Assembly (NCBI GenBank): GCA_965198115.1
Contig: OZ240241.1
Location: 992,001 to 1,056,000, forward strand
Length of the DNA stretch: 64,000 nt
Origin: Candidatus Latescibacterota bacterium
Lineage (GTDB): Bacteria; Latescibacterota; UBA2968
Direction: 5' to 3'
Part shown: one piece after another, positions 1 to 64,000 of the stretch
Layout of the letters: every line of letters begins with the position of its first letter
Position numbering within the stretch: position 1 is the stretch's first letter
Position numbers and translations under genes: made by a program
Notes under the pieces: generated by a model
Seen by the model: only the letters and a program-made list of their open reading frames with translations
Database searches by the model: none
Told to the model about the DNA's origin: nothing

Positions 1-323
1 CAGTAAACCGATATCCGTACCGGCGGTCATTTTCTGATCCGTTGGTGGATGTATGTAAGGCCGACGGCAATAATCGCCGCCGGCCGTTTCTATGCCTCGC
101 CTTGACGCAGAAAAGTCAAATGTGTAAGTTGCGGTCCGCGGCCAAACCTGCACTGAGCACCTCGACTTCGCTCGGCACAGGGTCCGTCGAAGTGGCCGCG
201 GAGTTGCCAGTTGTCAGGATTTAGCTGTCAGAGAGTCCGCGTTCAGGTCTGGTTATTGCGGTAGGCATATCCCGAACGAAACTACCGACAACTGAAAACT
301 GACGCCTGACAACTGACTTTGGT

Positions 324-400
<77 letters not shown>

Positions 401-410
401 GTCTTAAATC

Positions 411-464
411 AAACGGGCAGAAGAATTTACGGGATTTATGTCCTGTCACTTCTTCTGCCCGTTT
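411..464. terminator. Hairpin after tRNA (terminator or att-adjacent stem)
   Basis: 15-bp inverted repeat AAACGGGCAGAAGAA / TTCTTCTGCCCGTTT. Confidence 0.6.
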
Positions 465-695
465 TGCGCTAAATCTAAGCCTGATCTAAGGAAATGCGTG
501 ATTTACGTGGTATTGGCCACCCAGAGTGGCTAAGATTGAAGTAGGTGCAGTCCTTATCTGAACCGGAGGCGGTACACGACCAACATGTTGGACGTTTCCA
601 CAGGTGAGTTTGGAGACCGTACGACGATGGAGGAGTCAGTGTCGAAAAGGATGATGCAGTCCCGGCGGGTCGGGACGGATGGGGCGGCCCGGAGC

Positions 696-787
696 GGGAG
701 CGGGTGGCTTGGCAGCGGGCGGAGGAGCGCACGCACTGGGAGCGGGTGGCTTGGCAGCGGGCGGAGGAGCGCACGCACTGGGAGCGG
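696..787 (+). repeat. 42-bp tandem duplication
   Basis: GGGAGCGGGTGGCTTGGCAGCGGGCGGAGGAGCGCACGCACT x2 plus a partial copy; in frame (ERVAWQRAEERTHW) in ORF 704..1285. Confidence 0.9.
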
Positions 788-1433
788 CTTCAGAGGCGGC
801 GGGGGAAGGCGCTCGGGGAACTGGAGAAACGGAGCAAGCGGGAGTGGTCGGCGCTTTACGGGCGTCACCAGCGGCAGCGGGAACAGTTGTCGAAAGATTG
901 CCGAGGGGTGCTGGGGCGCTTCAGGCTATGGCGGGAGCTGGGCGGCGGATGCATCGCCATCACCAGCCGAGAGGATAGGGCGAGATCTGGAACGACCTTG
1001 CTTGCCGGCAGCAGTTTGGGACGACGGTGGGTTGGCATCGAACTCAACGTATCTCCCATATTTACTTGGTGTGTTTCGCGCGCGATACCAGAGCGGATCT
1101 CGAAGGGCGATCACCACTCCAGAGCCAAGTTCTATTCAACGCCTCCACCAATTCAATCATACAACCTGTTGATAAGCAATGTTTTATGTCTGCACAGGAA
1201 AGGCTTTCCCCTCATTTTCACCACCATTCCTGAACGGAAGTGCCAGGTCGTTTGGACGCCTATTCAGATGTGCACTAACTTCTGACTGATTCTGTCGGTT
1301 TCTGATTGGTCGGTAATCATTCACCCATCGTGAGTTTCACCGAGTTCGATCACTGTGGGCTTGGGGTCAAAGCCAGGGGGCATAAAAGAACCGCCTGGCT
1401 GAGCCTTCTGTTCCGTCGGATAGGGGGATAAGG

Positions 1434-2966
1434 ATGAAGCGTCGGCCAGGGCGTCCACCAAAACCTTTCCTTGAGAAGAAGCGGACCTACATCGGGTTCT
1501 GGGATTTTCTTAAGCGGGTCAAGGAACGGGGCGGTTCGCTTGATCCGGTCGAGGTGTTTGACGTGTTGTTCGAATGGCAACCAAAGCCTTGCAGGATGTG
1601 CGAATACCACCTCTTGATCGAGGAGGTCCGCCGATGCCTTGGAGTGGTCCACCGGAACAACGAGAAGGTCCTAAGTGGAAGGGGAGCTCACGGGAAGAGG
1701 CAGCTCATTGCGGATCTGATGAGTCTTTGGACAAGCGACGACCCTTACCCGTTCAATTTGGACCTCGGCGATCCCCACCGGCACGGGTGGGTTCCCCTGG
1801 GATTTCGCGGGCCCGGTGATAACAAGGTATATGTCGATCGAGAGCTCGTCGGGCTGGGTGACGGAATAGACGGAATAGATTACGATCTCGTGGGGCTACC
1901 GAGGGAGAAGGGAAAATACACAGTTAAGTTTCGCAGAAGCCGCTCGGAAGACCGGGTTATCGACCTCAGCACCAGAGTGTTACACTTCGGTGATCCGGTG
2001 GCAGATGAGGTCTGGGAGAGTCGTCATCGTGGCATATCAGGTGAGGGCTTCTGGGCTGAAATCAGGGGGAACCTCGTCTACATTGAGGACCCTGGTTCAC
2101 CGGAGGAGGATGACGAAGTAGCAGCATTTCTGGCCGAAGTGAACGGCCTGCATTCGGGATTCCACATACCCGAAGAGGAGAGGAGGAGGGGTGTCCGCGC
2201 TGAGAGCTTTAGCCGTATCGTCAAGAAGAGGCTCGGGGGGTCAGGGCGGCCCGATCTTGAGTTGGAGGCCGTAGACGCGAAGGGAATCCGTCGCCTGCTT
2301 TGCTCGCCGGACGTGCTCGACAGAGCTGTAGCTGTCTACCTGATCAAAGTGGCTCAGGGCGCGGGCGCGGAACCGTCAGCTTTAGAGCCGGAACCAACCG
2401 TCAAACGAGCCAGCAGACCCCACATGCACACAGAGGAGGCAAGGCAAGTCCTCTTGGACGCTGTCCAGGAAGATGTAGTCGCTGTCGTAAGTGCATGGCT
2501 GAGGGGCAGAGGTAAGGAGATTGTCAGGCACCTCGGGTACGCAGAAGCAGAAGCGGAGATCCTATCCGTGGCGCGGTTCCTGGCCGGAGGGCTCATCTAT
2601 GGGGATAGGCCAAGGGATTTACGGGAACTCCTAATGCGAATCGGAAAAGCTGGCGAGTATGAGCTACTTGCCTCGAAGCGGCTGGACCAGTTGCTAAGAC
2701 GACACATCGAGTTTGATCTCTACGTCGTGTCGTGGGCCTATATCGAACTTGCTAAGCAGATCCATAGTTCCCACCTATCGCAGGGCGCCGTGGACATTCC
2801 GAATATCCTGACGCTGTTGAAATCAGGAAAGGGACCGGACCCATCGGCTATACGCGAGTTAGGTCAGATAGCACAAGCCTGGTTGCGAAGTGCTGGGGAG
2901 TTGCAGGGGGGGTCAACGCACATGTTGGTGACATTCGTGCTCTCTTCGATCCCTTCTCCTGGCTGA
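1434..2966 (+). CDS. Hypothetical 510-aa protein with N-terminal AT-hook-like RPGRP motif
   Basis: Long ORF with purine-rich upstream sequence; stop overlaps the next start (TGATG). Confidence 0.7.
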   Translation: MKRRPGRPPKPFLEKKRTYIGFWDFLKRVKERGGSLDPVEVFDVLFEWQPKPCRMCEYHLLIEEVRRCLGVVHRNNEKVLSGRGAHGKRQLIADLMSLWTSDDPYPFNLDLGDPHRHGWVPLGFRGPGDNKVYVDRELVGLGDGIDGIDYDLVGLPREKGKYTVKFRRSRSEDRVIDLSTRVLHFGDPVADEVWESRHRGISGEGFWAEIRGNLVYIEDPGSPEEDDEVAAFLAEVNGLHSGFHIPEEERRRGVRAESFSRIVKKRLGGSGRPDLELEAVDAKGIRRLLCSPDVLDRAVAVYLIKVAQGAGAEPSALEPEPTVKRASRPHMHTEEARQVLLDAVQEDVVAVVSAWLRGRGKEIVRHLGYAEAEAEILSVARFLAGGLIYGDRPRDLRELLMRIGKAGEYELLASKRLDQLLRRHIEFDLYVVSWAYIELAKQIHSSHLSQGAVDIPNILTLLKSGKGPDPSAIRELGQIAQAWLRSAGELQGGSTHMLVTFVLSSIPSPG

Positions 2967-3598
2967 TGGGGGAGAGGCTGCTGAATCTCACCACCGATAA
3001 GACTATGGAAGCTTTCGAGGAGGAGTATGCCACCCTGACCGATGAGGACGCTGCAGACACCTACACCCGCCAGGCGATGGCTGCTTCCCGAGTGGCAAAT
3101 CGGAAAATCGTAAACAAGCGGGGTAGGGAAAGGCGGCAAGGAACTCATGGCGTTCGCTTTAACTGGAACGTCTACGATCCCGCTGTCCACCCGACCACCC
3201 TACCCGGATACCTGCGGGAGAGACTGCCCTCATTACTCGACGACAGGCTGGCGCAGCAAGCTCCCCGTAAAGAGGGAACCGGGAAGCTCAACGTCAGCCT
3301 CGACGTCCAAGCTGAGAACTCGGAGGGTGGAGCCCACAGCTCGCCTGACCTTTCACGAAAGACCCTTCCCGACGATGCCGTTGAGCTTCTTGATTCCTGT
3401 CTTGAGGAATTTTTCGAGGAAGCCAGGGTCTCTGAGAGGGATTCGAGGATACTGCGGATGCGCCACATCGACCGTCAGACTTACTCTGACATTGCCTGCG
3501 AGGTCGGCCTCAGCGACAGGCATATTAAACGAATTGTGAAGAAGTTCGACAGCTTTGAGCCGTGGCTGAAGGATCGGTTGTCCCGGCGCGGCGAATAG
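2966..3598 (+). CDS. Sigma-70 region-4-like HTH regulator
   Basis: C-terminal SERDSRILRMRHIDRQTYSDIACEVGLSDRHIKRIV matches the sigma r4/LuxR-type HTH pattern. Confidence 0.7.
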   Translation: MGERLLNLTTDKTMEAFEEEYATLTDEDAADTYTRQAMAASRVANRKIVNKRGRERRQGTHGVRFNWNVYDPAVHPTTLPGYLRERLPSLLDDRLAQQAPRKEGTGKLNVSLDVQAENSEGGAHSSPDLSRKTLPDDAVELLDSCLEEFFEEARVSERDSRILRMRHIDRQTYSDIACEVGLSDRHIKRIVKKFDSFEPWLKDRLSRRGE

Positions 3599-4629
3599 CG
3601 CACTTCTGCACGAACCACTCAGAAAAACCGGGGGTCATCCTTATTGGATGTCCCTCTTTTTTGGCTCTATCCGGGTTTCTCAACGGTGAAACTATAGAAT
3701 GACAAGGTCATAGATCGTTCCCTACGCTTGGTTGTGTGTGTAGGACAATCAAAGCGAAGGGGGTGCGACCTATGACCGGGAGCAGATTACTATCGAAACT
3801 GCTGAGATTCAAGGGGTTCCGTGTTGTCAGCTGGTGGTTTGAGGGGAGAAGCTGCTTCGTCATCGCCGTAAAGCCACATAAGAATGGTTGTTGTTGTCCG
3901 GAGTTCGGCCGTCGAGGTAAAATCGTCCGCACAATGCCCCATCCGCGTCGGTGGCGTGACATTCCGGTGTGCGGGTGGAGGGTCTGGCTTCTCTACCATC
4001 CTCGGGAGATTCGGTGTCCTACCCACGGTCGTGTGGTCGAGGAGATTCCGTGGGCGGAGCGGTTCTCTCGGGTGACGTATCGCTTCGAGTATGCCATGCT
4101 GCGCTACTGCCAGACCATGACGCAGAAGGCGGCGTCCGAGTTACTGCGCATCTCTGCCTCGACGCTGTCGGATCTCCTTCACCGATCCATCACGCGGCTT
4201 CGTGAAGGTCATCGTATCCGAGGGCTCAAAACCATCGGGATCGACGAGATCTCCTACGCCAAGCGTCACAGGTACGCCACGCTCGTTTACGATCTGGACC
4301 GCTCCTGCGTGGTGTGGGTTGGCCGCGGCAGGGCGCGTAAAACGATCGATCGGTTCTTCACAGAGGCTCTCAGTCCCTACCGGAGATCCAAGATCGGGTG
4401 GGCCTGCTGCGACATGAGCGAAGCTTACATCGGAGCCATCCAGGAACACTGTCCGAATGCCAAGCTGGTCCTCGATCGCTTTCACATCGTCAAGGCTCTC
4501 AATGCCGCCGTTGACGAGGTCCGTAAGGACCAGTGGCGTAAAGCTGCCCCGGATGAGCGCAAAGCCATGAAGGGCCTCCGATGGCTCCTCTACCGGCACT
4601 CAGCGACACGCTCCAGAGGGGATACTCGG

Positions 4630-6003
4630 GAGCTCAGGTCAATAGGTGTGTAAAAGAAATCAGGCGGCCATCTTCCCGGCTTCGACCTGCGGTCCGGTTG
4701 AGTGTTTCTGATCGTAGACTTGTTGTAGCAAGTGTGGCGCGGTGAGTTTCCTGAATCGGCTCTCTGCGACCTTGAGCGTACGCCAGATGAGAGCCGTGGC
4801 GTTCCTGACTTTCTTGAATCGCCTGGCGGCGTTTGTGCGAAGCCGAACGGAAGCAAAGGGGCTCTCGACGACGTTCGTGGTTCTCAGGTGTTTCCAGTGT
4901 TCCTTCGGGAAGTCGTAGAACGTGACCATCCGATCCCAGTCTCTTTCGAGCGTCTCCACGGCGGCAGGGAACTGTGAGCGATACCGTGCGGCAAAGCGTT
5001 TCCGGAGCTTCTCGGCCTCCTTTTTCGTGCCGGCATAGGGGATCTGGACGAGCAGTGCGCGGGCTTCAGCCTGTGCACGCTTGGCGACCTTGTCGAGCAC
5101 GTTGAGGATCTTGTGGTTCCAGCACCGTTGTTGCCGGCTCTCTGGCCAGACCTGATCAACGGCCGCCCAGATGCCCATATTCCCGTCCGCGGCGATCAGG
5201 ACAGGATGTTCGAGCCCGCGATCCCGGAGATCCCGGAGCACCGTGAGCCAGGATTCTGTAGACTCTCGATAACCGGGTTCTATCGCCAGGATCTCCTTGC
5301 TGCCGTCGCTCATCGCGCCGATCACGACCAGCAGACACGCCTTCTCGCGCTCGAGCCCGGCTTTGACGTAGATGCCATCAGCCCAGGCGTAGACCAGTTC
5401 GCGATTATCCAGACGCCTTTCTTTCCAGTCCTGGAAGTCGACCTCCCACTTCCCTCGAAGACGAGCGATCGAGGTCGGCGAAAGCGGCGCGCCATCACCG
5501 AGCAGCGCACGCAAAGACAACTCGAAGTCGCCCTGGGAGAGACCGTGGAGATAAAGGTCGGGAAGCAGATCTCCAATGGCCCTGGTTCTCCGGGCGAACA
5601 GGGGGAGGATGCGGCTTTCAAACCGCTCTTCCAGACCACGAACCCGGGGACGCCGGACCTTGATCGTTCCGCAGCTCGTCGAGAGACGCCGGGGCTTGCC
5701 GTAGCCGTTCCTGTAGCCCGTGGAGCTATCGACCTCGGCTCGGCGCTCATACCACGACCGGCCCAAGAACGCGGTCGCCTCCTCCTCCAGAATGGACTGG
5801 AACCGGCCCTGGATCTCTTCACGGATCCAATCGTCAACCGTCTCCCACGTCGGCATGGACTTCAATGGGACTCTATGCGTATGTTCCTTCACGGCGATCC
5901 TCCTTCCCAACCGGGCCTCTCACCCGGTTTTGTGTGAATCAACTATCTCACGGGAAGGGTAGGGTCGCCCTTTCTCTTTTTCCACACCTTTTGATTATAG
6001 CTC
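4630..6003 (-). mobile_element. IS256-family IS, complete, nested in ISL3
   Basis: Imperfect IRs GAGCTCAGGTCAATAGGTGTG / GAGCTATAATCAAAAGGTGTG; 8-bp TSD ATACTCGG at 4622-4629 and 6004-6011. Confidence 0.95.
4660..5910 (-). CDS. IS256-family (Mutator) transposase
   Basis: YRNGY, WADGIY, QRCWNHK and LRTTNVVES motifs; ORF intact. Confidence 0.93.
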   Translation of the reverse strand: MGRRIAVKEHTHRVPLKSMPTWETVDDWIREEIQGRFQSILEEEATAFLGRSWYERRAEVDSSTGYRNGYGKPRRLSTSCGTIKVRRPRVRGLEERFESRILPLFARRTRAIGDLLPDLYLHGLSQGDFELSLRALLGDGAPLSPTSIARLRGKWEVDFQDWKERRLDNRELVYAWADGIYVKAGLEREKACLLVVIGAMSDGSKEILAIEPGYRESTESWLTVLRDLRDRGLEHPVLIAADGNMGIWAAVDQVWPESRQQRCWNHKILNVLDKVAKRAQAEARALLVQIPYAGTKKEAEKLRKRFAARYRSQFPAAVETLERDWDRMVTFYDFPKEHWKHLRTTNVVESPFASVRLRTNAARRFKKVRNATALIWRTLKVAESRFRKLTAPHLLQQVYDQKHSTGPQVEAGKMAA

Positions 6004-6534
6004 ATACTCGGACACTCAAAGCACTGGAGAAGGCGAACTACCGAATCTATAGAGCCTGGAGACTCAAGGACGAGTTCGAGCAGTTCTGGGAATACAAAGC
6101 GCCCTGGGCTGCCGAACGCTTCCTGAAATGCTGGACGACGTCCGCACTCAGAAGTCGACTTGAACCCCTGCGAAAGTTCGTCAGGACCCTGCGACAGCAC
6201 TTCTTCGGCGTCCTCGCATTCGTGAACACGCGTCTTACCAACGCCATCGCCGAAGGCCTCAACCGAATCGTCCAAATCGTCAAGAACCGAGCCAGCGGAT
6301 TCCGCACACTCGACGCATTCAACGATATGATCTTCCTTACCGTCGGAGACATAAACATCCCTGAGCAGATTCCGAAGAGGTTCCGCACACTCTAACCGCG
6401 CCCCCATGCCAGGAACCACGGCACCTTCACCCACTTCATCTCGTTGAGAGATCCGGATATAGCCTTTTTTTGACCGCTGGATGAGTTCAGGGAGTTAACG
6501 GAGAGTGTTGCCATCATCTGAGGAGGTCTGAACT

Positions 6535-6714
6535 GTGGTCGAAAACCATTACCTGAGCCTTCAGGAGGTCGCGCAGCGGTGGGGCATCCCTATAAGCTGG
6601 CTTTATGAGAGAAGCAGGAAGGACGTGCTCCCAGGTCAGCGTCGGCTTGGTAGACATGTGCGCATTGAACCGGATGAGTTCGAGGAGGGAGTCAAACGGG
6701 GCGAATTGTCCTGA
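6535..6714 (+). CDS. Excisionase/HTH_17-like DNA-binding protein, 59 aa (absent from ORF track)
   Basis: GAGGAGG RBS, GTG start; MVENHYLSLQEVAQRWGIPISWLYERSRKDVLPGQRRLGRHVRIEPDEFEEGVKRGELS. Confidence 0.8.
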   Translation: MVENHYLSLQEVAQRWGIPISWLYERSRKDVLPGQRRLGRHVRIEPDEFEEGVKRGELS

Positions 6715-6959
6715 TCAAAGTCTCCCCAAGTGGCTCTATCTGGGGTCGAAATACGAGTGGAAAGGAGACAATCATCCATGCGCCATCAACCATCGATGGC
6801 GATTCCTTGACCTCCAAGGTCGAGTGCGACCTGTCCTTGAGCGGATGGCAAAGTTATTTTGTCTCCTGCTGCTTTGAGGTGATCGGAATATCAGTATATT
6901 TATAATGTGAAGGGCCGACAATACAAGGACGCCCCCGGACCGCGCCTACATCGACCGCG

Positions 6960-7173
6960 CGCAAGAAGACATTGCCGTCTTCTCCCGGGTCTGCCGGCAG
7001 AAGTCGCGCTCGTGACCACGCAGTCGCGTGCCGTGCCGCTGCAAGACGGTGCCGGGGAACCGACGCTCTTTCTCGGGGCGGATGCGTGGGACAATCCGAC
7101 GCTGCTGGACAATGACGAAGCCGCCATCGATGGCAGTTTCTTCAGCAGCCATTCTTCGCCGGACACGAGATGA
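6960..7173 (+). pseudogene. Fragment of a LivK-like periplasmic binding protein
   Basis: FLGADAWDNPTLL..AIDGSFFSSHSSPD resembles type-1 periplasmic binding proteins; no start codon. Confidence 0.4.
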
Positions 7174-7188
7174 TGGCGAGCGACACTC

Positions 7189-9113
7189 GTGCGGGCAAGG
7201 GCCTACGATCTGGTGCTGAATGGGAACGAAATCGGCGGTGGCAGCATCAGAATCAACCATCGGGAGGTCCAGGAGCGCATGTTCCGGCTTCTGGGCATCG
7301 AAAAAGAAGAGGCAGAGGCTAAATTCGGATTTCTGCTGGACGCATTCCGCTTCGGAGCGCCGCCGCACGGCGGCATTGCGTTCGGTTTCGACCGTCTCGT
7401 GGCCCTGATGGCAAAGAAATCCTTCATTCGGGACGTCATACCGTTCCCCAAGACGAACCAGGCAGCCTCCCTAACCTGAATCATGCATGAATTTGAGTTT
7501 AGGTTGTTTTGGAGTGATGTGATCACGCACAGGATTTGTTCTCGGCTTCTTCGGATGTCCAAGGTCCCGTAAGCGGTCTCTACGAGTCGCAAGAGTCACG
7601 ATTTTCGTCCGGAACAGGTGTTGTTTTGCGACGTGTACATAGCTGTCCCCGGTATAGATCGGCGTTGTTACTGCGTGTTCGTTTCGAGCCTGGTGATGAT
7701 TGACACCAAGACGTTTTTGAGTGGATACGATGTTGGAAAATGGAATCGGATTCTTCGTGCGCTTTCAATGACTCTCGCGCCGATTTTGAGGAAACGGTTC
7801 TGTATCGTGTTGACCTGAGGTTTGGTCCACGCGGTGCCCTTGAGTCCCTGTGATCGGAGTGCGTGAAGCAAGGCGTATGCAGCACTGTGTAGAAAGAGTC
7901 GGAACTGGTTGGCTTCAAACTTGTGGCACGATGTTCGATCGGATACGATCATAGATAAAGCCGTCTCGATTACTCTGTAAATTGGTCACGCGGTATCTTG
8001 GATTTGCTTCGCCGTTTGTGACTTCAGCCTTGTGAATGATCCGGCGAGGCTGCCGGTAGGTGCCAGCCTGATATGAGAAGGATGAGAACAAGCGAATCGT
8101 CTCCTTATGCTCGCTCAGACGTAGCGCTTGGTCCATCAGGTTTTGTCCAGCCGCTTTGAGCTTGGAGTTGGCGCCCTGGCCCAGAACGTAGTAGATACCG
8201 TTGTCTTCGCAGAAATCGTGCATCTCTGGTGAGCTGAACTTTGAGTCTGCGCGAACGATGATCTCCACGTTTGGCCAAGATCCGCGTAGGTGTTCCACCA
8301 AGCGCTTGAGAATAGAAACGACCTGTTTACCGTTCGTCGGATGCCCGGGTCTCAAGATCGTCGTAATGAGCTTGCCGCTTTGGCCTTCATAGATATGTAG
8401 CGGCATATAGCAGTGTTCATTGTAATACGCGTTGAAGAGTGAAAATTGTTGCGCACCGTGCGTTGGGTCATCCGTGTCGTCGATATCGAGAATGATGCTT
8501 GGGGGTGCCTGGTCATACGATGCGATGAACCCGTCTACAAAAGCCCGTGCGAGCCGATACAAATCCGAGCGTCGCACATCATTCTCAAGTCGTGTCATCG
8601 TTGATTGGCTCCCGAGATCAGGACCGGAAAGAGGAAGCCGATCGCAGGCAGCCTTGACGCCCGGATCGTGGCGCAAATCATCACAATCGACGGCATCTTC
8701 ATAGCCGCAAGCGATCTGAAAAACACGCTGCTTCACAAGATCCAAAAGCGTGTGATCGATATAGCTTGGGTGACGACGATCTCGCAAAGCATCTACCATT
8801 CTGGCGATCAATCCCATCTGAGACTCAAGGGCGCGAAGCAACAGAACTCCACCGTCACTCCTGACGGCGCCACCGGCAAAATCAGCCTCAACTACCTTGC
8901 CCGAAATGCTTGCGAATGGTAACCGGATCTGACTAGGTTCTATCACGGTAGTTCCTTCCAAGTGTTGTTTTGATGTGTCAGCCCTAATGTAGGGAAAAAC
9001 AAACACTTGTACAAGGAGACTACCTTTTTTATGCATAATTCAGGCTAATGGACAATTCGCCATCTGACGTCTCTCCGGCCCAGTTGCGCGAACTCGGGCT
9101 GCGATTGACCTGA
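7189..9113 (+). pseudogene. aspS: 3' fragment of aspartyl-tRNA synthetase, split by IS1380
   Basis: [18 protein letters not shown] and [25 protein letters not shown]; frame resumes after the IS as MDNSPSDVSPAQLRELGLRLT*. Confidence 0.93.
7475..9044 (-). mobile_element. IS1380-family IS; transposase (7668..8946) frameshifted by internal deletion
   Basis: IRs CCTGAATCATGCAT / ATGCATAATTCAGG; 4-bp TSD CTAA; SDGG, LDIDDTDDPTHG and VRADS motifs; lacks the YCARG segment present in the partial copy at 21377. Confidence 0.93.
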
Positions 9114-9391
9114 CCCCGGAGGGTGGCGATCCAGGAGTTGCCTCCCCTTTCGGGCTCGAAATTCGGTTCGACAAGGGCTCCTCGGACGGGTTTTAGGCAG
9201 CACGAGACCGATCAATCAGAATGCTGCAAACGGTTTAAAGAACAACCGCATATTCAGATTTTCACTTGACTTACGTCATGGGCTGTAGTAAGTTGGTGCA
9301 GCACGCCTATTTAGTAGGCGTCGTCTTTGCCGATTCTCTAAAATACGCAAGATCGTCGGTCGATTTTGTCGAAACCAGGAGAAGCCACTCT

Positions 9392-9667
9392 ATGTCTCAA
9401 TGCAGACTGCTGAAGCGGGCGACGGGTGTCGGGTTGGCGGTAGCAATGCTTTCGCTGCCCCTGCTTTCCGGCTGCACGTCCATGGCATCCAAAGAGCAGC
9501 TCAACATGCTTGCAGACGCTCGAAAACGAGCCGAATCGGCCGAGGCGGATCTCAACACCTGCAAACAGCACCGCGCACAGCTCGAACGGGAGTTGGCCGA
9601 CAAAAAGGCGCTTCTCGCCAAGCTCAGGAATGATCGCGACGTCGTCAAAAAGGCGCTAGGCGAGTAA
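9392..9667 (+). CDS. Small coiled-coil lipoprotein
   Basis: AGGAG RBS; lipobox LLSG-C; coiled-coil mature region. Confidence 0.85.
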   Translation: MSQCRLLKRATGVGLAVAMLSLPLLSGCTSMASKEQLNMLADARKRAESAEADLNTCKQHRAQLERELADKKALLAKLRNDRDVVKKALGE

Positions 9668-9688
9668 CCGGTGAAAGGAGTTAAAAAC

Positions 9689-10348
9689 ATGGCATTCAAA
9701 AGAATCACCGCTGCTCTGCTCTGCGCCATCGTCGCTTCTGTCGCATTTTCAGGTATCGCGGACGCACAGCAGGGCATGACTTACGAAGAGAACAAGATTA
9801 AAACAGCTGAGTACGAAAAGCGAACTGTCGACGCTCGACGCGCCCTCGCCGAGTGCAAGAAAATCGACGCCGAGATCACGGTCCTCGACAAGGACGTTGC
9901 GGTTGTTAACGAGGAAATCTACGAAGTCCTGGGGACCGACCAGGCCGGCATCGACGGCTTCCTCTCCGAACTCGATCGCATCGAAGCGCGACTGATGGGG
10001 CTGTTGAATCTTTCAGATGAGGCTTTGTTCGACAAGCGCGACGAAGTCAACTCGATGGAAGATCGCACCGAAGAAATGAAGAAGGACATCCTGGCGAAGC
10101 TTCCCGACGCTCAGAAGAAGCTCCGTAACATCGACCAGCTTCTCGAGCGTATCAACGCTCGCATGCCTCGTAAGCGCGTGAAGCCCTTGCCCTACACCGT
10201 CGCCAGAGGCGACAATCTCTGGAACATCGCAGGAGCCGTCTACAAAGATCCGACGAAATGGCATCGCATCTTCCGTGCGAATCAGAGTCAGATTTCGGAT
10301 GCGAACCGGATCTTCCCGTCCCAGGTGCTCGACATACCCGCGAACTGA
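9689..10348 (+). CDS. Secreted coiled-coil protein with C-terminal LysM domain
   Basis: Signal peptide; YTVARGDNLWNIAGAVYKDPTKWHRIFRAN..IFPSQVLDIP. Confidence 0.9.
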   Translation: MAFKRITAALLCAIVASVAFSGIADAQQGMTYEENKIKTAEYEKRTVDARRALAECKKIDAEITVLDKDVAVVNEEIYEVLGTDQAGIDGFLSELDRIEARLMGLLNLSDEALFDKRDEVNSMEDRTEEMKKDILAKLPDAQKKLRNIDQLLERINARMPRKRVKPLPYTVARGDNLWNIAGAVYKDPTKWHRIFRANQSQISDANRIFPSQVLDIPAN

Positions 10349-10413
10349 ACAGCAGGCCACTCGCAAGGCTGATACGTTCGCCGCGAATGAACTCGACAAT
10401 ATAGCTTCCTAGC

Positions 10414-10462
10414 AAAGGCTCCTGCTCCCGCCAACAGCGCGGTCGGGAGCCTTCTGCTTTTC
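10414..10462 (+). terminator. Putative intrinsic terminator
   Basis: AAGGCTCC...GGAGCCTT stem followed by a T-rich tail. Confidence 0.5.
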
Positions 10463-10517
10463 AGGTGACCGCAACGTGCGTGTCACACTTATCGATCCTG
10501 GAGGCACAAGACCCTCG

Positions 10518-10624
10518 TTGAAAGACCAACCCAGCCTGACCCACCGCATTTCCACACAGGGCGCAGACCCCCTCTCCCTCTACGGTCACAACGACGCAAA
10601 TCTCGTTGCGCTCGAGTCTCGCTA
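10518..10624 (+). pseudogene. phoH: 5' fragment of PhoH-family gene fused to internal IS256 sequence
   Basis: GGAGG RBS; MKDQPSLTHRISTQGADPLSLYGHNDANLVALESRY resembles the PhoH/YbeZ N-terminus. Confidence 0.6.
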
Positions 10625-11545
10625 CTCCACGGTCTCTCCCAGGGCGACTTCGAGTTGTCTTTGCGTGCGCTGCTCGGTGATGGCGCGCCGCTTTCGCCGA
10701 CCTCGATCGCTCGTCTTCGAGGGAAGTGGGAGGTCGACTTCCAGGACTGGAAAGAAAGGCGTCTGGATAATCGCGAACTGGTCTACGCCTGGGCTGATGG
10801 CATCTACGTCAAAGCCGGGCTCGAGCGCGAGAAGGCGTGTCTGCTGGTCGTGATCGGCGCGATGAGCGACGGCAGCAAGGAGATCCTGGCGATAGAACCC
10901 GGTTATCGAGAGTCTACAGAATCCTGGCTCACGGTGCTACGGGATCTCCGGGATCGCGGGCTCGAACATCCTGTCCTGATCGCCGCGGACGGGAATATGG
11001 GCATCTGGGCGGCCGTTGATCAGGTCTGGCCAGAGAGCCGGCAACAACGGTGCTGGAACCACAAGATCCTCAACGTGCTCGACAAGGTCGCCAAGCGTGC
11101 ACAGGCTGAAGCCCGCGCACTGCTCGTCCAGATCCCCTATGCCGGCACGAAAAAGGAGGCCGAGAAGCTCCGGAAACGCTTTGCCGCACGGTATCGCTCA
11201 CAGTTCCCTGCCGCCGTGGAGACGCTCGAAAGAGACTGGGATCGGATGGTCACGTTCTACGACTTCCCGAAGGAACACTGGAAACACCTGAGAACCACGA
11301 ACGTCGTCGAGAGCCCCTTTGCTTCCGTTCGGCTTCGCACAAACGCCGCCAGGCGATTCAAGAAAGTCAGGAACGCCACGACTCTCATCTGGCGTACGCT
11401 CAAGGTCGCAGAGAGCCGATTCAGGAAACTCACCGCGCCACACTTGCTACAACAAGTCTACGATCAGAAACACTCAACCGGACCGCAGGTCGAAGCCGGG
11501 AAGATGGCCGCCTGATTTCTTTTACACACCTATTGACCTGAGCTC
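10625..11545 (+). mobile_element. IS256 copy 2, 5'-truncated
   Basis: Near-identical to 4630..6003; keeps right end ...TTGACCTGAGCTC; no left end. Confidence 0.93.
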
Positions 11546-11584
11546 ATGAGGTTAAGGTGTTGTGCCTATCCTAGTTGAAACTTA

Positions 11585-11745
11585 GAGGGCTCCAAACTTA
11601 CGTTGGGTAGACGTGTAGGAGCGTATACCCGTAAGAAAGGAGCCCAGATGGAGAAGCTATTTGTAGGCGATGGTGAAGTCAAGGTTGAGGGCGATGTCAT
11701 CGATTTGGAGACGCGTTTGTCGGTGATCCAGGCGCATACCGATCC
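11585..11745 (+). mobile_element. Possible left end of a different IS256-type element
   Basis: GAGGGCTCCAAACTTACGTT start, AAAGGAG RBS, MEKLF..DLETRLSVIQA then abrupt break. Confidence 0.3.
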
Positions 11746-11779
11746 TGCCGCAGCTTGAGCTTGGGCGGCACAGCCCCTC

Positions 11780-12100
11780 TGCTGGACAGGATTGTCACAT
11801 ACCAGATGCCAGAATTGTGGATGGCAACTATTTCTCCACGGCGGTTAAAGATAGGGCTCCCAGAATTGCCGGGAGCGGTCTCGATCGAGTGCTGGAGTAG
11901 GTGACCAGCAAGCGCCGACTTCCACTCCCCATCAAGTGTGATGTCCGATCTATAGGCTCGGATCGCCGAAAGGGTCCCCTCCTTGAAGGTTGGTGAGGGG
12001 TTGACCGCCGCTGGGTTAAATATCTTCTTCGAGGATGCCAGGAAATCCCAAGACGCCCAGTTCATCGCCGAACCGAAGGTCCTGCACGACGGATCAGACC
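11780..12100 (-). pseudogene. Trypsin-like serine protease fragment
   Basis: LQHSIETAPGNSGSPIFNRRGEIVAIH catalytic motif; upstream LRFGDELGVLGFPG lies in another frame. Confidence 0.75.
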
Positions 12101-12317
12101 ACTTGCGATACCGACCACGATTGCGACAGCACCCAAGGTGAGAACGACAAGCGAGATCAGACTGAAGATGCCGGATGCCATTCTGTGTGCTTGCTACGGC
12201 GGAGAGGGGGTTCGTTATTGTAGCACTCTGGAATGCAGCGGTAGGGGGCAGACCTTTGTGTCAGTTTGGGGGTCGAGCAGCAGCTTTCAGCCTATCGTCA
12301 TCCGCGGACTTTTTTTA

Positions 12318-13737
12318 GGCTATATCCGGATCTCTCAACGAGCTGAAGTGGGTGAAGGTGCCGTGGTTCCTGGCATGGGGGCGCGGTTAGCGTGTGCGGA
12401 ACCTCTTCGGAATCTGCTCAGGGATGTTTAGGTCTCCGACGGTAAGGAAGATCATATCGTTGAATGCGTCGAGTGTGCGGAATCCGCTGGCTCGGTTCTT
12501 GACGATTTGGACGATTCGGTTGAGGCCTTCGGCGATGGCGTTGGTAAGACGCGTGTTCACGAATGCGAGGACGCCGAAGAAGTGCTGTCGCAGGGTCCTG
12601 ACGAACTTTCGCAGGGGTTCACGTCGACTTCTGAGTGCGGACGTCGTCCAGCATTTCAGGAAGCGTTCGGCAGCCCAGGGCGCTTTGTATTCCCATAACT
12701 GCTCGAACTCGTCCTTGAGTCTCCAGGCTCTATAGATTCGGTAGTTCGCCTTCTCCAGTGCTTTGAGTGTCCGAGTATCCCCTCTGGAGCGTGTCGCTGA
12801 GTGCCGGTAGAGGAGCCATCGGAGGCCCTTCATGGCTTTGCGCTCATCCGGGGCAGCTTTACGCCACTGGTCCTTACGGACCTCGTCAACGGCGGCATTG
12901 AGAGCCTTGACGATGTGAAAGCGATCGAGGACCAGCTTGGCATTCGGACAGTGTTCCTGGATGGCTCCGATGTAAGCTTCGCTCATGTCGCAGCAGGCCC
13001 ACTCGATCTTGGATCTCTGGTAGGGACTGAGAGCCTCTGTGAAGAACCGATCGATCGTTTTACGCGCCCTGCCGCGGCCAACCCACACCACGCAGAAGCG
13101 GTCCAGATCGTAAACGAGCGTGGCGTACCTGTGACGCTTGGCGTAGGAGATCTCGTCGATCCCGATGGTTTTGAGCCCTCGGATACGATGACCTTCACGA
13201 AGCCGCGTGATGGATCGGTGAAGGAGATCCGACAGCGTCGAGGCAGAGATGCGCAGTAACTCGGACGCCGCCTTCTGCGTCATGGTCTGGCAGTAGCGCA
13301 GCATGGCATACTCGAAGCGATACGTCACCTGAGAGAACCGCTCCGCCCACGGAATCTCCTCGACCACACGACCGTGGGTAGGACACCGAATCTCCCGAGG
13401 ATGGTAGAGAAGCCAGACCCTCCACCCGCACACCGGAATGTCACGCCACCGACGCGGATGGGGCATTGTGCGGACGATTTTACCTCGACGGCCGCACTCC
13501 GGACAACAACAACCATTCTTATGTGGCTTTACGGCGATGACGAAACAGCTTCTCCCCTCAAACCACCAGCTGACAACACGGAACCCCTTGAATCTCAGCA
13601 GTTTCGATAGTAATCTGCTCCCGGTCATAGGTCGCACCCCCTTCGCTTTGATTGTCCTACACACACAACCAAGCGTAGGGAACGATCTATGACCTTGTCA
13701 TTCTATAGTTTCACCGTTGAGAAACCCGGATAGAGCC
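12318..13737 (-). mobile_element. ISL3 copy 2, intact
   Basis: Both IRs; 8-bp TSD TTTTTTTA. Confidence 0.96.
12387..13664 (-). CDS. ISL3-family transposase (only unbroken copy)
   Basis: 425 aa; CPECG Zn-ribbon, GIDE, DRFH, NAIAEGLN. Confidence 0.95.
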   Translation of the reverse strand: MCRTIKAKGVRPMTGSRLLSKLLRFKGFRVVSWWFEGRSCFVIAVKPHKNGCCCPECGRRGKIVRTMPHPRRWRDIPVCGWRVWLLYHPREIRCPTHGRVVEEIPWAERFSQVTYRFEYAMLRYCQTMTQKAASELLRISASTLSDLLHRSITRLREGHRIRGLKTIGIDEISYAKRHRYATLVYDLDRFCVVWVGRGRARKTIDRFFTEALSPYQRSKIEWACCDMSEAYIGAIQEHCPNAKLVLDRFHIVKALNAAVDEVRKDQWRKAAPDERKAMKGLRWLLYRHSATRSRGDTRTLKALEKANYRIYRAWRLKDEFEQLWEYKAPWAAERFLKCWTTSALRSRREPLRKFVRTLRQHFFGVLAFVNTRLTNAIAEGLNRIVQIVKNRASGFRTLDAFNDMIFLTVGDLNIPEQIPKRFRTR

Positions 13738-14005
13738 TTTTTTTAGGCCTCGTGATTGTGCACCGATGACACACGTGTTTCAGACTCGCCATAGACAACA
13801 GCGGCGCACGACTTCCTTCCTCCACCGGGTACCCAGGGCTGTCGCTCTGGGCTATGGGATGCCGCCCTTTGTTGAAACCTTCAACCTTCTGCGACCTCTG
13901 AGCTCCCTGCGGTAAGAGCTTTTCGTCTTTGCTCGTCCTCACTGCGGTCCTAAATTGTTCGCAATCAGGTCTTTAAAGGCACCGCTGGACCTAGGGAGGA
14001 GATCC

Positions 14006-14537
14006 ATGCGAGTTCTCACGTTCTTCGCTTCCCTTCTGCTCGTTACGAATGCGTTCGCCCAATCCAAGGGCACCATCATCGGCCGTGTCGTCGACGACGC
14101 CGGGGAACCTCTGCCCGGTGCGAATGTCGTCGTCGAAGGGACCACTCTCCAGGCGCCCGCGGGCGACGTCACAAACGACCAGGGCCACTACGAAGTCAGA
14201 GGCCTTGGGCACGGGAAATATCGCGTCACCGTTTCCTTCATCGGTTTTAAGACCGTTTCCCGCTCTGTCCAGTTGACTTCCGAGCAGTTGGCCTTCGATG
14301 TCACACTTCAAGCCGATCTGCTTGAACACGATCAGCTGATCCTCTCGGCATCGCGCTCCCAGCAAAAAGCGCTCGACGCACCGGCCTCTGTTTCTGTCAT
14401 CACCGGCGACGAAGTCAACAGCACACCCGCCCTCAACGTGGCGGAGAACATCCGTTCCCAGCCGGGTGTCGACTTTGTCAAAACGGGTCTGGTCCAGAAC
14501 AACGTCGTTGCTCGAGGATTCAACAACGTCTTCTCCG
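14006..14537 (+). pseudogene. 5' fragment of TonB-dependent receptor
   Basis: GGAGG RBS, signal peptide, GTIIGRVVD..GEPLPGANV N-terminal domain, plug ASRSQQKALDAPASVSVIT..ARGFN; no barrel. Confidence 0.88.
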
Positions 14538-14539
14538 CA

Positions 14540-16694
14540 TCAGAGGAAATCGAGGGTGTGGCTTCTTTCGAACCGATGTCGACACACCAGCGAGCGGCCG
14601 GGGAGACATCACCGTTTATCCCGGGTTCGACGGCGGGTTACCCGGAGAACACGTCGGACCGGAAGAAAACGCACTCAAAGATCGATTGCGCACACGCGCC
14701 ACGGCCAGCCGCTACCACGATGCTGGCGCCGACGGGATCTATGTCTTCAACTGGCACGCGGGCCCGAACACACGACGAGAACTCCTCATACAGATCGGAT
14801 CGTCGGAAACACTCAAGGGTACCGACAAGATTTATGGGCTATATCCGGATCTCTCAACGAGCTGAAGTGGGTGAAGGTGCCGTGGTTCCTGGCATGGGGG
14901 CGCGGTTAGAGTGTGCGGAACCTCTTCGGAATCTGCTCAGGGATGTTTATGTCTCCGACGGTAAGGAAGATCATATCGTTGAATGCGTCGAGTGTGCGGA
15001 ATCCGCTGGCTCGGTTCTTGACGATTTGGACGATTCGGTTGAGGCCTTCGGCGATGGCGTTGGTAAGACGCGTGTTCACGAATGCGAGGACGCCGAAGAA
15101 GTGCTGTCGCAGGGTCCTGACGAACTTTCGCAGGGGTTCAAGTCGACTTCTGAGTGCGGACGTCGTCCAGCATTTCAGGAAGCGTTCGGCAGCCCAGGGC
15201 GCTTTGTATTCCCAGAACTGCTCGAACTCGTCCTTGAGTCTCCAGGCTCTATAGATTCGGTAGTTCGCCTTCTCCAGTGCTTTGAGTGTCCGAGTATCCC
15301 CTCTGGAGCGTGTCGCTGAGTGCCGGTAGAGGAGCCTCGGAGGCCCTTCATGGCTTTGCGCTCATCCGGGGCAGCTTTACGCCACTGGTCCTTACGGACC
15401 TCGTCAACGGCGGCATTGAGAGCCTTGACGATGTGAAAGCGATCGAGGACCAGCTTGGCATTCGGACAGTGTTCCTGGATGGCTCCGATGTAAGCTTCGC
15501 TCATGTCGCAGCAGGCCCACTCGATCTTGGATCTCCGGTAGGGACTGAGAGCCTCTGTGAAGAACCGATCGATCGTTTTACGCGCCCTGCCGCGGCCAAC
15601 CCACACCACGCAGGAGCGGTCCAGATCGTAAACGAGCGTGGCGTACCTGTGACGCTTGGCGTAGGAGATCTCGTCGATCCCGATGGTTTTGAGCCCTCGG
15701 ATACGATGACCTTCACGAAGCCGCGTGATGGATCGGTGAAGGAGATCCGACAGCGTCGAGGCAGAGATGCGCAGTAACTCGGACGCCGCCTTCTGCGTCA
15801 TGGTCTGGCAGTAGCGCAGCATGGCATACTCGAAGCGATACGTCACCCGAGAGAACCGCTCCGCCCACGGAATCTCCTCGACCACACGACCGTGGGTAGG
15901 ACACCGAATCTCCCGAGGATGGTAGAGAAGCCAGACCCTCCACCCGCACACCGGAATGTCACGCCACCGACGCGGATGGGGCATTGTGCGGACGATTTTA
16001 CCTCGACGGCCGCACTCCGGACAACAACAACCATTCTTATGTGGCTTTACGGCGATGACGAAACAGCTTCTCCCCTCAAACCACCAGCTGACAACACGGA
16101 ACCCCTTGAATCTCAGCAGTTTCGATAGTAATCTGCTCCCGGTCATAGGTCGCACCCCCTTCGCTTTGATTGTCCTACACACACAACCAAGCGTAGGGAA
16201 CGATCTATGACCTTGTCATTCTATAGTTTCACCGTTGAGAAACCCGGATAGAGCCGATTTATGCTGCAACCCACCGCGTCATCGTCAAAGAGGGCGACTG
16301 GCGGGGCGCCTATCGCGGAGATCGGTTGCGCGGCGACGTTCCCGTGGCCCTCAAGCGCACGCTCACCGGAGACGGACCCACGGTGGCGCTGAATGTCGCC
16401 GACGAAGACCTGTCATCGGCCGAGCTCCGACTACGACTGCAGGATTGGGTCGTGGGCGATACGATCGGGGTATGGTGGGACGACACGCAGCTGGTCGATC
16501 CTGACATCCGCTACTGCCACGCGGGCGTCCCTCACCCGATCAGCGCTGTCAGCGGGGCGGCCTGGCTGCACTACGATCTGGGCGAAATCGCTGCAGGACC
16601 GCACCAAGTGAAGGTTGCGCTGATCGAGCGCCATCCTTAGCTTGCCTGTGACTTGATACTCACCGATGTGGAAATCGTCATCCGACACGGCTGA
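14540..16694 (+). pseudogene. 3' fragment of a glycoside-hydrolase-like TIM-barrel protein, split by ISL3, with internal TAG
   Basis: ..YHDAGADGIYVFNW..TDKIY|AATHR.. is in frame across the TSD; ERHP*LACDLILTDVEIVIRHG*. Confidence 0.6.
14837..16255 (-). mobile_element. ISL3 copy 3 (1-nt deletion frameshift in transposase near 15337)
   Basis: Both IRs; 8-bp TSD GATTTATG. Confidence 0.96.
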
Positions 16695-16718
16695 AGGTTG
16701 CCGAACAAGGAGGCCAAT

Positions 16719-17411
16719 GTGGCAAACGTCTACGCAGCATTCCGATCGCCTTATGCCCAGCCCAACGGCATGCAAATGACGGACGAGGGCCTGTGGGTGG
16801 TCGACCAGGTCACCGACCGTTGCGCCCTCGTCGAGACCGAAAACATCAACCGCTATGGCAAAACGGAGGTTCTTCGGGAATTCGAGACCGAATCGTCCAA
16901 CACCAGCGGCCTGACCTACGGCGACGGCGCCCTCTGGCTGGCCGCAAACGGCCCGGGGGCCAAGTATCGCCCCGGACGCGACACGGATTTCCCGTCGGGA
17001 GCCACGGTCAAGGTCGACCCCCAAACCGGCAAGACGCTCGATTCCTGGCCCATGCCCCACGAGGGGGGAACGCACGGCATCGAGTTCGACAACCACGAAG
17101 TGGGCACCATGTGGTTGGCCACTGGAAAAACCATGTCTCAGGTAAAGATGGAAGACCGATCGGTCATCCGGGAGGTCGAGATGCCCTACGGTCGCTCACA
17201 CGGAGTCGTTCGAGTTGAGGACGGCCTTTGGATCGCCTTCACAAACGATCGATGCCTCATCAAATTCGACATCGAGTCGAACGAAGAAATGGTCCGCATC
17301 GACATCCCGGAATGCCATCCCGCCCCCCACGGCGTGTCCATCTACAACGGAGGATTCATCTACTGCGACTCCTCCACAGGCTGGATCGGCATCATCGAAA
17401 CGAAAGTCTGA
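16719..17411 (+). CDS. Vgb/NHL-like beta-propeller protein
   Basis: AAGGAGG RBS and GTG start; repeated P.G...G.LW blade motifs. Confidence 0.7.
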   Translation: MANVYAAFRSPYAQPNGMQMTDEGLWVVDQVTDRCALVETENINRYGKTEVLREFETESSNTSGLTYGDGALWLAANGPGAKYRPGRDTDFPSGATVKVDPQTGKTLDSWPMPHEGGTHGIEFDNHEVGTMWLATGKTMSQVKMEDRSVIREVEMPYGRSHGVVRVEDGLWIAFTNDRCLIKFDIESNEEMVRIDIPECHPAPHGVSIYNGGFIYCDSSTGWIGIIETKV

Positions 17412-17420
17412 AACCCCTAG

Positions 17421-17565
17421 ACCACGGAATACACGGAAAACAACAGCTCGGCCGACCCCCGAGCCACCTCCGGGCACCTCGCGGATAGCGCCACCGACCC
17501 ACGGAGCCCTCCCTTCCGTGTGTTCAGTGTGTTCCCTGGTTCCACGGTTTCTTTCGTGTATTTCG
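17421..17565. repeat. Inverted 9-mer repeat cluster
   Basis: ACCACGGAATACACGGAA ... TTCCGTGTGTTCAGTGTGTTCCCTGG ... TTTCGTGTATTTCG. Confidence 0.6.
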
Positions 17566-17750
17566 CCCGCCTTTGCGAATTGCACCGACCAGTCGATGTA
17601 TCGCGGGTGCTGCGTGCTGTAGGGTGACCGGATCAACAGGACGGGGAATCGGTCACCTCTGGCCGGGCGGTACATGGCGGCGTAGAGGTTCACGCCGTCC
17701 CGCATGGGGATCTTCAGATCGAGCTGTATGTGAACGTCGGGTTCCGCCAT
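17563..17750 (-). pseudogene. 5' fragment of CocE/NonD-family hydrolase
   Basis: IPMRDGVNLYAAMYRP..FPVLLIRSPY; breaks after about 62 codons. Confidence 0.85.
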
Positions 17751-17762
17751 TGCTCAGCCGCT

Positions 17763-18779
17763 TTACATCCCGTCCCAGACTTCGTCGAACAGGCGCATCC
17801 AGTTGTCGCCCAGGATCTTTCTGACGTCATCGTCGCCGTAGCCCCGATTGGTCAAGGTCGTCGCCAGGTTGGGAAATTTGTCGGGTGTCTCGAAGTCTTT
17901 CGGACATTCCAAGTCTTTCGGACATTCCGCGAAGCTTCTGTAGTTGGCGGTCGACTTGACGAAGGTCGAAGGCCACTTGGTGCCCTGCTGCGAGCCGATA
18001 TAGCGCCAGAAAGATTCGGGCTGATCCTGCGTGAAGTCCGTTCCGACAGCGACTTGGTCGATGCCGACGCGATCGATCAGATCTTCTATCGCGTCCGCGT
18101 AATCCCCGATCGTGGAATCGAATTTCCTCGGGAGGAAGTTGGGGAAAGAGGTCGAGCCGATGACCCCATCTCTCTCTTTCAACAGCTGCAGCACATCGTC
18201 CGGCTTGTTGCGAGGATGGTCGCAGAAGGCTCTGGCATTCGAGTGGGTGATGGCGACCGGCTTCTGCGAGTGCTCGATCGACTCGAGCGTCGATGTGTCG
18301 CCCACGTGCGACAGGTCGACGAGGATCCCCAGGCGGTTCATTTCGTGGATCGCGTCGACCCCGAAATTGCTCAAGCCTTCGTCGCAGCGTTCCCAACATC
18401 CGTTTCCGAGCAGGTTTCGCTCGTGGTAGGTGACCTGGATGATCTTGACACCGAGATCGTGGAAGATGCTGAGCTTTTTGAGGTCGTTTTCGATCGGGGA
18501 GGCGTTCTGGAAACCGAGGATGATGCCGACACGGTTTTCCTCTTTGGCCCGTCCGATGTCAGCGGTGGATCGGACCTGAATCAGCGTGCTCCCGTTCGAT
18601 TCGAATCGCTCGGGCCATTTTGAAAGATGGTCCAGTGTCTCGATGAAATTCTCCCACGCGACAACAGTGGCGTTGATGGCGGTTACACCGCCGGCGTGAA
18701 GGCTCTTGAAGACAGCCGGGCTGTCCCAATTGCTCACGTTCAGACCGTCGATGACGATCGCGTCTTCGTAGACACCCAT
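17763..18779 (-). CDS. Membrane dipeptidase family (peptidase M19)
   Basis: DLSH, ITHSNARA..HPRNK, GTDF, KILGDNWMR; 18-nt in-frame duplication (ECPKDL-ECPKDF). Confidence 0.92.
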   Translation of the reverse strand: MGVYEDAIVIDGLNVSNWDSPAVFKSLHAGGVTAINATVVAWENFIETLDHLSKWPERFESNGSTLIQVRSTADIGRAKEENRVGIILGFQNASPIENDLKKLSIFHDLGVKIIQVTYHERNLLGNGCWERCDEGLSNFGVDAIHEMNRLGILVDLSHVGDTSTLESIEHSQKPVAITHSNARAFCDHPRNKPDDVLQLLKERDGVIGSTSFPNFLPRKFDSTIGDYADAIEDLIDRVGIDQVAVGTDFTQDQPESFWRYIGSQQGTKWPSTFVKSTANYRSFAECPKDLECPKDFETPDKFPNLATTLTNRGYGDDDVRKILGDNWMRLFDEVWDGM

Positions 18780-18782
18780 GTC

Positions 18783-19060
18783 TTAGCCTGATGCGTGGAC
18801 GAATCGATCGAGACGGAACCGCTCGATCGGATAGGTTGTCTCGCCTGTGGTGGCCAGGTCGGCGAGGATTCGGCCGAAGAGGGTCGAGAATTTGAACCCG
18901 TGTCCGGAAAACCCCGCGGCAATCAGGACGTTGGGATGGTGCGGGTGAAAGCCGATGAGGAAGTCCCGGTCCGGTGTCACGTATACATGCAATGTGGATC
19001 CTGATACGAATGTGGCGTCGACCTGAGGCAGGATGAATAGTAACGCACCTTGCGCGATCG
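18783..19060 (-). pseudogene. 3' fragment of sarcosine/N-methyltryptophan oxidase-like FAD enzyme
   Basis: TPDRDFLIG..AAGFSGHGFKF. Confidence 0.85.
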
Positions 19061-19439
19061 CCATTGTGCGTCGCCCGGCAGGATTGAAACCGTCGGCGTT
19101 TCGACTTCTCGCATCAGTTCTCTCCCTGCAAGATCCCCAGGAATCTCACGTCGAGCTTTGGCTGACTCTTGGGAATGGCGTGATGACAGTTGATTTCCAG
19201 GGGGTGCCCGGCAACTGGCCGTGATCGAGACCGTCGACAATCCAGGCCTTTCAGTTGAGCGTGAGCAAGCGTCAAGACCGACCTCGTGACCGTGTTCTCC
19301 TTGCTCGTCTCGCCGGTTGAATTTTCACAGTACCTTTGCACTTTGGGTATCGCACACAACCGTAAAACGATCCAAATAGGCCTTTCTGCAGGCGTGTCTC
19401 TGCCCCGCAATCCGGGTATGGCGAGCCTTCCTCCGGCAG

Positions 19440-19560
19440 ATTTGGTTCGCGGCGGCCGCTTTATCTCCGCCTTCATATTCCGTTTCCAACCACAGCTTGC
19501 TTCACATTCAAAGTAAGGCCCGTATTTACCGTCCTTAAACACCGAATGCATACCACAACT
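19440..19560 (-). pseudogene. Topoisomerase-type C4 zinc-ribbon fragment
   Basis: KDGKYGPYFECEASCGW. Confidence 0.45.
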
Positions 19561-19617
19561 CTCACAACGCGGATTCTCTGCTTCCGCTACGTTTGCTACA
19601 GGGGGGAGATTCCCGAC

Positions 19618-21375
19618 CTATTCTTTTTCAAAGCCCTGACTCGTGAACTTCAGTGTCCGGCTGTTTTCCGTGACCGTGCGAATGACGTGATCCGGGGCTC
19701 CCTCCGGCACCTCGGCTTCTATCTCAAGGGTCACCGTGACCTGAGCCCCCACCAGGCCGGAAAGATGCGAGATCACCTCCTCCGCAATCCGGCTCGCGTC
19801 GCGGCCCACCCTCGCGGAATCAAGTGTCGCGGTCCCATGAAACCGAGTCGGTTGCGGCGCCGGCGGTGTGCCCGCCGGAACCTCCCCGGGACCCAATTCT
19901 TCGCCTGGGACCGGGATCTCTCCACCCGTCCCTGCATCGTCTGCTTTTCCACTGATCGATGGTGCCCTCTCGGCATCCAGCTGTTGACGCGCGATATCCG
20001 TCTTGACGAGCAATCCAGGAGCATCCGCATCCGGCAATGAAATGACTCGCCCACCACGTAAACCACGATATCGCTTTGCCGCATCGTCAAAGCTGTCCGC
20101 GAACGCATACGCATCCTGCTCCCAGGTGAGAAGGGCGATGCCATCTCTGATTGCATTTAGAAGAACCGTCGAGTCGCTGACCCGTGGCAGATAGAGATAC
20201 CGCGCAAAATCCTCGACGATTTGTTTGATCGACACATGGTCGCCGCGCCAGAGAGGTACGCGATCAAGCTCCATCCGTAGTCGAGTGGCGGCAAAGCCGG
20301 TCACCAGCAGCTCATCGCTTTTCAGCTTCTTGCTCGCCCTGGCTGCGAGCGAATGCTGGCCCGACAGCCTCACGGCCTGCCACTCCATCGAGGCCTCGGG
20401 ACGGGTCTGAACCGGAACCAGGAGCCACTGGTACGTCTCCGGGAGCCGAGCCGTAACCGCGCCGGAGGCAGCCTCCTTTTGGGTTTCGGCCTGCTTGACC
20501 TGATGAGGCGAAAGGTCGAGCTGTTCTCGCTCACCGAGTATCGATTCCCATGCCAAGTACCGCCGGACCGCCTCATCGAGATCCTGTAGCCTCGTCTTGT
20601 CCGCGGCCAGAAAAACGAGTGTGTTGCGACAGATCCTCGGCGCGCTACCCCTCGATTCCAAGATGGCTTGCGCCGCGGTCTCTGCGGGATTTCCCTTCTC
20701 TTTGCTGTAGGGCGTGTCGATTCCGAGCACCACGAGTCGTGCATCGAGGTCATCCGGAACATCCTGCCCGGATTGCGGGAGGGGATGCACTCGATTGAAG
20801 TCACCCGTGTCGCGGAGATCCGAGCGGAGTCGCGAACCGAGCTCCTGCACTACCTTGTCGGGGTTGCGCTTCAACTGCTCGGCGCGATCCTCCGCCACCT
20901 TCGTGACGGTTGGCTGCGTGGAGTACCAGTAACGAGGACCATCCTGGTAGAGGTACGTTGCCGCACCGGCCAGACGCCGCAGCGCGTCGCCGAACACCGC
21001 CGGAGACTCCCCCGGCATGACACAGCCGAGTTTGACGCGACGGTCCTCAAGACCCCGATGCGCCGCATCGGCGGTGGGGGCGGATCCGAGATAAATCGCT
21101 CGCGCGACGCGTCGGGAAGCATGGAACTTTCCGAGGTTCGGAACCGCGCGGTCAATCCGTAGGGGCAGCGAGCTGGGCCCGTCCACGTCTTTCTCGATCA
21201 CCGGCACCCAATTGTCGGGGAGATACCGGGTCAGCTCGAACTGTACGCGTGGATCGTCGATCGCTATGTTCGCCGGCAGAATCAGCGGATTCCTGTCGTC
21301 TTTCTCCCACAGGCTGTGAATCACGGCCGCCATCAACCGCAACACGCCACGCGTGCGCTGGAATTTCACCAGCGT
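19618..21375 (-). pseudogene. C-terminal ~580 aa of DUF499-family AAA+ ATPase
   Basis: KFQRTRGVLRLMAAVIH, YWYSTQPTV, RNTLVFLAAD, RTVTENSRTLKF; 5' part replaced by IS1380 sequence. Confidence 0.85.
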
Positions 21376-21376
21376 C

Positions 21377-21666
21377 CTACTACGTTCTGGGCCAGGGCGC
21401 CAACTCCAAGCTCAAAGCGGCTGGACAAAACCTGATGGACCAAGCGCTACGTCTGAGCGAGCATAAGGAGACGATTCGCTTGTTCTCATCCTTCTCATAT
21501 CAGGCTGGCACCTGGCGGCAGCCTCGCCGGATCATTCACAAGGCTGAAGTCACAAACGGCGAAGCAAATCCAAGATACCTCGTGACCAATTTACAGAGTA
21601 ATCGAGACGGCTTTATCTATGATCGTATCTACTGCGCAAGGGGACGCACGGAAGGCTTCATCAAGG
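21377..21666 (+). mobile_element. Internal fragment of the same IS1380
   Basis: Near-identical to the reverse complement of 7945..8195; no IS ends. Confidence 0.9.
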
Positions 21667-21823
21667 CCCCCGATCGTTCGACCGGGGGCTGAGTTCCTTT
21701 CCTACCGTCTTGGTGGATTCCTACACCTACACCTTCTATCAACGGAGCCCTCGGCCCGGCTCGATTGCCCTCAATCACTTCTACGACATCGATCTGATTA
21801 AGACCAGCCCCCGCATCCTCCAA

Positions 21824-22011
21824 GTTTCAATACAGTCATGCATCCCCCAGGCTTTCATACGGCCCTTTTAAGCTCTTTTCGCCCCGAAAGGGCACCCATT
21901 ACTACTTTCAACCTCAAAGCCTCCTTAAAAGGCTTGTATGAGGGTCTCAGTGGCGCAGACTGCTTCCTCCCTGCGACTTCGACGCCCGCCATCGCTCCGG
22001 CGCGGAACCAA
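21824..22011 (-). CRISPR. Orphan leader-like segment plus single 37-nt repeat (unit 1)
   Basis: Minus-strand repeat 21860..21824 GTATGAAAGCCTGGGGGATGCATGACTGTATTGAAAC; homologous to unit 2; no second repeat, no cas gene. Confidence 0.55.
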
Positions 22012-22019
22012 CCCAGCCC

Positions 22020-22197
22020 TCCCAGGCCGCCCGAGCTCGCGCTTGAGACGAAAGGTTTCACGCTCGGCCTTGATCGCTGCCTTCAGCGCAGGGCCTTTCG
22101 GCGTCAGCTCCCGCCGCAACTTGAAGGCGACCTCGGACAGGCCGGCGTGGGCCTCGGCTACCGTTTCGACCAGCTCCTGGAGTTCGTCTTCGGTCAT
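22020..22197 (-). CDS. Small helical hypothetical protein (MGE-like)
   Basis: MTEDELQELVETVAEAHAGLSEVAFKLRRELTPKGPALKAAIKAERE; 3' end uncertain because the ORF runs into unit 1. Confidence 0.45.
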
Positions 22198-22389
22198 CTG
22201 CCCCCCATGCGGTTGTCGGTAAACAATGGTAGCCATGAGGGCGTATTGGCCCCTGGCGTCCGGTCTTGCGCTACGCCCTCGCCGGCCACCGTCAACTCAC
22301 TACGCCCGCCGCACGGAATTTTGGTGGAACCCCAAGCGGCCCGACGAACGGGTGCTGTGGAACGGCAGCACCCGTGCGAAAAGCGGCCA

Positions 22390-22690
22390 TCAAGAGACTT
22401 ATCAAAACCGGGACGACCAAGACGCCGTTGCGTGAGATTCTCGGGGGAGCAGGGACTGAGAGCGCAACCGAAGGCGGGCAGGAACTGATGATGGCCATTG
22501 CCAACGGCTTTCGTGCGGGCAAGAGCTGGGACACGATCTGGGAAGACGTCAAGGTCCGCGTGCCCGAGGGGATGGTGCAGGGCGGACTGGTCGGCGGGAC
22601 TATGACGGCGGGAACGCGGCTGGCCGCCGGACTCCAGAAGGGTCAAGACCTGACCGACGGGGCGGCGATCACCGCGATCATGCCCTCAAA
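22390..22690 (+). pseudogene. Fragment resembling a phage internal-virion/large polyvalent protein
   Basis: GAGTESATEGGQE..GGLVGG glycine-rich helices; no start codon. Confidence 0.3.
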
Positions 22691-22697
22691 GCGTGCG

Positions 22698-23990
22698 TTA
22701 TCGAGGTCTTCGGTCTCGAAGGCGCTGTAGGTTTTTCTCAACGAGGTCGTCGGGAATGGCGGCCGCGAAAGGCAACCAGTACTCATGCCCGTAGAGGACG
22801 TCATCGGAAACCTGCGTGGCCACCCACTCGCTCACCCACGCCGGATCAGTGTTACGCACATGTTTGAGCGCCAGTTGGACGTGGTGCGAACCCCAACTGC
22901 GTATGTCGGCACTGGATGCCTTCATCGCATCCTTGATGACGCCGTCCAAGTCTGTTTCGCCCAACTCGACTAAGTCGAGTGCCGTTCGCAGGCGCGCGCG
23001 ACGGTCCGTACTGGTCTCGATGAACTCGCGCATCGCGGCGATGGTTTTGGACCTGAGCGCTGTGGGCACTAGGTCCGCATTCTCGCGTGCCACATCCTCG
23101 AATGTCCGTGCATCCATCGATTCCAGCACGCGAATTAGCACGTCGTCAGACCTGGTCCACATAAGGCCCGAGGCTGCCGCCTTCTTCACTGCGGTGCTCT
23201 TGTCCTCCACAGCGAAGTCCGCGACTTCTCCGTCCGCCCGATGATGAAGCAGTTCGGAAACGAAATCCGCTCGCGCCTCCTCGCTCCAGCCGCGCACTTG
23301 ATCGCGCCACCTCGGTCCAAGCGACGAGACCCGGATATCCGGCCAGATCCGGTACGTGGCAAGCCGCGTTTGCTCGTCCTTATCCGAGAGAAGCGGCACG
23401 ATTATGTCGCTGAAGTCGCCCACGCCAGTGACGAGCATGGCGGCCACGGCATATTGCTGATAGTTGTCGTCGCGGATTGCATAGACAGCGCGGAAGCAGT
23501 CACCGACAGCGGTGCGGACTTCATTCCAGACGGTCGCGCCGCAAAGCTGCGTAAGTTCACCGGCGAATACGAGATCGACAGCGAGCGCCATCTCTACCAG
23601 CTTCCTCCCGGCGCGGGTGTTTCGCTTGTCGGCTGCGTCATCGCCGCTCTTCTCGGTAAACGTTGCGGCGATCATGCGTAGCGGTTCAGCCGATGCCGGA
23701 TCGTTCACATAGTCGGCCGTGAAGCGAGCGGTCACGTCTCCGTACTCGTCGTTCAGGTCGAGAAGCTGCGCTTGGATATGCAGCGCGGCGAAGTACTCCT
23801 GAAGCTGCTGATGGTCGAATCGAAACGCGGTCTGCGGATAATCAACGCGCTCGAGAACGTGGTGCGCTGTGAGCGTCGCCAGGACCGTCGGTGCTCCTAC
23901 CGGCTCGATCTGCCCACTGTTCGCAAGCTCTCGTGCGACGACGGCGACGATGGCGCGGGCATCAGTCTCGGGCAATTCCACCGCACCCAG
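22698..23990 (-). pseudogene. Internal fragment of a NACHT/STAND-type NTPase-associated protein
   Basis: FRFDHQQLQEYFAA winged-helix motif followed by HEAT-like helices; P-loop absent. Confidence 0.6.
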
Positions 23991-24092
23991 GCGGGTCATG
24001 CAGCCCAGCCAGGTCTCCACCTTCTGATCCAGGACGATCTCGGCGTAGAGATGCCGGCTCCAGGCCAGCACCATCACGAAGACCCACGTCGT
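23990..24092 (-). mobile_element. IS21-family istA internal scrap
   Basis: TWVFVMVLAWSRHLYAEIVLDQKVETWLGC. Confidence 0.75.
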
Positions 24093-24285
24093 CCTCCAGT
24101 TTGTAATTCAGGATCACTCGACGGACCTGTCGCACCTGATAGGGTTTCGCATGGCCATCGTCGCGTTGCAGATTGATTCTCTCGGCGACACCTTCTTTTA
24201 TTAATAATGTGATGGCTGCCTCGGACCCGCTCGGTGTGAACCCCAGATTCGGAGCAGACCACACAAGTCGTCGAAGCGGGCGCGT
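24090..24285 (-). pseudogene. hicA: HicA-family toxin, frameshifted and truncated
   Basis: RFDDLCGLL..GFTERVRGSHHI..INLQRDDGHAKPYQVRQVRRVIL spread over frames. Confidence 0.8.
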
Positions 24286-24395
24286 GCAGATAACAAAAAG
24301 CCGCTATCTGCACGCGCATGGTTCGTGAAACTGCTTCGGCCGTCCTGCTGATCCCACGTCGCCGGCGTCCTGGCAGGAGCTTGGGGAGCGCTTTT

Positions 24396-24587
24396 TTGAT
24401 TCCGCGCCAGAGTGATGGCGGGCGTCGAAGTCGCAGGGGAGGAAGCAGTCTGTGCCACTGAGACCTCCATACAAGCCTTTTAAGGAGGCTTTGAGGTTGA
24501 AAGAGGGTGGGGTGGTTGCCCTTTCGGGGCGAAAAGAGCTTAAAAGGGCCGTATGAAAGCCTGGGGGATACATGACTGTATTGAAAC
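24396..24587 (+). CRISPR. Orphan leader-like segment plus single 37-nt repeat (unit 2)
   Basis: Repeat 24551..24587 GTATGAAAGCCTGGGGGATACATGACTGTATTGAAAC; 1 mismatch to unit 1. Confidence 0.55.
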
Positions 24588-24659
24588 GTCGTGCGTTTTG
24601 TCCGATATTCCGCTCACGCACCGTCGTCGATCGGCATCGAGGTCCTCGCCGGCGTGGCG

Positions 24660-24812
24660 ATGGATGAGGATGAAAAATCGGACACGTGCCTGAGAGCCCT
24701 GAAGCAGATCGCCGACGAGACGGCGGCGGACGTTGAGGGGATGATCGTCGCCCTGACCGAGCAGATCGCCTTGCTCGGCGAGATCGTGGTGGCGCTTCAT
24801 CTCCAGAAGTAA
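24660..24812 (+). CDS. 50-aa helical hypothetical protein
   Basis: MDEDEKSDTCLRALKQIADETAADVEGMIVALTEQIALLGEIVVALHLQK; followed by an AAGGAGGAGG RBS for a next, broken gene. Confidence 0.4.
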   Translation: MDEDEKSDTCLRALKQIADETAADVEGMIVALTEQIALLGEIVVALHLQK

Positions 24813-24842
24813 AAGGAGGAGGTTGATGGATCCTGTCGTGAT

Positions 24843-25835
24843 TCAACGAGGTGGGTGGGATTGAAGAGAGTCGATATCATCGCGCGCCGCCGCCGGTTCG
24901 TGATTAACGGGTACGAGACGCTCGCCGATGTCGGATTCGACGGAGATTGGGTCACACCCCATGAATACATCGGAATCGAACTTCTCTCGCAGTTCACGAA
25001 ATGCTCTTGTCTGGTGCTCGACCAGATCCAAGCTGGCTGACTGCCCTTTTGGTAGATGAGGGAACATCGCGGTTCGGGAGCCCTTGTAGGCGAAGTGCCG
25101 TAGATGAGGAACATCTCTGCCTTGGTAGACCACCTCGTCAATTACGAGGAAGACGGACTCTTGAAGCCAAAGACTATCACTGGCCACCAAGCCGTTAGTT
25201 ATGTGAAGTTCGCTCCTCCCACCTCTGGCGAAGTGCTTATAAGACAGCTGGACTTCTGGAATAGCTGCCTCCTCGTACATTCTGACTTGAGAGGAGTGGT
25301 AGAAGTAGCCTACCACGAGACCCACAGCAGAGAGCCAGGGAATAGCTTTGATGAGCTTGGCGAAGGTGCGGGCTTTTTCCGCTGATGGGGTTGGCGCTTG
25401 CTTGGATTGGAGTTGATTCAGGGCATCCTCGAGCTGCTTCTTCGCTCCTGTGATCGAGTCCCTTCTCTCGAACTCGATGTCCATAAGCGATCTACCCTGT
25501 TCATCAGAAACCCTCTGAACAGGGGACGGTTTATGTCCGAGCAGCTGACCAGTGTTCTTGATGGCCTTATCAGTTGCCGCTATCGCAGGTTGATCTATGT
25601 AGCCTTGGCACTTCTGTCGGAACTCACCACGCAGTTCCTGAAGTCTCCCAAGGGCAGCTGGTTTGTCGTCCCAAAAAGTCAACGGCTGGAGCTCATCAGC
25701 TATGGACATTGCATCTCGAATGGCCTTGACGCGGTCAGTGTTGTCAATCTCCTTAGGCGGCGCCCAAGAGATGCCTCCTACGCCGGGTAACGAGACACCG
25801 GTTATTCGTCGTAAGAACCTGCTGAGGAATCCCAC
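24843..25835 (-). CDS. Hypothetical single-pass membrane protein (3' end probably chimeric)
   Basis: 330-aa ORF; N-terminal RITGVSLPGVGGISWAPP; one TM helix. Confidence 0.5.
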   Translation of the reverse strand: MGFLSRFLRRITGVSLPGVGGISWAPPKEIDNTDRVKAIRDAMSIADELQPLTFWDDKPAALGRLQELRGEFRQKCQGYIDQPAIAATDKAIKNTGQLLGHKPSPVQRVSDEQGRSLMDIEFERRDSITGAKKQLEDALNQLQSKQAPTPSAEKARTFAKLIKAIPWLSAVGLVVGYFYHSSQVRMYEEAAIPEVQLSYKHFARGGRSELHITNGLVASDSLWLQESVFLVIDEVVYQGRDVPHLRHFAYKGSRTAMFPHLPKGQSASLDLVEHQTRAFRELREKFDSDVFMGCDPISVESDIGERLVPVNHEPAAARDDIDSLQSHPPR

Positions 25836-26241
25836 TTAGGAAGTCTCCCGTTACCGCCTCGAATGGCGGATCAGTTCCCTAGAATTTCAGCATTTGATAC
25901 GACCTGTTTAAGCAGAGTACACACGCCTTTGTGGGCGACCCAAGGAGGGGCCGCCTTTTCGCATAGCCGGGCTGCCTTGCTGCTAACTGGTTCGTACCCC
26001 TTCGCCTGCTGCCCGATAATGGCGACTGGTGGGGCAACACCGTGGTCTTGTCTGGAGAACATGGGAGATAAGCCATGCAGCGCCAACGAGGCGGACTGTT
26101 CATCGGAACAATAAAAAATTCCCAGCCGGAAATCTTCTTGGTCTCGACCGACTGGACGTCAATGAACGCTTTGCGCAGCGGAACGGAGGCGGAGTTCCGT
26201 GCTTCGTTTCCAGACCGTCCGAAGCGGAAAAGGACGAGCTG

Positions 26242-26772
26242 GTTGATCAGGTCTGGCCAGAGAGCCGGCAACAACGGTGCTGGAACCACAAGATCCTCAA
26301 CGTGCTCGACAAGGTCGCCAAGCGTGCACAGGCTGAAGCCCGCGCACTGCTCGTCCAGATCCCCTATGCCGGCACGAAAAAGGAGGCCGAGAAGCTCCGG
26401 AAACGCTTTGCCGCACGGTATCGCTCACAGTTCCCTGCCGCCGTGGAGACGCTCGAAAGAGACTGGGATCGGATGGTCACGTTCTACGACTTCCCGAAGG
26501 AACACTGGAAACACCTGAGAACCACGAACGTCGTCGAGAGCCCCTTTGCTTCCGTTCGGCTTCGCACAAACGCCGCCAGGCGATTCAAGAAAGTCAGGAA
26601 CGCCACGGCTCTCATCTGGCGTACGCTCAAGGTCGCAGAGAGCCGATTCAGGAAACTCACCGCGCCACACTTGCTACAACAAGTCTACGATCAGAAACAC
26701 TCAACCGGACCGCAGGTCGAAACCGGGAAGATGGCCGCCTGATTTCTTTTACACACCTATTGACCTGAGCTC
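26242..26772 (+). mobile_element. IS256 copy 3, 3' part only
   Basis: Near-identical to the other copies from VDQVWP to the right IR. Confidence 0.92.
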
Positions 26773-27322
26773 GGCGTGCGAGCAACTTGCGCTTGTCCAG
26801 GCAGGCGGGACACACGCCGCGCATCCGGTGGGGGATGACGTTGCCACAGGCGTCGCATCGCTTGCGCCGGACCGCGGCCTCGTGCAGGGTACTGCGAAGG
26901 ATACGGCCACCGTCGCGTTCAGGTTGAGACGCGTTGACGAGGTCCTCGATCTGGGCGGCTGCGTCGGACACGGCCTGTAACTGGGATTTGGAGAACAGCG
27001 CGAGCGTGGTTCCGTCCCGCTCCGTTCTCACCTTCAACGTGCCACAGCCGAAAGTTTCGCGAAGATCCACGCCGGTGACCCGGTTCAAGGGAACTTCTAC
27101 GAGATGAGAATCCTCGTGACCGTTCGGCGTCAGCGACATCAAGCGACGGTCCGTCGCCAGCAACCAGGCGGACCCGTATTCGCCGCTCAGGGTGATGTCG
27201 GTCTCGACGGCAACTCGAAGGGGTTCCCCGGAGTCGGGAAGCGTGTCAATCGCTGCCCGCACCTCATCGGGAATCTCGTCACTACCGCCGCCTTCTTCTG
27301 TTTCGATTTCGTCGCTCGCCAT
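26773..27322 (-). pseudogene. 5' fragment of ABC exporter with N-terminal PH-like and Zn-ribbon extension, cut by IS256
   Basis: AAGGAG RBS; WLLATDRRL, CDACG..CPACLDKRKLL, then IS end. Confidence 0.6.
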
Positions 27323-28222
27323 CCCACTCCTTGCCGTTGAGGATGAGCTCGGCCGGTGCAAACCTTAAACAGTGGAAACCCGAGCAGGAACGCATTACAC
27401 TCAAGCATGTAAGTATTTACTGACTTTTGTCAGTCCTCCTGTTGCTCGGAAGGGACTGGTAAATGTGACACGGAATCCGCCGGTGGTTCTACCTGGCGGA
27501 TGAGAACCTTCGCCAGAAACAGAAGGCGGGGGAAGATTGACCGACCCTCTCCTGTACCCGCTTTGGCTCCCCCAACTGATGCTTCGAGTTGACGTGGATC
27601 GAGCGATGGCCCAGAGCGTAGGCCTGGCCGGCGTTTTAGTGTTCACAGGGAATCCCTGTCAAATCCCTTGCGGAAAGTTGAGGCATCGTATTGCTGCCCA
27701 ATCGAGATGTTGAGCTCGATCCTCAGGAGAGTGTCTGGACTAGGAACGTCGTAATCCTGGCGTTGACCGTGTTTCTTGCGCGCCTCGGTCAGGGCAATTC
27801 CATAGGAAATAACATTCTTGCATAGTAGACATTCGCCAAGACCCCGGATGCAGTCGAGGGGGCCACATCCGTTTAGTCTTTTGCACCAAAGATGTAGCGA
27901 TTCTACTGGACGGAAGAGAGAATGACGTGGATGATCTCCGTGCCCTTTTCAGCAGTTTGCTTGTTCAATGTGAAGACGGGCCCGGGGGGGTTGAGGTGTA
28001 AGAGCATTGACGGAGGTATAGAGTTCACACGTATGACACAACCGTTGAGTATCTTCGAAGGGCATCACGTGACAGAGAGGTGCTTGCCGACCTCGGCAGG
28101 ATCCGATCGAGCCATTACGCACGGCTATCGATAGGCATCACAGCGATTCCGGTGTTCATCGCGGTCGGCATACAAAACCAACCAAAGGGCCTCAATACCT
28201 GTCTGATTGGGAGGAGATCACT

Positions 28223-28639
28223 ATGCTACGGCGTTCGGTAGGGCGGCACCAGATCTTAGCTCTTTCTCTTGTTCTAATCATGGGTGCGTGCGGTGACGAT
28301 CCTGTTTCTTCGCAGACCGACCTGCTGGTAGGCGAATGGCAACTGATGACAAGCAATGGCGTTGCACCAGACGCTGCGTATACCACGGTGCTTGTTTTGA
28401 ATCACACGGGAACGTTTGTCCAGACGTTCATCACTCCTTTTGGTCAGGTCACGGAACACGGCACTTATGAAGTTCCGACGGACGGCGCCTTGCTCATGAC
28501 AACCACGGAACGGCACCTTGACAACGCCGCCGTGCCAGATGGGCTACCCGAAACCGACGAATTTTCGTTACGATCACTGAAGAGGAGCTGGTTATGGTAC
28601 TAGTGGATGGTTCCAGAAGTCGCTATATGCGAAATTGAG
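28223..28639 (+). pseudogene. Lipocalin-like lipoprotein, likely frameshifted near the 3' end
   Basis: GGAGGAG RBS; lipobox MGA-C, GDDPVSS..LLVGEWQL. Confidence 0.65.
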
Positions 28640-28912
28640 CGAACGACCGCGGCAAACGTGACCAAGGGCAGGCGGGATGAATGCCTCGTTATAGGTCAAG
28701 CCGGGCATTCACGCACCATTGGGATCAGAACTCATGTAAGGCAGGGGTAATCGCGAGATCTGGTATCCCTATGGTATCCGGATCTACCTATATCAGGGAG
28801 CAGGAGGCCACTTGTAGCGGCAGATAGGGGCAAGAGTCAGTGAAGTGTAACAACCTGAAGGAGTTAGCAGTTACCCGTATTTGACGCTGTTTCTTCATTT
28901 TACATGTGGCTA

Positions 28913-28957
28913 TTCGGGAGCAGGAGGCCGAAGGTTCAAATCCTTTCGCCCCGACCA
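28913..28957 (+). other. 3' half of tRNA-Pro(CGG): att-like site of an integrative element
   Basis: TTCGGGA-GCAGG-AGGCC-GAAGG-TTCAAAT-CCTTT-CGCCCCG-ACCA with no D-arm or 5' half; TGGTATCC direct repeats near 28760-28780; downstream ACAGGGAC/GTCCCTGT stem. Confidence 0.85.
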
Positions 28958-29114
28958 ATAATAACAGGGACTTACGTGATATGCGTGGGTCCCTGTTTCG
29001 TGTGCGGGCGTCTTTGTGGAAAGCGAGGTGGGGAAGGTCAGCCCGTTTAGGATTGTATGACAGTCGGTATGTGCCAATTGCAACAGGCTGGCAGGACCTC
29101 TCCGAATTGCGGAA

Positions 29115-29660
29115 TCAGAATCCCGCGAGAAATTCGAGGTCAGGGCCATCCTCCTTGGGCACGATCCGTTCGATTTCAAGCGTGTCCAATTGCAGGAGAT
29201 CGAGGATGGTATGGGGGCACGTTGTTCCGTTCGCGTGTCGGAGGACACTCACGATCGGTCGTGTGTAAGCGGCTTCGTTTGTCCCCACGACGCGTGCCAG
29301 ACGACCATCGTTCAGTTCCACCAGTGTCCCCACGGGGAACAGCGACAGAACCTGGAGAATTGATCGAACCACGTCCCTGTCGATCTGGTTGGTGTTCGCA
29401 CCATGTAGTAGGAAATAGACGGCTCCGTAAGTCGTCGCAGCAGGGCGATAGGTCTTTCGGAGCACAGAGCAACATAGATGTTGACCGCGCTCAGGATTCG
29501 CCCGATCTGGGTGAATGACTCGCCCGACAGACCATTTGGATAGCCCGAACCGTCTAGGCGCTCGTGGGATTGTTCTATGGCGCCCAGGACTAGGCTCGGC
29601 ACACCGATGTTATTGGCTTTGAGAATCTGGACCGAACGATCGGGATGGCGCCCACATCGT
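29115..29660 (-). pseudogene. 3' fragment of HD-GYP c-di-GMP phosphodiesterase, frameshifted
   Basis: HERLDGSGYPNGL; SLFPVGTLVELNDG. Confidence 0.88.
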
Positions 29661-29689
29661 TTTGCCGGTATCGAAGCCGATCCTGAAGG

Positions 29690-29960
29690 CCGGATGACGA
29701 TCTCGACCGTCAAACGGTCAGGCGGCCAACTGCGTCTGAACTACCGGTGTCAGCCAGGCGGCTACATCATAGCAGAATTGATTCCCACAGTACCCTCACG
29801 CATCCATCCGGACGCCGATCCGAGTCCCGGATTCTCCTTCACCGACAGCGATCGCTTGACGGGGGACGAACTCACGAAACCGATGACCTCCAACCTCGGG
29901 GACACGGTAGCGATCCGCCTTAAACTGTTCCAGGCCAAGCTGTTCGCCTTCTCGGTTTAA
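29690..29960 (+). pseudogene. 3' fragment of an unknown hydrolase-associated beta-sandwich protein
   Basis: LRLNYRCQPGGYIIAEL..AIRLKLFQAKLFAFSV*; no start codon. Confidence 0.4.
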
Positions 29961-30215
29961 AGACGTCGCAGGCCAATCTGTCTTCGCCCCGATTACGTAG
30001 GTGCCCCCGGGGACTTTTTCCTGAACACTGCCTGCCCGCCGGAGCCCGGAGGGCGAAGGTGGGAACGACTGAACACTTCCCAGGTAATCGAGCCCACTGG
30101 CCAACCCTACAGCCGTGTTACAAGTTGCGGAACGTCTCAGGTGTCCAGTTATTTCGTGCGGAAACACGCACATTGTCGCGTCCGTCGGGGGCGCCCACAC
30201 CTCAGGGGAGGGGAC

Positions 30216-33200
30216 ATGGATCGTCCTATCATAAAGCGTCTTGGCGCACTTCTGGTCGGCCTGACCGTCCTCGGGCTGAGCGGCCTCCTAACGCTCCCAC
30301 TCGCTTCGGACGACCGAACAGGAAAACCCAACTACAAGAAGACAGCCAAAGCCAAAGCATCGGAAACGCCTCTGGCCGCGAAGGTTGCCCAGCTCGATAG
30401 CTCCAAGCGATCTGCCGCGTCCAAACCGGCCCTCAAGTCGGCCGCTGGCACGCAAAACAAGGTCCGCGGCAAGACCACGCTCGGATCCGCCCGAGCTGCA
30501 AAATCGACCAAGGACCGAGGGCTCGGGAAGCTCAGAGCAGCCAAACGTGCGCCGGCCAGCCCTGCGGCAGCCAAACAAATTGCAGCCGCCCGCCTGGCCA
30601 AATCGTCGAAGCTGGCTGCCGCACGCGTGTCCGTAAGGGCGCCGAAATTGGCCATCGCCCGTACGGCGGCGAGGTCGGCGAAGCTCGTAGCTGCCAAGGG
30701 TGCAATCGCGCAGCTAAGTCCGCCCAGAAAGTCGGCCAGCCACGTCCGGTAGCGAGCCGGCTGACCAAGCAGGCCTGACGGGCACGATTGGTCTGGGTGG
30801 TTCGGTCTCCGGTACGCTGGCTGCGAGCTCTGAGGTAGCCTTCTACCAGCTCACCATCAGCCAGGATGTGCCAGTCAACATCGATGTCACATCAGCAGGG
30901 TTCGACACTTTTCTGGAGCTGTTCGACACGGCCGATCCCGCTGCAGCCGACGTTTTCAACCCGATCACCGCCGATGATGACGGCGGTATCGGTTTCAACT
31001 CCAGGATCACACGTCAGTTAGGGCCTGGGACTTATATCATCGCCGTGTCAGCCCTGTTCGGGTCGGGGTCTTTCACCCTTCAGGCAGGTGAACGAAGCTG
31101 TCGCTCAACCCGTTTCCATCGGAGACGTAGCCACAGGCACGAACACGATGGGCTCGGAGTTCTACAGGCTTGACATCGGGTCGCCGACGGCCGTGGTGAT
31201 CGACCTGACAAGCCAGGAATTCGACCCCTTTCTCGAGATCTTCGCCACGGATAGCCCTGGAACCACGAACGCTGCCAATGTGATCGGCAGCGATGATGAC
31301 AGCGGCGGTTCCCTCAATTCGCGTCTTTCGCTCACGCTGGATGCAGGCACCTACATTATCCGGGTGAGCACGATCGCAGAACCGGGTGCTTATACGTTGA
31401 CGGTATCGGGCGACTCGACCGGCGGGGAACCGGCCGGAGGTGGAACGGCGGAGGTAATGGCGATCGGGCCCGGCGAGACCAGGACGGGTGTCCTGTCCAG
31501 CGGTGCGGTGAACTTTTTCGAACTGACGGTTACGACCGACGCCACAATCGTGATTGATCTCACGTCCAGTGAGTTCGACCCGACCCTCGACCTGTATGAC
31601 ACGGACAACCCGGATCTGGCCGGTTCTGGGAATCTCCTGGCCTTCAATGACGACCACGGCCTGTCGCTGAATTCCCAGATTACGCTTGCTTTGACGCCCG
31701 GAACCTATCTGATCGGCGTTTCCGCCTTCATTGCCGGATCGGGCGCCTACGAACTGATGGTGTCAGAAGAAGCGGCCGGCGGCGGAGTGCCTGCCGAGGT
31801 GATTTCGATCGTCCCCGGTCAGACCGAAACGGGGATCCTGTCCAGCGGGGGTGTGAACTTCTACGCACTCACACTCGCCACGGATGCCGCGTTGATCATC
31901 GATCTCACATCCGACGATTTCGACACCTTCCTCGAACTCTACGACACGGGCAGCCCGGACGAAGCAGGGCCGACCAACCTGCTGGCCTTCAACGACGACC
32001 ACGGCCTCTCACTGAATTCTCAGATTATGCTGAGCCTGACCGCCGGCACCTACCTGATCGGCGTTTCTGCCTTCAGCGGGTCTGGCACCTACGTCCTCCA
32101 GGTCATCGAGGACGTTCCCGCAGTGGTCAATTCGATTTCTCTGGGTGAAACGGCTACAGGGTTACTTTCGGCCGGTGGTGCAGTCGATCACTATGTCTTT
32201 ACCCTCGGTCAATCCACGACCGTCTCGATCGACCTGATGTCCGAGGAATTCGACGCGACACTCGAGTTGCACGCGACGGATGACCCCAACGCGGTAGATT
32301 TTCTCACGTTTGTCGCTTTTAACGATGACGGGGGCGAGGGGCTGAACAGGGATCCTGGGTGCGCTGGCGGCGGGTAGCTATCTGATTCTGGCATCGTCGC
32401 TCGACACAGGGGGCGCCTACGACCTGACACTCGCCGAAACGACGATAGAAGTCGGGAGCATTGCCCTTGGCGAGACGGTGATGGGGAGCGTCGCCTCCCC
32501 TTCGGACACCCGCTATTTCACGCTGGACCTTGCCGAGGAGGCGACGGTTGTGATCGACCTCGTCGGCGATGAGATCGATGCGTTTCTGACGCTCCACGCA
32601 ACGGATGATCCGGCGACAGCCGACTTCACGACGGTGGTCGGCGTGGACGACGACGGCGGTGAAGGGCTCAACTCCAGAATCGTGCAGCCACTTGCCGCTG
32701 GAACCTACCTCATCGCCGCCGGCACGATTGGTGGAGGGGGGGCCTTTACACTGAGCGTCCTGCCGGCAGATATCAACGTCTCGTCCATCGGCGTGGGCGA
32801 GACGGCGACGGGTGCGTTGGCTTCGTCCTCATCTACAGACTACTACACGCTGACCCTGAGTGAGGCGACGCCCATCGCCATCGACCTGATATCCTCCGAA
32901 TTCGACCCTTTGCTCGAGCTGTATGAGACGGACGATCCGGTGGATGCGGACTTTAGGACATTCCTGGCCGTCGATGACGACGGCGGTGGCGGCCTGAATT
33001 CGCGTATCACACGGGTTCTGCCGGCTGGAACCTACCTCATCGCAGCAAAGTCTTTTGGCGGATTCGGCGCGTATGATCTCACGGTCTCCGAGGAGACGTT
33101 CGAAACACTGGCGATCTCTGTCGGCGAATCGGCTCCAGGCACGCTTCCCACACCGGCCGACGTCAATTTCTACACGCTCACGCTTTCAAATGACCTGACT

Positions 33201-36200
33201 GTCGCGATCGACCTCAGATCCGAGGCGTTCGACGCTTTTCTCGAAGTGTTCGAAACAGACACGCCACTGGGGGCCGATTTTTCGACGCTCGTCGCATCCG
33301 ACGACGATGGTGGGTTCGGGTTCGATTCTCGGATCGTCCGCGCCCTGACTGCCGGGACCTACCTGGTGGGGGTCTCCGCCTTCAGCGGTGCCGGAGACTA
33401 TGTGCTGGAGGTTGCGGAGGAGGTCATCGAGGTCGACGCCATCGCCTTGGGCGAGTCTCGCTCGGGCACCCTCGAATCGTCGAGTGACACGCATTACTTC
33501 ACGCTCGACCTGCCCGAGGGCGCGGCGATCGCGATCGATGCGATTTCAGACGAGATGGATCCTTTTCTCGATCTTTTCGACACGGACAATCCGCTCGAGG
33601 CCAACTTTTTCACGCAGTTGTCCGCCGACGACGACGGTGGCGAGGGCCTCAATTCGAGGATCGAGGTGGCGCTCCCGCCTGGCATTTACCTTGTCGGTGT
33701 TTCGCCGATCGGTTCGGGCGGTGCCTATACCCTTTCCGTCTCTGAATTCGACATCGAGGTTGCCTCCATTTCGGTCGGCGAGTCGGTGACGGGTTCACTC
33801 TCCAGCTCCGAGGAGGTCCTCTATTTTGCGCTGAGAGTCGAGACGGCCGCAGCAGTGACGATCGATATGACGTCGGACGAGTTCGACACGTTCCTCCAGG
33901 TCTTCGACGCGGACAATCCTGCCGACGCGGGCTTCTTCAACCTTCTGGCCGAAGATGACGACGGCGGCGAAGGTCTGAACTCCAGGACGGCGTTGCCGCT
34001 GGCCCCAGGGACCTACCTGATCGCGGCTCAAGCTTTCGGGGGCGCGGGCGCCTTCAGTCTGAGCGTGACGGAAGAGGTCCAGCAACTCAGTTCTATCTCG
34101 GTGGGTGAGTCGCGGACGGGGGAACTACTCGCCGATCTGGATCGGGATTTCTACACGCTGACGCTGACCGACAAGACGACGGTGTCGATCAGCCTGACCT
34201 CCGACGCGTTCGACGCCTTCCTCGAGCTCTACGACGCGGACAACGCGCTGGCAGCCGATTCGTCGACGCTCCTGGCGGTGGACGATGATGGCGGCGAAGG
34301 GCTGAATTCACAGTTAATGTTTTCCCTGTCAGAGGGGACCTATCTGATCGGTGCCTTATCGTTCAGCGGCATCGGCGTCTATGATCTCTCGGTCACCGAA
34401 GCCGAGAGCGAGTTGCTGACGGTCGCGCTAGGGGGAACAGAGAGCGGGGAATTGTCTTCGCTCACGTCCGTTGACTTCTATCTGCTCTCGCTGGACGAGG
34501 GCACGAGCGTGGTCATCGATCTCACGTCGGACGCGTTCGACACCTTCCTCGAGCTCTACGCGGCTGACAATCTGTTCGACGCCACGGACGTCAATTTCAT
34601 CACGCTCGACGATGACGGCGGCGTGGACTTCAACTCGCAGATCCAGACGGCACTGGGTGCCGGTGCCTACGTCATCGCCGTGTCTTCCCTGGACGCGCCT
34701 GGCGGCTACACGCTGAGCGTGACTGGCGGGGGGTCCCTGCCCGTTACCCCGATCGCTCTGGGTGAGACAGCTTCGTCCTCACTGGTTTCCGAAACGGATG
34801 TGGCTTTCTTCACGTTCAGCCTCGACTCGGAAACCGCGGTGACGGTCGACCTCACGTCGGACGAATTCGACGCGTTCCTTGAACTCGCCCGGGGTGACAA
34901 TCCCTTCCAGGTGGATATCGATGACCTCCTGGCTCTGGATGACGATGGGGGCGAGGGCCTGAACTCCCGGATTGACCTCGCGTTGGAAGCGGGCACGTAT
35001 CTGCTCGCGGTGACCTCCTTCTCCGGCGCGGGGGCTTTTGACATCCAGCTCGTCGGTGGGACGAGCGCGGTCGGGCCGAATGCCCGTGCCTCGGTGACGC
35101 TCGATTTCGAGGCGTCCGGGTCTGTCAACCTGATCGACGATGCCGTCACCACCGGTTCCGTGACTGGCGGGGGGACGGAGATCGTTTTCGAGGTGTTCGT
35201 GAATCCGGTCGGTAGAAGCATATCGGGCGGCTCCTTCGCCCTCGAAATCGATGCGGACCTTCTCGAGCTGACCGATTTCAAGCCCGCGACGGGTCTGTCC
35301 GCTGAAATTCTCTCTGTTGCCGGCGATGTCCTGATTTCGAGCACGGAAGGTGGTGTGCTGCTCGATGAGGGCTTCTTCGGATCGGCCACGCTGACGACAC
35401 TCTCGGACGTGACCGGACGGCAGCTGGGAGTAGGGGTCCGGGAGTTCACGCTGACGGATGAAGCCACCGGGACAACGGATGAGATTCGCACGCGTGGCGG
35501 GCTGAGATTCAACGCCCTTTCTCCAACCACCGTGGTTTCGGGCGAAGGACCCGTCGGTCCGGTGGCCCTGGATCTCGATCTCGCTGCGGGGGACCAGGGT
35601 CAGAGGGCGTCATCGGGAAGACCCGCCATCGGTGACATCATCACGGTGGAACTGGCTGCGACCGAGGGCGCTCTTGCCGCAGTCGGTTTACTGGCTGAGC
35701 TCACCTTCGACGGAAAGGCGCTGACCTTCCAGAGCTTCGCCCCGGCCGATGTGTTCGAAGGGGCTCTGCTGATTCCGAAGGCTCAGGAGGGGTCGGTCGA
35801 GATCAACCTCGCGCTGATCGGGGGCAATGCCGCACCGGCCGACGCAGGGAGCATCGGGACGTTCACGTTCGAGGTTCAGGAAGGATTCACGGACAGCTCC
35901 GTCGTGCAGATTACGTCCGGCCGGTATGCGCGCTCCTCTGGACAGGAGGAAATGCAGATCGGTTCGGGGGGCGCGTTTGTCGTAATCGGCGGAGCGAGCG
36001 AGGCGGCGGCCGGTGAGGGGCCCGTTGGACCTATCGCGTTGGACGGTGATCCCGCAGCGGGCGACCAGGGGAGCAGGTCCCTGCCGGCGACGGCCGTGGG
36101 TGGCAACGTGACGATCGACCTCGTGGCCACGGAAGGTGCTCAGAACGCATCGGGTGCTCTGGTTACGTTCAGATACGACGACAAGGCTTTCTCGTTCGTG

Positions 36201-38085
36201 TCCTTCACGACTTCCGATATCTTCGCCGGTGCGCTCGTGATTCCCAAAACGTCGCCCGGGTCCGTCGAACTGAACATCGCCCTGACCGGGCAAACCAAGG
36301 TGGAAAACGACGCCGGTAGCATCGGGACCATCACGCTCAACGTGCTCGACGGATTCGAGGGAAGCAGTGCTGTTGAATTGACCCAGGGTTCCTTCGCCTT
36401 GCCGGAAGGGGTCTCACCCGTGACGATTGGTGCAGGCGGTGCGACGCTGGTCGTCGGAGGCGACGGTGCGGCACCGCTTACACCGGACTTCGACGGAGAT
36501 GGAACGGTTGGCTTCGCTGATTTCCTGGCTATATCCGGATCTCTCAACGAGATGAAGTGGGTGAAGGTGCCGTGGTTCCTGGCATGGGGGCGCGGTTAGC
36601 GTGTGCGGAACCTCTTCGGAATCTGCTCAGGGATGTTTATGTCTCCGACGGTAAGGAAGATCATATCGTTGAATGCGTCGAGTGTGCGGAATCCGCTGGC
36701 TCGGTTCTTGACGATTTGGACGATTCGGTTGAGGCCTTCGGCGATGGCGTTGGTAAGACGCGTGTTCACGAATGCGAGGACGCCGAAGAAGTGCTGTCGC
36801 AGGGTCCTGACGAACTTTCGCAGGGGTTCAAGTCGACTTCTGAGTGCGGACGTCGTCCAGCATTTCAGGAAGCGTTCGGCAGCCCAGGGCGCTTTGTATT
36901 CCCAGAACTGCTCGAACTCGTCCTTGAGTCTCCAGGCTCTATAGATTCGGTAGTTCGCCTTCTCCAGTGCTTTGAGATCCCCTCTGGAGCGTGTCGCTGA
37001 GTGCCGGTAGAGGAGCCATCGGAGGCCCTTCATGGCTTTGCGCTCATCCGGGGCAGCTTTACGCCACTGGTCCTTACGGACCTCGTCAACGGCGGCATTG
37101 AGAGCCTTGACGATGTGAAAGCGATCGAGGACCAGCTTGGCATTCGGACAGTGTTCCTGGATGGCTCCGATGTAAGCTTCAAGCTTCGCTCATGTCGCAG
37201 CAGGCCCACTCGATCTTGGATCTCCGGTAGGGACTGAGAGCCTCTGTGAAGAACCGATCGATCGTTTTACGCGCCCTGCCGCGGCCAACCCACACCACGC
37301 AGGAGCGGTCCAGATCGTAAACGAGCGTGGCGTACCTGTGACGCTTGGCGTAGGAGATCTCGTCGATCCCGATGGTTTTGAGCCCTCGGATACGATGACC
37401 TTCACGAAGCCGCGTGATGGATCGGTGAAGGAGATCCGACAGCGTCGAGGCAGAGATGCGCAGTAACTCGGACGCCGCCTTCTGCGTCATGGTCTGGCAG
37501 TAGCGCAGCATGGCATACTCGAAGCGATACGTCACCCGAGAGAACCGCTCCGCCCACGGAATCTCCTCGACCACACGACCGTGGGTAGGACACCGAATCT
37601 CCCGAGGATGGTAGAGAAGCCAGACCCTCCACCCGCACACCGGAATGTCACGCCACCGACGCGGATGGGGCATTGTGCGGACGATTTTACCTCGACGGCC
37701 GCACTCCGGACAACAACAACCATTCTTATGTGGCTTTACGGCGATGACGAAACAGCTTCTCCCCTCAAACCACCAGCTGACAACACGGAACCCCTTGAAT
37801 CTCAGCAGTTTCGATAGTAATCTGCTCCCGGTCATAGGTCGCACCCCCTTCGCTTTGATTGTCCTACACACACAACCAAGCGTAGGGAACGATCTATGAC
37901 CTTGTCATTCTATAGTTTCACCGTTGAGAAACCCGGATAGAGCCGATTTCCTGACTCTGGCCGGCAAATTCGGTTCGTCGGCCGGCGACGGTATCTACGA
38001 AGCCCGGGTCGACCTCGACGGAGACGGTTCCATCGGGTTCGGTGATTTCCTCGAACTCGCGGGGTCGTTCGGGTCCAGCTTTTAG
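30216..38085 (+). pseudogene. Giant secreted protein: Lys/Ala-rich N-region, 13 PPC-like repeats, 2-3 cohesin-like domains, C-terminal dockerin-like EF-hand pair; frameshifted and IS-interrupted
   Basis: 13 copies of FD.FLEL..(D/N)DD.G...(N/D)S.I...L..GTY.I; frameshifts near 30750, 31085 and 32350; DFDGDGTVGFADFL|TLAGKFG..DLDGDGSIGFGDFLELAGSFG is continuous across the ISL3 TSD. Confidence 0.85.
36527..37944 (-). mobile_element. ISL3 copy 4 (transposase broken by 7-nt duplication AAGCTTC; also a 9-nt deletion)
   Basis: Both IRs; 8-bp TSD GATTTCCT. Confidence 0.96.
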
Positions 38086-38105
38086 TCAACGACTGGGAAA
38101 CTACA

Positions 38106-38146
38106 GCGGGCCTGCTTCGTCGGGAGACGGGGTGGGCCCGTTCTTT
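38106..38146 (+). terminator. Putative intrinsic terminator
   Basis: GCGGGCCTGC...GTGGGCCCGT stem followed by TCTTTT, between convergent genes. Confidence 0.6.
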
Positions 38147-38158
38147 TGCTGATGTCGC

Positions 38159-39180
38159 TTACCAAATCGTCTGCAGCGCGGTACCCTCGATTAGGTTCTC
38201 GATGTGGGGCTGGAGCAGTGGGAAAAGTCCAACCCGGTCCTTTCTTCGATGTCGTCGATCGCCACGATGAATTCTGTCAAGGCACGGTCCTGATCGGGGA
38301 TCGAGAAGTCCAGGAGGGGAACACCCGGGCTGTGATCGCCCGTCTTTGTATGCGGTTGCTCGAAAACATAGCCCCGGGCCTGAAACCTCGCATCCGCATC
38401 GAACCAGCCAACGATTTTATAGGTTGCGTCGGGGATGCCGTGCCCGTTGACCCGAATGACATCCACAAAGTCGTCCTCTGGAGACTCGGTCGATGGATTG
38501 GTTTCGTTTCTGAAAATGGCGCCGCTGATGGTCCACACAGTTGTGATGTAGGCAGGTTCATTGAAAACGACCTTGACGACCGCGTTTTCGAGATCCCACC
38601 ACGCCCCGTGTGAATTGATGCTCCCGTGCTGGGGCACGGAGTTGCTCATCAGGCACCCCCAGACGGATCCGTCCCATCCCCACGCTCTATTTTGAACGTG
38701 CATCGCCAGGTGACCACGCTCCAGACGTGTCGTCCCCCACGCGTAGGAGTCTCCGCGATGCGTGTAGGTGGGGAGATCAGGATCCTCTTTCCACCTTCGA
38801 TCGAGCGTGTAGAGCCGATTCTTGTCGAAGTATTCATCCACTGACCAGCGTTGGCACTGCCACACGGGAGCACTCATCCGGTCGAAGTGCCCGAGCACGA
38901 AGGCCTCTCTGACCAGTACTGCTCGGCACCGATACCCTCTGGCGTGTAGTTATGACGAAGGTCGGTCAGTTCGGGCATCCCGAAAATGAAGTGGCGCGAC
39001 CTGACAGCGAAGCCCCTGTTCGTGTTATACGCGCCTACATCCATCTTGGCTCTCTCCAGGGCTTCGACCTCTTCGGAAAGCTCAACGTCTTCAGCCAGCT
39101 CCCTGTTTTCCTGATTGAAGGTGTTGGCAAAAATCGCCTGGGGAGACCAGCAGCGTCGTGACGAGAATGGAGAAAATCAC
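38159..39180 (-). pseudogene. Secreted DNA/RNA non-specific endonuclease (NucA/EndA type), frameshifted
   Basis: ERGHLA, MSNSVPQHGSIN..WWDLE, IEERTGLDF motifs; signal-like N-terminus in another frame. Confidence 0.85.
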
Positions 39181-39363
39181 GAAAACCTCCTCAGAAAAGC
39201 AGACGGGGACACCCGTCGGTGCCCCCTGAGTCCAGTCAAGAAAGACGGTTGGCCTACGGTGTCAAGCGTCCATCTCCTGACGTTGCGACCCGCTCGACAG
39301 AGGCAGGAGACCGGAGTACCTTCCTGGAACCAACTGAAGGCCTATCAATCGTGGAGCGACTCG

Positions 39364-40142
39364 ATGATGCGTGACCTGACAGACAAAGTCGCCTGGATTA
39401 CGGGTGGTGGCACGGGCATTGGCGAGGCTGGCGCGGAGTCGCTGTCAGAGCTGGGTATGAACATTGTCCTATCCGGACGCCGATCGGAGCCGCTTCAGAA
39501 AGTGGCTGACGCAATCGGTGATCGCGCCTCGGTTCAGCCGATGGACGTCGTGGACAAGGAGGCAGTGAACCGGGTGGCCGCGGAAATCATCAACCGTTTC
39601 GGTCGTTGTGACGTTCTGGTCAACAGTGCGGGGCTGAATGCGTCGAAGGACCGTCACTGGCACAACTTCAAGCTCGAAGGCTGGGACGAGGTGATCGACG
39701 TCGACCTGAACGGAGCGTTCTACTGCACCAAAGCCGTTCTGCAGGCGATGATCGAGCAAAGGGACGGGCTGATCATCAACATCTCCTCCTGGGCGGGAAA
39801 GTACACCAGTATGCTGACCGGCCCGCCTACAGTGCCGCCAAGCACGCGATGATTTCGATGACAGAAAGCTTCAATATGGAAAACGGGATTCACGGGGTTC
39901 GAGCGTGCGCGATCTGCCCGGGGGAGGTGAGTACGCCGATTCTGGACAACCGCCCGGTACCGGTTACCGCAGAAGATCGTGCTAAAATGGTCCAATCCGA
40001 GGACTGTGGAGAGATCATTGCGTTCATAGCACGTCTACCCGCGCACGTCTGCGTCAACGAACTAACCGTGAGCCCCACCTGGAACCGAAGCTTCGTCGCC
40101 CGCGCTCAGGCCCTCGCCGACGGCGACAGCGGCGTGCCGTGA
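39364..40142 (+). pseudogene. SDR oxidoreductase with one frameshift near 39825
   Basis: TGGGTGIG, LVNSAG, NISS; the Y...K region spans the frameshift. Confidence 0.9.
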
Positions 40143-40233
40143 CCAGCTTCAATTCTAGATCTGATTGCCGACCTTACCGTTTTCCGTCCACTGTCCACCG
40201 CCCACCGTCCACCAATTCATTTCCCGATCCGAG

Positions 40234-41145
40234 ATGCCAATGCCCTCTCCTACGCAAGTGCCGAAACAGCCCCCGTTACCATTCGTCTTCTCCCGTGAGC
40301 AGATGGTCCAATACACGAACCTGTATGAAGGAGACCGGTTCCCCGATGGCCGGCCGAGGGTGCCCGATGCCATCCTCGAACGTATGAAAAGGGTGACGTG
40401 CGAGCAGGCCTGGACCGTACTCAGAGAACACGGCTACGATTGCCAGTATCAGGGCAAATGGGTGATGACCCACCGGGATCCGGTTCTCGTCGGCAGAGCA
40501 GTGACCTGCAACTTCATTCCCTACAGACCGGATGTGGCGGATGTCGTCGTCGGGGCAGCAACCGAGCAGGGCCTCGAAGGCAGGGACAAGCATTGGGTGA
40601 TGGATGGGCTGGTGGAGGACGACGTGATGGTTGCCGACCTGCAGGACAAGCAGATCGGCGGCGGGTTCATCGGCGACAACCTGGCGAATCTGCTCAACGA
40701 GAGGACGGGAACGGGGTGTGTGGTTTGGGGTGGGACCCGTGATCTTGCCGGCGTGCTGGAGCTCGAGGACTTCGTCGTCTTCAATCGCAACTGGGATCCT
40801 TCGACGTCGAGCGCTTACGACCGAACGATGATCATCGGCTTCAACACGCCTATCTCCATCGGTCGGGCATCGGTGATGCCGGGCGATGTCGTGCTCGGCC
40901 TGCGCGAGGGCGTAGTGTTCGTTCCCGCTCACCTCGCGCTCGAGGTCGTCGAGACGTCCGAACTGATCGCGCTGAAGGATCTGTTTGGTTACGAGCGGCT
41001 GAAGGCAGGCATTTACACCGCCGGACAGATCGACGCGGCGTGGACCGACGAGATCACCGAAGACTTTCAAACCTGGGTGCGGCCAAAAATCGACACGCTG
41101 CCACCCGAACAGCAGGAGATGTTGCGAAGTCAATCGTGGTGGTAA
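40234..41145 (+). CDS. RraA/HMG-aldolase-like family protein
   Basis: FPDGRPRVPD, LVGRAVT, IGDNL, GGTRD, PGDVVLG..EGVVFVP. Confidence 0.85.
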   Translation: MPMPSPTQVPKQPPLPFVFSREQMVQYTNLYEGDRFPDGRPRVPDAILERMKRVTCEQAWTVLREHGYDCQYQGKWVMTHRDPVLVGRAVTCNFIPYRPDVADVVVGAATEQGLEGRDKHWVMDGLVEDDVMVADLQDKQIGGGFIGDNLANLLNERTGTGCVVWGGTRDLAGVLELEDFVVFNRNWDPSTSSAYDRTMIIGFNTPISIGRASVMPGDVVLGLREGVVFVPAHLALEVVETSELIALKDLFGYERLKAGIYTAGQIDAAWTDEITEDFQTWVRPKIDTLPPEQQEMLRSQSWW

Positions 41146-41242
41146 GCGGAGGGAGAAGTAAGAAGTAGAGAAGTGAGAAGGGGACATTGTCCCAGCGGCC
41201 CCACCAGAAGGCGAAATCTTCCCGCGGAGAGCTACCAGGGTT

Positions 41243-41291
41243 CCCAGCCCTGAAAGGGCGACATACATTAGCCCGGCGCGCCAGCCCCGGG
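41243..41291. repeat. REP-like double hairpin
   Basis: GCCCTGAAAGGGC...TAGCCCGG..CCGGGC. Confidence 0.5.
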
Positions 41292-41477
41292 CATCAGACG
41301 TGGACAGCCACACGCCGCTGTTACACCAAACATCATCACAGAATCTGACCTCCTCGGCGCACGATCACGTACCCAGTTCGCGCACTCATTTGCAGAACGA
41401 TTCACCAGCCCGACATCGTCTACGCGCTGAGCCTTGCGTGTGTTCGATCCCGTTTTGCCGAGTTCGAGAGGCGAAAA

Positions 41478-42572
41478 CTACGTCGGCGTAGCCAGTGTCG
41501 GTAGCTCCGGCGTGAACTGGTAATCCGGATCTTCTTCTTGTCTCCGCTGAATCTCCGCAATATGAGTCCACGTCTCCCAAAGTCCGTTTGGACACCAAGG
41601 AAGGTCGTGCTTGATTCTCCGGTGGAGCTTGCCCAGACGGTAACACGGAACCGCCGCGTACATATGGTGTTCGATGTGATAATTCATGTGCCAATAAAGA
41701 AACTGGACGATCGGATTCAGGTAAATCGTTCGGGAGTTCAGCCTGAAGTCAGGAACGTTGTCCGTCAGGCCGACGTGCTGGGCCGAATTGCACATCGATT
41801 GCAACCATTTGCCGAATGTTTTTGGGAAAGTGACGACGAGAAGCGTGATCCAGTGTCCGTATGCGATAGCCGTTCCGGCGATGATCAGGTGTCCGATCAG
41901 GACGACGCGTTCCCAGCGCAGGTAAGCCTGGCGACGGGCCGAATCGCTTTCAGGCAGGATGGCCCGGGTCCAATCATCCTGCGGCAATCGACCGACGAAG
42001 TGCTGAAGCTTCCCCTTTAGAGTGTCGTAAGGATACTTGACGTTCACGATTCCGATCTTCCAAAAGCTGTCCAGTTTGATCGGGAACGGGAACACGACTT
42101 CCTGGTCGTCGGGAGGGTGGAGTGCGTATTTGTGATGCTCCGTGTGGCTCGCCCAGAAGTGATGGTGGTTGTGCCAGCCCAGGAAGGAAAAAACGCGCAG
42201 GAAGACGCGATTCAGCCAGCGGGGTCGAAAAACGGAGTCGTGAACCAGTTCGTGGAAGGCATTGACGGAAAATTGCCAGGTATGCCCGTTCACGAACACG
42301 AGCAAGACGGTCACGTACCAGGGCCAGTGATTCGAGCTGTAGATGGCGGCACCAGCTCCCAATGCCAGAAAGCCGAGGTATCCGACCGTTTGAATGAACC
42401 CGAGCAGATTGCTGCGTCTGTTGAACTGCGCCAGCTCCTCGCGGGATAGCGGGGAGCGATACCACTTCACCCGATTGGTTTGACGGGGTTCGTTATAGAC
42501 AGGCCCTTGTGTCAGGACCTCATCGTCCCTGAAAGTTTCTATCGCGTCGGTGGTATTCGATTCAGTGGACAT
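41478..42572 (-). CDS. Fatty-acid-desaturase-family membrane protein
   Basis: His boxes HELVH, HTEHH, HIEHH. Confidence 0.92.
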   Translation of the reverse strand: MSTESNTTDAIETFRDDEVLTQGPVYNEPRQTNRVKWYRSPLSREELAQFNRRSNLLGFIQTVGYLGFLALGAGAAIYSSNHWPWYVTVLLVFVNGHTWQFSVNAFHELVHDSVFRPRWLNRVFLRVFSFLGWHNHHHFWASHTEHHKYALHPPDDQEVVFPFPIKLDSFWKIGIVNVKYPYDTLKGKLQHFVGRLPQDDWTRAILPESDSARRQAYLRWERVVLIGHLIIAGTAIAYGHWITLLVVTFPKTFGKWLQSMCNSAQHVGLTDNVPDFRLNSRTIYLNPIVQFLYWHMNYHIEHHMYAAVPCYRLGKLHRRIKHDLPWCPNGLWETWTHIAEIQRRQEEDPDYQFTPELPTLATPT

Positions 42573-43128
42573 CGTGATTCTTACGTTCGTGGCGTTATAA
42601 TCGTCGAACCCGCTATTGGGGATGATAATTCATTTCAGGCGATGAGTCTGCAGGTTGCACGATGGTCCTACGATGAGTCCTGTACCTCGCGGTGGTAGTG
42701 AACCATCAACCCTTGATGTGTAAGCACCCCGACCAGCTTCATACTCTCCTCGTTCTCCACAACAGGCAGGGTCGAAACGTCTCCTTCTGCCAGGAGGGCG
42801 AGCGCTTCGGAAAGCGGTGCGTCCACTTCGATGTGAGGAGGATTTGACGACATCATATCCTCGGCGATAAAGAGCGTGAACAAATCATCCTGAAACACAA
42901 CCGGTTTGATGTCGGACAGTGGGATGATGCCTTTTAGACGGTCCGTGTCGTCGACGACCGGAAAATCAACGAGGGTACTGTTCTGGAAGACTGCAGAAAT
43001 CTCTCCGAGAGGGGTGTGCGTTCGCACGAACTCGTAGCCCGTCGACATCGCCTCTCCGACAGTAAGGCGATTGAGGACGTTCAGGTCAAAGCCCTGAGAG
43101 ATCCTCAAGCCCCTCCGGGCGAGCTTCA

Positions 43129-43930
43129 TGTTACGGCTTACGATAAATTCCCGCCCAGATTACGCTATTCGCATTCTCACGCATCAAGAACTGACGACCG
43201 GAGATAAGAACTCTCTGGGCGTTCCGATGTAGACCGCGTCCTGTTCATTCCCACACGCCCGAGAAATAGGCTCTCGAACCGAGAAAATAGCGCGTTTCGA
43301 CCGATTAGGCTCAAGACGTGGCCAGGCCAGGTCCCAGCGGGCATAGGGGGGTGCGCGGTGTTGGCCCTGGGCGCGTCGCTGGCCCGAGGCCCGCACCAGG
43401 GGGGTAGGGGGGGTGGAAACGGTCAGCTCTCTTTTGGACACCGGTCATGTCCCCATTCTTTTACTAATCCGTCCTAATTTTCGTTCCGGAGGGCGCATCG
43501 CGGCCGTTGTCGACGAAAGGGGGTTTTTTCAGGTGTCGGAAACACTTAAACCAGTGCAAAAACAAGAGCTTGCGTCTGTCGACAAGGCGGCTTTGAAGGT
43601 GCTTCCCGAAAATGGCGAAGCGGGGTAGAAAATCGGCCGTCTCCCTGGCGGTGCTGCCGGTCGTGGACCCGTCGGAGGTCGAGAGCGTTTCGCGTCCCGA
43701 TCCCCCGGAATGTGCCAAACGCGTTCGCGTAAAGAAAGGGACAGCGTAGGTCCGACAACCGCTTTTGGCCGTTGCGCCTTGTAAGTACTCCTATGGCACT
43801 ATGTCGCATGGCCGCCAGATCTTAGGTGACCCTCATTAGGGAACGGTTTCCACTGTTAACCGTATTGAAACGATTCTGCCTATTTTGCGAATAGCTTAAG
43901 CCGGGCGGAGAATTATCGCAAGGCGTCACA
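43129..43930. mobile_element. Non-autonomous TGT...ACA mini-transposon with phage-packaging-like cargo
   Basis: 45-bp terminal IRs (36/45 identical); 7-bp TSD AGCTTCA at 43122-43128 and 43931-43937; no transposase. Confidence 0.9.
43612..43749 (+). pseudogene. N-terminus of a phage small-terminase-like gene
   Basis: GAAGGTG RBS; MAKRGRKSAVSLAVLPVVDPSEVESVSRPDPPE then loss of pattern; lies downstream of a cos-like tract. Confidence 0.6.
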
Positions 43931-45456
43931 AGCTTCAACGTGTAGATCGACTCTCGTTCGAGATAGCGGGCGAACAAGGAGCTGATGACGGTTCCGAGGA
44001 TCAGCGGGAGGATGATTTCGTAGTCGTCGGTCAGCTCGAACAGAATCAGCATTGCCGTCAGGGGCGCGTGCGTCGTTCCCGCGACGAGCGCCCCCATCCC
44101 GACGAGGGCGTAAGCGCCCGGTGGAGACGTGAAGTCGGGGAAGACCGCATTCACGAGGAACCCGAATGCGCCCCCGACCGACGCACCAATGAACAAAGAT
44201 GGCGCAAAGATGCCCCCGGACCCGCCTGCGCCCAGGGTGATGGACGTGGCGAGGAGTTTCACGGCGAGTAGACCCAGGATCAGCGTCACGTCGATCTGAT
44301 TGACGAGGATGCCCGTAATGGTGTCGTAACCGACCCCGAGGATCTGCGGAAACAGAAGCCCGATACCTCCGACCACGAGGCCACCCAATCCTGCCTTCAG
44401 ATAACTGGAGACCGGGAACTTTTCGAAGAGATCCTCGAAGGCGTAGAGCGTCTTCATGAAAAAGACAGCCAGCGTGCCGCTGAGGAAACCGAGCACCACG
44501 TAGAATAGGAGCTCGTAAAGGCTCGAAAGCTCGTATTCCGGGATGACGAAGGCCGTCTGGTTGCCCGATGCGTAACGGCTTACGGCGTTTGCGACGACCG
44601 AGGCGAACAGAATCGGGCTGAAGGTGCTGATGCTGAAGTCGCCGAGGATGACCTCCAGCGCAAAAAAACCGCCTGCGATCGGAGCGTTGAAGGTGGCGGA
44701 AATACCCGCCGCGGCCCCGCATCCGACGAGGACCTTGAGACGCTCGCCCGAAAGCCCGAACATTTGTCCGACCGCAGAGCCTGTGGCGGAACCGATCTGA
44801 ACGATCGGACCCTCTCGTCCGACTGATCCGCCCGAGCCGATGCAGAGCGCCGACGCCAGGGTTTTGATCAACGCAACGCGAGGACGGATGACACCGTTGT
44901 TCGTCGCTACCGCCGCCATCACCTCAGGAATGCCGGCGCCCTTGGCCTCTTTCGCCCATAGGTTGACGAGGAGAGTGACCAGAAGAAAACCGAACACGGT
45001 GACCGAAACCTGAGCATAGTTGGAACCGAGAATGGTCGGGACGTCCACGAGGAGTGATCGGGTGAAAAACTCGATCAGCCACTTGAAGACGAGGGAACCC
45101 ACACCGCAGGCAGCGCCGATCCCGACGGAGAGGATGATCAGGAACGGCGTCCCGGCGATACCCACGACGGCGAGCTTCCGCATCGCGTAGCGTCGCACGG
45201 CCTCCAGCCTCCGTTGCAGGCACATCCAAACCGATCCTGGCTCTGGATCAGTTGGTTCCATTTGCACGTTCATCCTTTAGAGGTTCCCGGTGTCCAATGA
45301 GTCGCAATAGCGCTTGATCTACTCGATTGTGCGACTCGACCTTCTCGCTTTCACAGACGTTTGCTTGACTACTGAACGCCGCTCGTCCTGAGCGTGTCCA
45401 GAGATGCAGGTAAGCGCCCGAACGGGTAGTGGCAGCGGACCGCGCACGTTTTCCAC

Positions 45457-46488
45457 CTACCACTCGGTCGCCTCCTCCGTCCATCGTCGCCCGTGTCCAG
45501 CCGCCACGATCTCACGGTTGAGGTAGTGCCCGTTTCGCGCAATCGTAACCGGATCGCTCTCCCCAGGTAAATAAATGATGTCGGCCAAGTAACGATCGTA
45601 TAGGTCTATCTTGGTCGTCGAAACGATGACGTGATCGACCGAAGACAGGGTTCCCACGACAAAATCTCGTGCCCGAACACCTGCGGGTGTCTGTCGTTCG
45701 GGGCTGTCGATGCCGCGGAGTCGAACCTTCTGGTCGCACAACGTTCCGAACCCACAATCGATCGCGACCCATAGCGTGTCGGCATCGATGATCGATGCGA
45801 CGGAAGCGAGGTAGCTGTAAATACGTCGGCGATGTTCATAAGGCACGATCGTGTAACGTCCATCTTCATCCCGTCGGGCTCTGACGAGGGCACCCGCATC
45901 CAGACCGGCGTCGTCGTGTTCGGAAAGACGTTCGAAGACACGAAAGCCAAGGTCCAGGACCCGGCCGATGTCGGGCCTCTCGGTCAGGCGGTAGATCCAC
46001 GGTTCGCCACGCTTGGCAACGAGCTGAGCGGCCTCCGATTCCGCCACCGACTCAGCGTCGGGAAGGGAATCCGCCAACGCACCGTCGGAAATCTGCGCCT
46101 CGAGCTGCCGAACACTCCAACCGTGGGCGATGGCAGCCTCCAAATACCGGTTCCGGACTGTGGAATCGCCGATTCGGATGAGCCGCCGGTAGTGGCTCCA
46201 GGACAAATGTGGCCCCGGGGCCACTTTTTCGATTCGGCGCCGAAATTCGACGATTTCGTAGAGCAGCCGTTGGTCGATGCCGACGTCTGCCGCCAGACGC
46301 GTGATCGTCTGGTCACCGTAGCTCCGATCGATGGCGTCGAGGTAGGCGCGGACCCGGGTGCCGACGGTCCAATACGTTTGGAGACGCGCCGATTCGACAG
46401 CCTTGCGGGCCTGGTCGCGGCCTTCTTCGAGAGCGGCTGCAACGTCGGATCTGAGCTGTGGGTAGTCGGGGGCGTGTTCGAGTGTCAA
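45457..46488 (-). CDS. DUF1016(YhcG)-N-terminal domain fused to a thermonuclease (SNase) domain
   Basis: GAGGAGG RBS; LQTYWTVG..SYGDQTITRLAAD..LSWSHYRRL..GWSVRQLE; IIDADTL..VRLRGIDSPE..DLYDRYLA..LNREIVAAGHG. Confidence 0.88.
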   Translation of the reverse strand: MTLEHAPDYPQLRSDVAAALEEGRDQARKAVESARLQTYWTVGTRVRAYLDAIDRSYGDQTITRLAADVGIDQRLLYEIVEFRRRIEKVAPGPHLSWSHYRRLIRIGDSTVRNRYLEAAIAHGWSVRQLEAQISDGALADSLPDAESVAESEAAQLVAKRGEPWIYRLTERPDIGRVLDLGFRVFERLSEHDDAGLDAGALVRARRDEDGRYTIVPYEHRRRIYSYLASVASIIDADTLWVAIDCGFGTLCDQKVRLRGIDSPERQTPAGVRARDFVVGTLSSVDHVIVSTTKIDLYDRYLADIIYLPGESDPVTIARNGHYLNREIVAAGHGRRWTEEATEW

Positions 46489-46676
46489 GCTTCCTCCTCA
46501 TCCAGAACATGGCGGGGGGACGGCGAGGTCGTATTGGGACGATACCAAAAACCAACACGATGACCAAAACAATTGGTGCAGGCGGACCCGCGGATTTGCA
46601 CTTTGCCTTTTTAGGAGTTTGGCGTTCCCTTAAGATCTCACGCTGAACAACCATCTCAACAGTGACAGAGGAGTCT

Positions 46677-47741
46677 ATGCCCACTGTTCAACACCAGGAG
46701 CTCCGACGATACGGACACGAGGTTTTCAAGGCGGCCGGTATTCCGGAGGAAGACGCACGGATCGTGAGCGAGCATCTTGTCAACAGCAACCTGTATGGTC
46801 ACGACTCCCACGGGGTCGCGCACATTCCGCACTACGCGGAGGGGATGAGGCGTAACTACGCGTCCTGGGAAAACCGCGTGGTGGTCAAGGAAACGGCGTG
46901 TCTGCAAGTGATCGACGGAAGAGGCGCGAACGGGATCGTAGCTGTGACCAAGGCGGTCGACATCGCGATCGAAAAGGCCCGACAATCGACCTTTGGGTTC
47001 GTCGGGCTCAACCACGTGACCCATATCGGTCGCTTGGGCGATTTTCCGCCGCGGATCGCCGAACAGGGGATGGTCGGGATCGTCTGGCTGAACGGGGGCG
47101 GGCTGTTTATGACGCCGTTCGGCAGCGCCGACAGAAGACTGCGCCCGGAGCCGATGGCGTTTTCTGCCCCCCGAAAGAACGGGCCCCCCTTTATGCTCGA
47201 TATGACAATGTGCACGGTGGCGGGCGGGAAGATCGAGCAGAAGCGGGTGCGGAATCAGCCGATGCCGGACGGATGGGTGATCGACCGGCAAGGCAAGTGG
47301 GTGACCGATCCGAACGTCTACCGTGACGACCCTGACAATACCGGCGTTCCACCCATTGGTGGGATGCAGTTCGGACACAAAGGGTTCGGCCTCGGGATGA
47401 TGGCCGAAATGCTCGTCGGACCGCTCACGGGCGCCGGCTGCACCCACGCGAACGGACGCGGCGTCGAGCGCAACGGGAACGGCACGATGGTCCTGGCCAT
47501 CGACATCGAATCGTTCACCGAGCTGGACACCTACAGGGATGACGTCGAGGGTCTTGCCGAGTGGGTCTGCGGGTCACAGCCCCTTCCGGGATTCGACAGG
47601 ATTTATGCGCCCGGGGAAATCGAACAGGCCAAATGGTCGACGCTGATCGAAGACGGTATCGATCTCCCGGACGGGACGTGGGAAGAATTCGAAAAAACGA
47701 GCGAGGAATTCGGCGTCCCAATGCCGAAAGCGGAAAGCTGA
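46677..47741 (+). CDS. Ldh_2-family oxidoreductase (malate/L-sulfolactate dehydrogenase-like)
   Basis: GHDSHG, HIGRLG, GHKGFGL, IYAPGE. Confidence 0.92.
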   Translation: MPTVQHQELRRYGHEVFKAAGIPEEDARIVSEHLVNSNLYGHDSHGVAHIPHYAEGMRRNYASWENRVVVKETACLQVIDGRGANGIVAVTKAVDIAIEKARQSTFGFVGLNHVTHIGRLGDFPPRIAEQGMVGIVWLNGGGLFMTPFGSADRRLRPEPMAFSAPRKNGPPFMLDMTMCTVAGGKIEQKRVRNQPMPDGWVIDRQGKWVTDPNVYRDDPDNTGVPPIGGMQFGHKGFGLGMMAEMLVGPLTGAGCTHANGRGVERNGNGTMVLAIDIESFTELDTYRDDVEGLAEWVCGSQPLPGFDRIYAPGEIEQAKWSTLIEDGIDLPDGTWEEFEKTSEEFGVPMPKAES

Positions 47742-47865
47742 ATTGTACCCAAGCAGAGGACGACGAGATTCAGGATAAGGGTGCCGGGCTCGAGTCTACT
47801 TGAAACTGCACTCAGCCAGGACTCTGGGCCCTTGTCAGCCCGCTTAAGCGGGCTTCGGTATCTTA

Positions 47866-49127
47866 GTGCATGGTTTCATAAACATTATTACGTATGTTCT
47901 GAACATTATTTGTAGCTTATGTTCTCCTTCAAAAGGAGGAGAACAATGCCAAGACGTTCGCCTTATGTGGTGCTACTGTCTGAGAAGGAACGGGTCGACC
48001 TCGAGCGAATGGCTGGACAATATACGTTACCGTATTATCAAGTGATCCGATCGAAAATCGTGCTTCTCGCCGCCGAGGGATTATCCAACAAGATTATCGC
48101 CCAACGGTTGGATGTCCCGCGTCCGATCGTAAGCAAATGGCGTAAGCGCTTTTTCGAAGAGCGTCTTTCGGGACTCGAAGATAGATCTCGTCCCGGGCGC
48201 CCGCCCGGTTTTCCCCCCTCAGGTGGTCGTTCAGATCAAGGCGCTGGCGTGTGAACTACCGAGCGAGAGCGGGATACCGCTCTCGCGGTTCAGCTGTTCC
48301 GAGATTGCCGCCGAGGCAGTGCAAAGGGGCTTCGTTGCCAAGATCAGCGGCGCCACTGTCTGGCGCTGGTTGAACGAGGACGCGATTCGTCCTTGGTATC
48401 ATCGCTCCTGGATTTTCCCACGGGACCCGGACTTCCAAACCAAAGCAGGTAGAGTCCTTGATCTGTATCACCGCCAATGGCAAGGAAAGCCTTTAGGGCC
48501 GAGGGAATATGTACTTTCTGCCGACGAAAAGACCAGTATTCAAGCACGAGCTCGCAAGCACGTTACCCTACCGCCAGCCTCGAACAGAGCGGCACGCGTT
48601 GAAACACGAATACGAGCGGAAAGGAGCCCTGGCCTATCTGGCTGCTCTCGACGTGCACAATGGTCGAATCTTCGGTCTCTGTGAGTCTTCTTCGGGTATC
48701 GAGCCCTTCAACCGGCTCCTGAGCCTGATCATGAGCCGGAAACCCTATTGCTCGGCAAAGAAAGTCTACCTCATCGTGGATAATGGCTCCTCGCACCGAG
48801 GGCAAACATGCATCGACCGTATCCAGGGGAAGTGGCCAAACATCCACCCCGTTCACCTTCCGATCCACGCAAGCTGGCTCAATCAGATCGAGATCTACTT
48901 CTCGATCCTCAAACGCAAGGCTCTGACACCTATCGAATTTGCATCGCTCGAAGAGCTTGAGGCAAGAATCCTCGGTTTTCAGGAACGCTACGGACGTATC
49001 GCCACACCCTTCAAATGGAAGTTCACACGAACAGATCTCGCGGAGATGATCGACAAACTCAGGTTCTACGATACGCCCTTGGCAAAGTCTGCTTAGAATA
49101 CGTCACCGTATTTGAGAACAGGAGTAC
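47866..49127 (+). mobile_element. IS630-family IS inserted at TA inside a REP
   Basis: HTH ORF from 47946, TTTTCCCCCCTC slippery site, ADEKTSIQ, DNGSSH, SWLNQIE; additional frameshift near 48603; imperfect IRs. Confidence 0.92.
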
Positions 49128-49175
49128 TCATCGTGGGACTTCAGTCCCTCGTGCCTTTTGGCGTAGCCGAATCGA

Positions 49176-50147
49176 ATGAACCAAACTCTCCCAAAACGAA
49201 AGCTCGGTAACACCGACATCCACCTTACAGAGTTCGGCGTAGGTGGATTCCTCGGACTGCTCGTCGAGGATGGCTCAACGAAGGAAGACTGCGAACAGGC
49301 GGCCATCGACACGGTGCGTCGCGCTTTCGATCTCGGCGTGCGTTACATCGATACGGCGCCGGGCTACGGCGGCGGTAAAACGGAACGACACTTGGGACTG
49401 GGACTACGGGAACTGTCGGATGAAGAACGCGCCGAGCTCCGTGTGTCGAGCAAAGTCGGGACTCATCCCGAGAAGCGGCATCAATACGATGCCGACTCGA
49501 TCCGGTGGTCGCTTGAGAAGACGCTCGATCGGCTATACTGCGACCGACTCGACATCGTCTATATCCACGACCCTGGAGAGGACGCGCACGTCGATCAGAT
49601 TTTCGCCGATAGTGGCGCGCTGCCGACGCTCGAGGCTTTACGTGAAGAGAACGTGATCGGCGCGACCGGGCTCGGGAATCGCACGCATCGTTACCTGAGA
49701 CGTGCGATTGAGAGCGGCAGGTTCGACGCCATTCTCCCATCCTATGACTTCCATCCGCTGCGGGACTCGGTCCGCGGTGTGATTGAAGAAGCGGCAGAGG
49801 CCGGTGTCGGGGTGGTGAACGGGTCACCTTACAATGCCGGACTGTTGGCTGGCCGGGACCTGGATGAAGCACTCAGGAAACGCGGTGCCCCGGAGGCGGA
49901 TGTCGAACGGGCACGCGTCCTTCGTGCGTGGTGCGATGAACGGGGGCTCGATTCCGGGGCGCTGGCGATGCAGTACAGTCTGCGAAACCCGGCGATCACG
50001 TGTACGCTGGCCGGGCCTCGAACGGTCGACGAAATCGAGACGAACATTCTACACGCGACAACCGAGCTGCCCGATCAGGTCTGGGGCGAGCTCTCCCAAT
50101 TCGTGAAGACGTTAGGACCAGCGCCGCCGGGAGGCGAGTCACAGTAG
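49176..50147 (+). CDS. Aldo/keto reductase
   Basis: GVRYIDTAPGYG, SSKVG, DIVYIHDP. Confidence 0.93.
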   Translation: MNQTLPKRKLGNTDIHLTEFGVGGFLGLLVEDGSTKEDCEQAAIDTVRRAFDLGVRYIDTAPGYGGGKTERHLGLGLRELSDEERAELRVSSKVGTHPEKRHQYDADSIRWSLEKTLDRLYCDRLDIVYIHDPGEDAHVDQIFADSGALPTLEALREENVIGATGLGNRTHRYLRRAIESGRFDAILPSYDFHPLRDSVRGVIEEAAEAGVGVVNGSPYNAGLLAGRDLDEALRKRGAPEADVERARVLRAWCDERGLDSGALAMQYSLRNPAITCTLAGPRTVDEIETNILHATTELPDQVWGELSQFVKTLGPAPPGGESQ

Positions 50148-50157
50148 GAGAAAACGA

Positions 50158-51688
50158 ATGTTTCGAAGATGGATGATCGTTGTTGTGGTGACGGTGTGGG
50201 CGAGCCCTGCAGGTGGGGAACCTCCTGCACCCGGATCTTTCATTCTGTATCCGGAACGAATCCGCTTGAAAGACGGGGGATTCCACGAAGCCGAGCGCGG
50301 AGTCCTCTTCGCGCCAGCAAATCGCAATAACCCTGACGGTGGCGTCGTCACGGTCGAGGTGTATCGGTTCAAGGCAACCGAGAAGGCGGATCCCAATACA
50401 CCGCCACTGTTCAGGCTACCCGGGGGTCCCCGCTTCGACGGTTTGGCCGGACCCCTGAGTGAACCCGGCTACTTCGAATCGTGATACCTGCCCTACCTGG
50501 ATCACGCTGACGTGGTCGTCGTGAGTCAGCGAGGTATCGGACCCTCACAGCCCTCTACGATCATCGAAACGACGACGCCAACCACACCGCTCGACCAACC
50601 TTACGATGATGCTGTCGCAGGAGAGGCCTTTCGAAGCGGCCTCGCTCGCGAGAGAGCACTCTGGGAGTCCCACGGTGTCGATCTGAGCGGGTTCACGGTG
50701 GTCGAAGCGGCCGCAGACGTGAACGACGTTCGAGCGGCCCTCGGATACGACAAGATCGTCGTATGGGGTGTGAGCTTCGGAAGTCATTGGGGGATGTCCG
50801 TATTACGGTATCATCCCGAGATCGTCGAACGTGCCGTCCTGACGGGGATGGAAGGCCCTGATCACACCTACGATCATCCCGGGCACATCTGGAACGTCTA
50901 CAAGCGTGTGGCCGAAGAGGCGGAAGTCGCTCCGGAGTTTTGAGGACTACATCCCCCAAGGCGGTCTGATCGCAGCCATCGAGAAATTGGCCGCGACGCT
51001 CGCCATCGTTCCTGCCCGTGTCACGGTTTGGATACCGGACGTCGGTGCGCAAACCGTCCTCATCGACGGCCCCGTCATTCGACAGCTCGCCCAGGGTTAT
51101 TCAGGAAACCTCGCGTCCTGGCCGGCCGACATCATTTCCCTGTACACGGGAAGCTACGGCAGGGCGGCTGTGAGCCTGGTCAAGGCGCGTCAAGCCACGA
51201 CCGGGGAGTTGGGCAGCTACCACGACGAGGACCGATTCAACCACGAGGGGAGAACCTTCCTCACGGCGAGCTACTTCTCCCTCGATTGCGGATCGGGGAT
51301 TACGGCAGAAAGACTGGCCGCCTACGATGCCGACCCGGCGAACCAGGTCATCGGAGAGCTCAACTGGAAGTACAAGAATGGATGTTCCGAATTCGAGAGC
51401 GATCTGGGGGATGCGTTCCGTCAGAACTTCGACACGGACATTCCCACCGTCATCGTCCAGGGAACGTGGGATCTCTTCACGCCTTACGAGAATGCCGTCG
51501 AACTGGCCCCGCACTTCAAGAATAGCAAGTTCGTCACGGTCAAAAGAGGCGGCCACGGAGCTCTGGGGCAGGCTCTCCGTGCGTCGAAACCCTTCGAGGC
51601 GGCCATCTGGGCCTTCATCACGACCGGCGATATGTCAGGCCTGCCCGACGAGGTCGAGATCCCCGTCGAGTGGGTCGCTCCGCGTTGA
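50158..51688 (+). pseudogene. Secreted alpha/beta hydrolase (TAP-like peptidase), two frameshifts
   Basis: LPGGP, SQRGIG, GVSFG nucleophile elbow, GTWDLFTP, GGHG; breaks near 50482 and 50940. Confidence 0.88.
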
Positions 51689-51733
51689 GTGTTCAGTGGT
51701 TCGGTGTTCAGTGTTCAGTAAACCGGGCAACGT

Positions 51734-51772
51734 AGGCTGAAGCCCTACGCTGATGCAACGAAGCCGGCTGAG
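51734..51772. repeat. REP-like unit
   Basis: GGCTGAAGCCCTACGCT..CGAAGCCGGCTGA; same family as 53062 and 47837. Confidence 0.6.
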
Positions 51773-51801
51773 ACAGTCCGAAGCTGCGACATCAAAGAAA
51801 C

Positions 51802-51835
51802 AGAGGCTACGCCCGTTATAGGCGTAGCCTCTTTC
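51802..51835. terminator. Terminator between convergent genes
   Basis: 12-bp stem AGAGGCTACGCC/GGCGTAGCCTCT. Confidence 0.7.
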
Positions 51836-51927
51836 GCATTGGCTCGTTGTTCCCCGAATCTCTTCCCGACTCGGGCCTGGAAGTCAGAAAATACTCCTCA
51901 GTGTTCATCTGAGGTTCCAGTCTTTCT

Positions 51928-53034
51928 TCAGACCGCTTCTGCCAGATACTCCTCACTCAGATCGTGCCCCAGGCCTGGTCGATCCGAGACGTGGAAAATC
52001 CCGTTTCGCACATCGAGCGGTGGATCCAATGCTTTGTTGTATTGGGGCAGCTCGGAGTAGGCAATTTCGAGCCGATAGAAATTAGGAACGGACATCACCG
52101 TCTGAGCACCGGCAATCATCGTAATCGGACCGGTCGCATCGTGGGGGCTGATCGGAACAAAGTAAGGTTCGGCCATCACGGCGATCTTCTTCAGCTCGCT
52201 GATGCCGCCGGTGCGCACGACATCGGGCATCAGATGGTTGCACAGTCCCTGCTCGAGGATCGGTCGGAAATCGTAGCGTCCGATCAGTCTCTCACCCACG
52301 CATAGCGGAATCGAAATCTGCTCCTTGACCTGTCTGAGGGCGTCGACGTTTTCGGGCGGGACAGGCTCCTCGAACCAGCCGATGATGGACGGTTCAAATG
52401 ACTTCGCGAGGCGAACAGCCGTTGGAACGTCGAACTTCCCGTGCGCGTCGATCAGGATTTCCACATCGGGGCCCACAGATTCGCGGAGGCCCTGAATGAT
52501 TGCCGTCCCGCGTGCTTCACCAGCTGTCGAAATGCCCCCGCCGTGCTGCCGGGGGGTGTCATCGAGCTTGTAAGGATCGAGCTTGATGGCCGTGTGACCC
52601 TCGTCGACCGTTTTCTTCGCAGCAGCTGCGTACTCCTCCGGTGTGTCACACCCCCGGAACCAACCGTTCGAATAGAACTGAAGGTTGTCACGAAATCGTC
52701 CACCCAGCAGGTCGTAGATCGGCAGACCCAGTTGTTTGCCGCGGATGTCCCACAGTGCGATGTCGACCCCGCTGATCAGCGCGCTGATGAATCCACGACT
52801 GCCGATCGAGCTGAACAGCTTGTAGAGTTTAATGTTAAGGTGTTCGATCCTGGACGGATCCTCCCCGATAAGCCACTGATCGAGCTTCCGAGCCGCGGCA
52901 GCAACCATCGCGCTCCCGGGACCACTCGATGCCTGTCCCACACCGTAGAGCCCTTCGTCGGTGTGGATCCGGAGGAACACCCAGTTGTACCGGGTGCCCG
53001 GGCATTCGAATACGTCAATTGACGTGATTTTCAT
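51928..53034 (-). CDS. Mandelate racemase/galactonate-dehydratase-like enolase superfamily enzyme
   Basis: DIALWDIRGK, KLD, IDAHG, WFEEP, GER, RPGLG. Confidence 0.93.
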   Translation of the reverse strand: MKITSIDVFECPGTRYNWVFLRIHTDEGLYGVGQASSGPGSAMVAAAARKLDQWLIGEDPSRIEHLNIKLYKLFSSIGSRGFISALISGVDIALWDIRGKQLGLPIYDLLGGRFRDNLQFYSNGWFRGCDTPEEYAAAAKKTVDEGHTAIKLDPYKLDDTPRQHGGGISTAGEARGTAIIQGLRESVGPDVEILIDAHGKFDVPTAVRLAKSFEPSIIGWFEEPVPPENVDALRQVKEQISIPLCVGERLIGRYDFRPILEQGLCNHLMPDVVRTGGISELKKIAVMAEPYFVPISPHDATGPITMIAGAQTVMSVPNFYRLEIAYSELPQYNKALDPPLDVRNGIFHVSDRPGLGHDLSEEYLAEAV

Positions 53035-53061
53035 CGTTAGCCTCGTTTTGCGCGAACGGTA

Positions 53062-53226
53062 CGTGGGGGCTGAAGCCCCACGCTAAGAGCGCGAAGCCGG
53101 CTGAAGCCGGCTAAGGTGGATCTGACTTGCGCGTCCATTCGTCAAACAGAGGTGGATCGGTGTTTGGGCACTCATCAGTCCGCTTCGCCGGGCTTTGTAC
53201 TTCCACCGTGGGGATTCATCCCCGCG
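53062..53226. repeat. Inverted REP pair (REPIN-like)
   Basis: CGTGGGGGCTGAAGCCCCACGCTAAG..GCCGGCTGAAGCCGGC with a degenerate inverted partner ending CGTGGGGATTCATCCCCGCG. Confidence 0.65.
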
Positions 53227-53273
53227 CCAGTCTCTGACGGATGACAACTGCATTAGCTGCGACTCCGGCACAG

Positions 53274-54003
53274 CTAAAACTCAGCTTCCTCCCAAAAGAT
53301 CGTCACTCCCAGACCCTGCCACTTGTCCCGCTCTTCTCTGGGAACCGCGGTTGCCAGGCACCGGGGGATACCGACTGGATCCAACTGGTCGGCCACATTC
53401 TGGAAGCACGCTTCGACCGTCGACAGGGGCGGATCCGTGTGTCGTTCGATGTTGAAACGCATATCGTTCGGGCCGAAAGCGACATAGTCGATCCCCGGTC
53501 GATCGGCGAATCGTCTGGCGTGAGCGACCGCCTCGAGGGACTCGAACTGAAGGACGAGCACGGCGTGATTGTTCCACCATTCGGCGTATTCGAGCCGGTC
53601 CGGATTCCCGCCCGATGGCCCGAGCCCGACCCGATTGGGCCCGCCCCAACTTCGTCTGCCGATCGGGCCATACCAGAAGAATTCCACCGCATCCGCAACT
53701 GTCTCCTCTGTCATCACCTCCGGAACCATGATTGAAGACAGTCCAAAATCGCAAAAACGCCCAGCCAGGTAGGCCTGCCGAGTGTGGGGGAGTCGCATCT
53801 GTACAGGCATTCCGAGGTCTTCGGCCGCCGCGCAGAATGCGACGATTTCTTTTTCGGAAATCGGCCGATGCTGGCCGTCGAAATAGACGCAGTCGTAATC
53901 CCCTTTCCCGAGTGCAACCTCCATCTGACTCTTGGTGATATCGATCGGACAGGTCATCAGGACAGCGGCCTTCGTGTCTTACGGTCTGTTTGAACGGTTT
54001 CAC
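53274..54003 (-). pseudogene. HpcH/HpaI aldolase-family protein, frameshift near the 5' end
   Basis: FDGQH, IMVPEV, GPIGRRSWGG, LQFES, FGPNDM; RBS and GTG at 54003 are out of frame with the body. Confidence 0.8.
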
Positions 54004-54233
54004 GATAAGAATCCTCTTTCTTTGGACGGATGTGGTGATGCGCGCAGCGGGCAGTGTAACGAAAAATCTGCACGTGGACAAAGAGTGGGTTAGACCTCGT
54101 TGGAAAGGCTTTGGTTCGGGGAGGTATGCGAGCCATTTTCTGACACACTTCCCTCCTGGCGAAACCCTACCCGGCCGCCGTGTCGTCTCACAGTATACCG
54201 GGCAATCACAGAAGCATTTCTGAGGCGAGCTGA

Positions 54234-56682
54234 ATGATCCAGAACTACTGTCTCACAGCGATCCGCAATCTCCTCAAACACAAAGTCTATTCCTGTATCA
54301 ACATCGCTGGACTCGCTCTCGGCCTGACCTGTACGATTCTCATTCTCCTTTTCATCCGAAACGAATTCTCGTTCGATCAGCATCACTCGAAGAGCGATCG
54401 AATCCACAAGGTGCTACGGGAATCGGAGCTGGGTGATCAGGTGGAAGTTTCTCCGATGACCTCCGGAGCCCTTGCCCCCGCAATGCGAGACGAGATTCCG
54501 GAGGTGGAGTACGCGATCCGCTACTTCAGCAACGGGATGTGGACCCGCTACCGTGGAAAAGGCTTCAACGAGAATATCTGTCTCGCGGAACCGGAGATTT
54601 TCGACATCTTCGATATCCCGTTCGCGGTGGGAGACCCGGCGAGTCTCGCGGAGCACGGGTCGATCGTGATCTCGGAACGGATGGCGAACCGGTTCTTCGG
54701 CGACGAAAGCCCGATCGGGAAGACCATCGCCGTCGAGCACCACGAGATGGGTGGCGATTTCACGATCACAGACATATTCGCCATACTGCCGAATCGCTCC
54801 ACGATCTGGTTCGACGCGCTGACGACAACACCGACAGGGACGAAGATTCGAAGCTGGAACTGGTGGAGCGCCGAGGGCCAGTATCGAGGCTACACGACCT
54901 ACTTCGTGCACCGCGAAGGGGCCGACATCGACGTGGTCGAGGCCAAGCTCAACGAGCTGATGCGTGGGTATATGGGAGAGGCGACGGCAGAGCGCAGCAA
55001 GTATATTGTCCAGCCGCTTCTGGACGTCTATCTCTACTCGATGTCTCACTACGGGATGGAGTGGGGGTGGAGTGACATTCGACAGGTCTACACGATCGCT
55101 ATCGTCGGTGTCTTCATTCTGATCATCGCTCTGGTGAATTACACGAATCTCGCGACGGCCCGATCGGCGGGGCGGGCGCGCGAGATTGGGATGCGCAAGG
55201 TCGAGGGGGCAACGCGAAATCAGCTCGTGGGCCAACTGCTCTCCGAATCCGTTTTGACCGCGCTGATCTGCGTCGTCGTGGCATTGGGGGTCGTGTGGCA
55301 GCTGTTACCGACGTTCAATCAGATGGCCGGCCGAAATCTGGCGTTCTCCTTCGAGTGGATGGACGGTGTGGGGTTGGCCGGTCTGGCGTGGTGGCAGGCT
55401 TGCTCGGGGGGCTCTATCCCGCGCTCTATCTGTCACGATTCGAATCCGTGGAAGTCATCAAGGGGAACGTCAAGACAGGTCGTGGTGCGAGTCTCAGGAA
55501 GATTCTGGTGGTCACCCAGTTTGTGGTGTCGACGGCATTCATCATCGGGACCTTCGTCGTCTACGACCAGCTCAGCTACATCCGATCGAAGGATCTGGGG
55601 TTCGAGAAAGACCGAACGCTGGCGATGCCAATCTGGTTCCAGTCCAGAAAGGTTCATAATGATGGCGACGCCGACCTCCGGTTCCGACACCGCGAGGTCA
55701 AGACGCGGTTCGAGCAGCATTCGAACGTCCTCGCTTCGACGTCGAACCGATTCTATCAGGGTGCCTTCGTGACGACCGGTGTGTTCCAACCGGAGGGGTC
55801 GACGGAAAAGGTGAGGATCGGTTACACGGACGTGGACGAGGACTTCGTCGATTTCTTCGGGCTGGAGCTCCTGGCGGGAAGAGCGCTGCGCTACGAGGAT
55901 CTCGAGCGCCAGGAGGAGAACGGCCGGGCGCTGCTCATCAACGAATCCGCGATGCGACACTTGGTTGGGCGGATCCGGGGTCGGGATCCTCCAAAGACCC
56001 CATCGGAAAGCAGCTTCACGACAGTCGGGGGAATCGGGGTCAGGGTACCCGGAGTGTCGTCGTGGGTGTCCTGAAGGACTATCATACTCATTCCCTCAGG
56101 GATCCGATACGCCCCGTGGCGATCGGTCTGCGTCCCTACAGCTTCAAATATCTCTATCTGAAACTTGGCGATGGGGACCAGGATGACACACTGGCGTTCA
56201 TCGAACGGACGTGGAACGCGCTGCTGCCTCAACGGCCGTTCGAGTTCGTGTTTATGGAGGACCAGCTCAACGACTTTCTCTACAATCGGGAGCAGCAGCT
56301 GGGCCGAATGTTCAGGGTCTTCGCGATCCTGGCAATCCTCGTCGCGTGTCTTGGCCTGTTCGGCTTGACCGCCTTTATGACCGAGCAACGAACCAAGGAG
56401 ATCGGCATCCGGAAAGTTCTTGCGGCCTCCGTGCCCGACATCGTGCTCCTGATGTCCAGGGATTTCCTGTTCCTCGTCCTGATCGGAAACGTGATCGCCT
56501 GTCCCTTCGCGTTCTTCGGAATGCGGCGATGGCTCGAGGACTTTGCCTATCACGTCGATCTCGGGATCGGGACGTTTCTTCTCGGAGTGAGCGCAACCCT
56601 GGTTCTTGCTGTCATCACGGTGAGCGCGCAGGCCTACAAAGCCGCTGTCGTCGATCCGGTGCGATCGATTCGGACTGAATGA
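54234..56682 (+). pseudogene. MacB/FtsX-type ABC transporter permease, frameshifted
   Basis: INIAGLALG, RAREIGMRKV, QRTKEIGIRKVL; spread over three ORFs with breaks near 55390 and 55960-56060. Confidence 0.92.
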
Positions 56683-56702
56683 AGCAATGAAAGGGACAGT
56701 CG

Positions 56703-57416
56703 ATGGCTGAAGAGGGACGTGTCGCCCTGATCGTCGGAGCGAGCAGCGGAATGGGACGGGCAACGGCCAAAGCCTACGCCGATGCCGGGTTGCGGGTAGC
56801 GGTCGCCGCGCGCAGCGAGGACAAGCTGAAAACACTCGCCCAGGAGATCGGGCAGGGTGCGGTAGCGGCTCCCTGCGACGTCACCTTGCCGGATACGGTG
56901 AACAGGGCAGTCGAAGGAGTGATCGACGCATTCGGCAGGATCGACATCCTGGTCTACGCGACGGGGACGAACATTCCCGAACGGAGCCTGGACGTGCTGA
57001 CGGGAGAGACCTGGGAAATGATGATGGCGACGAACCTGAGCGGCGCGTTCTACTGCACCCGGGCGGTGGTGCCGCGGATGAGGGAACAAGGAAGCGGGCT
57101 GATCATCTATTTATCGACGGGAGCCGTGCAATCGCCCGATCTCTCCGGAGTTTCCTATCAGGCCAGCAAGCACGGGATGACCGGACTCGCTCACGGAACG
57201 TTCAACGAAGAGCGCGAGAACGGAATCCGGACCACGATTATTTTTCCGGGGTTGTGCGACACCCCGTTGGTCCTCAAGCGGCCGACCCCGACACCACCCG
57301 AGGTGATGGCTAAAGCATTGAAGCCCGAGGATGTGGCGGAGGCCTGTCTGTTCGTGGCGTCTCTCCCGTCGCGAACACGGATTCCCGAACTCCAGCTGCT
57401 TCCGTCCGGACTTTGA
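56703..57416 (+). CDS. SDR oxidoreductase
   Basis: GASSGMG; YQASK. Confidence 0.93.
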   Translation: MAEEGRVALIVGASSGMGRATAKAYADAGLRVAVAARSEDKLKTLAQEIGQGAVAAPCDVTLPDTVNRAVEGVIDAFGRIDILVYATGTNIPERSLDVLTGETWEMMMATNLSGAFYCTRAVVPRMREQGSGLIIYLSTGAVQSPDLSGVSYQASKHGMTGLAHGTFNEERENGIRTTIIFPGLCDTPLVLKRPTPTPPEVMAKALKPEDVAEACLFVASLPSRTRIPELQLLPSGL

Positions 57417-57459
57417 GTTATAGCCATAAATGGTTGTCCTGGAGCTTATTGAGACAAGA

Positions 57460-57816
57460 TTAGGGAGGGATTAGACGCTGGGAAAGGTCTTTGACGTCGC
57501 TTGCCGAAAAGGGCTTTTGGAGAAAGCCAGCCACACCCAGTTTCTCCAGCTCTTCCACCAGATCTTCCGTGAGGTGGGCAGAAACGGCGACGACCGGGCT
57601 GGTGACCTCGTTCCGAAGCACGGCAATGGTGTCTACGCCGTCCATTTTGTCCATCACCATATCGACCAAAACGAGGTCGAAGGTCTCAGAATGGGTCAAT
57701 TTCAGGGCCTCCACCCCGTTGGCAGCCTCGAAAACCGTGTGGCCCTCCCTCTCGAACAAGCGTGTCAGAACCCGGCGGACGTCGGGCTCATCGTCGATGA
57801 CCAATATGCAAGCCAA
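57460..57816 (-). CDS. Stand-alone response-regulator receiver (CheY-like)
   Basis: AAGGAG RBS; ILVIDDE, DLVLVDMVM..MDG, KPF. Confidence 0.92.
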   Translation of the reverse strand: MACILVIDDEPDVRRVLTRLFEREGHTVFEAANGVEALKLTHSETFDLVLVDMVMDKMDGVDTIAVLRNEVTSPVVAVSAHLTEDLVEELEKLGVAGFLQKPFSASDVKDLSQRLIPP

Positions 57817-58028
57817 ATAAGGTCTCCTTCTGCCCTGATAAACTGCTTGGATACCGGAGATTCGTCCGTATCATAAGCTTCCAAGGTGCATTTTGAAACG
57901 ATTATGTGCCCAAAACCCACGATACAATTGGGTTGACACGCCATATGGGATTCCATAGACTTAGGCAAGTGTAGAATTAATAAGCAGTTTCGTGTATTCC
58001 CACGGCTTCACCAGGCGTTGGGTCCCCA

Positions 58029-60006
58029 ATGTTATTTGGTAACCTATTCAAGAACGACAAACGGATTTCCGTCGGGCGTGGTCGAAAGCGCAAGCTGACG
58101 ATCAAGGATGTGATCGAGAACCTCGATGGCCTTGACCTGACGACGGCCAACTGTACCCTCATCAGGGACCACCTCGGCAACGACAAAGTCGAGGACTACG
58201 GGGATGTCGATGTCTATCGCGTGAACGACGAACAGCTGTTTGTCGTTGACAACGGCTTCTTCATCACGACGCCGAGCGGAATGAAGCTCGAGTCCTCCGT
58301 CCGTGATGAAGACGTTGCCGAAATCGTTTCAGAAGAGGAAGATCGGCCCGAGGCCGCAGCTGGTGATGAAGATGACATCGATCCGGACTCGATGACGGAC
58401 GACGACGAGGACGAAGAGGCGGGCGACGCTTTCAGTGGTGGTGGAGGGCGGCGTAAGCGACGTCGGCAAGAGCCCGAACCCCCCGAAGAGCAGGCCCTCG
58501 GAATCGGACAGGTCATTCGGCTTCGCTTTTTCTTCCGACGCATTCCCTACGAAATCGATTGCCAGATCCTCGATCGTTTCAATCCCACGCGATATCGCAA
58601 CGTCGACCTCACGCCCAAGTGGGGTGTAGGCTATCGGGTTCGCCCCCTGAGCGACGCCCGAAAGCGCGATCAGCGGCGCTATGTCCGCTACACGCATCGT
58701 CTGGGCTTCGGTCATCTTCGTTTGAGAAGCGAGATCCAGTTCAACGTCTTCGCCCACAAGACCAATCTCGAAATCCCGGAAAAGGGCGCTCTAAAGCAAA
58801 CGATCTCGGACGAGGACTTCGAGGTTAGTCCATTCGGCAAGCAGGACGTCGACGAACTGAAGGACGCAGATCGCATCGAAGACATCGTCGAGTTCTTCAT
58901 GGCTTGCATGGTTCAGAATCCGACAGAGCGTCGCCACATCTACGCCAGCAAAGCGTATCTGGACAGGCTCAACCGATCGAGTCTGGAGGGACTGGGCTAT
59001 TTCAATGTCGTCGGTGCCCAGCAGACGACGGTTCTTCCCAAAATCTTCGTAAAGCGGCAGGCCAAGGGCGAGAGTGTACTCGACAAGCAGCTTGCGGGGA
59101 AGAGCCACGCCAAGCGCGACGCCAGGAAGATGCGCGCGATCGAAGAGATGTACGATCGGTTTCAGATGCTCACACGCGAGCACTATCTGGCAGCAGCGGA
59201 GGATGGGAAAGTCGGTCGTCGGCGATTTCCAAAACGACATCGTGCTCGTCGGGTTCTCGTCTCCCCACGGTCTTCAGGCCGAAGATCACGCAACCTCGCG
59301 CCAGCTCGTCATGCCCGCCGAGGTGACGGACATCGGCGTGGAAAACATCACGCTCAAACCTACGGCGTTCGAAGATGCCAGGTCCCGCGAATTAGAGATC
59401 AAAGAATTCGTTCGCCAGGACGATGGGTTTCAGATCGATTTGCTGAATTTCAGCGTCGGAGGCACCCAGCTGCGGGGGGCAGAAACGGCCGAAGGATGCG
59501 AGGCGTTCCTGCAATACCTGATCGGGGATGGGGCCGAGGACATGCCGCTGGCCGAACGGGTCGAGGCGCTGCAAAAGCAGGCCATCCTGCTGAACCTCTA
59601 CCCTGTGTTGAATTTCACGCGTGCCCAGATTTCCGACTACAAACCCTACTTACCCTACCGGATTCCGGTGATCGCACGTGTCGCTCGTTTTTCGACTGAA
59701 CGAGCGAAGGAGAACGAAGAGCCGACGATTGCATCGCTGGGGTTGGAATTCATCTACAACCCGATCCACGACAGCTATTCTCGGGACATCAACGAATTCG
59801 ATCAGTGGGAGCAGGTCACGCCGTATACCGAGAGTCAGAACTTTATCGAAATTCACAAGTCCCTTCAGCTTCTGTTCGGGTTCGACCGGGCGCTCGACGA
59901 AAGTCTCAGAGAAGACAGGAGCAGCACCAAACAGAAAGAAGTCATCGACGAGGACGAGGAGTCCGCCGAGCCCGCCGAGGAGGAGGCGCCCGCCAAAGCC
60001 GAATGA
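58029..60006 (+). pseudogene. Acidic hypothetical protein with split PilZ-like motifs; one frameshift near 59180
   Basis: RDQRRYVR and DLLNFSVGG motifs; two overlapping ORFs. Confidence 0.6.
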
Positions 60007-60166
60007 GCGGGACACCGGTCTGCATCGGGGGGTACGGGACTTTCCGTGCGCCCCGATTTGTGTTGGTGCCCATCGATAAGGCGGTTCGTTGACAGCTGCT
60101 GGGGCTTAACCTAAGATGAACTTTCTAGGTGCGCTGGACGGCCAGACGCCATAGGCGAGACAGCCG

Positions 60167-60517
60167 ATGAATCAGGAAAAGATCGACTACACCGAAGACG
60201 ACAGGATCCTGGCGCAGCTCGAAGATCCGACCGATATCGAGGCGTTTACCAACCTGATGGAGAACGCCCATCGGGAAGGGCTGAGCGCGGCCGATCTGAT
60301 CCGCGAGGAGCCCAAACGGACGTCTCGAAGCGCCATTCGATGCATCTGTTTGAAGGATCGAAAACGGTCGATTCGGGCCATGGTGTCGGCCGTCGTCAGA
60401 TCGATGTGGGACAGGCCTGTTCAGAACCCCGAAGATGCGCTCGTACAGGGCCTGTTCGGTGCAACGACACGCCCACCCCGCTTCCGCGAGAACAAGAAGA
60501 ACGGTGGGGAATCCTGA
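60167..60517 (+). CDS. Hypothetical protein
   Basis: 116-aa ORF whose stop overlaps the next ATG. Confidence 0.55.
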   Translation: MNQEKIDYTEDDRILAQLEDPTDIEAFTNLMENAHREGLSAADLIREEPKRTSRSAIRCICLKDRKRSIRAMVSAVVRSMWDRPVQNPEDALVQGLFGATTRPPRFRENKKNGGES

Positions 60518-60690
60518 TGCTCCAAAGTCAGCTCCTCAGGGCCCACATAAACGAAATCGAAGAGCTGATCAGTAACCTACTTCCCGCCGCGAAGGCAGGG
60601 TGCACATCCTCCCGCGATCAGGTTGTCTCTCTCCAAAAGCAGGTCTTCGCCAAGCGGCGACGACTGCGTGCTCTCCCCGACGAAGGCTGA
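60517..60690 (+). CDS. 57-aa helical hypothetical protein
   Basis: TGATG coupling; MLQSQLLRAHINEIEELISNLL.. Confidence 0.5.
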   Translation: MLQSQLLRAHINEIEELISNLLPAAKAGCTSSRDQVVSLQKQVFAKRRRLRALPDEG

Positions 60691-60738
60691 CCGGGGCCCC
60701 AAACGACCGAATCCACACCCGACTCTGCCGATAAGCGG

Positions 60739-61140
60739 ATGCTGGGCATCGACTACGGCAGGCGTCGCATCGGTGTCGCGATCAGCGATGCGCTCGGCGT
60801 GACTGCCCAGGCGCTCACGACCCTCGACGTGAAGGGTCGCCGCGATGCGTGCCGGCAGATCGCCGACCTCGTGGAATCGAACAAGGTGGGCACGATCGTC
60901 GTGGGACTCCCGCTGAACATGGATGGTTCCCGGAGCGAAATGGTCGACGAAGTTGAACAACTGGCCTCGCGGCTGACGGCAAGCACGGGTTGTCCCGTCG
61001 TGTTCTGGGATGAGAGGATGACCAGCCAGGCGGCTACACGGGCCATTCAGGCTTCCGGACGCAGGGCACCCCGTGGTTCGGTCGACCGAATCGCTGCTTG
61101 CCTGATTCTCGAAGGTTACCTGAACACCAGACGGCCGTGA
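60739..61140 (+). CDS. ruvX: YqgF/RuvX pre-16S rRNA nuclease
   Basis: LGIDYGRRRIGVAISD, VVGLPLNMDGS, WDERMTS, VDRIAACLIL. Confidence 0.96.
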   Translation: MLGIDYGRRRIGVAISDALGVTAQALTTLDVKGRRDACRQIADLVESNKVGTIVVGLPLNMDGSRSEMVDEVEQLASRLTASTGCPVVFWDERMTSQAATRAIQASGRRAPRGSVDRIAACLILEGYLNTRRP

Positions 61141-62189
61141 ACGAACTTCCCAGACGCGTGACCGAATGGATCCGCACACGCTTGCTCGTGGTCGTCGTCA
61201 CGGCTACGACCTGCGTCGGCATCGGCTTTGGCGTCACCCTTTCCTTCTACCTTTTGAATCGTCCGACGGGCATTCCGCCCCGGATCGTGGTCGTTCAGGC
61301 GGGGGCGTCGGTCCATTCGATCGCTACCCAGCTTAAGGAAGAACGCCTGATCCGAAGCCCACGGTTTTTCCGCGTGCTCTCGATCATCGGCTCAATCAGC
61401 ACGGAACTCACGGCCGGACCCCACCCTCTCCACGGCCGAATGACTACCTGGGACATCCTCCAGGAACTCCGGATTCCACGCGACGAATCGATCAGCGTGA
61501 CCATCCCGGAAGGGCTTCGTAAGTCATCGACGTTCGAGATTCTTGCTCGCGCCCTTGATCTCGATACGGACACGTTCGAACGGTTGGCTTCAGATTCGCG
61601 GTTTTGCCAGGATCTCGGGATCGACTTGGCCGATCTGGAGGGCTATCTCTTTCCCGAAACCTACCGGCTCTCACGTTTTGCGTCAGAGGAGCAAGTACTC
61701 CGAATCTTGGTGACGCACTTTCACAAGGCCTACGAGGGCGATGTGGCAGAAGAAGGCGAGGGTCGTGGGATGACGAGGCACGAAGTCGTGACGATGGCTT
61801 CGATCATCGAGGAGGAAACACGCGTGGCCGAAGAACGCCCGATCGTGTCTGCCGTCTACCACAACCGGCTGCGCCGACGGATGCGTCTTCAAGCCGACCC
61901 GACGGTGCAGTTCGCACTGCCTGACGGGCCACGTCGACTGTTCAACAAGGACTACGCATATCCCTCGCCTTATAACACCTACCTGCACGGTGGTTTGCCA
62001 CCCGGGCCCATCGGCAGCCCGGGCAAGGCGGCGCTCGAGGCGGCCGTGGCTCCGGCCGATGTGAACTACCTCTACTTCGTAGCCAAGGGCGACGGCTCCC
62101 ACATTTTTACACGAACGCCACGGGAACACGAGGCAGCCAAGCGTCTGACGCGTGATTCTCGTCGAAAAACCTGGAGAAAGCCCAAGTAA
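61137..62189 (+). CDS. mltG: Endolytic transglycosylase MltG
   Basis: TIPEG, LEGYLFPETY, ASIIEEE, LQADPTV, SPYNTY..GLPPGPI, YLYFVA. Confidence 0.96.
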   Translation: MNELPRRVTEWIRTRLLVVVVTATTCVGIGFGVTLSFYLLNRPTGIPPRIVVVQAGASVHSIATQLKEERLIRSPRFFRVLSIIGSISTELTAGPHPLHGRMTTWDILQELRIPRDESISVTIPEGLRKSSTFEILARALDLDTDTFERLASDSRFCQDLGIDLADLEGYLFPETYRLSRFASEEQVLRILVTHFHKAYEGDVAEEGEGRGMTRHEVVTMASIIEEETRVAEERPIVSAVYHNRLRRRMRLQADPTVQFALPDGPRRLFNKDYAYPSPYNTYLHGGLPPGPIGSPGKAALEAAVAPADVNYLYFVAKGDGSHIFTRTPREHEAAKRLTRDSRRKTWRKPK

Positions 62190-62190
62190 C

Positions 62191-64000
62191 GTGTCGACCG
62201 TTTTAGAATCGACTTCCGTCCTCGCCGGCCTGAACGAGCCTCAACTCGAGGCGGTCGAAGTGATTGACGGTCCTCTCCTGATCCTCGCGGGGGCGGGATC
62301 GGGGAAGACGCGCGTACTCACGCGTCGCATTGCTTATCTCATCGGCGAGATCGGTGTGCCCCCGTGGCGCATTCTGGCAATGACGTTCACGAACAAGGCG
62401 GCCGGCGAGATGCGGGATCGCGTCGAGGAGCTGCTCGATCGTCCGAGTCGGGGAATGTGGATCGGCACGTTTCACTCGATCTGCGCCCGGCTGTTGCGGG
62501 TCGAACACGAAGGAGCCGGGCTAGGTGCGAATTTCTCCATCTACGACACCACGGACCAGCTTGCCGTCGTGAGGAAAGTGCTCAAAGCGCGCGGCGTGTC
62601 GGACAAGACCTATCCGCCCAAGCAGGTGCTCGGGCGGATAGGCCAGGCTAAAAACCAGATGTCCGATCCCGACGGGTTTCTTCGGACCGCCGACGGATTC
62701 TACGAACAGCAGATTGCCAACCTTTACCGCGCCTACCAGGCCGAGCTCGACGACGCGAACGCGGTCGACTTCGACGATCTGCTGATGAAGAGCGTCCGTT
62801 TGCTGGCCGACAACGAAGCGGTGCTGGGGAAGTACCAGGAGCGATTTCAGTATATCCTGATCGACGAATACCAGGACACCAACCGCCCGCAGTATCTCCT
62901 CACGCGCCATCTGGCAGAGACGCACCAGAATCTGTGCGTCGTCGGCGACGACGACCAGAGCATCTACGCCTGGCGCGGCGCCGACATCCGAAACATTCTC
63001 GATTTCGAACAGGACTATCCCAAAACGACCGTCATCCGGCTCGAACAGAACTATCGCTCGACCCAGACAATCCTCGACGCAGGCAATGCGGTCATTGCTC
63101 ACAACCTGGATCGAAAAGGAAAACAGCTCTGGACCGACCGGCAGGGAGGCGAGCCGATTCGGCTTCGACGTACGTTCGACGAGCAGGACGAGGCCCGTTG
63201 GCTGGTGACGACGATCCAGGAGCTGAAGGGCGTGGGGAACCTGGCCTTACGCGACCAGGCCATTCTCTACCGAACGAACGCTCAGTCACGGGCCATCGAG
63301 GAACAACTCGTTCGGGCAAATGTCCCCTACGTCATCGTCGGGGACGTCAAGTTTTACGAGCGTCGCGAAATCAAGGACGTGCTCGGCTATCTCCGGCTGA
63401 TCGACAACCCGCGCGACACGGTCTGTCTGACTCGGGTGATCAACACGCCACGCCGAGGCATCGGGGACACCTCCTTCAATCGGATGATGGACTTTGCCGC
63501 CGCCTCGGGCGCCGCCCCCTATGGAGTGCTGGCGCGGGCGAGCGACATACCCGACCTCAGTCGTGCGGCAGCATCGAAGATGAAGGCCTTCCACGCGATG
63601 GTTGAACGGTTTCGGACTCGTTCGAGCGAAATCGATGCAGCCACGTTGGCCGTCGAAGTCCTGAAGGAGGCGGACTACGCACAAAGTCTGGGCGCCGTGG
63701 GTGTGGCCGAGGCGGATGGCCGGCGCGAGAACGTAGAGGAGTTGCTGGCCAACATCGAAGGGTTCGTCGACCGGGCGGAAGACACGTCGATAGGCGCTTT
63801 CCTCCGGGAGGTGTCGTTAATGACCGATGTCGACGAATGGGACGATCGGTCCGACGCGGTGACACTGATGACCCTCCACAGCGCCAAGGGTCTCGAATTC
63901 GGGGCGATTTACATCACCGGTATGGAGGAGGGACTGTTCCCGATCGTGCGCGCGTGGGAAGAGGAGGACGAGGACGGCACGGAGGAAGAGCGCCGGCTGT
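62191..64000 (+). CDS. pcrA: UvrD/PcrA DNA helicase (runs off window end)
   Basis: GLNEPQ, AGAGSGKTRV, TFTNKAA, DEYQD, VGDDDQSIY, LEQNYRST, LMTLHSAKGLEF. Confidence 0.95.
   Translation, partial: MSTVLESTSVLAGLNEPQLEAVEVIDGPLLILAGAGSGKTRVLTRRIAYLIGEIGVPPWRILAMTFTNKAAGEMRDRVEELLDRPSRGMWIGTFHSICARLLRVEHEGAGLGANFSIYDTTDQLAVVRKVLKARGVSDKTYPPKQVLGRIGQAKNQMSDPDGFLRTADGFYEQQIANLYRAYQAELDDANAVDFDDLLMKSVRLLADNEAVLGKYQERFQYILIDEYQDTNRPQYLLTRHLAETHQNLCVVGDDDQSIYAWRGADIRNILDFEQDYPKTTVIRLEQNYRSTQTILDAGNAVIAHNLDRKGKQLWTDRQGGEPIRLRRTFDEQDEARWLVTTIQELKGVGNLALRDQAILYRTNAQSRAIEEQLVRANVPYVIVGDVKFYERREIKDVLGYLRLIDNPRDTVCLTRVINTPRRGIGDTSFNRMMDFAAASGAAPYGVLARASDIPDLSRAAASKMKAFHAMVERFRTRSSEIDAATLAVEVLKEADYAQSLGAVGVAEADGRRENVEELLANIEGFVDRAEDTSIGAFLREVSLMTDVDEWDDRSDAVTLMTLHSAKGLEFGAIYITGMEEGLFPIVRAWEEEDEDGTEEERRL

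Follow-up and report, generated by a model that had tools for sequence, protein, structure and literature searches.

What is the short insert that splits a ClC gene at this locus, how did it move, and what does it carry? The window we analyzed is a 64,000-bp stretch of a Candidatus Latescibacterota bacterium, positions 992001-1056000 of a single 8.43-Mb contig (genome G000). The initial annotation had placed here an 802-bp element with 45-nt inverted repeats and a 7-bp target-site duplication (TSD), AGCTTCA, and its coordinates, length, TSD and repeats were all borne out; the inverted repeats are 80% complementary. The proposed interruption of a ClC gene was confirmed as well: the 5' part matches Voltage_CLC (E 3.7e-106), the 3' part matches two CBS domains, and removing the element with one TSD restores an open ClC-CBS frame of 599 codons. 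Both ClC junctions are bridged by contigs in sequencing run X2, which is possibly the source sample. No intact ClC orthologue was found in four relatives with the query used.

The longest stop-to-stop frame within the element is 108 aa. The element encodes no transposase, and the sole family match of the internal peptide is to terS. An integrase, an att site, AlpA and replication genes are absent from the element, which has no room or ORF for them, and a search of it for a sigma-70-like promoter found none. Structured RNA was dropped as possible content, the three weak Rfam matches to the element all lying far below threshold. The internal landmarks described earlier (repeats at 43259 and 43279, a G-tract, a T-run, an A-rich stretch and an ORF beginning MAKRGRK) are all present. 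A GGACA-N7-TGTCC dyad described with them exists in the window copy but is allele-specific, occurring in 3/17 aligned copies.

Table. Features of the element and its host gene, in window positions.
Feature	Position	Strand	Remarks
Whole non-autonomous element, 802 bp	43129..43930	+	one of ~19 genomic copies
Left TSD AGCTTCA (7 bp)	43122..43128	+	
Left end: TGT and RCGATAA-type sites at positions 12 and 34	43129..43173	+	predicted transposase sites
cos-like site 1 (D3/PAJU2/KpF5 type)	43203..43270	+	core seemingly shorter than in D3
Pair of direct repeats immediately 3' of site 1, spaced 20 bp	43259..43290	+	
Extra G-tract repeat	43334..43353	+	
cos-like site 2: G-tract, GGACACC as in D3, hypervariable core, T-run	43396..43482	+	
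A-rich stretch bounded by TTGTCGAC (43507-14) and GTCGACAA (43578-85)	43507..43585	+	
terS stub, 45-aa ORF (MAKRGRK)	43612..43749	+	first ~35 codons homologous to phrog_12559 terS
Right end: TGT and two predicted transposase sites	43886..43930	-	
Right TSD AGCTTCA (7 bp)	43931..43937	+	
ClC gene, 5' part, split by element	43938..45273	-	
ClC gene, 3' part (CBS-CBS)	42668..43121	-	

Copies in the genome and the composite

Genome-wide, G000 contains 19 left ends and 20 right ends, which form 18 pairs; 17 pairs are 751-823 bp long, and one of 3,598 bp is interrupted by other transposase ORFs. Exact 7-bp TSDs, each different, flank 12 of the 18 pairs, while among the remainder one has a TSD matching at 6/7 positions, three have none and two share one outer TSD. 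The number of ends and the exact, distinct TSDs together argue that the element is not a chance pattern. A single genomic copy, according to the initial annotation, would have spoken for deletion after insertion; instead there are ~19 copies with TSDs, and we conclude that the unit moved as a mini-element. The target consensus from 13 TSDs is N-S-W-W-W-S-N. Copies are 89-100% identical in pairwise comparison (median 94.7%) and lie mostly more than 80 kb apart, with only 3/18 gaps between left ends below 50 kb. Those of 751-765 bp arose by deletion between the extra G-tract repeat and the next G-tract. In 8/12 reconstructed empty sites a frame of 270 codons or more is open.

Two copies, at 1437467 and 1426913, share the outer TSD CTACAGA and delimit an 11.3-kb composite (1437467..1426120) that sits in an IS gene. 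The pair has carried along 9.8 kb of cargo, and the two direct inner copies are 100% identical at aligned columns. Because the direct copies are identical and have an outer TSD, and because three copies lack a TSD, the composite may have formed by replicative cointegration, as for mini-Mu. Read as a natural mini-Mu, the element has been amplified ~19-fold, splitting genes and moving 9.8 kb of host DNA. Part of the composite cargo (L007:7406-11187; G000 1427405-1431186) is a 1069-aa ORF with Rpb2_3 and Rpb2_6 (beta) and Rpb1_2 (beta-prime) domains, a compact RNA polymerase beta/beta-prime fusion; the ORF adjoining it is presumably ECF-sigma-like.

The full element was not found in 167 other genomes of the phylum, eight of which have matches of 26-36 bp (E 3e-5 to 9e-3) that we took as chance. 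A separate search in relatives found it in 0/60, and viral contigs searched for the cos core, an element end and the terS homologue yielded no loci; a scan with the transposase as single protein gave none that was confirmed. Among five of 23 listed sequencing runs, the ones examined, the element is contained in X1 and X2, which come from one study and may be the source, X4 and X5 (other studies) contain internal pieces of 230-310 bp at low depth, and X6 contains a 70-bp piece.

The ends and a transposable phage family

The composite cargo also includes a DUF3102 gene together with an rve transposase of 460 aa (phrog_1748 and phrog_310), situated 99 bp from one of the right ends. The transposase gene (G000:1434299-1435678) is the only near-complete one of its kind in G000; it stops at 460 of ~538 residues, is C-terminally decayed and keeps the invariant D154, D240 and E276. 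The 15 relatives that match it best have lengths of 523-550 aa; they belong to phrog_310 and are located in transposable phages that encode B protein, Gam, terminase (terL) and portal. Of the phage to which this transposase belonged, DUF3102 and the transposase remain in G000, with no B protein, terL or portal left there. The DUF3102/phrog_310 family is present in 4/168 genomes of the phylum. The transposase, or an intact ancestor of it, is the candidate for the element's cognate enzyme. In run X2 a contig spans the junction from transposase to element, reaching only 29 nt into the element. Further fragments of the transposase region occur at three places in G000 (4614919-4615130, 117762-118008 and 5660750-5661089), one of them 1.2 kb from the element copy at 4613746.

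In the family prophage of genome G108, the tail-side end is set independently by the divergence of two copies. Compared with both ends of the element it is identical at 20/27 positions in terminal register (binomial P 4.7e-7), and the early-side end agrees with the element's left end at 27/45. A blast match at 32710 in G108 was rejected as the phage end, being a coding-region coincidence; the real end is 33336. Genome G168 holds a complete family prophage of 40,029 bp whose ends match the element at up to 15/20 positions and which has a 6-bp TSD; for the G108 and G169 prophages a TSD was not recoverable, the G108 flanks giving none. The motif T(G/A)-N9-RCRATAA-N15/16-RCRATAA, composed after the ends had been inspected, occurs in 10/27 family sequences (~8 distinct phages) and always at a terminus, many of the 17 sequences without it being partial loci. 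A pattern drawn from the element and G108 ends matches only those two of the 168 genomes, a result that is circular in part. The motif defines exact ends for a poorly described family of transposable phages. Both TG and TA ends occur in this family (G169, G172, L033/L044, L059), and the G108 prophage, which exists in several broken copies (C1:33336, C2:9859, C2:4131971), has one TG and one TA end.

The 7-bp TSD of the element differs from the 6 bp of G168, the sole complete family prophage checked, and from the 5 or 6 bp given for Mu and B3 in the accessible text of PMC8705779. The initial annotation had left the ends among IS21, IS481, Mu and Tn7 types; the agreement in register points to a Mu/B3-like phage, and no IS21 examined shares these ends. 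Its suggestion of a longer parent with both transposase and terminase or capsid genes found no counterpart, as no autonomous transposable cos-phage or satellite turned up. With Mu-like phage ends around cos-type DNA, the element probably depends on a borrowed phage transposase for its copying, and an enzyme from a Mu/B3-like phage is likely to have spread it through the chromosome.

Cos-like sites, terS stub and a candidate helper

The cargo had been read as a phage packaging module, and the G-tract region does align with DNA upstream of terS in D3, PAJU2 and KpF5. A further cos-like site upstream (site 1, ~43203-43270) had been overlooked; its allele in the window copy is damaged by an 8-bp G-tract deletion. 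In D3, a G-tract and GGACACC stand before GCGCCCCCA and terS follows 37 nt later; GGACACC is also found in site 2. The element has the D3-type layout, which we take to be that of HK97 also, with G-tract, ACC, core and T-run upstream of terS. The final bases of the D3 record are GCGCCCCCA, the 9-bp cos of this phage according to the accessible part of bioRxiv 10.1101/2025.08.30.673261, and the accessible part of PMC7326022 does not state the PAJU2 termini. Judged by position, the direct repeats 3' of site 1 are probably cosB-like terminase-binding sites, not transposase sites. The A-rich stretch, which is common to the cos-like modules of an island at 8.40 Mb, is probably cosB-like too.

A phage-only profile built from the D3, PAJU2 and KpF5 cos regions and run on all of G000 gave 82 matches with E values of 200 or less. 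The top 20 are all copies of the element (best E 0.0037), and a resident prophage comes in at rank 26. Of these 20 matches, 18 lie at offset 74-87 (site 1) and the others at site 2, and, the copies being non-independent, they count as two modules, not twenty. The score of copy 1309691 against KpF5 was reached by 0/1000 shuffles and 0/2000 random windows, and that against PAJU2 by 7/1000 and 22/2000, with the phages and windows picked after the likeness had been seen (PAJU2 and KpF5 by terS, D3 by the KpF5 core). Searching phage records by blastn with either cos-like site gave chance matches only.

Both cos-like regions are kept in 17/17 aligned copies, and variation among copies is highest at 43404-43453. 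The core of site 2 (~43443-43454) falls into three allele classes, held by 6, 6 and 5 of 17 copies, which occur in combination with two types of left arm and three of right arm, so that alleles are shuffled among copies. A four-gamete break falls across just 7 bp (43439/43446), the shortest of eight such intervals; breaks at the seven others, of at least 12 bp, indicate that mosaicism is general.

The stub peptide alone gave one weak PHROG match, to terS phrog_12559 (E 0.18). Against 1.84 billion representatives it had nine matches, and the five that share 69-74% over its first 35 residues themselves match phrog_12559 at 2e-7 to 2.5e-17; the peptide thus has the terS homologues that the initial annotation expected. 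One of these close homologues retrieves the annotated terS of PAJU2, KpF5 and KPP5665-2. Thirteen close homologues that were aligned (P0029-P0042, ENA-only) are all cut by about residue 83 and have ragged tails; they are found on contigs of up to 476 kb and perhaps represent another family of cos-terS relic elements. The element's stub is frameshifted inside the homologous part in 3/17 copies, so it is probably retained DNA and not a working gene. A phrog_12559 profile had no match in 168 genomes, where its control was likewise silent, and a word search for longer terS relatives found none.

A decayed island at 8.397-8.403 Mb contains the same cos-terS module without transposon ends; positions 43613-43806 of the element are 96%, and 43394-43577 are 88%, identical to its modules. 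The island module has an 82-aa ORF ahead of the stub, between two 10-bp direct repeats. Five homologues of this ORF finish with the residues GEAG and overlap the start of terS, which suggests that the element lost the ORF by deletion, probably between the 10-bp repeats. Two weak matches to the 82-aa ORF in genomes of the phylum stood in unrelated host context and were set aside. The island (G000 8382000-8404000; L003, L001) holds three separate cos-like modules (8403447, 8400659 and 8397030), together with a DUF3631 fragment, a resolvase, ParA and a duplicated 186-aa ORF. Another island (L006:8094-14106; G000 5976093-5982105) is satellite-like, with a tyrosine integrase (phrog_1), a 190-aa terS (phrog_1889) and what we take to be an AlpA-like ORF; it adjoins an orphan left end of the element (5976093) that continues into a different right part.

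A profile made from the element itself weakly matches G000 663702 (E 0.005), a site that directly precedes a terS of phrog_83 (terS and terL at 663.8-666.0 kb). This resident cos-type prophage, a candidate helper, has the only PF03354 terL and the only PF05065 capsid of the genome, along with portal, protease and tail genes; its genes are in open frames, with no repeat insertion across 644.3-678.8 kb, and an integrase was sought there and none identified. The left arm of site 1 (43219-43236) agrees with the prophage at 17/18 positions, and outside the element this 18-mer, with 0-1 mismatch, occurs only at 663734, before the prophage terS. The predicted core of the prophage equals that of no element copy, and its terS and the element's stub are unrelated, belonging to different terS families.

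Readings of the element and known systems

It is highly probable that the ends come from a Mu/B3-like phage and the cargo from a cos-terS region, an origin common to the first three of the readings weighed here. The one we prefer, at a probability of about 0.5, is that the element is a multicopy natural mini-Mu and that its cos-like sites would give a cos-type helper phage a starting point for packaging at a copy. Phage ends would have been joined to cos DNA from a cos-bearing, satellite-like island, a helper terminase would begin at the predicted cos-like site of a copy, and the DNA might then be packaged in phage particles. Since a single unit of 800 bp is too short to fill a head, flanking chromosome, composite circles or concatemers would have to be packaged. 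Counting against the preferred reading are the TSD length, the truncated transposase without other genes of its phage, the lack of any copy with the prophage core, the shorter core of site 1, the differing terS family and frameshifts of the stub, the wide spacing of the copies, the general mosaicism and the failure to find the element in the 167 other genomes or in viral contigs. More tentatively, we propose that the element is a gene-less double parasite, using a phage transposase and a cos-phage terminase, with swapped cores and ~19 packaging starts that would transduce flanking DNA; core alleles exchanged by recombination would tune it to different helpers. If the sites work, an 800-bp element joins the within-genome mobility of a MITE to the between-cell mobility of a phage satellite, and the genome is seeded with transduction start sites.

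Alternatively, phage ends may have captured a piece of a decayed cos-bearing island, leaving an inert passenger amplified through its ends alone. This is a possibility to be taken seriously, if doubtful: it would suit the 96% and 88% identity to the decayed-island modules, the stub frameshifts, the lack of any core identical to that of the resident prophage, the absence of the element from 167 other genomes and the general mosaicism, which fits ordinary gene conversion. Against it stand the retention of both cos-like regions in every aligned copy and a cargo that is almost solely packaging DNA; tandem sites of different ancestry and three core alleles are unexpected under random capture, and satellites with two cos sites are known (accessible text of PMC6739421). 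We think it unlikely that the element is instead the remnant, left by deletion, of a longer autonomous and transposable satellite or phage with a Mu-type transposase, cos packaging and its own terS. No such parent was found in G000, family prophages have a phrog_675 terL (and L033 a phrog_2414 terS), the cos profile matched none of the family loci searched with it, and phrog_12559, like its control, was silent in 168 genomes; still, the orphan left end beside the integrase/terS island, the 13 truncated metagenome terS homologues and the union of element and transposase in the composite are what such a history could leave behind.

TG..CA ends with a 7-bp TSD fit IS21, and the element might then be an IS21- or IS481-type MITE, with the nearby phage transposase a coincidence. 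An orphan right end (25523) near an istA fragment and four istA matches over the cut-off in the genome agree with this. However, another repeat separates that orphan end from istA, and the boundaries at 12 IS21-like sites (two without a defining repeat) are unlike the element's ends. Genomic sequences within nine mismatches of the 30-nt ends, the element aside, lack the motif, whereas the element matches phage ends in register. We therefore regard this reading as very improbable, and an IS21 parent was rejected, with no istA or istB inside the element and no resident IS21 having these ends.

The element can be compared with several known systems. Mini-Mu elements are known as engineered tools. 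Like Mu/B3-like phages and mini-Mu (accessible text of PMC8705779), the element has TG..CA ends whose repeated sites are spaced at 22 bp, a phrog_310 DDE transposase beside one copy, near-random targets, host DNA moved between direct copies and some ends without a TSD. In contrast to them it is natural and multicopy, has a TSD of 7 and not 5 or 6 bp, and carries cos-type rather than Mu-type packaging DNA; in place of the 36-39-kb genome with A, B and virion genes that marks such a phage, it has 802 bp and no phage genes. With prokaryotic MITEs (accessible text of PMC11389934) it shares terminal inverted repeats, TSDs, many copies, disrupted genes and the lack of a transposase, but its ends are from a transposable phage, not an IS, and phage packaging DNA lies inside.

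Cos-type PICIs such as EcCICFT073, with two cos sites (accessible text of PMC6739421), resemble it in having paired cos-like sites, no capsid genes and a likeness to a co-resident cos phage, here in architecture and one arm and not in the core. Unlike them, the element has no integrase, AlpA, primase or Rpp, and has many target sites; its packaging is predicted only. The D3, PAJU2 and Klebsiella KpF5/KPP5665-2 3'-cos regions share with it a G-tract, ~25 nt, ACC, core, T-run and terS, and its stub belongs with PAJU2 and KpF5 to the MAxRGRKS terS family, whereas in the element the cos is duplicated, the core variable or shortened and terS cut after ~35 codons, with no terL. The element can be classed as a MITE and not as a transposable phage, an IS21 or a PICI; by analogy, it would work like a mini-Mu with a PICI-like double cos (PMC6739421, accessible text). 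A literature search covering few subscription journals, and sources in their accessible parts, found no report of transposable-phage ends or cos sites in a MITE. MITEs and phage satellites, both helper-dependent, are treated separately in the accessible text of reviews, and MITEs and cos-bearing hitchers are mentioned separately in that of PMC11389934.

The genome is heavily IS-laden. Two IS21-type units of 2,191 bp (G000 7128712-7130902 and 5888421-5890611) are 99.95% identical, and one of their boundaries resembles, by eye, part of a tRNA gene. Within the window, 36557-37871 and 47919-49096 are transposase ORFs that belong to two further high-copy IS families, presumably ISL3-like (frameshifted here) and IS630-like. 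At 45457-46488 on the minus strand lies a 343-aa ORF that resembles a fusion of a DUF1016-type N-terminus with a thermonuclease-like domain.
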